A program made the position numbers and the translations under genes. A model generated the notes under the pieces. The model was given only the letters and a program-made list of their open reading frames with translations. It had not been told where the DNA came from and searched no databases. Shown here in pieces: positions 1 through 64,000 of a stretch of 64,000 bases of DNA (the first letter of the stretch is position 1; the number at the start of each line of letters is the position of its first letter). Source of the DNA: Octopus vulgaris. Taxonomy: Eukaryota. Where the stretch lies: positions 75,826,001 to 75,890,000 of the forward strand of contig OX597823.1 in the NCBI GenBank assembly GCA_951406725.2. The letters run 5' to 3'.

Positions 1-620
1 ATTTTACTGACAATTTGTTGTTATAGGTAGATTTTACTAACCTTTCTTTAATATTCTATTTATGGTACTAACTAATTATGCACTATTATTATTCTTTATA
101 ACCAATTTTCAAATTTCTAATTATTAATTTGATGAGTAAAAATGAATTTTATTAACTTCAAAACATATTTTGAGTTATCTTTAATTTTTAATAGAAGTAA
201 CAAGTAATAACAAATAGAAGTCGTAACTTGTAATAAACTTTTTAGGTTTAATAAAAGCTAATATTTTCTGATCTAAATATTTTATTTGAAATTTTATCCT
301 TAACAGCAATATTTTAAATAAAGAAATTTCTTGTTCTGTACTTTACCAGATGTAATACCTTTTCCTGAACTTTTCAAGTGTAATAAATTGTTCTGTATTT
401 TTCCAGGTTTATGATCTTAATAAAATTAATTATCTTGCTTGCATTTTCGATGTAATGTAAAAATGTAACATGTGAATGCCGCTCTGTGAATATGAGCTTG
501 TGTGTGTTGATTACATTGGGGTTATTTTGTGCGAATCAATAGGAATAACTAGCCGAAAAGAAGTAATTGTTGAATGCAAATTCATAATTCCCGTAATTGA
601 AAATTGTGAAGTGAGATGCA
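1..620 (-). mobile_element. Probable degenerate Penelope-like element, N-terminal ORF region, running off the left edge
   Basis: Minus frame with stops reads ...HKLIFTERHSHVTFLHYIENASKIINFIKI..., loosely like PLE N-termini (H..FL..C....IP.FIKI). Weak by-eye similarity only. Confidence 0.3.
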
Positions 621-763
621 ATAGTTTAAAGACACGCTGTAACTCTTAGTCTGTGGCTTTGTTTGTACGTAACTGCGCATTTGTAATTCAGGTAAAAAAA
701 TATTTGAGGTTTAAAATGTTCAACTGTAAAAGAGGCACCTTCATGAGCGCGCTTGTGTGTTGA

Positions 764-795
<32 letters not shown>

Positions 796-833
796 CATGC
801 ATGCATGCATAGATACACACGCACACACACACT

Positions 834-894
<61 letters not shown>

Positions 895-896
<2 letters not shown>

Positions 897-1205
897 CACG
901 TGATCACGTGGCCGACCACACCATCGGATGATGTTACACATCGCTGGTCACAATGCGTTCGCATTGTTTTTTTTAGCCTTCGAATGACGCCACCCCGCTG
1001 GCTTAGCGAGCAGGCCAACAGAAGAAAGAGTGGGAGAAAGAGTGATGAAAGAGTACAGCAAGGATCACCACACCCTGCCGGAGCCTCGTGGAGCTTTTAG
1101 GTGTTTTCGCTCAATAAACACTCACAACGCCCGGTCTGGAAATCTAAACCGCGATCCTGCGACCGCGAGTCCGCTGCCCTAACCACTGCGCCATTGCGCC
1201 TCCAC
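895..1205 (-). mobile_element. tRNA-derived SINE, family C, near full length
   Basis: Minus strand begins GTGGAGGCGCAATGGCGCAGTGGTTAGG (A-box) with a degenerate B-box, and ends in CACGTGATCACGTGAT. Homologous copies at 35365-35535, 46240-46450 and 4110-4230. Confidence 0.85.
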
Positions 1206-1227
1206 ATATATTTATATAGTTACATAT

Positions 1228-1280
<53 letters not shown>

Positions 1281-1506
1281 GTAAGGTGTTTAGTTCGCTT
1301 GTTGTCTAAACAAACAGGTACACTAAGTGCTATAGCTGCTTCCAAGAACATTTAGGTTTCAAGTTCGCAGCTAAGACTGAATATAGGAATCCGTTTTAGG
1401 GTTACGTTATGGCATGTACATATATTAGAGGGAAAATGAAAACCATGGTAGAACGAGTATCCCAAGACGTTTAGAATAAATTAATAAGGATAAGGTTAAT
1501 TTTAAG

Positions 1507-1585
1507 TGTTACAGCCGTTTCTGGGATAGTCCAAGTGATTGGTTAGCATGTTCTTGCACTGGATATTTCGTCATCAGAGACAAGG
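1507..1585 (-). ncRNA. Type I hammerhead ribozyme motif, partly decayed, in a PLE-type terminal repeat (~1415-1880)
   Basis: Minus: ccttgtct CTGATGA cgaaatatccagtg...cacttggactatccca GAAAC ggct GTA acac. Core intact; stems I and II imperfect. Confidence 0.6.
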
Positions 1586-3859
1586 TATAAATATTGAAGA
1601 CGGGAAAATTTAGAGTTGACAAGGAATAAAATTCACAGTTTATAAGGAACAAAACGGAAGAATAAAGTAGTAAAATAGAAGAATAAAGAGGAATAATAGC
1701 GAGTAGAATATACGTAGGAGAATAGTGTTCAACACTTTTTCTTCGGGATATGGATGTTGGTCTGTACTTACATGAAGGTACAGGTCTTTAGTCAAAATCC
1801 TAGGCAAATCTGGAGATATTTTGTCAGTGTTGTGAATGATGAATTCATATTGTAAATATATATTAGGAGCGAGAAAGTATGATGGGCATAAATGGTTATT
1901 GTGAGTGGGTTATGAGAGAGAGGGAGAGAGAGCGAGGAGAAAGAGTGAAAGACAGATACGAAAAGGGGTTAGAATATATGATAGTGGTAAAAGGGAAAAT
2001 AATGACAAAATAAAAATAAAATAATAAAAATATAAGAATATAAATTATGTTAATAATAATAAAAAATAATGAAATAAAATAAAAACAAGCTAATTTCAAC
2101 TCAATATTTTTATATGTTATATTTTTGTTAGATTTTAATTTTCTTAGTTTGTAATTTTGAGTTTAGGTTCAAAACTTCAATTTTCTATCATAATTTTGAG
2201 TTTTAGGTTTGATTCCTAATTCTTTATCTCGCAACATTTAATGACTATGAAGTTTGGAATACAATTTTAAATATCTGCACTAAGCTATTCTCCTGAAAAC
2301 CTTACCTAGATTCGCCTTCCACCACCACTCTATTGAAACTTTAACGTTTGACCTCTAACGCACATTCAATACTCACATGTCTATATAGTTAACTTTACTT
2401 TTATTTATTTATTTTTTTAATCTTATTATTATTTACCCTGTTCCCTCTATCGTATTCTATTTATATTCCCTTTCTCCTCTCTCCCATACATCTCTTAAAA
2501 ACGGGTTTAGGATATATCTGTAATTACCATTTCCTTTATTTTATTTTTTATAAAAATTAGTCTCAATTTTGCCTTGGTTTTGGTTTTTCCTCTAATATAA
2601 CACAGAGAAACACACAGACACACACACATATATGTATATGCGTTCACATATACCTAATAGCCTTCCGCACAGTATATTTATACTAAATTCAATCAAAAGT
2701 TATTTGGAAGTCACTTGCCGAAATTGGTCCACATAGGACGGAACCGAAATCAGGGAGTGTAAAGAAAATTACCTTGCCACAAGCTCACACCTAATATGAA
2801 AAGACATATTTTACAACTGTGCATATATGTATGTAGTTTTAAAAATTGAACCATCTGTCTTAATGAAAATAAACTTAATTTTGTGAAATCGAAATGGTTC
2901 AGTCAGGAACGAAATGTGCTCAAAATGCTCAATTTGGAAGATTTTATTTCCTAATCGTCAGTTCTTGTTATCATATCTTAGTGAAAGCATTGATTTGATG
3001 AATACTGCAAAGAAAGAACCATGTATAACACATTTCACCTCAGGAAAATTGTAATCCTCCAGCTGATGTTTAGCTTCTCGAAATATCTCCTGATTGTAAT
3101 TGGAAAATATTTTTCTTTAATAACCATATTTGTCTTTATTGTTGAGTGTTAGCAAATGGCTTTCAAATTTGAAAGTCATGTGAAAGCATTTAGTACAGCT
3201 GGTGTCCGATATGTTTTCATGTTTTGAATATTGGAATTATTTTATATTTTTATCCATTGTTAGCAACCAGCAAATACGTAGGCAAACTGCAATTGGCTTT
3301 TACTTTGAAATATATAATACAGCTGGTAAATAGCTTCTCACTAGGTTTGAAATTATATATATTCAGCAGTACTGCGAAAAAAAAAAAAATTATGCATGAA
3401 CAACAAATTTTCGAATTGTGAATGTATAGATAATGTTCTAGGAGAAAATAACATAGAGGCTATTGCAGTAATTCTAGAATATGTACTGTCATTAGCAAAG
3501 AAAATGTTACTTAATGTAAGAAATCACCAAGATTGTCATTAGATTTTGGTATTTTTGTATTTTTTGTTATGTCCGTTATTTTCCGCTTGCTAATGGTGTA
3601 CCATTATATAATAACTAAAAATTTATATGTTCGTGTAAGTCTTCGTGCGACAGGCTAGATATAACAACGAAATTTTTGTCAGCTAACATACTGCCAACTT
3701 AATCAAAGACGGATACAACGGATAACATGCACAATAACACGACAAAAACGCTGTTGTTATTAGTTGGCATTCATTAAATTAGAGGTCATCTCTTCCCAAT
3801 CTCAGGGTCAAACATTACAAGATCCCCCAACAATGGCTATGATAATTTTAGTATATATT

Positions 3860-4064
3860 CTTTTCTACTCTAGGCACAAGGTCCGAAAATTAAGGGGAGA
3901 GGCCATGCGATTAGAAAGACTCCAGCACGCAACTGGTACTTAATTTATCTACCCTGAAAGGATGAAAAACAAAGTCAACCTCGACGGAATTTAGAGTCAG
4001 AATGTAAAGACAGACGGAATACTTCTAAGCATTTCGCCTGACGCTTCTGCCCGCTCTCCGCCTT
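3860..4064 (-). mobile_element. SINE family B, diverged copy
   Basis: Similar to 12927-13148 and 33538-33770 (gatgaaaaacaaagtcaacctcgacggaattt...aagcatttcgcc). Confidence 0.75.
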
Positions 4065-5284
4065 GTTTCCACACTTCTTTCCTCCTCTTTTCTCTTTATC
4101 TCACCAATCTGTCGGTCCGTCACACGTTAGCTACTAGAGGAAAGTTGTGAGAGAAAGTTGTGGCGAAAGAGTCAGCAGGATTTCGTCATTATCCTCTGGC
4201 TAAGCCGCGTGAAGCTTACGTGATGGTAGTACGTAGTGCACATAAAAGTTTTAATGATCAACAAATGCAGAGTTGAATACTACAGGAGCGCATGTAATGT
4301 CTGTGCCATTTTATTGAACACAATTATCAGTGGTACACTGAAAGTGGCATATCCCATTGTTTTCAACTTGTATCAAGTATTATACCATATCAAGCAAGAG
4401 CGGTATATTACTGAATATGAATTTTGTGTGTTTAAAAAGAAAGGGGAACATGGTATGTCAGAAACGCTGAGGAAGTGATAAACAGTTAGAGTAATTGTGT
4501 CAAAGCTATATTATATGCGATCAATATGAATATTTATTTCTGACTTTATCACAGAACAATGGAATTAAAAGAGATGTTTGTTGCCAACTGAATGACACAT
4601 GTTTATGACAAGTAAGAGTATTTTGATAATGCTGCTGTTTCTAAGCTATTACCATGAATAAAGCGACCAAAATGATATTAAATCTGCGTCAGCAAACTCT
4701 GTACTATTTCTACAAATCCAACAAGGATTTTGTCTATATGGCTACAATATTACACGTAACTTGAAGAAAGGCATGGTTGATTGAGTGTATCTATATATTT
4801 TTGGCTTCCATTTATGTTGCCAACGATATTGTGAAGAAGGAAAACACGGCAAACAATGCGGGATTTGAACCCAGATTTGAAAGGGCATCTGCTTTATATA
4901 AAAAAAACCTTTTACTCCTTAAATATCATTCACTATTCTAACCGTTCAGAGCACACGTGAAGATTCTATATTAGGCAGGCAACCATACGTTTTCAGAAGG
5001 AGAGCGGATAAAATTAAATACTGTATATAATTTAGCAACGCATCAAAGATGAAAGGAACGTTTATTCAAAAGGGAACGAAATATAGATTACAAACGAATG
5101 CAATATAAAAAGGCATTTCACGCGTTTCAATAGCGATTCTTCTATAGGAAACGCCTATAATCATCAATAATAAATAGCATGATCGATATCTGTCAATATG
5201 CCACGTGTTATAAATGATCTTATTCATATTTTGATGCATAACATTATGGATCTTCATATTGTTTCATTATGAGAAATATTGTAT

Positions 5285-5720
5285 TTATACGTCCGAATGC
5301 TCTATGTAGTTGAGGAATTTTAACAAGTAGCACCTGCAATACGTTTCAGGTATTATGTTTAGACTTTCCATTGTATTTTGCATATCATTCGAGAATTTAA
5401 ATTGTTTATGGTTCAGGCCTTCCTTTCGTACTTCGAAATTTCCATCTAAGGCAAGAGTTAGTATTTTTACACGAGTTCGGTCAACCATAATCAGAAAAAT
5501 TATGTTAATAATTTCTGATTTAGCCACAAGCTTAGCGATTTGAGGAGGTGGTGTAAGTGGATATCATCGACCGCACTACAAGATTGGTACTCAATTATAT
5601 CGAACTCGAAGGAATAAATGACGCAGTTGTCCTTGGCTTGTATGGCGCATAGAATGTAAAAAGCCGGTATAGATATCACAGATAATTTTTGCGACTCTTT
5701 AAGCATTATGCTAGATCGTC
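5285..5720 (-). mobile_element. Possible Tc1/mariner transposase C-terminal relic
   Basis: Minus frame: FLHSMRHTSQ...KEGLNHKQFKFSNDMQNTMESL, resembling FLHDNARPHTS...LK..L.GK.F.S.D.VQ; heavily degenerate. Confidence 0.3.
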
Positions 5721-5811
5721 GTATTATTGTTATAGAATTGACTGTAATGATAATTTCTTCATTAACCAAATGAAATCGATATGTTACAGAAAATAATAAA
5801 AGCAATTTTAA

Positions 5812-5945
5812 GCTTAGTGGTTCGGCAAAAGAACCGATAGAATAAGTAATAGCCTTACAAAGATTACGTCAGGGGACGATTTGCTCGACTAAAGGTGGTG
5901 TTCCAGAATGGCGGCTGAAACAAGTAAAAGAGTAAAGAGAGTAAG
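5812..5945 (+). mobile_element. SINE family A, 3' part
   Basis: cttagtggttcggcaaaagaaccgatagaataag...gactaaaggtggtg...gaaacaagtaaaagagtaaagag matches the 3' half of 52183-52621. Confidence 0.85.
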
Positions 5946-5954
5946 TGACTTACA

Positions 5955-6928
5955 AAGATGTATCAGGTGGTTGTTCAATAGCTGCTCTCAATTCGTCCAT
6001 TGTTGCCGTTTTGTATGATAATCTTTGTCTTTGAAGTATTCCCACAAATAAATATCCTCTGGAGTGAGTTCCGGTGAACGTGGAAGATACTCTGCTAACC
6101 ACATTCATTCAATTCAGCTGTATGACAAATTTTCAACAAGATAGTCCGTTGCATTACAATGGCTGTGTAGAGGTGCCCATCTTGCTGTAAATAAAACTCC
6201 GTGTCATCAAGCATATTGGCATGAAAGATTCCCACATCGGGTTGAAGTAAATTGGGCCGGACATACCTACTGAAAAAATTGGTCTAATTAATCTTGTAGA
6301 AGAAAATAGAGACCACGCTGTAATTCCTGTTAAATTAAGATGGTGATACACCATGATATGCAGATTCTCATTTAACAAGAAGAAGCAATTATGGAGATTA
6401 ATTGAACCACTGAATTCAAATGTAATTCAATGCAAACAATCAATGCAAATAATCATTATTGAAAAGAATGCATTTTTACTCATCTGGCTAAGTAATACGC
6501 TTTGGTCTTGGAATGTAACTTTTTCAATGACAGTGCATCGAAATGCGAGAGACGCTTGATTTGATATTCTTCTTCACGTCATATAGACAGTCTTAAAAGT
6601 GTAGCAATCCGTGTTTCTTACGCGTTCGTTCTTAACGACCCACATCGGTAACTGTGTTCTTTCAGAACGCTTTCTGGGAACATTGTGAGCAGTTTAATCT
6701 GCTTCATACTTCACTGTAATTAAAGTGACGATTAGTCGCGTAGGAGAATCTGTTTGAAATTCCCTTTTCAAATATATTTGCTCAACGGTTGAGTACTGAA
6801 ACTCCTAGTAATATTTTAGGGCTAGTCGTATCGATATCATTTAACCTGGCTCCTTTCATTATTCAATGTGTGAAAGATAAAAGAAATGAAGCTTAAGTAT
6901 TCGGTTACTAAAATGTGTATACACTGTA
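5955..6928 (-). mobile_element. Tc1/mariner-superfamily DNA transposon fossil (DUF4817-type, DDxD class), frameshifted transposase
   Basis: Minus frames: MKGARL..., KREFQTDSPTRL, FEFSGSINLHNC...NENLHIM..HHLNLTGITAWSLFSS, FYLQQDG, and LPRSPELTPEDIYLWEYFKDK (cf. WPPRSPDLTPLDFYLWGYLK). TIR-like end TACAGTGTATACAC beside TA repeats at ~6928. Confidence 0.8.
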
Positions 6929-6959
6929 TGTATATATATATATATATATATATATGGTT

Positions 6960-7920
6960 AATGAGAGAGAGAAGATGAAAGATACGAGACATTTTAGAGA
7001 ATTTTTATAAAACATTACAATTGTTTCAAACCATCTAACATCAACCCATCGTTGTAGATGTATTTCTTCGCGTGATAATCAGATACAACTCGTTAAAATA
7101 ACGACTGTTCCTCAAGGTATCTTCTCGGTTGATGTAAATAAAAGCATGAAATTAAAGGATATAACTTCATTTGTATAGAAGATCAATAATGAAAAATAAC
7201 AAATGCAAAACAAGAACGAATACACAGTACAGCGAGAAAGTATTAAATATAAACGTTAACGGATATGGATGTATAAACGCCCTAGCGTTAGTTGTATGCT
7301 ACATGTACATCCGCGCATACAGACATCCACGAAGATATAAGCACACGCACACAAGTGGTTTCACGCACGTGCCTCCACATACCGAATTAAATAGCTACTT
7401 AAATAGTTAAATTTAATTCATCCAAACCTTATGGTGAATCATGATTATTAATTAAGTGAACGGTTACTCAAGTTAATCCCGCTAGATTATGCGATAGTGT
7501 ATTCATATGGATGTAAACATCTTGAGAATCTTTCAAAAATTCTATTAATGATCTTCTCATCGGTCCATAGAAGACACAGAGATTCCTCGGAGCAGAGGTG
7601 GTGTATCTTGGAAATGATATTATATGGTTTTGTATGTCACACTATGGACTTAGTTGCCACACAAAATCTGTCAATATGTTGAATGTTTTGTTGAATTTCT
7701 TGAAGGTGGCGACATGTTTTTCATAATGATTCTTAAAAGAATCAGTCGTTGCCCCAATGTAAACATATGATGTCCCCTTGTGTGTTCAGTACATTTATAT
7801 ACCAGATTTATACTCATACAGGGTTCATCAATGGATATCTTGATTTTTCTCTCCATGAACATTATATTTAGATGTATATATGACAGTTCTGGCTTAATTT
7901 CTTATGCTGTTACCGTATTA
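6960..7920 (-). mobile_element. 5'-truncated Penelope-like element: GIY-YIG endonuclease remnant, 3' region and degenerate hammerhead (7012-7075)
   Basis: Minus: CMSINLVYKC / SYVYIGATTDSFKNHYEKH and KPYNIISKIHHLCSEESLCLLWTDEKIINRIFERFSRCLH. GAAACAATTGTA HHR half at 7016-7027. Related copy at 30370-31110. Confidence 0.8.
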
Positions 7921-7924
7921 GCAA

Positions 7925-7925
<1 letters not shown>

Positions 7926-7986
<61 letters not shown>
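7926..7986. repeat. (ATT)n microsatellite
   Basis: Direct reading. Confidence 0.95.
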
Positions 7987-7987
<1 letters not shown>

Positions 7988-7989
7988 GA

Positions 7990-9520
7990 CGAAGAGCGCG
8001 ATTCGATTGTAAGATATCTTATTCAACGATATTTCAACAGTACGTCCGTCTTTGTCAAGTTCAAAATAAGAAGTGATAAAACTTCAAAATTACAGACATT
8101 TAAATGTAAAGTATGAACGAGAGCAATCAGCGTCCACACTTTGATAGAATGACATCATCTATTTTTAAGTTACAATGTTAAAACAGGCGAAAATAAAAAG
8201 ACAAAAAAGAACAGAAAAAAGAAGACGACAAAAAGAAATAGAGAGAAAGAAGAATATTTAATCAAACAGTCTGGTATAAATTTGATGAGAATTCTCCTGT
8301 CATCTTATTCATTCCTCCAGGGCGTGATGCTAATAACCCACAAACATATTCCTCCTCATACATTCTGAGAAGTGAAAATGAAGCACATTCAGAATATTTT
8401 CTGAGAATATGCACTTTCAAGTCTTCTCCAAAATTGCAGCCGCTCGAAAAGAAAGATTCAGCAGAATCTGTCAAACTACTGTTATTGTGCCTGGCATCGA
8501 ATCTGTGCCCATTAAACATTTTGTTTAATTGTTCTGTTGTACAACCAACATAAATTAAGTTGGGTTTCATGCATTCTGCAGCACACGCCAAATGGGAATC
8601 TTTACATGTTCCAACTTCTCTATAAATCATAACATTTCTGTTATGATTTCTGATGGAATTAACTTCACTCATGTTGTTGCACAATGAACAAGGCATACCT
8701 ACCTTGCGGCTCTTCTTTAAGGTACAGCGTGTAGATATTCCAATGTTCGTTTTCTTGGAGTCAGATATAAAGGTCAATAATTATCTTATATTCTTATTCC
8801 GTCTAAAGGCTACAATAAGCGGCTGAGGAAATATACGTTTGAAACGAGGATATTTTTCGCCACGTGCTGGTAACTTTCATGCAATAGTTTTGAAATGATT
8901 CGCTGTATCCGCGTTTGACATGACATACAGAAGCATTTGCATGTTTCCAGTAATCCCCTATGTCATTACAAATCTTTTTTATCCTCGAAAATAGGGGTTT
9001 TGGATTTGACCGAATAAGATGAAGTGGATGATTGGAGCGGCGCTGGAGAGGAATGTGGGATGGCGTGGGCTTGCAAAATAACTTTGTCGCTATTCTGCCT
9101 CCAGAAAACTTGACTTTTGTGTCCAAACATTCAACACTAGTTTTTGAAAAACTAGACGTAAATTTTATGTTGGAACTAAAGCCATAGTTTCTAGCGTAAC
9201 AGTCACAGAAATGCAAGAAGTGGATTAAACTATTCTGGGATCTTTCCCAGACAAGAAATACGTCAATGAACTGTAACCAGAGTTTTGGTTCATGACCATG
9301 AAGGGATTTGAAAGTCTTCGGTAGCAGTGTCTAGAATTTCGTCATGAAAACATTAGCGAAATTAACAGCCATAGAGGTACCCATAGCGCAATCCTTCGTC
9401 TTCTCTTGGTAAAATCTTTGTCTAAACTTCATTGTGTTGCTTTCTAACACAAACCTCAGTAATCTACAGAGAAAATTTGATGGAATACTTTTGTTTGACC
9501 GCTTTTCGAAGGCAACCCCA
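7990..9520 (-). mobile_element. Penelope-like retroelement (Neptune-like), RT plus GIY-YIG pseudogene
   Basis: RT core DCAMGTSMAVNFANVFM...LWLQFIDVFLVW (9230-9480). Thumb SSNIKFT...ECLDTKV...TKLFCKPT...SNHPLH (ORF 8803-9216). Endonuclease CSLC...IYVGCTTEQLNKMFNGHRFD...PGGMN (ORF 8262-8777). Variant HHR-like motif near 8020-8060. Confidence 0.9.
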
Positions 9521-11339
9521 AAATTCTCAAGTTATCTTCGTTGAAAACTGAGAACTGTGTATTGGGATGTGATAGAGGACATCATGATTCTTATATTTGT
9601 TGATTAGCTTAATTGTTTTGGTGTGTTAGGGACAATTTATTGTGCTATGAATTTCAGTTTGTAGTTTTTTGCTTTGACCAGTTCACCCTGGTCTCTATTC
9701 TCGATCTGAAGCAGTTCGCTTACTGTAACGTTGTGTTGGTGTGCAATGTGTATTATGATTGGAGGAATTGGCAGAGTTATGTATACCTATGCCTTGTATA
9801 TACTGAATTTTCTCTCGGTATCTTTAGCCGTAGCTAAAGAAGTATTATAACATGGTGCATATGATTTTAAAATGTTTTATTACCAAAAAACCTATATATA
9901 CAACTGTGTATATATTTGTGTTCGTATGTGTGCATCTCTCTGTGTGTATATGTGTGTGTATGTGTATATTTTCATTGTGTGTGCGTTCTTATTTATTTAT
10001 TTTATTTATTTTATCTAGTTTCAGCTCACGAGCTGTGGCCATGCTGGGGCACCGCCATATGTATATATTTGTATTTAGATTGACAGATAGATAGAGAAAT
10101 ATGTCTATTATAAGCAGAGAAGTATTGCTTGAAATACATTACATACATGCGTCCTTCTTTTGTGGGATACATACAAAAGTTTCATCTATTTTATTCATTT
10201 CTAAATCATGGTTTTTCCTTTTCGCAAATATCGTCTCTATCCCCTCTCCAATCGAACAGTCTTTTTGATGTTTTTCTTCCTAGGTATAATGTGTTGCAGA
10301 GAAATAAGCACATGAAAGTACCTGGAAGTGTTTCTAAAACTAGATATAAATACTTGAAAAAACATTAATATTTTAGAATATATATTATTTTTTTTCGGTT
10401 TGAAGATAAAATTTAGACATTTTAAATCATTTGAAGATTATTTATAAAAATTGGTAAATTTCCTGGCTCATTTTAGATCTAACGGAACGGAAGATTTAAA
10501 TACAGATTTCTCATTGTTTTCATACACACTCAGACACACAGAGCCACGCACACACACACATACACACACACACACTCACTCACATATATATATGCACGTT
10601 ATATGTTTTTTCTATAAAATTCTCCCCACAATATACCAAAACATCTATCTGTAGTAGATTTGGGAAATGGTGAAAAATATGTTTCCTTTTGTAATATCTG
10701 AGAATGATGGTGAAATCCTCTTGACTAGATTTTATTGAAGATACGCATCCAGCTCATTCTACTTGAAATATGAGACACTTTATTTTTTGATTGGTCTAAA
10801 TTTGTGAATGACGTCCTATGAAGATACTTTTTATTCGCTAACTCGGATATTTTGTTTCTTATTTTGTTCATGTTTTGCTTCTCAATTTTATACTAACCTC
10901 CATTTTCAGATAAAATAATTGTAAAACCATTTATTTTTCAATAATAACTTTTAATAATTGTTCAATAATTGATTAAGTAAGCAAGTAACCATCCAATAAT
11001 GAGAAACGGTCCGTTTCTGAAATTTCCTTCCTGCATGCCTGCGATGTGTTCGAGAATTGGCTTTGTCATGAAAAATTGGTTTCATTTTTATGAGCAAAAT
11101 TTGAATATGTGTACTTTTCAAGTTTAATTACTTTCTATATTACAATCGTTTCTTTATTTAGTATATATAACATGAAAAATACTTACTTGAAAATATTTAA
11201 TATATATAGAGCCAGACGATGTTGTGCGGTAAAAGGTAAAAAGTTGTTTTTCCAAACACATGGTTCCAGGTTCAGTTCTACTACACAGCCCCATTAATAA
11301 TTTTCTTCTACAATATCTGCCGGTACGCAACTATAGTAC

Positions 11340-11900
11340 AATAAAGTTAATATAAATAGCTAGGCGTGATAGAATAGCATAAAGGAAATGTTATATTGTC
11401 ACTAATTGTGACTATGGGTGCCGAAGCACCGGTATTGCAGGAAATAAGTTAAAACACTCTTAATGTTGTAAGGAGGGCGCAATATATAATCCCTGATAGA
11501 GGAGATAGCCGCCACTTGCAACATAGGAGCTTTGACACCCTTAGTAAAAATTAGAGACAATAAAATTTTCCCTTTGTTGTAATATATCGTGCCTAACTCT
11601 ATATATTAATGTTTGAGAGTATGTCTGTAAATCAGCCATACATTTGTATCATAATTTATACACTGACAGCCTGATTAGGCCACTCCAACAACCGTTTGAG
11701 TAGTCGTTACTGAGGAGACTACCACTGATACGCGAAACTAGCCTAGTTTAGTAATCCTAGAAACCCTTATGGTGTGGTTATCTCCTCACTCAGTGAGTAT
11801 AAATTGCGTGTTTCTTACAACCTAAAAATATTTAACTCATATCTTGTAATATACGTGCTTTGTCACACTTAGTCCGAATTAGTGATCATAAATTTTTTCC
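11340..11900 (+). mobile_element. Probable PLE-type terminal-repeat fragment with decayed hammerhead (11705-11755)
   Basis: gtta CTGAGGA ...cgc GAAAC TAGCCTA GTT tagtaat. Palindromic stem III; stem II is poor. Confidence 0.4.
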
Positions 11901-12926
11901 ATAAACATACTTACAAACATACATATATTTATATGTGTGTGTGTACATTTAAAAAAAACACATGTAAGATATATAAGCACAAACAAACTGGAACAAATGG
12001 AGAACATACATACAGAGTGTCTCCAAGTCCTTTTCAGTTGTCGTCTCTGAGTGTGTTCTCTTTTTTTGTATATTATGAGTGTTTCTTTTTTTACATATTT
12101 ACATATATTTAATGTAACGCAACACACCGTCTTATTTTCTTTATATTCGGTGAATTTCCATATATATATATATGCAGAAAGGAGAAGGTGAATACGTTAT
12201 TTTCGACGTTGCGTGAGGCAAAAAAGTACTATGGTCTATTGTAGATTGAATAATATTACATGTGCTTTCATCATAGTTGAGTGCAAACGAGATGTCAAAC
12301 AATATTTCCTATTACAATAGAAGACAAGTCAGAAAACGAATAAATTGACTGCATCAACAGAAGTAGTAAATGAAAGACTATAGTTTTGTTGCTTCCCTTT
12401 TGTCTGATGGTTTACTGACAGGGTGCCATTTTACCAAGAATTATATGTTGTATATTATATATATACATAGTTTCATATTGAATTTTTCTCACATTCTCTC
12501 TCTCTCTCTCTTTCTCTCTTTCCACACACACACACACCTATGTATATATATATATATTCAAGGTAGAAATTATGGAAGGTAATTAAACGTGGTTGAATAT
12601 ATGCGGAATGAAATAAGAAGAATAAACACAGATATGTTTTAGTAGACTAAAGAATATATTAGAATCATAATGACAAATGTATTATACAATATTGTACAAA
12701 ATAAGGTTTTTTCCTTCCAACATAATAAGCGATTTCGCTACCACTTTTCAGACTTTGAGTTTTGGATGTAATTCTGAATTAGACATTTTGTTTACTTCGG
12801 GGGATAAATAGTAATTTAGGTATTTTTCAGTAAATCTGTAATTTTTAACATTGGCCTGCATATCCTTCTGGCATATCTTACAATAGATGGGTTACATCTT
12901 TTGTTTTCAAAATGTGCTTATATATA

Positions 12927-13272
12927 AAGGCGCCTTGTTGGCAGAATCGTTAGAACGCCGAAGGAAATGCTTAGCTGTATTTTGTCTGCCGTTACGTCCT
13001 GAGTTCAAATTCTGCGGAGGTCGACTTTGCCTTTCATCCTTTCGGGGACGATAAATTAACTACCAGTTACGCACTGAGGTCGATGTAATCGACGTAATCC
13101 GTTTGTCTGTCTTTGCTTGTCCCCTCAATGTTTAGCCCCCTGTGGGTTCGGCAAAAATGATTGTGAAAATAAATACCAGTCCGAGGTCAATTTTTTCGAC
13201 TGAAAGAAATTGTTCAATGCGTTGTCCGAACATGGCCACCGACTAATGATTGAAACAAATAAAAGATAAAGC
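12927..13272 (+). mobile_element. SINE family B (12927-13148) joined to a family A-type tail (13148-13272)
   Basis: aaggcgccttgttggcagaatcgttag...gagttcaaattc (B-box)...tttagccccctgtggg, then ttcggcaaaa...gaaacaaataaaaga. Confidence 0.85.
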
Positions 13273-13279
13273 ATAAATG

Positions 13280-13384
<105 letters not shown>

Positions 13385-13722
13385 TTATACACGCACACTC
13401 GTATTGACCGGACACAGAATACTGGTTTTGGCAATACAAGGTATTTTAATAATTGGTTTCGAGTGCACATATTTCATTGGATAAAATCGATTGATTAACC
13501 TTTTTTCATATTATTTGCGAGAACGGTATGAAGTTAATTGAGAATAAACGTAGCAAAATGGCTATATATTCCTGAGCTGTATTTTTATTATAACTGTTTA
13601 CTGAAAGGTTTCGCTCGTATGAAAACGTAATTACTTTGACACGATGTCACAAACACCCAAAATATCGCTTTAACCACCACAGTACGGAATCATTGAAAAT
13701 CACATTACATTGCACTTTACAC

Positions 13723-13759
<37 letters not shown>

Positions 13760-13955
13760 TTTGGATTTTGGATTTCATAACAGCTATAATGTTCTGCAAC
13801 CTATATTTGCACCTCGTGTATTATAATGTCAAACGTACTAACTACTAGTTGCAGCTTATGTTTTTGGTAAACTAAAAAATTGAACACAAACCAAGAAATA
13901 AAGTGCTAGGTGTAATTGATATGTAACTCTATATTTACCAAGCAATATCTGTGCT

Positions 13956-14200
13956 GGAGGCGCTTGTTTTAGTGGTTAAGTTGTTGGACGTCTGATTATA
14001 AGATTGTATTTTCTCTTCCTGGACTTGGCAACGCGTTGTGTCTTTTAGCATAGTACTTCATTTCGCATTGCTCCGGTCCTCGTAACTGGTAAAATTAAGT
14101 AATCCTGGGACGGACCAGTGCCCCATCCACGTGGGGGAATATATACACCATTGAAACCGGGAAAGCGGCCCTATGTGTGTATACGACTCGGGAAGAAAAT
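13956..14200 (+). mobile_element. tRNA-derived SINE family D, diverged
   Basis: Homologous to 62778-63022 (ggaggcgc...tagtggtta...gacggaccagtgccccatcca...gaaaccggg). Confidence 0.75.
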
Positions 14201-14249
14201 TACCTATCAATATCCGCCATATGCATAAGTATATAAACCACCCCTTGTT

Positions 14250-14870
14250 GGGTGATTCCCCACAAATCCTTTTCTCCATTGCCGTGTAGTCAACATATCA
14301 AAAATATCTCTCCATATATTCTTTCTTGGAACATGTTTTCCTATGGCATGTTCTTTGGATGGTATAATATGTTCAGTTGCTTCAGACCTCCCCCAGCACT
14401 GTTACTTATCCACTCGTTATTCCGAGCGCTTCTATTGTAAGCGGTGTTCATGAAGAAAATTCAAAGCAGTTTTCATAGTTTTTCTTTCCTTGTTTCCACG
14501 ATAACCTCTTTCTCTTTTTGCAACATATTTATTGTGATTCTTTTTTCTTCCAAGCTCTTAGCATTTCTCTTTTTTTACGGTACACGATGGTACAGACACT
14601 GTTCCTCCATTAAAACACGACCTTCTACGCTAATCAACCTTTTCCATCACCACTGCGTTTCATGTTAAGTTTAGCAATATCCTTTTTTAAGGAACGTTAT
14701 GTAACGTCAGCAGCTTTCTAGTTTCCCAATCAATATCCTGCAGTATTTAGGAGTTCCGGTTGATGCTGCATGCTTTGTAATGGCGATTGATACACGCGTG
14801 CATTTATGGCTATGTTAACATGTTTACTGCTTAGAGATTTTTTTAAATGATCTGTTGGCATTTATTAGGT
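14250..14870 (-). mobile_element. R4/Dong-clade LINE fragment, post-RT region
   Basis: Minus frames: KSLSSKHVNIAINAR..., KDIAKLNMKRSGDGKG and EATEHIIPSKEHAI, resembling R4/Dong KSKLN..N.I.AIN, DIDRLY..R..GGRGL and ETE..I.AAQEQAL. Confidence 0.6.
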
Positions 14871-17800
14871 AATCGTTTTTCATTGTACCGCTAGTTATTT
14901 GCTTGTGTCTTTTATGCTATCAGCTTCCAGCATACAGTTTGTCTCTCTTCATACCAAGGATACATCACTTATTACCGTTAGATATGTCTTCACAGAATGC
15001 ACCTATATATATTATTATTTAAGAGAATCGCTTAAACATCGAAAGAAACCATCGATTTATTTAACGTCTTTACGTTCTGAATTCAAATCCCTCCGAAGTC
15101 AACTCAGCATTTCATCCCATCAGGCTCGATAAATTCAAGTACGGGGTACGTACTAACATCGAAGATATTGATTAACCCTATCACATCGAAGCTGTTACTG
15201 CTATTATCATTATAGTTCTGGTTAATGTTGATATCCTATTATCATTATTGTCGTTGTTGTTCTTCGTCTTGTTATCACAATCACAAAACAAAAGTAACAA
15301 AAAGAATATAATAATGAAATTTTGAATGTCTTCCTCTTGTTTTCCACGGAGAACTTCACTGTGATGGAGCTTATCACCTATCCTGTAGGACATCATTGTT
15401 TTCTCTGTACCGTTCTCTAATTATACAGCTTGTGCTCCTTCTACCCAATGCACTAAACAATTGTAAATTGCACCGCATTCTATTGGCTTGTTAGTAAAAT
15501 CATACTTACTTTCCAATCCTGTTTTTACATTTTACCATAATATAAAATGTGGAATAGACACGGATACGAAGTTTTTAATATATTTTTGCTTATTCGTTGC
15601 TGGTACGGAGCTACACAACAACGTTTTATAAATTTTAATGCTTTCTTGGATTACCACCCAAAGCTGGTATTCTTCATGTCGGGTATTAAATCATTTTGTT
15701 GGAACTTATTATTTTTAAGATTCTTAACTATGTCTGAGCACTTCATTTCTAAGGAATTAATAAAAGCAAACGACTGTGACTCAACTGAGAATCAAATTTG
15801 TACTAGAGAACCATCTCATTTGGACACTACCATCACGCTATGATGCATGCACTAATACCTATAAGAAAGTTGAGTACGAACTTTAGAAAGAATAAAAATC
15901 AATAATTGCACTAAATAAATCTTCTACTACCATACAGTCAAGTAACGCTGAAGGAGATTACCTCGAACTAAACATCCCTCTTAGAAACGTCAACGTTTTT
16001 ATGTGTTTTCAAAATATTAAAAGTCTAGGCACCAACACATAAGAATGGTTAAGCAACTCAATGAATATAAGTTACATAAATATTGAAGAACGATATATTT
16101 GCTGAAGAAAACACAGATTTTTCTAACACTACGAACAGTTTATAAAGTCTCTTATGAAATATGTCATTTCTGCTTTGATTATCATTGCATCATAAAATCA
16201 TATTTAGACTTGACATATTCGCTCAGGACACCGAGAGCTGAAAATTTGTTGGGAAAGATGCAGTTCATTGTATCCTTATTGGTACGTATAGCAGTAACAC
16301 CAAAGAGATGAAAGGTAAAACAGAACCCATTGGGATGTACATTAAACATTTCAAAGAACAAAGAGAAATATGATTTTGTGTTTCAGTCACTTAGTCTAGT
16401 GTTTCTGCTAATCTATCATTTTAGCGTCGCGTCTAAACGGATTAGCCTTTAGCTAATCATTTCTGATATTTCCTGGAAAATCCACTTTTATAAAATTATA
16501 TTTTTATTATTAGAACATGATTCTTCTGTTTTATGAAAATAAAATTATCCATGTTTTACCTCAATCACTCTTGGTTTTATTGGCATGAATATTTAACAAT
16601 GCGATGTCAATAACCAGGTTCTCTAGCACTAAGGACAATATATCAAGTATAATTGGCGGGTTAGCCTTTGCGTTCTTAGCTCGATTGAATCTCGGCAGAC
16701 GCAACGTTTGTCTAATAATACATAGCGTTTTGACAATATTATACTATACTCACTACAAGCGTATATACAATTATAAACGAAATGTATACTGAATTGATTT
16801 TTTCGCTGCCTAGAACAGAACAGAATAAACTGTAACTTTCAAGGCACTATTATAAACAGATGTAAATATTTCCTTTCTATATAATGGAGATAAATTTATC
16901 TACTATGGGGCATCAGTATAGCAATGAATTGGGTGAATGGAAAATGTATTTGTCTTACAGCTTGTAGCTCTGTATCGTCAGATGTTCATTTCGTTTTTAA
17001 GCTGGCACAGGAAAAAATTATTGGTTTTAGTTCACTTCGCTTTCAAAATTTCTATACAAGATTAATTCAGGAATTCAGCTGAGATCTACTAATATCTACT
17101 CATAAGATATTTCATAGACAGGAGTAACTTTCTCAGATATTACTATAAATTATCTACGTAAATTTTAATCATCGAAGCTGCGCCTAGTTCTTACATCATC
17201 AAAAGAGAAAAATCATTCTTATTTTGCAAAATACATTGTCAGTAGTATTATTTGGTTTCTAAAACTCGCGATCTTAATACGGAATTTGCATAATGACTAT
17301 ATGGTGTACAATAAACTTACCCATTAAATGGTGGGTCTGTGAAAGCCTTAGCAGCACTCATTTTTCTCCACAGCAGACAAGTATTTGTTTTCAATAATGA
17401 TTAGAATAATTATGTGCACACTTAGTACCTTAGTACAAGAAAGCATGATGAATCATTTGTTTCAAACGAGGACTTCAAAATAATTTGCAATGCCCTTTCA
17501 ACTACACTCCTACCGAATTATTTTATATACATTTCATCATTAATCCCCGTCCAATTAAGAAGCTTTAATTAGAAATACAATGCTTTATAGTGTTCATCTT
17601 TCTGATGCACCGTATAATTATATGAACAGCTCTCTACGTATATGAGAGATGCATTTAAAACTACCTTCTCAACCTGGTTACATGTATACATTATACTACC
17701 CAATTTTAACTTATTAACAAGACGATAACAAGACGAAATATTCCACCACTGAAATTAAAATGAACAATTATAAAGATATGTATTTCAATGCCTCAATTAT

Positions 17801-18603
17801 GATCAAGCAAATCTGGTTTTCATGGAAAATGATTGATTAATTTACACATATGTAGTGTTAATTAAGAGATTAACTGAAATTGATATTAAATAATAAGTTT
17901 ATTAGTTTCTTAGTTAAATAGCAACATGAAAATTAACTTAAGTGTCATTAGTGACAGAGATAACATATATATTTAAAAATATATAGAAATATTCTGGCGA
18001 AATAGGAGAGTTTTCTATAATCTGTGGTGAGTTTGCTATAATATAGTACATAAGCGTATTATATGTCATGAAGTAAAAATAATTGGCTATTAATTTCAGC
18101 AACGTCATTTCTTTAAAGTTTTGAATATTATGACATATAGACGACTGCAAAAAAATCAATTATAACACAGCCCTAAAAGTAACGTCTCTTAAATACCTCT
18201 TGGTGTTTCGAAGATGGGCTGTCTTCATTTTGTGTGTTTCTATTAGAGTGAGGCTTCTCTAAGTAGAGAACACAGTTCTTTTTATAGAATGTTCATGGTG
18301 ATACAGTAAACCTGTTTCTCACATGTCTTTCTTACTTAAAATTTAAATTCATCTCACTATTGTAGGGTATCGCATAACAGCAAACTCACAACTATGAAAA
18401 TCGATTTCACTAGAAACGGAAATATTTGCGCAAGTGGTTAAAATATACACTCCGCTTCCTGAAGGTTCTGTACTCAATCTCTTTCAACAAGTACAATCTC
18501 AACGATAGCTTTGGGTTGATTTGGTAGTGAAAATTTTAGCAGTGCTCCTCATATATACATACATACATTCATACATACACATACATACATATACATACAT
18601 ACA

Positions 18604-18673
<70 letters not shown>

Positions 18674-18678
<5 letters not shown>

Positions 18679-18960
18679 ATATTAATTAGAGACAAAACCA
18701 CTATTTTGCAAATCAAACAAAGAAAAACTTAATCCAATACATAAAAAAATTTTAATATAAAGTAAATAAAATTAAATTCGCCACTACAATTGTTTCATGT
18801 ATTTTTATGTATTGGATTAAGTCTTTCTTTGTTTGATTTGCAAAATAGTGGTTTTGTCTCTAATTAATATTATATAATATTTTACTATAAAATTGGATTC
18901 AATCCTAAATCTGATGATTTTTCCCTGTAAATTTGGATTTATTCCCTAATATTTATATTA
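18674..18960. repeat. Head-to-head inverted insertion (arms ~18674-18747 and ~18802-18876) in a (TA)n tract, with an HHR 3' half
   Basis: Arms are near-perfect reverse complements. Minus-strand GAAACAATTGTA at 18785-18796. Confidence 0.85.
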
Positions 18961-18980
18961 TTATATATATATATATACAC

Positions 18981-19538
18981 ACACAGATATGAGAGGAAAT
19001 CAACTATGTGGACGCTCTTACGCTGAAAATAGATCCGCAATGGTCTCAACCACTAAGAATTGTTCTCAAGAAAAATTAGCACAACTATGAACGTAAGCGA
19101 GCAGGACAAATGAAAAATAGCAAAAATATAGATTAACCCCTGACAATTGTTTCACTGTTTATAAATTATGCAATTTTATTTACACAATAAATCTACAGAT
19201 CATCAGTGAGATTCGTCATAATGATGATCTGTAGATTTATTGTGTAAGTAAAATTGCATAATTTATTAACAGTGAAACAATTGTCAGGGGTTAATCTATA
19301 TTTTTGTTATTTTTCATTTGTCCTGCTCGCTTACGTTCATAGTTGTGTTAATTTTTCTTGAGAACAATTCTTAGTGGTTGAGACCATTGTGGTTCTATTT
19401 TTAGCGTCAGAGCGTCCACATAGTGGATTCCCTCTCATATTTGTGTATTAATATTTACTGAATCTCAGTTTTCTATGCGCTAAACCACTTGGTGTTAAAT
19501 TGATGTTATTAAATTAATATTTTTTCACCCTTATTTTG

Positions 19539-19540
<2 letters not shown>
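18981..19540. repeat. ~225-bp-arm inverted repeat (18981-19205 / 19222-19446) plus a 3' extension; PLE-type terminal repeat
   Basis: Arms reverse-complementary with about a dozen mismatches and a 16-nt spacer; flanked by (TA)/(CA) repeats. Confidence 0.9.
19135..19213 (-). ncRNA. Type I hammerhead ribozyme motif
   Basis: Minus: aatctca CTGATGA tctgt...acagt GAAAC AATT GTC aggggtt, with palindromic stem III ACAATTGT. The mirror copy on + (19222-19292) starts at TGATGA and lacks the first C. Confidence 0.75.
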
Positions 19541-19579
<39 letters not shown>

Positions 19580-19586
<7 letters not shown>

Positions 19587-21700
19587 TGGGGAAGGCTTGT
19601 TTATGGGATTACCTTAGGTGTCCTCCCCGTAAAGGATTTAGCTTTATGGCGTATCGTCAGATCCGAAAACCCTGTTGGCCCTTGATCTCTTAAAAATATG
19701 GAGGGGAAATGCCTCACTACTCGAAGATAACAATTGAGAATTACCCCCCTACCCTTTGCTATTGGCTATCTACTTGCGGATGTGCTACAATCTTGTGAGC
19801 CCCCAAAAGCTAGAAGGAACCTCCTGAATTGTAAAGATGGCCCGAAATTCGTTGTTCTGAAGTTAAGGATGTTCCTTGGTTTGAGCGAGTCTTTAAGGAT
19901 TCTCGCACGTTCAGCTATGCATAAATTGCACCAATTTGTCCCGTTGATGTAGGGGCCTGGGTTCTCGAGGATTTTCCATGAGATCCAGTATGGAACCCCA
20001 TCATCTATTACTTGCCAGACGTGGCTGCCAGTAATTTTACGCATCCACTTTCCGGCACGCTGAAGGAAGACCTGTAGTTTGAGAGATGTTGCTTGAAAGA
20101 GTTCCCGGAACATCCAACGTATCTCCGTGGGCGTGTATTCTCCGTGCTGTATCTGCTGGTATTACTGTTGTTGTTATTGCTGCCGCCCCCAGCATTGTTG
20201 TTGTTGCAGCTGGGTCTGCTGGTGTTGGCATCGATGGAGGTGGTGGTAGCGTCGGTAATGGTATCGCCTCTACGGTTATGGCAAAGGTACTGTTGTTGCT
20301 ATAATTGTGGTACTCGTCATTGATGGGAAAGCTGCAATTACTGCCAGAGGTGTTTCTACTGCTGCTGTTATAACTAGCGGTAGCACCGTACATGTTACTA
20401 TTGCTATAAGGGTTGTTAAGGGCTGTCGCTGTGGACGTTAAGGAAGCTGTTCTTAATGCTGCTCTTGATGTTGATCCTGCTGTTGTTGTTAGTGTTGTTA
20501 CCGTCTGGGGTACTGCCAATATTGTCGCTTGTGCTCTTATACTAATATTGTTAACTGTGGTGATTGTGGAATTGTTGCTAGTTTTCTTCTCATGTCTACG
20601 GCTGCCACTGCTTCTGCCGGTGGGATTGCCAGATTTAGCTAGTACTCCGTCTTGATAGACGTGTTTTGTGTTAAGAGAGATGGGGCGGGGTAAGCCAAAT
20701 ATTATTTCTTCGGCACTTCCATCTATGGTTGTTGGGTTTCGGCATGTATCCATAAATCTGCTGGCAGTTCGGGCCTCGTTATAGTACGGGGCCGCTGCGT
20801 CAAAAATCTTTTTTTTTTTTTAGGAAAGATTAGAGATCTTCTTACTAACACCCTTTATCTGAATTTTGAGCACGATGCGTGGGTGGAAGGAAGCTTTGTT
20901 GGTGTGCGTTAGCCTCTAGTTTGGTTTGTGGTAAGACCTGTATGTGCCGGAGCCCAAGTCGAGCGTGACGCCTAAGCCTAAGGTTGTGATATTGGTCTGT
21001 ATGGTAATTTTCAATCCCATGCAGGCAATTGTGTTGATTAGATCTTTTCTAAGCTTGTCTACTGTATACTAGCTTGCAACCCTAGTGATGGCCAAGGTGT
21101 CATCTCTGTAGAGGCCAAAGAGGACAGAGGGGACTTTTCCAAAGGATATCGAGGATGTACAATGAGACCACATACGTCAGCGCTATCGTAGGCTACCATT
21201 ACTACGTCAAATGAGCCCGTGGGGTCGGATTTCTTGACCCATGACAAACGTTTCTTGAACAACAGTCTTTCTGGCAAGCATAATATCTTCTACATCTCTT
21301 TCGCCGATACTAGTGATTAGGCGTGTGAGGTGGAAAGCATTCTACCACAACCTAACCGCACCATCCCTGGAAGGCAACATTTATGGAATTAGATCGAGAA
21401 AACAAGCACCCAAAATCAAGAACCTCGAACCCTTCGAGTCGGACTGCTTCATAGAAACTATAATCAAGTTTTACCGAAATGCAAACTATTCGATATATTT
21501 TTCAGCTTATATGTCTTGGAGTGCATGAGCCAATATTTCTTCCTTTTCAGATGCTTGGGTGGTATATGATGGTTGTTCTCTACCCCTTTTTAATAAGTTG
21601 CTCGACAACCTGGAGGTGTGTTAGGTTTGCTCGGTGCGTTAATTATATTATTGTTAATAAGAACTTCTTACGCTAGTTTAACTATAGGCCTGCCGTATGC
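19580..21700 (-). mobile_element. Penelope-like retroelement: RT, low-complexity linker and GIY-YIG, with an internally inverted N-terminal segment
   Basis: RT GSFDVVMVAYDSADVCGLI and LYRDDTLA (21050-21280). Endonuclease RRYVGCSGNSFKQH and WKILE..GPYINGTNWCNLCIAERARIL...ILNFR (19766-20130). Segment 21313-21480 on + reads MIRRVRWKAFY...YGIRSRKQAPKI..LEPFESD. Confidence 0.85.
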
Positions 21701-21721
21701 AAAAAACAAAAAGGTCTATGA

Positions 21722-22095
21722 GGCGCAGGCGTGACTCTGTCGTAAGAAGTTTGCTTTTCAGCCACATGATTTTGAGTTCAGTCCCAATCCGTGACATCTA
21801 GGGAAAGTTCTTCTATTATAGCGTCGGGCCAACCAAATGTTGATTTTGATGAAGGGAAACTGAAAGAAGCCCTTAGTTTATGTGTGTTTATGTGTGTGTC
21901 TTTTTCTGTGTCTGTCTTACCCCCACGACATTGACAACCGGTGTTGCTTTCTTTGCGTCCCCGTATGTTAGCAGTATGGCAAAAAGAGACTGATGGAATA
22001 ATTATAATCTTTAAAAAATGTAAGTAATGGGTTCAATTCATTCGACAAAAAGTTTTTCATGGCCGCTGTATAATGCTAGAAGCAGATGAAAAATA
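21722..22095 (+). mobile_element. SINE family A, diverged, near full length
   Basis: ggcgcaggcgtgactctgtcgtaagaagtttgc...gagttcagtccc...ggaaactgaaagaagcc...ttgacaaccggtgttg. Confidence 0.85.
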
Positions 22096-22736
22096 AGTTA
22101 CAATTCCAGTCACGATTGGGTATTTTCTTCGAACGTTTTTTAGTTTTCATCTTGAAATATTTCACGAATTGCATTTCATTATTAGAAAATTGTATGGTGT
22201 AATGTGATGGTTATTTGGTTGCTACACATAGCAGGTCGAGCAACAAAATAATGCTGAAGACGATTGCACTTGTGTAGAAAGAAAAGCATGAAAAGTGTGA
22301 TAATGACAGCCTTTTTAAATGACGATAAAGGTGGAAATGTGTAAGTGTTGTGGCGGTGTAAAGGGTGAAAAAGCAAAAATAAGAAATTCCATAATGGCAT
22401 CGGAAGAAATGTGACGAAGTTAAAACCACATACATTAGTAAAGGCATTTCAAATATTTCGAAGACAAATTCTGTTTATGTCAACATGTCTGTTGTACTAC
22501 TACAATTTAACTTGACATTGAAGTGGAAGACAAAAATGTAAATACATTAATCAAAAGAAATATAGTGAAGAAATGCTGCTAAGAGATGTTGGAAAAATTC
22601 TAATAAAGTGTATATATATATACATTTAAAAAGACTTTCAAATTTTTTGGTAATGCAGTTATAATGATTGATCTGTCTACTGTTGCCGAAAGCTTCTCTT
22701 TCAATATTTTGAAACAGAACGTATTATTATTTCAAA

Positions 22737-23045
<309 letters not shown>

Positions 23046-23049
23046 AATA

Positions 23050-24415
23050 AATCAAATAATACCGGTATTATTCAACACAAGAATAACAATCGTGAAGTAC
23101 GTACACAAAAAGTACGAAAAATTACACGTGCAAAACAATTTAACACCAGGAATGAACGGATAGGTACCCTACGAAAATGATGACTGTCAAAATATAGGGC
23201 TGGACGTTATTCTTCATGTCCCGCAAATAAAATTTTAAAAAGTGTAAATGGACACGTGAGGAATATATTTCAATTCTACACGCTTATTTTACAGCAGTGA
23301 TCTACCCAAATAACCGCAAAATACCACAAAATATACACATAAAATCTGAAAGAAACATAACCGAAATAAAGACTTGAATACAGCAACGAACCCTAATATA
23401 CTAGCTAACATACGAAGATATATTCTCAAAATAAAATATAAGATACCAGAAATAGAAATAGAACACTTAAAAGGAAAAATACATCAGGAAAAAGTAGATG
23501 GTAACCACACAGGAATGCCAAATAATACCATGAAAATAGGAACTGTAAATCACAGATGTAACCTTTCCAACAAAGGCGAAACACTAAATCAGAACACTAC
23601 AGACAAACATATGAACGAGAAGGAAGGCGAAACAATGCTAAAACCTTGAAACAGTGAAGGTGAACCTAATGATTATGATACTCTAAAACTTAGCATAAAA
23701 AAAAAACTGAAAGCCACAGAACTCAGTATGGACCAACGATTGTAACTCTCAAAAATTAAAATTGATACTAAAACAACATCAATTATAAATAGTATGAACC
23801 TAAATGTGACAGAACTAATAGCCACAGAAACAGATGTCAATATCACAGGAGTAAATGACATAGTATAATCAGCAGGCACTGTGGCCACAAAATAAGCTCC
23901 CAGATCCATCCAAAAGGAGTACCACCACCCAAACAAACAATGTGGATAAATAATATCGAGAAAAATATAAAACAAGAGAAAAGATCTGTAAATCCTTAAG
24001 AAGACTAGTAGACAATCAACACTACTAAGCAACCAGAAGAGAAGAAAAATACTGTGGAAACACAACATTGCAGAAAAAACTTCACCTGAGGTAAAAAAAA
24101 AAACACAGCTAAAAATTGATATCCTCTGTAAAGCACAATGAATCTGCCAGTATGAGAAGCACCAAGGTTTCTTTAAACAAAACAAAAATTTGCAACTCCA
24201 ACCCCAAATGATTCTACCAAGGACTTGGCAAAAAATAAAATAGACAGCACTAACAGCAGAAGAAGTGGAAGAATTTTGGACAGAAATATGTTTGGCGAAG
24301 AAACAACTTCAGAAAAGGTCTATTAAATCAACGAACTCAGCACCTGAACAACTTTGGACCCCTTTAACAACTGAAGATGTCACCTAGGCACTGCAAAAAC
24401 TAAGCAATAGTAAAT
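23050..24415 (+). mobile_element. R4/Dong-clade LINE, 5' portion, decayed
   Basis: KWTREEYISILHAYF, NPNILANIRRYILKI..IPEIEIEHLK, FFKQNK, TAEEVEEFWTEI and TTEDVT*ALQKLSN resemble the R4/Dong N-terminus and pre-RT region. Abuts (TAA)n. Confidence 0.75.
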
Positions 24416-24560
24416 ATTCTGCTCAATACCATATTTTTTTTTACTCTTACCAGTTGAGGATGTCTCTTAGTGGTTGAAAATATATGCATCTCGGATAACA
24501 ATCAGGAGTGATGGGGGAGCACCATAGCCTCTGTTTAGTGGAATTCTGTAGGATTTGACT
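24412..24560 (+). repeat. Dispersed repeat fragment, unclassified
   Basis: aaatattctgctcaatacc...gggggagcaccatagcc is shared with 56264-56415. Confidence 0.6.
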
Positions 24561-25228
24561 CCGAATTTATACCTCAATGTTAGTATGCGATATGGTGTTT
24601 ATACAGTTGTCAATGCTGTGAATGACTTGCGTGCTATTATTTCTTAAAATCCAATGAATATTTCCAAAACAGGTTCTGATTGTTTATATCTCCTGTTGTA
24701 TAATAGTGAATATCAAAGAAAGGTGTATCTTCCTTTGATTTTTTTCTTACAACGAATTTCTTTGTGTGCTTGTTTAAATTTCTGTTCTCATCTTATAGGG
24801 ATGCGACACTTTCTCTAAATCGCAGCATACACTGTAACAACGAATGTATATATTGTGAAATAGTTTTTGTAAGAATGCCAGAATTAGTTGCAAATATCTC
24901 AAAAAGAAATCCTTCACTTCAGATAATGCGGTAGACGTTTAAACTTAAATACAATCGCCAACAGACAGCATGCTTTTCGTAAGTTATACAAGGAGAGAAA
25001 TAGTTCCTATAAAAATATAAAGCGTATTCAACCACATCTATGCAACGCCCGTTTCCAAACTAGTGTTAAATGTATTATCTCTCTTTATTTCTATCTTACT
25101 CGTGATCTCAAAGCTATATTTTTGCTCTTCCAGCTATAAAAACCGAAAGAAAGCTTTTGAAGTCTACTATTTTTCGAGCGCTTTTCTATTCATTTAACAT
25201 ACCCCTTATATATTGCATTTACTTTTGT

Positions 25229-25390
<162 letters not shown>

Positions 25391-26214
25391 GATATATCTA
25401 TATCTATGTATGTATATATACATATATACATACCTGTATGCATCCATCAATACATACATACATACATACATTCATATACATACGTTCTTAATGTGTATGT
25501 GTGTGTGTGTGTATTGAAGTTAAACAATTTTTCTTTCGTTATTTATGTGTTCGTCTCTCAAATTAAATTCATCAAAAGTATTGCTTCATCCTATCTATAT
25601 GTGCATGGTTATTTTTTATTTTCCTTCCGTGCGATTTCTTTTTGCACATCCACCTTCTCGTGTTCACACCAAAAATTCTTCCGTAATTGCCTTTTTGTAT
25701 TCTTTATGTCCAATAACGCTTCTGCCACCTCCAACACCAACACCACCGCCAGTAACACTACGTTCGTCGCTACTACCATAACCACCATTAACAAGGATTA
25801 TGATAGCAACCTTATTTCAATTCCTCCTTCTATCTATGGTCTCTTTTCTTCCCTTATATTATGTCCCCTTCATCGAAAGGAGCATAAATTGTAAACTCTA
25901 TGTAGGAAAATAATTTAGCATCAGTGACAATGAGTTGTTAATATATTTTCCCCTCTTATCTTTTGCTCCTCACTAAATAATCATATATAACTTTTTCCCC
26001 TCTTCCATTTCTCCTCCATTTTCTACCTCGCTTAAAGTCACATGTTTTCGTAAGCACGAGGTGGAAACATGCCCATAGTTTACGATAATTTACAATGATT
26101 TGTTTATGTCCTTGTTTTCAACTTTCCCAGATCTCCCCAATAAATAATCTTATGTAGGATTTCTCGCTGTCAAAATTATCCACCTTTTCTCTTTTTCTGT
26201 TTCTATGCTATTGA

Positions 26215-26520
26215 TGTTAGTGGAGGTACACTAGCCCCTCTACTTCATGTGACAGCTTTATTTTGATATTCGCTGACAGTAGGGAAACAAAATTGCTATA
26301 CGGAATGTCACTAGAAAGACCTACTAATACTAGTAAAGCTACATAACAGCATAAACACACACAAGCATTTTACAATTCAACTGGTAATGCTACGGAATAT
26401 GTTGACGAAGATAGTGCTTTGGTTTTCCAATCTGGAAGCTTACAAGACGCCACATACAATCTACAAAACGGTAGATGACCTCAAGATTATCAACGGCCAT
26501 CGAAATAATATGATTTAATT
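26215..26520 (+). mobile_element. Possible RTE-type LINE RT relic
   Basis: GGTLAPLLHVTAL and EYVDEDSALV..GSLQDA resemble QGDTLAP.LF and FADDIALL; very degenerate. Confidence 0.35.
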
Positions 26521-29500
26521 GATTTTTCTATGTTATTGAAGTTATTACAAAAGATAGGTCCACGTTTACAGAACTGCACTTTGTTGGTAATAAGGAAAGT
26601 GAAGCACATTATACATGGCCGGGAGATAGAAAATAACTGAAAGAAGAAAGCGTTAATATATAACTATAAATATAATATTTATTAAAGTTGTTTAGGAACA
26701 AATCATTAATTGAATGATAAAAACTGTTTGAATGATCAAACAGCCAATACACAATGCGTACATTACGTGCAATATGGGCAATGAGCAATACGTGCAAAAT
26801 TACAAATCTAACAATCGTATGTTAGTGAAAACAAATGTTTTGGATATCAAAAATGTCAACAGAATTCAAGTAACTGAAATGCAGTATGGACAAATTCTTA
26901 TATTATTCAACTATTGTATTTATGCCCAAACCAAACATCATATTCCTTATAATTTTTTTTCTTGATGCAGCTGTTGTAGCTCTTGTTTGTGTGATGCACA
27001 CGCGTTTATTTTGCTCAGGATTTTGACATTTTCATACCAATACCAAATGAAGTGTCTTTCACAATAATTATTTCAAAGAGTTATATGTACGTAAAAACTA
27101 ATTGTCTTCGAAACCTGAGATCATTAAGGAGGAACTTTCATGTTCATATCCGAAACGGCTAGCCTGTAATTGATACTTTGGGAGGAAAATTCCATAATTG
27201 TTTATATGCAAAGTTATATTATTTCTCCTTTCCTCTTCATAAAGCATTTCACATGACGTAATTGTTTGGTGGAAGAACACTCAACATTTGCTCTGCGACA
27301 GGTTTCTCTCAATGTCAAAATCCAACAAAGAACTACGTTAGCACAATTGCTTCCATTGTCATTAACGTTATTTACAATATTTCCGTCTGGTAAAACATAC
27401 TGGTGTTATTATTGCATCTTTTATGTTATTGCTATTTTTCCAATGTACCAGAAAAAATACACGTTCAATTTCTGTTTACTGATTCTTTTGTGTATATATT
27501 TTCAATTCAATTTTTTTTTCAAGAGAGTGGTAACTATATGTCTCGGAGCTATTTTGAGCGAATGTAAACAGTGAAAATATCTATGTTAAAACGGTACTTT
27601 CATCATAAAACATAGTAGATCTTTAAAAAAATCTCATGTCTTTATGTAGAAAATGCACATTTCGCCACGTTCAAATAAACATTCAATTGTTAAAAGAAAA
27701 ATCAACAGATTGTAAATCCAAACAACAGCAACACGTAAACATGTCTTCCTGAGGGAAACATAACAACGATATCAACAACATCAATAAAATGATGATGATG
27801 TTGGTGATGATAATGATGATGATGATGACGACAACAGCAACAACAACAATCGCTCGGTAGTGCAGTGAAAGCACATGAAAAAATAACGATGTTGCCGAAC
27901 TTCAAAAGTGAATTAGAATTTAAGTGTTGTTTTGTGAATATTCGTTGCCTGTTCATGACTGGTTACTGTGTGTGTTCACGCGTGCGTGTGTGCAAGCGTG
28001 TGTGTGTGTGCACGCGCGCGTGTGTGTGTGTGTGTGGACATGGAGTTGTAAGTATGTGTATATACGTAGGTATTATCTCAGTGTAGGTGAATGCGTTTAT
28101 CTCAGAGTGTTTCTGTGACAAGAAATGAATAGCATTTTCAAAATATTAAATTGTATAAAGAAAAGGAAACTGAAAGAAAAATTGTTTCAAATAATTTACT
28201 ATTAAATATGAATGTCCTTCTTAATACCTTCGATTTGATGAGACGCAAATTAAGGAAATTATTTAGCCGGCCAGTATATCAGCAAGCGTCATCAAAGGGA
28301 GACTAATCTTAAAGTCATAAAGATTAGAGAAATGAGAGACAACCTTTCCTTCATAAAAGAATTGAGAGTCACCATTTCAATTAAATAATTTCAAGCATAA
28401 CCAGCAACCTATGTCTATTGGGTCGATCAATCTGTGAAAAATAACAGCAAATTCATTTCTGAAATTGTTACAATACTGTCTTAAGAAGAACGGTTACATA
28501 CTATAACGTTGCCTTACAACAGTCTTCTCCTCAACAAAAAGATCGGGTTTTCCACGCTGAAAGATTTATCATCATAGACCTACTCAATCATCTTATATAA
28601 GACCAAAATAATAGGTGATATATTTGTTGTAAGTAATTCATTTTTATTAAGGATACAATATTTACGGAAATATTAGCGTGTGATTAATTCACCAAATTAG
28701 CTTGCATGTACTAGTGAAATAGTACACCTATCAGCTCCACTATGATTTCTTTATTTTTCTTCATTATTTCCTATTATATGAGCATTAATCCACCTTTTTA
28801 TCAAACCTAAAATAGTATGACTATCTATTTAATCCAAACAATTCTCATTTTAATTATCCTACAATTATTGATATTTTTCGTATTTGCTAATGAAATTGAG
28901 TACGGAAGATGTTCTGATCATATTTGTGTTAACCAATTTAATATCACGCTTTATTCGTCATGTAACACCCTCCTACATCCTTACCATCCCCTCACCGTGT
29001 CCACAAGTCAATACAAACAGTTGATAATAATATTTGATTATAAAATCGGCATAACGGTCGAAATGCACAGGGACTGACGCTATGTTCCCATCAAGCGTTT
29101 AATTGTTCTTATACACTGGAATCAATGTTTTGGATGCCACTCAATACAGGTAGAAAAAAAACCAAATTAAATATACATTAAATATACAGATACTACAAAG
29201 AATAACTACCGTTGAAAATTTTTACAGGTGATAATAGTAAATATTATTGCCTTGAGCTAATCAAGACACCGTATATCATATACAAGTATGGTCGTATGTG
29301 ATTTATGATTAAGTGAGTGTCATGATTTATGGCTGTAAATGTTTTAGATTTGCTATATTTGTACGGCCGATGTTCTCATTAATGTTGTTACAATGTTTAA
29401 TTATATCATTCAGTAGTCATTAGTATCACAATTTAAGGAGAATTATGAAACAAGTGGTTGAGATAAATAACGTGTACTGTTTTTAGGTGAGGCAGTGACA

Positions 29501-30042
29501 AAACATTTCTTCAGTGTTGGATATTTTAAAAGTATTTATCTGTTTACGAGAAGGAAAAGAAGTATTGAAAGTACAGTAATGACTTGGGAAATAAATGGAA
29601 CAGATTACAAATTACTGGCTTGATATACCGAAACTATAGTATGTTTAATTCTATATGGGACAGGAAATATGTAGGTGAATAACTGCGCTCACGTACGAGC
29701 ATACTGACGTAAACAGACTCTCTCTCTCTCTCACCGTCTCTCTCCATGTGTTCCTGCCTGCGTGCGTATGTGTATGAGAGAGAAAGAGTGAGGGAGAGAA
29801 AGAGAGAGAGGGAATGAGAGTGTCTAAATAATTATGAAATCCGCAATTTCAAACCATTAAGTATTTGTTGAAAAATATTTGTCTCCGTCACCCATCTGGT
29901 TGAGAGACTTCATAGCTTAATTCATTCATGGATGGATACAAAACAGATGTTGCATGCAAATGCAAGATAATAATATTATACATATATATAATGGCTGATC
30001 GTTAATAAGGAGAGACACACACATAAGAAAGAAGAAAGCAAA

Positions 30043-30088
30043 CGACCACTGATGAGGTCACAGAAGTGTGACGAAAGAACTCTGGCCG
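30043..30088 (+). ncRNA. Minimal type I hammerhead ribozyme in a ~220-bp element between (TA)n tracts (29990-30209)
   Basis: cgacca CTGATGA g GTCACA gaag TGTGAC GAAA GAAC TC tggccg. Stem I 5/6 bp, stem II 6 bp, minimal stem III. Confidence 0.75.
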
Positions 30089-30205
30089 AAATAAGATTAA
30101 GATTAATGTAAAAAATAAATAAAGCTGAAGCAAATTAACATCTAATATACTGTATAATGCGTGTGTTTTTATTGGCTAAACTGGCAACATGGCCATTTCT
30201 AAAAT

Positions 30206-30242
<37 letters not shown>

Positions 30243-30369
30243 TACATACATACATACATGCATACATACATACATATACGTATGTTTTAGATAATAAAAC
30301 GAATGATTAACACCTGGTAGCTTTCTGGCAAATCACGGTCACTTTCACAGTGTTCGTTGTGTATAGGCT

Positions 30370-31110
30370 AAATGAAAGACGGATGATGGAATATACGAGA
30401 ATTTTTATTAATAATCACGACAATTTTTTTCGACATATTTATCATTCGGTCCTCACGAGTGGGACTCTTAACAACTGGTTCAGAAGCATCCAACGGTGCA
30501 AATGTGTAGCGTCTGGTGATAAACAGATACAACTCGTTAAAATAATAGTTCCGCAATGTATCTTCTCTTTTCGTTGAAAGAAAAGCAGCAAAACGAAGGT
30601 AATATCTCCATTTATAAAGAATTTCAAAAATAAAATCACAGATGCAAAAATGAAACGAATACGCACTACAGCGAGAAAAAATTATTTAAAATAACTTTTA
30701 ACAAATATGTATGTATAAACCCCCTCAGGCAAGCTGCATGGCGCATGTGCACTCACTCATAGAAGCATTCGCAAGAATGTAAACATACGTACACGTTTGG
30801 TTTGGTTCATTCACATTCACGAAGCGAGTTAAATAGCTACTTGGTATTTATAAGAAAGAGAAGTTAAAGCTAAATCTAATTAATCCATACCTTAAAGTAA
30901 ATTACGATAAGAGTTCCTCAAATTTACTCCCCTGCATTGTGAGATGGTATATTTATATGCGTTAGGCATCTTGAAAGTCTTTCAGAAATTCTATTAGCAA
31001 TCTTCTCAATGGTCCACAGTATAGGCAGGGATTCTTCGGAGAAGAGTCGGCATCTACTGGAAATGATAGTGTACGGTTTCACGTGCTTCACTATGGATCA
31101 ATTTATATCG
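30370..31110 (-). mobile_element. 5'-truncated Penelope-like element, same family as 6960-7920, with degenerate HHR (~30414-30462)
   Basis: Shares gatacaactcgttaaaataa, tacagcgagaaa and aaatagctactt. Minus frame SIVKHVKPYTIISSRCRLFSEESL (GIY-YIG C-terminus). Confidence 0.75.
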
Positions 31111-31236
31111 TACTTAATTTTATCTTCCTTTAGTCACCACACAAAATCCGTTATATACATACATACATACATATATATATATACATACACACACAAACAC
31201 ATATATACATACATATATACATATATATATATATAC

Positions 31237-31271
<35 letters not shown>

Positions 31272-31491
31272 ATATGTATGTATCAAGATAACTAATATAT
31301 ATATTCAATATATATATTTGTAACAAAAGTAGTGTTGATCTGCCAAAAGGGAAATTTTGCATGACAGATTTCGAATAAAGTAACCGAAAAATTAAGAGTT
31401 CAGTCAAATGTCAGAGGCTCAGCACGGATATACGCTAAGATTCGATTTGTTTGTACCATCAGGAATCTTTTCGTGGATTCATGAAGTCATT

Positions 31492-31547
31492 GCAATACGT
31501 TTCGTACATTGGTTTTCAAACCACAAAACCATGCCCACATCATGAAA
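31492..31547 (-). ncRNA. Degenerate hammerhead-like motif
   Basis: Minus: cATGATGT ggg catggtttt...aaaaccaatg tac GAAAC GTA. Core mutated. Confidence 0.35.
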
Positions 31548-32179
31548 TCGTATCGTATCAATTATATCTATTATGAATACTGGAATATAATCAATATTAG
31601 ATTTTATTATATTGTAAGTTTTTCTAATCAACAGATCAGCCGTGTTCAATAAAAGGATACTGCTATGTGCTTTCTTTACAAAGTTTCGAAAAACTATTTT
31701 GCCAATAATGATTAATAGTTAGGGAAGTAAGATTAATTAAAGTGATATTTCACTTTAAAGCAAGGGTTACAAATGATGATTGAGATTTAGAAACATTTTA
31801 ATCAGAATTTAGAATATTTAAAATAACAGATATATTTACGTATGAAAAGTAGTCAAAGTGAGTCATGTGGAACTTAGTGCAACGTCTGGAAACACAACAA
31901 AACTTTAGAACTGACCTTCACATACTAGGTAAATTAATGAATCCGGAAACATAAGGCAACTTTGGGTAGAAATATCAAGGAGTGAGGAGAATAACTACTA
32001 ACATCTAAAGTAAAGTAAATAAAATATAAGAAAAGTGCCTTTTAATTCAATTAAAATTAATATTAAGTTTAATTTTGTCAACATTAACACAAAAATTAAA
32101 TGGTTTATCGCCCCTTTCAGAGCGACGTAAAAGTCTATTGAAACAAAAATTAAACGAAATTATCCAGTGTATCCTTTCA

Positions 32180-33890
32180 TTAGTAGACATTTACTGTTCC
32201 GTGATGATCTACAAAACAGTACACCATCCAGTGAGAGAAATGTTATTAAATGTACACAGTATAAAGAGTTTCTTGCCCTAGGTTGGTATTCATAACAAGC
32301 CTTGTGTCTCCAAGCAATCTACTGGCTCTGAGCATATTTCCCATTCTGTTTGGTAAATCAGGATGCTGATGCAAGAGAAATCACGAGAAGAAATATTTTT
32401 CATAATCTCTAGCATACGTTTTTCATTTCTAGCATATAGATTGAGTGCCGCTCAGAAACTAGTAAAAACTAATAATATATTAAGATAACTTAAGGTGGTG
32501 AAATGCCAGAAACGTTAGCATGCCTGATAAAATGTTTAGCGGCATTTCGTCCTTCTCTATGGTCTGAGATCAAATTCCGCCTTTCTGCTTTCTGTAGAAT
32601 ATATAATAATTACCTGATTAGCACTGGTGTTAATGTAATTGACTGAACTCCTCTCACAAAACTCCTGGCAATCTGCTAAAATTTGAAACAAATATACTGA
32701 GATAAGTATAGTGACGACGACATCGTTTTCTGGTAAGCATGGACCTGATGCATATGCAGTAACAATTCCTATTTCATTTGGTATATTTGTTCGCATAATG
32801 ATCTGATAATGAAATCTTATCCAATCAGCCGCTTCACCTCTACACTGGCAATTAAAAGATCAACATGCAATTAATGTAAATGTATCATTGAATACACTAC
32901 TTTATGAACAGTTTGATAATTCACAGTAAATATCTTAAATAGCAAATTACATTAATACACTAGTATCCAATTTTATCTCTCTACTTAATTCTACTTAATG
33001 TAACAATTTATAGACTGTGACTAAGCAAACATTTCACATAATTTATTGCCGTTCAAGAATTTATATTTAAAACTGAATTATAATCAAACAGCTAGCAAAG
33101 ATTTACGAAGACGCAACCGTTGCTAAGAATAGCTTGGCTAGTTTTACATGATCAATTCCAGTAATGATTATCTAGTAAAACCTACCGAGCTGGATGTTGA
33201 GAAATTAAGACAACGACACGCTTCTGATTATCAGCTAATCTATTTTCCTTCATATTTGCTAATAATAATTCGGCAGGTAAATGAAATTGCACATTTCTAG
33301 TTATCCCTATTTATCCGTATATGTCTTGAAGAGTGAATAAAAACGTTAAAGAGAGTTCTTTTTTTTTTTACTTTTATTTCCCTTTTCCGTTTTTATTCAC
33401 CCTTCAATTCTTCGCATCTACCGTCTTGTTGCTTCTCGTGACTTCTATTGTAACAACATCCTGATTTGCAAACAGAATACACAATGTGCTCAGAGCCAGT
33501 AGATTGCTTGGAATAACAAGGCATGTTATAAATACCTATTTCTTTATTACCCACAAGGGGTTAAACATAGAGGGGACAAACAAGGACAGACATAGGTATT
33601 AAGTCGATTACATCGACCCCAGTGCGTAACTGGTGCTTAATTTATCGACCCCGATAGAATGAAAGGCAAAGTAGACCTTGGCGGAATTTGAACTCACAAC
33701 GTAACGGCAGACGAAATACGGCTACGCATTTCGCCCGGCGTGCTAACGCTTCTGCCAGCTCGCCGCCTTTTTATAAATACCTGTCTAGAGTAAAAATCTA
33801 TTAGTAGCTTGTATCTTTATACTGCATGTATTAAATGACATCTTTCTCACTCGATGGTGTAATATTTTCTCGACGGTTTACAGTATGTCC
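32180..33890. repeat. Old diverged inverted repeat pair (arms ~32180-32392 and ~33430-33890, the latter split by a SINE)
   Basis: ccaagcaatctactggctctgagca is the reverse complement of tgctcagagccagtagattgcttgg; homology continues on both sides of the SINE. Confidence 0.8.
33538..33770 (-). mobile_element. SINE family B, full length, with a 12-bp target-site duplication
   Basis: Minus head aaggcggcgagctggcagaagcgttagcacgccgggcg and B-box gagttcaaattcc. TSD TTATAAATACCT at 33526-33537 and 33771-33782. Confidence 0.92.
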
Positions 33891-34074
33891 ACATTTAAAC
33901 AAATATATCGGGGCCACTAGACAGTAAACCATTAAAATCTTGTTCATGCCTGCATGATATCTAATTATTATAACGTTGATTACTTCACTTATGTTTCCCT
34001 TCATGTATCTTGTTTAAACGTATTCTGCGCAAAAAACAAATACGGAACAATTTTGTTCTCAGTTCTAAACGTGG

Positions 34075-34139
34075 CAAAGTAAATTATTAACTCGACCTGG
34101 GTGGCTATACATACCAACCTTTGTGGTTTTTAATATATC

Positions 34140-34177
<38 letters not shown>

Positions 34178-34187
34178 TAAGAGATCA

Positions 34188-34235
<48 letters not shown>

Positions 34236-34298
34236 AAGTAAATTATTAACTCGACCTGGGTGGCTATACATACCAACCTTTGTGGTTTTTAATATATC

Positions 34299-34352
<54 letters not shown>

Positions 34353-34361
34353 TAAGAGATC

Positions 34362-34391
<30 letters not shown>
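34075..34391 (+). repeat. Tandem duplication of a ~158-bp unit containing (TA)n
   Basis: caaagtaaattattaactcgacctgggtggc...aagagatcatgtg occurs at 34075 and 34234. Confidence 0.92.
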
Positions 34392-34393
<2 letters not shown>

Positions 34394-34515
34394 CAACAAT
34401 AAAGGAACGGCCATAATAGGCCATTCACCCACTAGAAATAACAGCCAAAGCTTCAACCGCAAATAAAAGTTAATTCAGTAAACCAGGAGAAAATTTAAAA
34501 AACATTTACCCTGTA

Positions 34516-34622
34516 ATTTCTTATACGATATACCGTTTCATCTGCTGATTAATGGTAAACTAACCTGATTAAATTAAATCAAGCCAATCTTCCACAGGCC
34601 CTCAGATTCTTCAGTAAGAAAT
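34516..34622 (-). ncRNA. Type I hammerhead ribozyme, mirror copy
   Basis: Reverse complement of 34962-35068. Confidence 0.85.
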
Positions 34623-34961
34623 AGCCCAAGACGGAACAGATATTTTCACGAGGCATTTCCGACGTTGCCAAGTTTATATCTGACCTAAAATTTTCAAATC
34701 GTCGCACTCGCGCCAAATTTATCGGCAGCAAATAAATATAAGCCGTCGATTCCATTACGGAATTAACCAGAAAATTCACAATTAATCAATATAGGGTGGC
34801 AAAAAAAATTTTGTAGAATTCTTTTGCCACCAGCGGCCTAGTAGGAAAAAATTAAAATAGTCATAGACCGTCGCGAGTGCGACGATTTGAAAATTTTAGG
34901 TCAGATATAAACTTGGCAACGTCGGAAATGCCTCGTGAAAATATCTGTTCCGTCTTGGGCT

Positions 34962-35068
34962 ATTTCTTACTGAAGAATCTGAGGGCCTGTGGAAGATTGG
35001 CTTGATTTAATTTAATCAGGTTAGTTTACCATTAATCAGCAGATGAAACGGTATATCGTATAAGAAAT
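34962..35068 (+). ncRNA. Intact type I hammerhead ribozyme with long stem II
   Basis: atttctta CTGAAGA atctg...cagat GAAAC ggtatatc GTA taagaaat. Perfect 8-bp stem I; predicted cleavage after 35060. Confidence 0.88.
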
Positions 35069-35364
35069 TACAGGGTAAATGTTTTTTAAATTTTCTCCTG
35101 GTTTACTGAATTAACTTTTATTTGCGGTTGAAGCTTTGGCTGTTATTTCTAGTGGGTGAATGGCCTATTATGGCCGTTCCTTTATTGTTGATGTTGAACT
35201 TAAAAATGGTCTATGACTATTTTAATTTTTTCCTACTCGGCCGCTGGTGGCAAAAGAATTCTACAAAATTTTTTTTTGCCACCCTATATTGATTAATTAT
35301 ATATATATATATATATATAAGAGGTCAGTGGATCAGTAGGATCAGTAGGATATATATATATAAG

Positions 35365-35535
35365 AGGTCAGTAGGATCGCGGTTTCGATTCCCAGACCGG
35401 GCGTTGTGAGTGTTTATTGAGCGAAAACACCTAAAGCTCCACGAGGCTCCGGCAGGGATGGTGGGGATCCATGCTGTACTCTTTCACCACAACTTTCTCT
35501 TACTCTTTGTTTCTGTTGTACCTGTATTTCAAAGT
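35365..35535 (+). mobile_element. SINE family C fragment
   Basis: ggatcgcggtttcgattcccagaccgggcgttgtgagtgtttattgagcgaaaacacc matches the reverse complement of 1020-1160. Confidence 0.85.
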
Positions 35536-36772
35536 GAAAGCTTACGACAAGGACATAAGAGATGACAAAGATCGGAAGGAATATAGATGTTGCACGGATT
35601 GTAGTCGAACCAAGAAAGAAAGATCATTGGCCTGGGCAATGGGATGAACGGCATTCTTCATTTATAACCAGTACAATTATTTCGACACATTCAATTATTC
35701 ATGACACATTTATGAGATTTTCCATACTCATTACCTTGATTTCAATGTGTAAAATGCGCCTCCGGATAATTTATTAAAGAATCCCTTCTTTAGATCATAC
35801 CATCATTTCACTGAATGTGAGAATGCATACGGAAAGTGATACTTCAGTTTCAACAGTCTACAAGAAAAATCCTGAAGGATTTAACAAAAGATTTATTGTA
35901 ACTCTCACTTGAGATGGAGGACTTTACAGCTGGGATTCATGATAACGTTTACTCATCAATTCGCCAATGAACTACAGCTGTAATAATGTGTCGAAACAAT
36001 TGTAGTGGTTTTAATTAAAGAATATCGTTCATTCCATTTGTTGTAATGTATCTTTCTGTATACGCTCCATGGATACTACGGAGACCCAACGACAGAGAGT
36101 TTATTATGTTTTTTAAAGCCAAATTATATCTTCAAAGATAAATGCATAATTCAATCTTTTTTTTTACCATAAAAATCAAAAATTAAATATTTAACAAAAT
36201 AAAAGTGTTGTAGGAAATAATCCTAATGTTTTAAGGTTATAATTTAGTTAATAGAGTTTTTTCTGTAAGAAAAATTATTATTATTTATTTATTAAATAAA
36301 TATTGTTTAACTCTATTTGCTTATTTATTTAACTATTATCATTAACATGAAGATTGACTATAAATTTAAATCGAATTTATTTCAATTCAATTTAAGCTTA
36401 ATTATAATTCGAATGTAATTGTAGCCATGAAACATACGTAGTTTTTACATATTATATTATATATTTATCATTAATTTTATACTTTTTGAGATCTAGTTAT
36501 AAGTTATATATATATATATCTATATATACATACATACATACATATATATGTGAGTGTGTGTATGAGAAAAAGGTTGATTTAAATTTCATCCTTTACCTTA
36601 GGAGATTCCAAAGTTAGATTTGTAATAAAGATTCTTCATATTAAATATGAAAATGTTTCAAGCATAAGGTATGTTATGAGCATTTATAGAACACGTATGC
36701 TATAGAAACTCAACAAACAATTTTAAAAATGTAGAAGGGAAAGTTTTAGATGTTTTATAAAATTTTAATCCA

Positions 36773-36889
36773 TGCATACGATTGTTTCGAACGGTAATAT
36801 TAACATGTAAGAAACATGGAAACAATTAAAAAGTAATTTAATTATAATTATAAATAAATTAATTACATATTACCGTTCTCCTTAGAGCA
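36773..36889 (-). ncRNA. Hammerhead motif with a core mutation (CTAAGGA), in a PLE-type AT-rich terminal region (~36650-37950)
   Basis: Minus: tgct CTAAGGA gaacggtaatat...atattaccgttc GAAAC aatc GTA tgca. Perfect 12-bp base of stem II. Confidence 0.65.
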
Positions 36890-38011
36890 AAAAAGAGTAC
36901 ATCAAAAAGAATACATCAAAATAATATTATATTGTTACAGAAGACTAATTTCGGATATTCATAATATGATTAGGAAAGGTGAAAGATGAAAACCTGTTTA
37001 GACAGTTTTGAGTCTAGTTGTGTATGAACTATAATTGATGCGGTTAACGGATATTTGGAAATCTAAGTGAAAATTGTTTAAGAAACATTCTCTCTATATG
37101 AAGATAAGCAATTAAGTGATATATATTCCATATAAAGCATTCGTCATAAGAAGTAAAACATAATATATATATATGTATATATATAAAAAAAATGAACGTC
37201 CAATGGACGGCATAGCTATATTTAAATTTGCATGTGATTTAACAGTTATGAGTGGTATACAATGGACATAATGAAAATAAATTATGTGTATTAAAAAGAA
37301 ATTGTTTTAAAAACGTCCTAGAATACGAAATACAAGCAGTTAGTATAACTTTGTGTATGTTATTTGAAATTCAAATGACAAAAATAATTAGGGTTGTGAG
37401 GGAGTAATTAGTAGGTTAATATAATGGAGAAATGTGATTTATTATTAGTTAAAAAGCATTATATTCATTTGTGTGACATAAGTCTGAGAGGAAGTATTAC
37501 ATAAAAAGATGAATAGTTGTTAATGTTACAGAATCGAGAAAGAAAATACTGTGGTTAAAAATATTGAAAAGAAAAAGAAACACGTACGATGATAAAAAAA
37601 TTATTTTAGGTGAATAAGGTAACAATGTAGGGGAGATAAGGCGAAGGTGAATTCGTAAGAAAGATATTTCGAAGAAATACACGTTTCTATATTTTAATAT
37701 TAACAATGTTAGTTATTTAAAATATTACAATAAAAAATTGAGAATCTAGTTATGGATAAAAGCGGTAGAAAACCGTAGCGATATTTATAAATAATTGTCT
37801 AACTTATATAACGTAGCGGTGAAAGTGAATATAAAAAGTTCACTGAGTTGTAATCTTTTTTTAAATGGTGATGGTTTGTCCTTGGTTTTTTAAAGAAGTT
37901 GTGTAATCTTTTTATGTATAGCTCAAGATTTCTGTGGAAGGTATTTCTTACTAAAATAAATATATGTATATATATCTCAAACTACAAATTTTTGACAACA
38001 TGTCGCTGCAA

Positions 38012-38095
<84 letters not shown>

Positions 38096-38423
38096 AAGTA
38101 CAATTTTTTGACAAGATGTCGCTTTCAAATTTTCAGAGTTGTTTATGTCTGGTTAGTATTTGCTCTCTATAGTATTCAAAGTGGTTTTCAATTTGTGTGC
38201 TTTAAAATAAACTATTCTACTATACAGTAAAAACTACAGAACTTTGGCTCATTCGTACGCATACAATTGGGATAACAGAAATTATACATGTAAACATGCA
38301 CGTACATATTCTCACATAAGCAAACATAGAAATGTATAGGCACAGACACATACACACACATTTATACACAAATATATACACACATACACAACATGTATAT
38401 ACTTATATCTATATCTATCTCTC

Positions 38424-38475
<52 letters not shown>

Positions 38476-38637
38476 AATATATATACACCGTTATATACCC
38501 GTGCGTGTGTGTGTGTGTACGTGTAAATATATTTGTACATTTATGATATTTAATAATGGCGAATCCATCAGTATGTATTATGAAGAAAAAATATACACTT
38601 GTAGATGTGTTTGCACATATACATACATGTGAATATA

Positions 38638-38715
<78 letters not shown>

Positions 38716-38969
38716 TATCTATATAATATTTTAATTCACTTGTAATGAATTCAGTGTTCGTCGCTTTTTCTTTGCATTGAAGATTGACGTATGTTTTAAT
38801 ATTTTAGATTTTTAAGCGTAAGGTATATTTCGTTAACAGAAATTAGGTGTTACGGATATATGCCAAAATACGGGGTGATTTTTAGACATAGGCGATTAAA
38901 ATTGTATTAATTAATTTGTAGGCATAGATGTCAACTCATTGTCGCAAATCTATATAGCTATATATGTGT

Positions 38970-39051
<82 letters not shown>

Positions 39052-39715
39052 CAGTAGTAGTAGTTGTTGTTGTTGTTGTTGTTGCTGTAGTCATAGTAGG
39101 TATTCATCGGTCTCAAGAGGCCATAAATGTTCACCCAAAGAAATCGTGTCAGCTGCTGATGGTGGTTCAGCCACTGTTGTAAATACACATGCCCTCACAG
39201 AGGTGGCAGTCACGTGTAGAGCGACTGCAGGTGCTGCTGATTTTTTTCCTTTCGTCGAGTGTCTGATGGCGAGTACCTTTTTTTTCATTCGCTCCTTTCA
39301 CTCCCTTCCGCAGTATTTTCCTCCATTATTGGCGATCATTTGCAACCTCTTCTCCTCTCATGACGTCCAGATCAAGCTACTTCATACCCTTCTTACAGAC
39401 ATCTTTGAAACGAAGATGAAGGCGTCCTCATGCATTTGTGCCGGTAGCCAACTCCCCATACAGGAGGTCTTTTGGTATCCTTCCGTCTAGCATGCAATGA
39501 ACATGACCGAGCCAGCGCAACCGAAGATGCTGGAGCAAGATTTCTATGCTAGGTATCTTGGCTCATTTGAAAACTTTGGTTGTGGTGATGTGGTCGATCC
39601 ACTTGATGTGCAAGATGCGTCTTAAATTGCGAAAATGAAAGACGTTGAGATGCTGCCCCTGTCTAGAGTAGAGGCTCCACGTCTCACTGCCATAAAGTAG
39701 CGCACCAAGGACAGA
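38970..39715 (-). mobile_element. RTE-clade (BovB-like) LINE 3' end with (CAA)n(TAC)n tail
   Basis: Minus: LLYGSETWSLYSRQ..LNVFHFRNLRRILHIKW.DHIT...RLRWLGHVHCMLDGRIPKDLLYGEL..G...GR..LRFKDVCK. Microsatellite tail at 38970-39090. Confidence 0.9.
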
Positions 39716-40461
39716 AAATGTTTAGATAGATATCAATCTAGCATAAATAACAGAAAAAAATTATGTGGGAAGTTTCTTAGTTTTTTCACTTCATCCATGG
39801 TCCATGAGTGTCATTTTGTATTCGCTTGCTGTTGTTGAAAATATAATAGAGTTAAGGGCATATTTGAACAGGATACTTATATATGTTTTAACGTGAATTA
39901 TAACATCAATACCGTAGCAGGCGTATTAAACTGCTCAAATGAAACAGCGGTACAATGTTGTTTATAAATAAAAATATAATTATGTGACTGCGTACGTGCG
40001 TATGTGTGTGTGTACGTGCTAGTATGAGGGTACGATATGATCTCATTTGAAAATTACAATTGCGTTGTTGATTAAAATTCTTCAGTGTCGTGGCCAAGCA
40101 CGTCCGCTGTACAATTATTTAAACATGTATAAAATCCAATGTATAAATCGCAGGTTTTATATCTCTCGTGAGGATACCAATTCTCAAGTAAATGACGTTT
40201 TCCCGATAAACAAATTGAAACAACATTTAGCATGTGATTGACTGTTTTTTTTCCGGGTGGTGAGGATTTATTAACTTCCCTTCTTGCATACATTGCTGAG
40301 TGGCTAACAAGAACAGTCTTTGAAGGACAATTTTAGCTGCAAGTTGATTATTCGATTGAATTACTGGATTTGCTGTACATACGTTTTTCTGCGTGTTGCC
40401 CATTCAGTTGCAATTATTTTCCAATTTTCTACAGGAATATTGCATTGCTTTTCGTTATGCG

Positions 40462-40542
<81 letters not shown>

Positions 40543-42222
40543 ATAGCCATGTATGTGTCTATATATATGTATGTATATGCGTATGTATATATATATATAT
40601 ATATATATGTAACTCTACATACATGTGCGCGTGTTTGTGTGTGTGTGTTTCTAGGTGTGTGGAAATTAACATGTTTGTAACGGTTTTTCTTTCCACAGAA
40701 CTTTGCTCGTTACGGATTGAAGCGTAGAAATTCCTGTATGCTGCATGGCAAGTATATAACCTGCCGACCACAATATCACATCTCCAAATTCATATCTCCA
40801 TTTGCAATTCCAGGACATCGGCGTCATTTTCCTATCCTTTCTTAGACATATGTAAAATTTATCAAAGTATTTTTTCTGATATTACTCGAATTGTTAAAAT
40901 TTCTTTCGAATATAACATACATCTACAAAAGCCATACAACATACAAAAGAGAATAAGATCACTGAAAAAATATATTTTACATACGTTTTTATATTTCACA
41001 TTGAGAGCAGTTTGAAGATTGAATTTCTTAAAATAAGTATTTCACTTCTGAATCTTATGTACAATTTCCTTTGTATGTCACTTTATATGTCACATTAAAC
41101 TGATGGAGAAAATGTTTCAAAAAATTCATCAGGTTTCATGTTTTCGAAACGTTGTCAAAACTTTACAGTCAACGGCTGAGAAGTAATAAAGTGTTCTTAA
41201 ACACCTGCTGATGTGCCAAAGTCAAGGCTTTTCTGTACCTATGTGAGCCAGAGAGTGCAATGCAGGCGCTCTTAGAATCAAGGAGGTTATCGTAATTCCT
41301 GAGTTTAAAACTAGATGAAATACTAGACAATAAAAACACAAGATATATATCGGCTTTATAAATGACACCAGTCTGCGCATATCATTACCATCTCCTACAT
41401 ATATAAGTAAAGATAAGAATTTCCCATTTCTCCACTTGTCCCACTGAAGAGAGACAATGAAATATCAAAAGTAAACCATGAACTCTTTACTGTTTCTACT
41501 TCCGTATATTATTTATTTTGCATTTTTAAGAAGTTTTATTTGCTTATAATTCTACGCAATACTTCACTGAAAATACTAAATAATGGGAAAAGTACTATCA
41601 AGAATTATGGAGGGGCCTAGAATGTTATATATTAATTTTATTTTATTCTAAAAGATTTGAATATTTCTTTCATTACACGCGAGGATACCAAAACCCATCA
41701 GCATAGTAAAAGTCGCTATCGGAGATACAAGATATCTCCTTTAGAACTAAGCTGTTGGAGCCTGAATATCTTGTGTGGTAGAGCATATAAATATCGTTAT
41801 AGGTATTCTTTGGAAGGCATTGCAAAAAATAAATATGATAAAATATTTAATACATAAAATAGGAGTTGTTTCTTCCAGCTTTCATTTTCCTCTCTTCATA
41901 TTTACTGACTTCATATGAGTTTCAATGTGAATAAATTTTATTATGTATACTATAATCTTCATATCTTTCAAATTCGAAGCATTGCGTGAGTTTCATGCAT
42001 AATCAGTAGTATTGTACTTTAACTGGTCAATGTTATTTCATCTCAAACGGATGATTTTCTGAATACAATTTTTGAAAACATGCAGGTATGCTCTAAAATA
42101 TCCGACTTGTGGTATCAAATACTGTTAACTGAACATGATGCAAATATAAATTACAAGAATGCGTATCTCTCTCTCCCTCTCTCTTTCTTTCTTCTTTCTT
42201 TCTTTCTTTCTTTCTTCTTTCT

Positions 42223-42283
<61 letters not shown>

Positions 42284-44919
42284 AGAGTATGTGAGCAAGT
42301 GTGTGAGTTTTCGTATACGTATGTGCGTATGTGTCTGTATATCGATCTCGTATGATTATAAATTTGCACGTGCGTTTCTATCAGTATGAGTTCATACACA
42401 CACGCACACATAAATATTACAATACACTACATGGCAACACACAATTTTGCGTGTGCTTGTTTGTGCGTATACACGAGTAACAAGCTCTATATGATAAATG
42501 CTGGTTTCTGCGTAGCTGTTGTTATGAATGAGTGCACACGCATACAATGCACAGGCATTCAGTATACATAGAAACTAGATCGCATGCACATATATAGGCA
42601 GAACCATATATTGTTTTCAGTGCATTTATTTGTATCCATTCATGTGTTTACGTGTGCATGTGTCCTATTTGGAATGCACGTTATTGGGGGTAAGATTAGC
42701 AAAGATTTATGTTCCTCAATCAATATCAATTCTGAAGCACAATTCCATGCATCGCTTGTCTGACATTAACATTCTTCTATCTTTTTTTCTATTCTTGTAT
42801 TCTTCCATTTTCTTTTACACTGCAGTGGTATGATTTTCATCTTTCTGTTTGTTTCATTTCGTTTGAAATCCATATATGTCAATACAGTGGCAGAGCAACA
42901 TCCTTTGTTTAAGCCACTAACTGTTGGGAAACGTATTCATCTTCGGTGGAACATCAATACCAGTGTTTTTCAGTTGATTAGTAAGAACTAGTAAATCTTA
43001 AAGAAAAATATGACCGTAAAATAACATTAAATACCTTTAACTATTACATCACAGTATCTAAAGGGTTAACAGTAATTAATGCAGCATATAACTATGATAT
43101 TAACCCCAGTTCATTTTCAACAGCGAAGAGGAAAGAGTTTGAATAAATGCTGTGTAGTCCAGAGTTTTACCATTTCTGATATTTCCTTTTTTTTAAATAT
43201 ACCATTGTTATTATTACTATACTACTAATATTATTATAACCAGCATTTATGTTTTATTAATGATAACATTCTATATATTTTACTTAATGTGGATATCCTG
43301 TATGACGCCACAAAACTACAGTAACTACTTGAGAGATCTTCTTGTATAGATGCACAGAGCTGAAAAGCACAGCAGCGCACCAGTATCAGAGGAAAAATAG
43401 CCAGCAACAGTAGTAGAATTGCTATATCACAATTTGTAAGAGATATGTTAAAGGCAGAATAGACATCAGCTGCATATGAAAACAGAATGTGTATACTAAG
43501 CTGTATTGAATAAGTGTTTCGAAGTTGGAAACTAGGCTAACGACATTGTGGACAGAAAATTATTCGATACTACGATTGTGAAGAAGAGACTAGCATTATA
43601 TTTCATCGCTTCTGGAAAGCTGTTGTTTTGGATGGTACTTGGACTCAAATCAAAAATACTTTGAATAGATAGAGCGACACCTTTATCAAAACCCCTAGCG
43701 ATTCTGGAATTCAATCACCCTGAAATTGTTTTTAATTACAGGAAAAGGCCATCAAATTTGAGAGGAGGAACAGGTCGCAAACATCTTTTCTAATACAATG
43801 CTGTAAATTCCTATCAAAGTTTGCTGAAGGGCAATTGTGTTCAAACAGATCTCGCGTATCGGGAGTATAATTACATCAAAGTAAACACACTCATAGGTTC
43901 AAATTATCTTTTTTTTTTAGTCATTACAATTCAGCTTGTTAACTCTATAGCTAATTTACTCTTAGCTTGACTAATCTTTTGATAAATCAATAAATCAGCT
44001 TATTTGTAACTCCTCGTTACTGTTTATGACCTGAACGTACCATCTATCTTTTTAATGTGTCACGTTGGATAAGAGACGAAAATAAATTGATGGATTCCCG
44101 AATGGCAATGAAAGGACTTTCATATATTTAAAAAAAAAACCTGTTTTTTCGACTGATTAAACGATTATACTACCAATCAATGTGTAATTAGTTAATCAGT
44201 TAACTATTTGAGTCATAATAGAAACAAGTAAAACCTTATCCATGATTTTATGAGAAACATTAACTGCCAAGGTTACAACACGTTCACACTCGCAAAAAAG
44301 ATCTCGAACACATTCTCGAATACGGGTGAGTGTGTGTGTATGGGAGGGGTGCCTATGTAAGGGAAAATTCAAAGTTCCCTTGCATTAATCATGTGACATA
44401 ATGACCCTAATTATACGATTCCATTCTACATCACCACCCCTCTCTCAAAATGAAAAACTCAGCAAATTCAGTCTCTTTGCGGAGGGGATCTCACTTCCAT
44501 CGCAGACAGGATAATCCTTACAAGAGATATGTTCTCTTTCGTATATTATCTCATCGAGTCTCAAAATTTCAATTTCAACTACTTTTTCAAGGTGGTTGAT
44601 ACCACTGATTGGCATCAGCTCCTTAGATTCGTAAGTGAGTCGAGTAGGATCGCTGCGAAGCGACTGTTCCATTATAGTTCGAATCTCATTGTTCATATCC
44701 TGCCTGTTAGCCTCTTCATTCTGTATTATCTGTATTTTTATCGTTGATTGCAGTTGCATGAGCGAGTTTCATGCTTTGCTCGTTCCTGCAAACGTATGCC
44801 AGAATATTTTTGATCAATTCCCATTTGCATGGGTATGATCTTGTTTTCCACCTTTTCCTTTCCCTTGGATAACACTGGTAGTGTGGAAGGGGGAGACCGG
44901 TATGCATGGGCGACTGCTG

Positions 44920-45050
44920 GTCTTCCATAAACAACCTTGCCCGGATACAGCTTGGTACCTATGATGTTGGAACTCATTTCTACAGCTGAGTGAATTGGAG
45001 CAACGTGAAATAAAGTGTCTTGCTCACGAACACATCATAACGAACTTGGA
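44920..45050 (-). mobile_element. SINE core fragment
   Basis: ctcatttctacagctgagtgaattggagcaacgtgaaataaagtgtcttgctca resembles the reverse complement of the family D middle. Confidence 0.6.
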
Positions 45051-46079
45051 ATTGAATAATAGCAGAAACGTGAAAAACCTGAGAAGGTAGCGTATAGAAA
45101 ACAGAGACAGTACAAAACGGAAAGCAGAAAAAGAACAACAGAGACTAAAATGTAAAAAAAATAATAAGTAAAAAGGCGAAAGGGCTATCCTTCTTAGACC
45201 TTAAATAATAAGGCTGGAAAGATATCAAGTCAGTCAGGAATTTGTATGTGAGTGGTAATTCTGAGAAGAAACATATACAGACCAACTGTCTTAACTCTCA
45301 TAAGAAACATGTATACAGCGATAAGAGCAAAAGTTTAATTACGTTTCTTATATTTCTCATTAGGCAAAACAAATTCTATTTCCTTTGGTTTATCATTAAG
45401 TTTCAATATTATTTAACGTTTGTGTTTGTATTTCGTGTTTATGCATGTTTGTGTTATTATTTCTTGCTTATAAGGCGGCGAGCTGGCAGAAACGTTAGCA
45501 CGCCGCTAAAACAAAAATTCCAAATAGCAACTATTTGGAATTTCAGTTTTAGAACCTTGTACCTTTCATGTTTCTGTGCTATTCTTCACCCTAACTGAAC
45601 TGTTTCTATGTTTTCTAATCCATTTCCCAAGTCTACAGGTTTTTTTCCCATCAAATTAAGCTGTTCTGTTACACAAAAAGTTGCGTCCTAAAGTTATCTA
45701 AAGCAGTACAATTCCACATCGAATACAGATCATTTTTGCATCACTTAGCACAATTAATAAACGCCGCTAATTTATGAAAGGAACGGTACTTCGTGCGTCT
45801 TTCAGAAAAAAAAAATCATTTGTTGCTGATTAAATGATGCTCGTTAATTGCTTTCCGATACTCCGTATATCTTTCGGCTTAGATTTTTTAAACACTTAAC
45901 AAACGTGTGAACATATCTTGCACATATTTCATATTCTAGACATTTATAAAAATAGGAAATAGAACTATTTCCAATTTTACAAATAATGATAAATGATGAA
46001 ATAGAGAAAGCAAAATGGGTATGCAATTCTACAGTCAAATATATACCAGAAACAGACGCTTTTACAATACGCCATTAGG

Positions 46080-47020
<941 letters not shown>

Positions 47021-47140
47021 TTATAGCTATACCTATATGTATATTAGATATACACATATCTTTCAGATATCATTTAATGGACACAAAACTTATATAACAT
47101 ATATAATATATAATATATATAATATATAATACATATAATA

Positions 47141-47204
<64 letters not shown>

Positions 47205-47606
47205 ATACATATATGAACCAACTTCACGGCAGGAGATGCAGATGAGGGCAGCTGCATCGAGCTCTCTCATGCACCAAATGGCAATTGCTAAAAAGCATTC
47301 GTGAAGTAAAATCTTGTAGCAACACCAAATGGCGGTGCCCCAGCATGGCCACAGCTTGTGAGCTGAAACTAGATAAAAATTTGAATAAATAAATAAATAA
47401 AATAAAATATTAGCTACTTTAGATATCATGCTCAGAATCTTTTATTGCCCGACGCATTTATATAAGATATATCCTCTGAATTGAGGTTTTATTTACTGAA
47501 CAAATCAAGAGCTGAACACTGCACTGTATATTTTATATATACGTTTATATATTCGTATACATGTAATTATTTCTGTGTTTTGGCGGGGAGGGATTTTGTG
47601 TGAATG

Positions 47607-47723
<117 letters not shown>

Positions 47724-48554
47724 TTTATAAGCAAATCTTTACATTCTTGCGTATTTTACACTCTGCATAGACCATTGTGTAAAACCTTCGCATTTTTTAT
47801 GATTTCTAAAAATTTTATTGACAACTTTAATCTGCAATGATAGAAAAATCAATATTTTTTAAATAAATACATTGCTTAAATATTTACACTTGAAATTGTG
47901 TAATAAATTTTGCTTGGTTTAAAAATTAATTGTCATAAAATTGTAAATGCATGTTTAAATTGTTAATCACCATGCAAATCAAAATATTAATTTAATTTAT
48001 TAAATTTAAGCAATGAAATTCAAAGCACCTTTCTATACTTGACTTTTAGAAATGGCATATGAAAATATATTTTCAAAGTGTACGCACTTTTACAGTCCTC
48101 CAAGGAATGAGAGATTCAACATTTAATTCCTTGGTCCTGCGATCAGTTTTTGGTAAGGCAAATGCAAAGTTTGTTTTGCAGAATACTCATGGATTCATCA
48201 ATTCCCAGTGTATTGTATTTCCCACATACATTCCATGGCTTCCTGTTATAACGAAATTCGAACACGTGACGTATCATGACAAGCGAATAAACAGCACCTA
48301 TGTATAAATCATGTTTTTATTGCTTTCAGAAAATGATATTGTCCTGGTATTTAGTCGACTAACCATTTCATTATAAACCATCAATCGAGTGATTTAGTAG
48401 ATTCATTGAGTTTTTTTTTAATATCTGTTTAAATACTTGAGTTTCTGGGAGACCAAATTACTTCAAGATGTTTTGCACAGCACAAGTATGAACAAATTTA
48501 TACCCATTTACATATATATCCCAGCATCCATAGACACACATGCACACACACACT

Positions 48555-48603
<49 letters not shown>

Positions 48604-48690
48604 TGCATGTATGTATGCATGTATGCATATATGTATATACATATACATATAGATATATATATATATATACATGTATATATGTATATATAC

Positions 48691-48731
<41 letters not shown>

Positions 48732-48780
48732 ATATACAGACATACACAAACACATATACATATGTGTATAATATGATATA

Positions 48781-48952
48781 GGCGTTTTATACATATAGGC
48801 GCAGTCATGGCACTGTGTTACGAAGCTTAATTTCCACCAACATGGTTCGGGTTTAGTTTCACTGTGTGTCACCTCGAGCAGGTGTCTTCTACGATATCAT
48901 CGCACTATTGTTAGAGGATTTGGCAGGCGGAAACTGAAAGACACCCGTCGTA
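48781..48952 (+). mobile_element. SINE family A, 5' half
   Basis: ggcgcagtcatggcactgtgttacgaagc...catggttcggg...cggaaactgaaagacacccgtcg. Confidence 0.75.
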
Positions 48953-49659
48953 TACATATATGCATATATCGGTTTCTGCATTTGTGCAAAAGAGTAAAAG
49001 AGGAAAAGTACTGTTATGAATTCTGCTGTACATTTATTATCGAAATAAAGCGATCTCAGTGTTTACATAGGCACGAAGTAACTTCTGGGCAGGAAATAAA
49101 CTAAAGCGAAATCAAACCATGGGTGTGGTCAGTACGTGGACGTTGACAACTAGAATATTTCACTCATATTTCTGATGCTGTAGAAAATATATCACCCTAC
49201 TGATGAATTATTAAAAATCAGAAAATTGGCAAACTGCACCAAGAAGACCTTTCTCGCTTTGAAGTAGTCATTCTCAAAAGATCATTTCTTTAAAAATACC
49301 AACGTCGAAATAAATCTCCAAAAATGATACTGTCGTGCCACATAACGCCACCAGAATATCTGTTGTTTTGTCTACTAACAATTACAACGAAATCTATAGC
49401 TCATCATGCATTTGAAGAAGTCATCGTTCACATAAATCGCTCACATAAATCTATGCCTAAAGGAAGAATGGAAATAATTTATTCTGGCAAAGAATTTTAG
49501 ATTATAATGGTTATTATTTCCCGAAATATAATTATTTTCTAAATTAACATACCAGGCCTTAACATTCATCATTATAAATCTCGATTATTTTTATAATTTT
49601 TGTACCAACTTGAGAGACACACGTATTTGCATGAGTGTATACACGCGTACACGCACATT

Positions 49660-49695
<36 letters not shown>

Positions 49696-50289
49696 TAAAT
49701 ATATATTCATACTTACATATATATTTTAATATATATATGAATGAATGTATGTGTGTACTAATATGTATAGATAAGTGTGTTTATGTTTAGGAATATATAT
49801 ATGTATGTTTGTGTATGTGAGTGTGTGTGTGTATGTATTGCTATGCATGCATACATTTTTTCACAAGTGTATGCATGTAGGTAAAAGATTTTTTATTAGA
49901 CAATTCTAAAGAATTTTTAAGTAATTGAAATTTAAACTATAATTAAAAGAGCACTCATTAGCCTCGTTCACTTTCTCAAGGAAGCCCAAAGAAAGAGTTT
50001 GAATTGAATTTCATTAAAAAATAATTTTAGACATGCATTAAGGAGTGAGATTGATCTTGGTACGTATGATGAATTGTACAATAATAATTTATTTTTTCTT
50101 TACGGATCTTAATTTCATTCCAGTGATAAATATTGACGTATATACAGAATACAAGGTAGCTCACACATACCCATGATTTTACTACATATATCTGCATAGA
50201 TTTAGATAACGCATTCAGTGAATACTTATCAAATGTATATACATATATGTACATATGTGTGTGTGTGTAAATGTAAATAAATAAATATA

Positions 50290-50690
<401 letters not shown>

Positions 50691-51164
50691 TAAATATATA
50701 TATATAGAGAGAGGAGGGAAGTATATATACTTATGTATCTATACATAAGTGTATATATATATACATATATTACCGAAGCTCTATTGTGTGGTAAAGTGTC
50801 TTCTCTGTATGTGTACATAGTATTCATTAGAAATCCCATTCATTGAATATCAGCATTTATTTTTGAATTCGGTTATATTTCGGTGTTCTTTCTGGTGGCT
50901 TCTTACCCAAAATTACGTTTAACGCTGATTATTGGGTTACGATAGATTTAAATTAAATACTTTAAAATATTATGATTTACTTTGCTATGATAAAAAGCAG
51001 TGAAAATTTAAATGAAATAAATACAGAGGATTTCGGAAATATTTCATGCACATCTATTCATTTTCCATACAAAGACGTGGATATATATATATATATACAT
51101 AGCGGATCTATTTCTAGCATAATGGCTGTCCACGTACTTGTCATCCCACTTATATTCTTTTATT

Positions 51165-51330
51165 CTTTTATTTTATTTACTTGTTTCAGTCATTTAACTG
51201 TGGTCATGCTGGAGCACCGCTTTTAGTTGACCAAATCGAACCCAGGACTTAATCTTTGTAAGCCTAGTACTTATTCTATCGGACTCTTTTGCCGAACCGC
51301 TAAGTTACGGTTACGTAAACACACCAGCAT
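51165..51330 (-). mobile_element. SINE family A, 3' part
   Basis: Reverse complement of the family A tail (ttgccgaaccgctaagttacg). Confidence 0.85.
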
Positions 51331-51651
51331 ATTTCTACTTTCAGCTCAGTGATTGTGTATCACTAAGAAAACTATATATTTGACCGATGAATGCAGCAAC
51401 GCCAGCAAGCCAAGACGCTATTATGTGTTGAAAAAGAGCAATAATCCAGAAACCGATCCACAGATGTTGTTTTGCGCTAGATGGGAGTGCAGAACTCCCT
51501 GTTCGAATATATAAGGAGATAGATATTGTGTCGTATAGCCAGCTAGAAAAGATGTTTCCTGGGGCTAAACAACAGTAACATTCTCCCTTCCAGGACAGGA
51601 CAACCACATTATATTGGCAAATAGCCTTTACTTTTAGGAATAATAATATTT

Positions 51652-51689
<38 letters not shown>

Positions 51690-51780
51690 AAAGGGAAAGT
51701 ATACGAAAATAAACAAGAGACGAAGGCAGGTGGTGTACAAACAAACAGATGTATTAGTATGGCGCTCAGGAATAGAAAAT

Positions 51781-51820
51781 GTCTTTTACGTTTCGAGCCT
51801 ACGCTCTTCTACAGAAAGAT
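51781..51820 (-). ncRNA. Minimal hammerhead variant in a short PLE-type tail (51690-51875) next to (TA)n
   Basis: Minus: atcttt CTGTAGAA GAGC gtag GCTC GAAAC GTA aaagac. Stems I and II paired, ACGT palindrome, non-canonical 8-nt core. Confidence 0.6.
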
Positions 51821-52182
51821 ACACAGAAAAGAAACAAGGAGAGAAAAAATGTGTGTAGTAGCTAACGATCTATCAAGACGTACAAGTCAATATTTATATG
51901 AGCAGTGCGATGTTCTCATTATTAACTTTATCTTTTCAGAGTTTCCCTAGAACTGAAAACCAGCTCTGGAAGTTTTGACGGTCCATATACGAATACGTAT
52001 ATATAAATGATGCTTTAAAAGAGTTGAAAATAAATATAATGGCTGTATATATATACATTTCATTAATACTACATCCAACCCACCAGCTAACCACGAACGC
52101 GTTGCTTAAATACTTAAATACCCACAGCGTTTAGCGGTGTAACATTATTGGATAGAGCAATCTGTATATCAAACACAATCGT

Positions 52183-52621
52183 GGCGCAGGAGTGGCTTAG
52201 GCGTAGGAGTGGCTGTGTGGTATGTAGCTTGCTAACCAACCACATGGTTCCGGGTTCAGTCCCACTGCGTGGCATCTTGGGCAAGTGTCTTCTGCTATAG
52301 CTCCGGGCCGACCAATGCCTTGTGAGTGGATTTGGTAGACGGAAACTGAAAGAAGCCTGTCGTATATATGTATATATATGTGTATATGTGTGTGTGTATG
52401 TGTTACTGTGTCTGTGTTTGTCCCTCTAGCATTGCTTGACAACCGATGCTGGTGTGTTTACGTCCCCGTTACTTAGCAGTTCGGCAAAAGAGACCGATAT
52501 AATAAGTACTGGGCTTACAAAGAATAAGTCCCGGGGTTGATTTGCTCGACTAAAGGCGGTGCTCCAACATGGCCGCAGTCAAATGACTGAAACAAGTAAA
52601 CGAGTAAAAGAGTAAAAGAGT
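52183..52621 (+). mobile_element. SINE family A, full length, least diverged copy
   Basis: Head ggcgcaggagtggc (locally duplicated), B-box-like gggttcagtccc, internal (TA/TG)n and (GAGTAAAA)n tail. Confidence 0.92.
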
Positions 52622-53564
52622 GGCAGTTGATACGTAAATTTTAATTGCTAGCAAGGACACAGCATTTCGCTGTATGTATATTCATATTTATACGCAAATA
52701 AACACTTAAGCGTTAACACATACGCCCATTACACACAAATACATGCGTACACACGCAACAACACACACACAGACGCACATACACACGTAGAGATATTTAT
52801 TCACGCACACGTACACACATGTAAGTTAGTATCTTATTCTGAAAATAATTATCCTTCTTAGACTAATTTATTCATTGCTACAGGGCAGTGATATATGGCA
52901 TCTAACTTAGTTTTTCTTTAAATAAACAAGCAATGATGGTAAGAATACAGAGAGTAATTGCTTAACAGTAAACACAGTAGACCACAAACCAAGCAAAACG
53001 TTTTGGAATTATACATTTCACTGCCATCATCCAAAACGTGATCGCCGTCATCCTGGCAAACCATAATGGTCATTGTCGTCGTCGAAGTCATCATCATCAT
53101 CATCATCATCACCATCATCATTATCACGGAACGGAATAATAATCATTCAAGCAACGGAACAAACAAAACAGTAAGCAGCAGCAGCAACAGTAGCAACAAC
53201 AACAACAACACCAACATCAGCAGCACTGCACTGCACTCACAATAGTAACAACAACAACAATAAAGAACCCCCCCCCCACCTGCCAGCCAATATGGAAAGC
53301 TCTCACTCTAAAGCAAATGAACTAGTGATGAGTAACATAGAGGATCATGTATTTGCCTTCAGCAAAATGCTCTCTTATCGCTGTTCTCTCATGTATTGCA
53401 ATCATCTTAAGATACAAAAAGCATCGCTAAGTCGTGCACTGCAGTAAATTGAATAAAGCAGTCCTCCGCTAAATCAATCACACATGGATTGTTGAAAATA
53501 AGAGCAGCCATGCTGATACCGGTATTTGATGAAGAAGGCGATTGTGATGAAAAAGGCTTACTGC

Positions 53565-53683
53565 TGATGGTGGTGGTGGTGGTGGTGGTGCTGGTGGTGG
53601 TGGTGGTCGTCGTCGTGTGGTGGTGATCTGGGTGATGGTTATGGCCAAGAATGTAATGATGACGACGATAGCAATGGTGATGG

Positions 53684-53747
<64 letters not shown>

Positions 53748-54117
53748 GGTGGTGGTGGTGGCGATGGTGATGATGATGATGGTGGTGGTGGTGGTGGTGA
53801 TGGTGGTGTGGTGGTGGTGGTGGTGGTGGTGGTGGTGGTGGTGGTGGTGATGATGGTGATGGTGATGGTGATGATGGTGATGTCGATGATGATAATGATG
53901 ATGATGTTGGTGGTGATGATAATGATGATGATGATGATGATGATGATGATGTCGACGACTAAGGTTATAAATTTGGCGTTGGCGGCGGCTGTGGTGGTTG
54001 GCATTGCGGTGATTATGATAGCGTGATGCTAATAATGACTTTCAATATTGTTCATGATAACGGTGAAGAGGGGTAGGGAATGTTGCAGCTACTGATATTA
54101 CGGTTGCACGACGGCAA

Positions 54118-54152
<35 letters not shown>

Positions 54153-54175
54153 ATGACGATGATGACGACGGTGAT
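53565..54175. repeat. Compound (GGT)n/(GAT)n/(GCC)n/(GAC)n low-complexity tract
   Basis: Direct reading; source of the poly-M/V/W/S/P ORFs. Confidence 0.9.
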
Positions 54176-55329
54176 GGCATCATTGACAATATTGGTAATA
54201 CTGAAGATAAATAGCGAAGAGACCAGCCCATATATAAAATATACTCGGCGGGGATGATGACAACAATGGTGTTTATAACGATGATGGCAATATGACGTGG
54301 ATAATGATGTCCACAACATTTAGCCCAATGCTTGTGTGATTGTGATAACAATGGCCACAGTTGAAGAAACTTGATTGTGATACTAAACATAGTGATGGAG
54401 TGGATAACAGCAGGCAGCGTTGACGCGTGAGCTGATTGAGGCAATAGAAAATTGATAGCATTACTATTTTAGAAAGTGTATTTCTTCCTTTTTCTTCTCT
54501 TCGGGTTTTTTTTTTATATATTCGTCTTTCTTTTACTTTTATTTTATTTCTCTCGTTTTGTTTTCAATTTTCTCCCGTTTATTTTCCACTCAGCACCCAT
54601 ACACCTATCGCTGTTCATTCAGAAGAAAAAGGAAATCCAATATCTTTAACAGGTCAATTCTATTTTCTATAAGGTACAACGCTTTAGTGTTTTGTGTTTT
54701 TACATTTCTTGTTTGGCCGATCAGTTGTTTGATTGCTTCATTATTTCTGAAATTGCCATTCTATTTCAATTTCACTTTGAATAGGGAGAAAAATCTTGGT
54801 TTCATCCGATTAACGTTTTCTACATGTTCAGCTGAAATGGTTGTCAGTGTGAGGTAACAAACCTTGAAAGACTATTTGCCTTCCCTGTCGTACTGGAAAC
54901 TAGCGTTTCATTCTTTACGGAGAGAGAATTAAATATGTTTATTTGTCTTATTTATTATCTTCAGCAATTCTTTATGTGGTATATTTCTGGTCCATTCATT
55001 CCATTTAATTCACGAACACATAAATCATAACACTGAATACATGTTGAACCATTGCACATTTCAGTGATTAAATATCTCGCTTAGAGGAATATAAATTGTA
55101 CTACGGAGGTTCATGTGCGTCATTATACACAAATGCATATAAACTGATATTCACACATACATTTGAATATAGGCACATGCGTACAAGCACATATATATTT
55201 ATTGTACGGTGGACATATAACTGCTTATCAACTGTAAAGTACTTCTTATTTCGAATTAGGAAGGTCGAAACACAACAGTCAAGAGGTCGAAAATGCTACC
55301 GTCTCTGTCGAAGTCTAGTTATTAAATCG

Positions 55330-55800
55330 TACGTTAGACTACACAGCGGAATTGTATATCCATCATCGAAAGCGGTTTCTGTGTGTGGCTGGAGAGAGAG
55401 AATTAAGTGCATTTTACGAACTTTTGTCAGTCGTTTCGGAATGTCCAAAGAAATGAAAATTCACTAGGATGAAACTTCGCGTGTGACGAAAAGAAATAGG
55501 CATTCAATCAGGTGTCTTATTGAGAGATACTATGAGATGTTCGAGTACCTGAATCTATTTTCACATGAGTGGGACGTGCTCTATCCTAACATGTTGGGAT
55601 GTAAGAACTAATAGAACATTCACAACCTTAATCCCTGAGTTTACAGATACCTGTAAAGAGGGCAGCGGAGTTTCGAAAGCCGAACATAATATCATTTGAA
55701 GAAGATTACTAACTTCAGCAATGTGTGCAGTGAAAATGTAGGAGATGTGAAGGTGAGCTGATATCTTACTATGAATAGGAGGTTCATGGATAAATACGCA
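55330..55800 (+). mobile_element. Probable gypsy LTR-retrotransposon integrase relic
   Basis: TFVSRFGMSKEMKIH*DE resembles F.SRFG.P..IHSDQG. Downstream caatcaggtgtcttattgagagatac and gagtgggacgtgctc resemble QSDG..ER and DWD..LP. Confidence 0.5.
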
Positions 55801-57149
55801 GAGATATCACATGGTGAAGATTGTTTCAAACCAGATTATTTTCCTTTGACAAAGTCACTTCTGAACTGAAATAGCGAGTGCATAATCTATGTACTTTATT
55901 TTCTGTAAACATCCCTGCGTAGCACATTCTCATTAAGTGGGATTCCCCAGTCGAACATATACCTTTTCGGGGATATGCTTGAGTTTTCTTTGTTATAACG
56001 ACGTTATAAATACTCTATAACTGGAAATCGAGGATTAGTATAATATGTGGATATATGCAGCTCATGCAATTCTCAAGGCTTTAAGTAGTACTTGCCAGTT
56101 GTATGATCAAATATAACATAGAAGCTAATTAATTTCATGTTGGCATCATCAGTTGTATTAATACCAAATTCCTTAGATACGATTATTTAGCTGTTCTAGA
56201 ATTTCGCCAGAATCTAGTCATGTGTAAACCTACTTACAAACCAACACTTTCAAATTTATGAGCAAATATTCTGCTCAATACCTCAGATTTATTTGTCAGG
56301 TGCTTGACCTTAACCACTTGAGCATGTCAATACATGCATTTCTGACTATGAGTAGGCCCAGTGGGGGAGCATCATAGCCAGGTGTTCAGAGAGGGTTTCT
56401 TTAAGGTTTGAATAAATGTAACAACAGCAAAGTTCGAAGGAAATATTAGGCACTTATCATACTGTCTAGGAGTAGGCAAATAGGAAATAAATGTTGACAA
56501 CAAGGGACAAAAATCTTTCGTGTTACACTGTGTAATTAGTAATGAAATTGAAATTGAAATCTTTGGAGATAAATGTAACTACTACTTGGCCATTTGCCCG
56601 AATTTCTTTGATATATTTTGGTTAGCTGACTAAGGACTTGTGTTTTTCCTTCAAATTCATTTACACAGAATCAGTACTTAAGGTCTAGTTAAGTGTAACA
56701 ACCTTAATGTTGTCTTAATGCGTAATAACTCTAAGAACAATGTCGATTCAAATAATATCTGATATCCAAGGAAAGAGAAAGAGAGTTAACTTGTTTTATG
56801 CATTATAGTCTTGCACGCAATAATTATAGTTATCCTCGTGATATAATATATTCACTGCAGTCAACTAGAATATTTCGAATACAGCTAAATGTGAATGCTT
56901 TCACATGGTAGAAGTAAAATTCAATGTACTAATAGATTTATATTATCAATTCTTGCTTTATAAACACTTACAAAAGAGAAAAGTGTTGGAAATACTATAA
57001 ATACAAGAAAAATATTTCTCCTACATTACAGGCGTAAGCGTGGCAGCGTAGTAAGAAATGTCTTTCGCCCCAAAAATTCTTCTGGGTTCACTCTCATTGC
57101 TGGAACCTTGGGCAAGTGTTTTCTACTATAGCCTGCGTCCAACTAAACT

Positions 57150-58642
<1,493 letters not shown>

Positions 58643-60081
58643 CGTATGTATGCATATATGTATGTATGTTTTATATAAATTATGTGTGCGTCTTTGTCTT
58701 GTTTGTCTCTCACCACCATTTCACAACCACTGTTGGTGTATTTACGTCTGTTACTCAGCAGTTTAGTAAAAAGCCCCAGTAAAATACGTACATGACTTCA
58801 AAACTTAAAGTACTGGCCTCGACTAGTTCGACTAAAGACTTCGAGGTGGTGCCCTAGGTGGCCGAAGCCTGAAAAAACTAAGAGAATAAAAGAATTACAT
58901 CTTGAAATTTTAAAACACTGAACGGCATAATAGATAATTGTAGTATTGAATTCTTCTAAAATATCAACATTTTCAAAGAGAGAATGCATTCGATCACAAA
59001 TTAGTTTGCCGTAGGCTAAAAAGCAACAGGTGTTCGTGATTGGAAGATATGTGTGATACATTGCACGACTTTCAGTCGTGAAAATATATTATGAATTAGA
59101 TAATCTGATTGCCAGTTGTCTTACCTACAGTGACGTGAAAGCACTCCACGAACATACGAATTAACTTCTAATTCTGATAGTGTTTGTGTGGGTACCATAT
59201 TTCACATCTAGATGTTTCTTCTTGAGTTCGTATACCTTTCGTCTGTTTAAAAGGGCAGAATCGATAGTTCTACATGCTATATTTCCCCAAGTTGAAAGAA
59301 TTACAATTACTTCATGCAAAGACGTTAGAAGCTGTAAAATAATGATAATATAGACGCATATATACATATAGCGTTACAGTAAACTCAAATATTTTGACAA
59401 TTCCTTTAAGTATGTGCACATGTGTCCGTGTGTGTGGGTGCTTGTTAGCATGTATGCGTGTGTGTTTCTGTGTAGGTGTGTATTTATATGTATTCACGCA
59501 CATATATGTACACACACACAAACACACACACACACACACACACACGCACTCGCACATATATTGTTCTTCTCAAAGACACTACAACCGAAGTGTGCTTCGC
59601 CCGACAACTCCAGGTTTCTGTCCTGTATTACATTAGCTTCAGCTTTGTTAGTTCTTCAATATCATGCTGCGTATCTGTGAACAATAACAATGTATTTGAT
59701 TGTATTTCTCTTCATCATCTTTTTAGATGCGGGCATCTCGAAAATATAATAGCATTCATTGATATTGCAGTGACCGGCAAAGCCTAACCAATACTGGGGA
59801 AGAATAGCAGAGAGGAGCAGAGCCTGTTTGTAAACATAAGTCTCTGTTTGTCTAATGCTCAAATAGGAAGATATCAAAGCCTTCTTCAAAACCTAACGCT
59901 TTTCTCAAAGAGGTCACTAGTGTCAATTTCTTTGGATTTGTTCAAAGTATTGTGTGTGTTGTTCAGAACCTTTTCAAAAGTAGGTATTGTACGTACCGAA
60001 ATACCTATATATCTATATATACCTATATGTATTTATATCTATTTCTATCAATCTATCTATTTCTCTCTTCTCTCTCTCCCC

Positions 60082-60152
<71 letters not shown>

Positions 60153-60322
60153 CATATGCCTATCTACCCATCCATTATATCCACTCATCTATCCATCCAT
60201 CCACCCATCCATCTATTTATGTATCTAGCAATCCATTGAGAGAGGGAGAGAGTGAGAGAGGGAGGAAAAGAATATAAAAAACTTGAGATTTAATTATTTA
60301 TTAATAAGGTGATACTTCATAC

Positions 60323-60417
60323 TTCCTACAACTGTTTCAGTTTTACTCATTGAATAAATTACAATCTCATTCTTTAAATTTGCAGTTATAAGATATGAAC
60401 ACAATATCTTCGGGGAA
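60323..60417 (-). ncRNA. Decayed hammerhead motif in a PLE-type terminal region
   Basis: Minus: ttcc CCGAAGA ...t GAAAC agtt GTA ggaa. Stem I perfect, core U4>C, stem II poor. Confidence 0.55.
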
Positions 60418-60999
60418 AAACATGGGGAAAAGATATGCAATAAAAAATTACATATTGACCTCTTAGTTCATACAGGCAGATTAATATATGGAGTTATTTT
60501 ATTTTTATTATTGTGTGTGCATGATGATAAAAGGATTAATTTGAATATGAGAAATAAAGTATAATAAATAATGAGGTAGAATAAAATAAAATAATACAAA
60601 AATAAATACAATAAAAATAAAAGGTATAAAATATAAAATAAATAAGGCAAATATAAAAATAAGATAAATAAATAAGTAAAAACAGAACAGAAATAAAATA
60701 TGATACAACTGATTCTATGTATTAATCAGTGCCCATTAATTAGAGAAATTTGAATAATTAAAATTTATTTATTTACTGCTTTAATAATAAATAAAAAGGA
60801 GTACACTTGTAAAAAGGGGATTTATGAAATTGATACATCTTTAAAAGTTATACCTATACGACCAAAGAAAAAATATATGAAGAACCTAATTACAAAATCT
60901 AATGAATTCATCCATAGACTCCGATGTATATCTTTTCACTTTGACTCTACACCTGATACTAAAAGTTGAAATATAAATAGGGAAATGGAACACATAACC

Positions 61000-61202
61000 A
61001 ACTGCGCCGTAATTTTTCTTGGGGTGCCAGTCCTTTGACGCTCTTTATATTCACCAGTCTCCTAGTATAACTTCCACGCTTGCACGCAAGCCGTTTTACT
61101 GCACTTAAGTTGCTTGCTGATATTCGAAATGGAAACTTTTTGCTGGTGGAGTAATACGATTTTTGTTCTCGTGACTGGACTGAGGCTACATCGTTTTCCC
61201 AT
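61000..61202 (-). mobile_element. Tc1-like transposase N-terminal (HTH) fragment
   Basis: MGKRCSLSPVTRTKIVLLHQQKVSISNISKQLKCSKTACVQAWKLY*ETGEYKERQRTGTPRKIT; GTPRK matches the GRPRK motif; one stop codon. Confidence 0.8.
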
Positions 61203-62009
61203 TATTAATTAATTGAATAATAACGTTAAATTATAACACTATATAGTGCAGTTAGGCTAGTTGTGTTACCATCCATTAAGGCAAAAAAACTTTGCCGGTA
61301 AATTTGAAATGTTTATATTAATTTAGCATTAGAATTCTTCAAGCATAATGTGTAAAAGATAAAATTAATTTGTATGGTGTTAGTAACAAAATATTTTGTA
61401 AGAAATAGAACATTTTATCATCGGTCTTAAATTTATTTTCGCCAGTGTGGGGTAATATCAAACTATATAATATACTATTCATATAATATCCTCTAACATG
61501 AAGGAGACACATTACCTATGGATACAACAGGCTAGCGTTGTTGAAAGGTTTCATAATTATATCTGTAAACATTAATTGAGATAAGTATTACTAAGTATAA
61601 CACTCATGATAATACTATATTCGAGTAAATTACCTTCAATTAACAACTAAAATCCTAACAATATCTTAAACAATGGTTAATAATAAGTATTAACTATTTT
61701 ACTGAGATTAACTTAATCACCACGTATTGAATAGCTTTTGTAACAATTTCTATAAACATAAGAATAAATAACATAACACATTCCTACCTATAACTAACAC
61801 ACCAGGCTTTATATATTGATATCTAACTAAATACCTATAACTTATCTTTTGGGACTAATATCCTGCGTTATTATTAATTTTAAACGATAATTAACAATAA
61901 TTATTAATTAAATATGGATTAACTACATTTCCATATATTGATAATATGCTTAAATTCTTTCTACAAACTACATTTATGATGACGTAATGCAAATGAACTC
62001 TCTCTATAT

Positions 62010-62390
62010 ATAGTTCTATATTTAAGAGATGGGGAATTATGTACACTATTTACATTATTTATATTTGACGGATAGTTGTCCTCATCTTGTTTGTTGTTAA
62101 CACAACGTTTCGGCTGATACAACTTCCAGCCTTCATCAGGCATCTTGGGAAAATTTCGAACCAGGGTTCTCATTCCTAAGGTATTCTTCGATGTTATTAG
62201 TATTATTATTATTATTATTATTATCATTATTATTATTATTATTGTTATTATTAGTATTATTGTTATTATTATTATTGTTATTATTATTATTATTACTATT
62301 ATTATTATTCATGTCACTGTCACAGCTTGGAATCGAACACGGAGTCTAAGGGTTTGTAGCTTGCACTCTTAACAACTACCCCATACGCAC
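62010..62390 (-). mobile_element. tRNA-headed SINE-like element carrying a hammerhead ribozyme
   Basis: Minus order: A-box-like TGGGGTAGTTGTTAAG, B-box GTGTTCGATTCC (62329-62340), (AAT)n spacer, HHR, then AT-rich tail. Confidence 0.7.
62099..62144 (-). ncRNA. Minimal type I hammerhead ribozyme
   Basis: gatgc CTGATGA a GGCTG gaagttgtat CAGCC GAAAC GTT gtgtt. Palindromic AACGTT stem III. Confidence 0.8.
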
Positions 62391-62709
62391 ACAGGCATAT
62401 AAACAACTACAATAGAACTAAAGGTGTTAATTCGTATATATATGTATAATCATATAACTTATTTACGTATCTTCGTGCGTGTATTTGCGCATCTGTGCAT
62501 TTATGTATACATTTATATATGTGCATGTGTATTGATACAAGCGTATATATATATATTATTACTCTGAGTCTTTTATTACCATACAATTCCACGCACACGC
62601 ATATTTTTTATATTATTTATTTGATGCTTTTTATTTCTATTATATATATAAAATATATATATATATATACACACATATATATATACATACATATATATAT
62701 GTATATATG

Positions 62710-62751
<42 letters not shown>

Positions 62752-62777
62752 TATATGCGTGTGTATATGTATATGGT

Positions 62778-63020
62778 GGAGGCGCGTGACTTAGTGGTTA
62801 GGGTGTCAGCGTCATGATCGTAAGATTGTTGTTTCGATTCCTGGACAGGGCGGAGCGTTGTGTTTTTGAGCATACAAAACACTCCATTTCAAGTTGCTCC
62901 AGTTCACTCAGGTGGTAAAAATGAGTAACGCTGCGATGGACTGGCATCCCGTCCAGCTGTGGAACATATACGCCATAGAAACCGGGGAACCGGGTCCATT
63001 AGCCTGGCTAAGCTTTAAAA

Positions 63021-63022
<2 letters not shown>
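62778..63022 (+). mobile_element. tRNA-derived SINE family D
   Basis: ggaggcgcgtgacttagtggttagg (A-box), gtttcgattcc (B-box) and core gcgatggactggcatcccgtccag. Confidence 0.85.
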
Positions 63023-63062
<40 letters not shown>

Positions 63063-63364
63063 TTATAAGTGATAGATAGATGGTTTTAATCATAAAGGTA
63101 ATGTCTTAGAGAATTTCATCTGGGAACGAAAATGTTGTCAAATGTCATGGAATATCCAGAAAATGCAACTCTTTCGCTTAAAGATTTTACGGCAGAATTG
63201 ATGTGACTTCGGTGAAGGCATTTTGATTCTCAAATAAGATAGAATCAAGCTGATGTGAAATACCCCTAAAACAGTACAAGTTCATGATTTCTTTAGTCAT
63301 AGATAAGAGTGTAATTCCTGTGGTCTATCGTTAAAATGTTTCAAGATCAACATTATAAGCTTGT

Positions 63365-63680
63365 TTAGACAATATATTTCTCTATGATCCAGAAACATTG
63401 TATGTAAAGAAATGTCACTATAACTCTAATGGTACTTTCCCCTAGTCTTGACGAGAGAAAGAGCACGTAATTTAGCGAAACATATGGATATATTTTAGCC
63501 ATCTCTTTGGCGGGTACGATTTGCCTATTACTCTTACCATCAACGGCGGAGATACTTGAAATGTTACAGAAGTTAAACACATCTGAACTGCATTTATGTT
63601 ATTAATGGAGGTACATATGATATAACTAAGAACCTTCTGAGTCTCGTGGCTGGGGAGAGGTTGATCATTACGTGTCAAGC
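63365..63680 (-). mobile_element. Possible LINE RT relic
   Basis: Minus frame HFKYLR...CFAKLRAL resembles F.YLGS...AF.KL; many stops. Confidence 0.3.
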
Positions 63681-64000
63681 TGAAATGCATCCAAGTTGCG
63701 ACAGTGAGAAGAAGAGTGAAGAGATGTGACCATTATGAAGGAAAATTTTCTGGTGTATTTTCTTTCAGATTTAACAACAATATTCAATCGATATTTGACA
63801 AAAGTAATACGAATATTGTTTATTGTTATGAAATAAAACAATAAGCTCATTATTAGCTACAATCTGCGAAAAGGCTATTTCCAATAAACATCGACCTTCG
63901 AAGGATGAAAAAGCAAAATGGAAGCCGATGGGATTTCTTTCGTTTTATCTCTATTGTGACAATAAGGGAATGTATAGAGGATTCGAAAGAATTTTATCTA

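Follow-up and report, generated by a model that had tools for sequence, protein, structure and literature searches.

Positions 34392 to 35300 of a 64,000-nt stretch of the Octopus vulgaris genome (contig OX597823.1, positions 75,826,001 to 75,890,000; hereafter the window) hold two copies of one sequence placed head to head in a TA repeat, and the question they raise is how a single insertion came to contain two copies that begin and end at different points of the same unit. A previous reading, made from the sequence alone, had described them as circularly permuted copies of a unit of about 494 nt and as the footprint of a retrozyme-like circular RNA. Comparison of the copies confirmed the head-to-head arrangement: the segment A' is identical at 321/321 positions between 34872-35192 (+) and 34712-34392 (-), and B' at 89/91 between 35208-35298 (+) and 34869-34780 (-), with a spacer (y) of 15 nt in one copy and a spacer (x') of 67 nt in the other. 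These lengths add up to 493-494 nt, in agreement with the proposed unit and with the natural tandem units of 492-494 nt present elsewhere in the genome. The 5' ends of the arms meet, as described, through 2 nt (GT, 34870-34871), and both outer 3' ends enter (TA)n, where the last bases of the B-arm overlap the repeat. With the unit numbered from the base that follows the predicted ribozyme cut (position 1), the features of the locus are the following.

34366..34391: (TA)n target, left side, read from the sequence
34392..34869, minus strand: A-arm, 478 nt, running from unit position 132 (site A) back through the cut and ending at 148 of the preceding unit
34516..34622, minus strand: type I hammerhead of the A-arm, identical to that of the B-arm, predicted cut at 34524/34523
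34870..34871: 2-nt insert (GT) at the meeting point of the arms' 5' ends, from sequence comparison of the arms
34872..35300, plus strand: B-arm, with its 5' end at unit position 305, running across the cut to its 3' end at site B (237-239)
34962..35068, plus strand: type I hammerhead of the B-arm, with core 34970-34976, a long stem II, GAAA at 35045-35048 and predicted cut at 35060/35061
35082..35094, plus strand: U-rich/AAA/U-rich stretch, unit positions 22-34, repeated at the inner junction of other copies of the family
35193..35300, plus strand: 'tail', the stretch from start site A to B, present at one outer end only; family range 104-107 nt
35301..35319: (TA)n target, right side, read from the sequence

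Each arm thus passes the cut once and stops at 148 or 305, which places the window locus in the crossing class defined below, and its inner junction (34870-34871) carries no extra repeats of positions 22-34. No open reading frame of at least 100 aa lies within the element, as had been noted, and the single frame touching it is a TA-repeat frame (34069-34416). The GC content of the 493-nt unit is 35%. Immediately left of the element are two 159-bp tandem copies with TA tracts (34075-34392). Directly to its right (35320-35490) lies an interspersed repeat that is truncated at its 5' end, looks like a SINE by eye, begins with a short duplication of its start and also occurs beside other loci of the family; no tRNA gene was called between 33000 and 37000 of the window.

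On the plus strand the predicted hammerhead is made up of stem I (34962-34969), CUGAAGA (34970-34976), stem II, GAAA (35045-35048) and a stem III of 3 bp closed by a 6-nt near-palindromic loop. The region folds better than 200/200 shuffled sequences (z -3.8); its minimum-energy fold does not include stem III, and an Rfam scan of the window gave no family at the gathering score. The motif was compared in an alignment of 18 natural copies taken from the family, its subfamilies and a sister family. The catalytic core is kept throughout, 99.2% of paired cells can pair (32-44% in slid controls), and 8 of 15 stem pairs show compensatory change on both sides, five of the eight splitting only the two families, so that few independent events are involved. 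According to this comparison each unit carries a predicted canonical type I hammerhead, one intact in each copy at the window locus as the sequence-only reading had it. The RNA would cleave itself in vivo, an indirect sign being the first-pass pile-up of cDNA ends at unit positions 1-35 (see below).

The genome survey (2.8 Gb, 227 contigs) returned 812 exact matches to the 27-nt ribozyme core, and none for the control. The best-scoring copies lie on many contigs with 96-100% identity, which together with the number of exact cores upholds the description of the element as very recent and recently active. The natural tandem period is 492-494 nt in arms of up to 10 units, and the B'-x'-A' adjacency, on which the idea of a repeating source depended, is present in many arrays. 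Exact patterns of the outer ends gave 423 A-ends and 1071 B-end matches genome-wide, the second count taking in subfamilies and some double counts (9 in the first 100 rows). The excess of B-ends was accounted for by subfamilies or short copies in 20/20 cases checked, all of them B-ends lacking an A partner on contig C1; these had been candidates for the ends of an autonomous element and were rejected as such, none having a frame of a Penelope-like element (PLE). The locus belongs to a very young family of over 400 insertions in (TA)n, with the genome-wide total put at roughly 1000.

A total of 68 loci were mapped: the window locus, the 35 best DNA hits and 32 loci from the first 100 core matches, with L058 left out as a duplicate of L051. 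Two divergent arms, one with its 3' end at 132 (A) and the other with its 3' end at 234-243 (B), were found in 53 of them. The remaining parses were one A+A, no B+B and 14 one-armed or unparsed loci; by eye, the sole A+A case (L092) is a B end with a deletion, and several of the 14 have a second arm of 15-25 nt. When A-ends were taken as the starting point, a B-type partner arm was present for 73 of 86 (contigs C1-C3). The A end is at 132 and the B end at 236-239, leaving between them about 105 nt (104-107 in this family), and this stretch is the Penelope 'tail', here some 105 nt long instead of 30-40. Subfamilies of 85-97% identity show the same two fixed ends. The apparent permutation results from these two fixed 3' ends combined with random inner points of 5' truncation. 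Thus, the arms do begin and end differently, as the sequence-only reading held, but they do not have free starts; likewise, the genome search with the monomer that it suggested yields the expected tandem arrays, with outer ends fixed at A and B where permuted starts had been anticipated.

The same two ends are found in a sister retrozyme family, whose 485-nt unit is 65% identical to this one and has a covarying hammerhead; many of its copies (L146, L119-L139, L151-L166) are short run-off hairpins. One locus (L266, G000:C4:46280500-46288500) departs from the simple A+B structure, having three A-type ends and a segment that is rearranged and mirrored, and in the one-armed loci L077, L080, L097 and L098 the 5' end is joined to unique sequence and not to a second arm.

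Where the arms stop with respect to the ribozyme cut was analyzed in all 86 exact A-ends listed for contigs C1-C3 (of the 423 in the genome), a set chosen because it avoids selecting copies that bear the ribozyme. On first arrival at unit positions 1-35, 28/76 A-arms and 22/52 B-arms stop there, while on later passes over the same positions only 5/46 and 3/37 do (Fisher p 0.0016 and 0.0003, respectively; background 4.6% per 35 nt), and one of the three later-pass B-arm stops (L268) goes on by eye. The later passes cover the same letters and thus serve as a control for an AT-rich joining bias. Enrichment at the cut was modest in the first 68 loci (17 against 7.8 expected), because those had been picked for holding the hammerhead core. 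The fates of the two arms are coupled: among the loci in which both reach this point, the arms both stop in 20, both cross in 26 and disagree in 3 (p 1.6e-10). Most simply, a single RNA would be the template of both arms, either terminating at the ribozyme cut or continuing covalently across it, and the data suggest that a large class of insertions derives from cut linear RNA. In this run-off class A-arms end closer to the cut, at a median position of 8 as against 22 for B-arms (p 0.001), and 10/20 of its junctions carry 1-8 extra A4-8/T3-4 repeats matching positions 22-34, compared with 1/66 other loci, which looks like telomerase-style slippage. Inner junctions bearing such repeats were recorded at L230, L235, L244, L245, L247, L249, L250, L262, L271, L274 and L276.

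Sequence variants also connect the two arms of each insertion. Of the 56 two-armed loci 28 are informative, and in 27 of these the two arms have the same lineage markers, against 2.3% when arms are shuffled; in an independent set of 53 loci the arms differ at 27/9087 columns (0.30%), as opposed to 3.6% between loci. Of the 133 multi-unit cells for variants found in at least two loci, 93 have the variant fixed throughout and 40 are mixed, mostly by single units; 14 variants private to one locus occur in all of its units. The use of a single RNA for both arms is a rule and not a law, given that the arms are of different haplotype in L073 and L216 and of different elements in a chimera described below (L149). 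In addition, one variant occurs in several but not all units at six sites of the first set and four of the second, a mosaic pattern that one uniform circle does not predict. In L061, L069, L048, L042, L047, L260, L263 and L266 the same variant is present in non-adjacent units, well above a rough chance estimate. An excess of G>A among unit-specific changes was considered as a mark of reverse transcription and discarded (31 G>A vs 15 C>T, p 0.29).

That this is a retrozyme integrated by priming from both ends of a break we regard as close to certain, and the family data support the corresponding claim that a Penelope-like reverse transcriptase (RT) inserted a non-autonomous ribozyme retroelement by priming at the two ends of a broken TA microsatellite. 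The form of the template in the crossing class is less settled, and a circle is in our opinion the likely one. The sequence-only reading had concluded that the source must be a circle or a tandem multimer; it was right in that more than one unit is needed, but the window locus taken alone requires only a linear dimer. Uncleaved linear multimers transcribed from arrays, copied by twin priming in the same way, would therefore account for this locus, and other data point in their direction: the arms of L035 end at 13 and 16 after two crossings, mosaic variants exist, and in vitro a Penelope RT was found to act mainly on unprocessed RNA (Frangieh et al., PMC11167929). Nevertheless, multimers cleaved partly and at random should give equal stops at every pass and not the observed change from about 40% at the first to about 10% later, and by eye none of the 26 loci in which both arms cross has both arms ending together at 1-35. 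Such templates would moreover have to come from many long homogeneous source arrays, since there are many haplotypes, each uniform over up to 10 units, and no two loci have more than one unit-specific variant in common. As a general explanation of the crossing class we consider linear multimers unlikely. Some of them probably do serve as templates, because L035 ends as it does and because later-pass stops at 1-35, when pooled (8/83), are about twice the background. Possible sources of L035, the two-haplotype loci and the ten or so mosaic sites are gene conversion, multimers that are heterogeneous, and one base being misread repeatedly.

It might also be argued that the template is always the cut linear monomer and that the RT builds multimers by jumping from its 5' end to its 3' end, in line with the evident use of cut linear templates, the slippage at the 5' end and the existence of chimeric junctions. 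This is very unlikely: all crossed junctions (157/157) are free of indels within 8 nt of the cut, and the coupling of crossing between arms speaks for a property of the RNA and not for chance jumps.

A third possibility, namely that the first arm folded back and was copied to give the second, has a precedent in the self-priming on an antisense template to which head-to-head Penelope structures have been ascribed (Arkhipova et al., 2013; PMC3846280), and is in line with the near-palindromic form of some inner junctions, 8/53 pairs ending within 20 nt of the same phase (4.4 expected). However, arms reach up to 4.6 kb and their lengths are uncorrelated, the two arms being the longer one about equally often (25 vs 24), with L069 pairing 10 units with 15 nt and L045 showing the reverse, and the place where both arms stop is the sense RNA's 5' end as set by the ribozyme cut. 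Arm lengths that vary independently and run-off at the cut in the sense strand speak against self-priming, which is largely refuted for this family and to which we give a very small probability. An assembly artefact or a DNA-level satellite rearrangement, conceivable given that inverted repeats and TA tracts are hard to assemble and that the inner junction of the window is known from the assembly alone, is more improbable still, as the same fixed ends with differing inner junctions recur at dozens of loci, in subfamilies and in the 65% identical sister family, and the unit is recovered, together with its head-to-tail joint, in contigs from four public runs.

Rolling on a circle is favored over these alternatives because each insertion passes through a monomer bottleneck, the junctions are clean and there is no second pile-up of stops at the cut. 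Structure, copy number, fixed A and B ends, coupling between arms and covariation of the hammerhead are direct genomic data; in vivo cleavage, circularity and the identity of the helper are inferred from them. Our preferred interpretation, which we hold to be probable, is that of a young hammerhead retroelement for which a Penelope-like RT-endonuclease primed both TA ends on a single, probably circular, 493-nt RNA. Tandem arrays would be transcribed and their hammerheads would release monomers, part of which would be ligated to circles. A protein bound to one such RNA would cut both strands of (TA)n and start one cDNA at site A, 132 nt past the cut, and a second some 105 nt beyond it, at site B. 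If the template is a cut linear monomer, synthesis of both would run off near the 5' end, leaving an inverted insertion of up to about 370 nt devoid of ribozyme; if it is a circle, both would roll on across the ligation junction and end at random points, so that uniform units form head-to-head arrays. Microhomology of 0-5 nt or a short insert would finally join the ends of the two cDNAs. A more specific version, for and against which we see even chances, is a rolling-circle target-primed reverse transcription in which an RT dimer on one ribozyme-made circle would extend both ends of the break from two fixed sites, cut linear RNA would give rise to run-off copies with telomerase-like repeats from a 13-nt template, and scattered variants would come from repeated misreading of one damaged or modified base on the circle. 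The contigs of the four public runs, three of them presumed but not recorded to be RNA and one unlabelled, close the 492-nt unit back on itself, and in run X1 a single 523-nt contig (492+31) spans the unit; in contigs, circle and tandem, as well as RNA and DNA, are indistinguishable, so they are not evidence of expression or of circular RNA.

The element has no frame for RT or GIY-YIG and is not an autonomous PLE, while a separate candidate helper in the same genome has both domains. This is a young Penelope-like family in which 150 listed matches are 99-100% identical and about 60 of the 150 have the full 775-aa frame. Its tandem unit of 4271 nt comprises the 775-aa RT/GIY-YIG frame, an overlapping upstream frame of 454 codons and a minimal hammerhead (copies at L187+L188, G000:C1:27838500-27858300, and at L189-L206). 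The predicted protein contains RVT_1 (290-442), a C-X4-C-XX-C motif at 650 and GIY-YIG (687-773), and by this linker motif it would be of the Neptune type, an assignment made from motif order, with Nematis as a conceivable alternative. Its copies are inserted in (TA)n with ends about 143 and 170-189 nt past its own cut, and A+B pairing was found in 10/10 two-armed copies. A chimera (L149:2742-5274, with L150 as a duplicate) joins an A-arm of the sister retrozyme family to a 5'-truncated B-arm of the helper through a 3-nt overlap, and the helper part ends at the helper's own B site, so that A+B pairing holds even across two templates. We infer that this 4271-nt element is the best candidate helper for the 493-nt family. 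No chimera of the 493-nt family itself with the helper was found in the first 68 loci or in 60 screened later, and the 493-nt monomer has no significant nucleotide similarity to the pLTR of the helper, the one active PLE examined. A motif that retrozyme and helper might have in common ahead of their start sites (upstream) was discarded as weak and not to be told apart from AT-rich background. Old, broken Penelope-like RT/GIY-YIG fragments, read from motifs and with no match in Pfam, are present in the window itself (8262-9330 and 19766-20161, both on the minus strand); they were rejected as helper, relatives of the 8806-9330 frame being at most 80% identical and mostly broken.

With regard to known systems, we assign the element by its sequence to the non-LTR retrozymes: it has no LTR structure, no open reading frame of at least 100 aa, and a GC content below the 45% limit for retrozymes. 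Like animal non-LTR retrozymes, it consists of tandem units that are non-coding and low in GC (35%), each with a single type I hammerhead. Units of 170-400 nt are given for these elements by Cervera and de la Pena (2020; PMC7229834) and of 51-972 nt by Li, Clavereau and Pollet (2026; 10.64898/2026.07.22.740005), so that the 493-nt unit differs from the former range and falls within the latter. Animal retrozymes have been proposed to yield circular RNA copied by Penelope RT into tandem cDNA (PMC7229834). Two-armed insertions, A and B ends, a run-off class and coupling between arms, all found here, are not described in the accessible text of either paper, where the term 'inverted' appears 0 times (PMC7229834) and once (10.64898/2026.07.22.740005). 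Li et al. report pLTR homology in 21/57 Xenopus families, whereas none was observed here with respect to the candidate helper.

Partial tandems and an inverted 5'-truncated copy have been described for EN+ PLEs of the Neptune type (Craig et al., 2021, PMC8557442; Arkhipova et al., 2013, PMC3846280), in which the motif order is RT, a CX2-5CxxC linker, then GIY-YIG at the C terminus, and the 'tail' of Penelope elements is found at one end only and normally measures 30-40 bp (PMC8557442). The octopus family shares with Neptune elements the tail at one end, the inverted 5'-truncated copy, the AT-rich or (TA)n target and the hammerhead upstream of the 3' ends. It differs from them in having no open reading frame, a tail of 104-107 nt, arms that reach 10 units, and a canonical hammerhead with a 3-bp stem III in place of a minimal one. 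The closest biochemical parallel concerns PAc, a Poseidon element of Anolis, predicted to act as a dimer, which in vitro cuts and extends both strands and uses two internal RT start sites bounding the tail (PMC11167929). Two such sites are also seen here; with PAc, however, the strands were not seen to differ in start site, ribozyme cleavage was dispensable and no reads ended at the cut, whereas in the octopus family there is one start site per strand and many insertions stop at the cut.

Circular RNA has been proposed as a transposition intermediate of retrozymes and PLEs since 2014 (PMC4209133), and circular templates have been invoked for copying of more than one unit (PMC4209133, PMC7229834); in the accessible text of the papers compared, the intermediate is proposed but not demonstrated. 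In the literature covered, mostly open papers, there is no report of this family, of two-armed retrozyme insertions, of the run-off class or of coupling between arms. The family is thus genuine and was active recently, a retrozyme of a known kind that integrates in the Penelope manner and whose tail is unusually long; its main value lies in the evidence that it offers on mechanism: countable genomic traces of the use of cut RNA in vivo, of the origin of both halves of an insertion from one RNA, and of one start site per strand. The same genome supplies both the 493-nt template and an intact, currently amplifying candidate RT, which makes the model directly testable.
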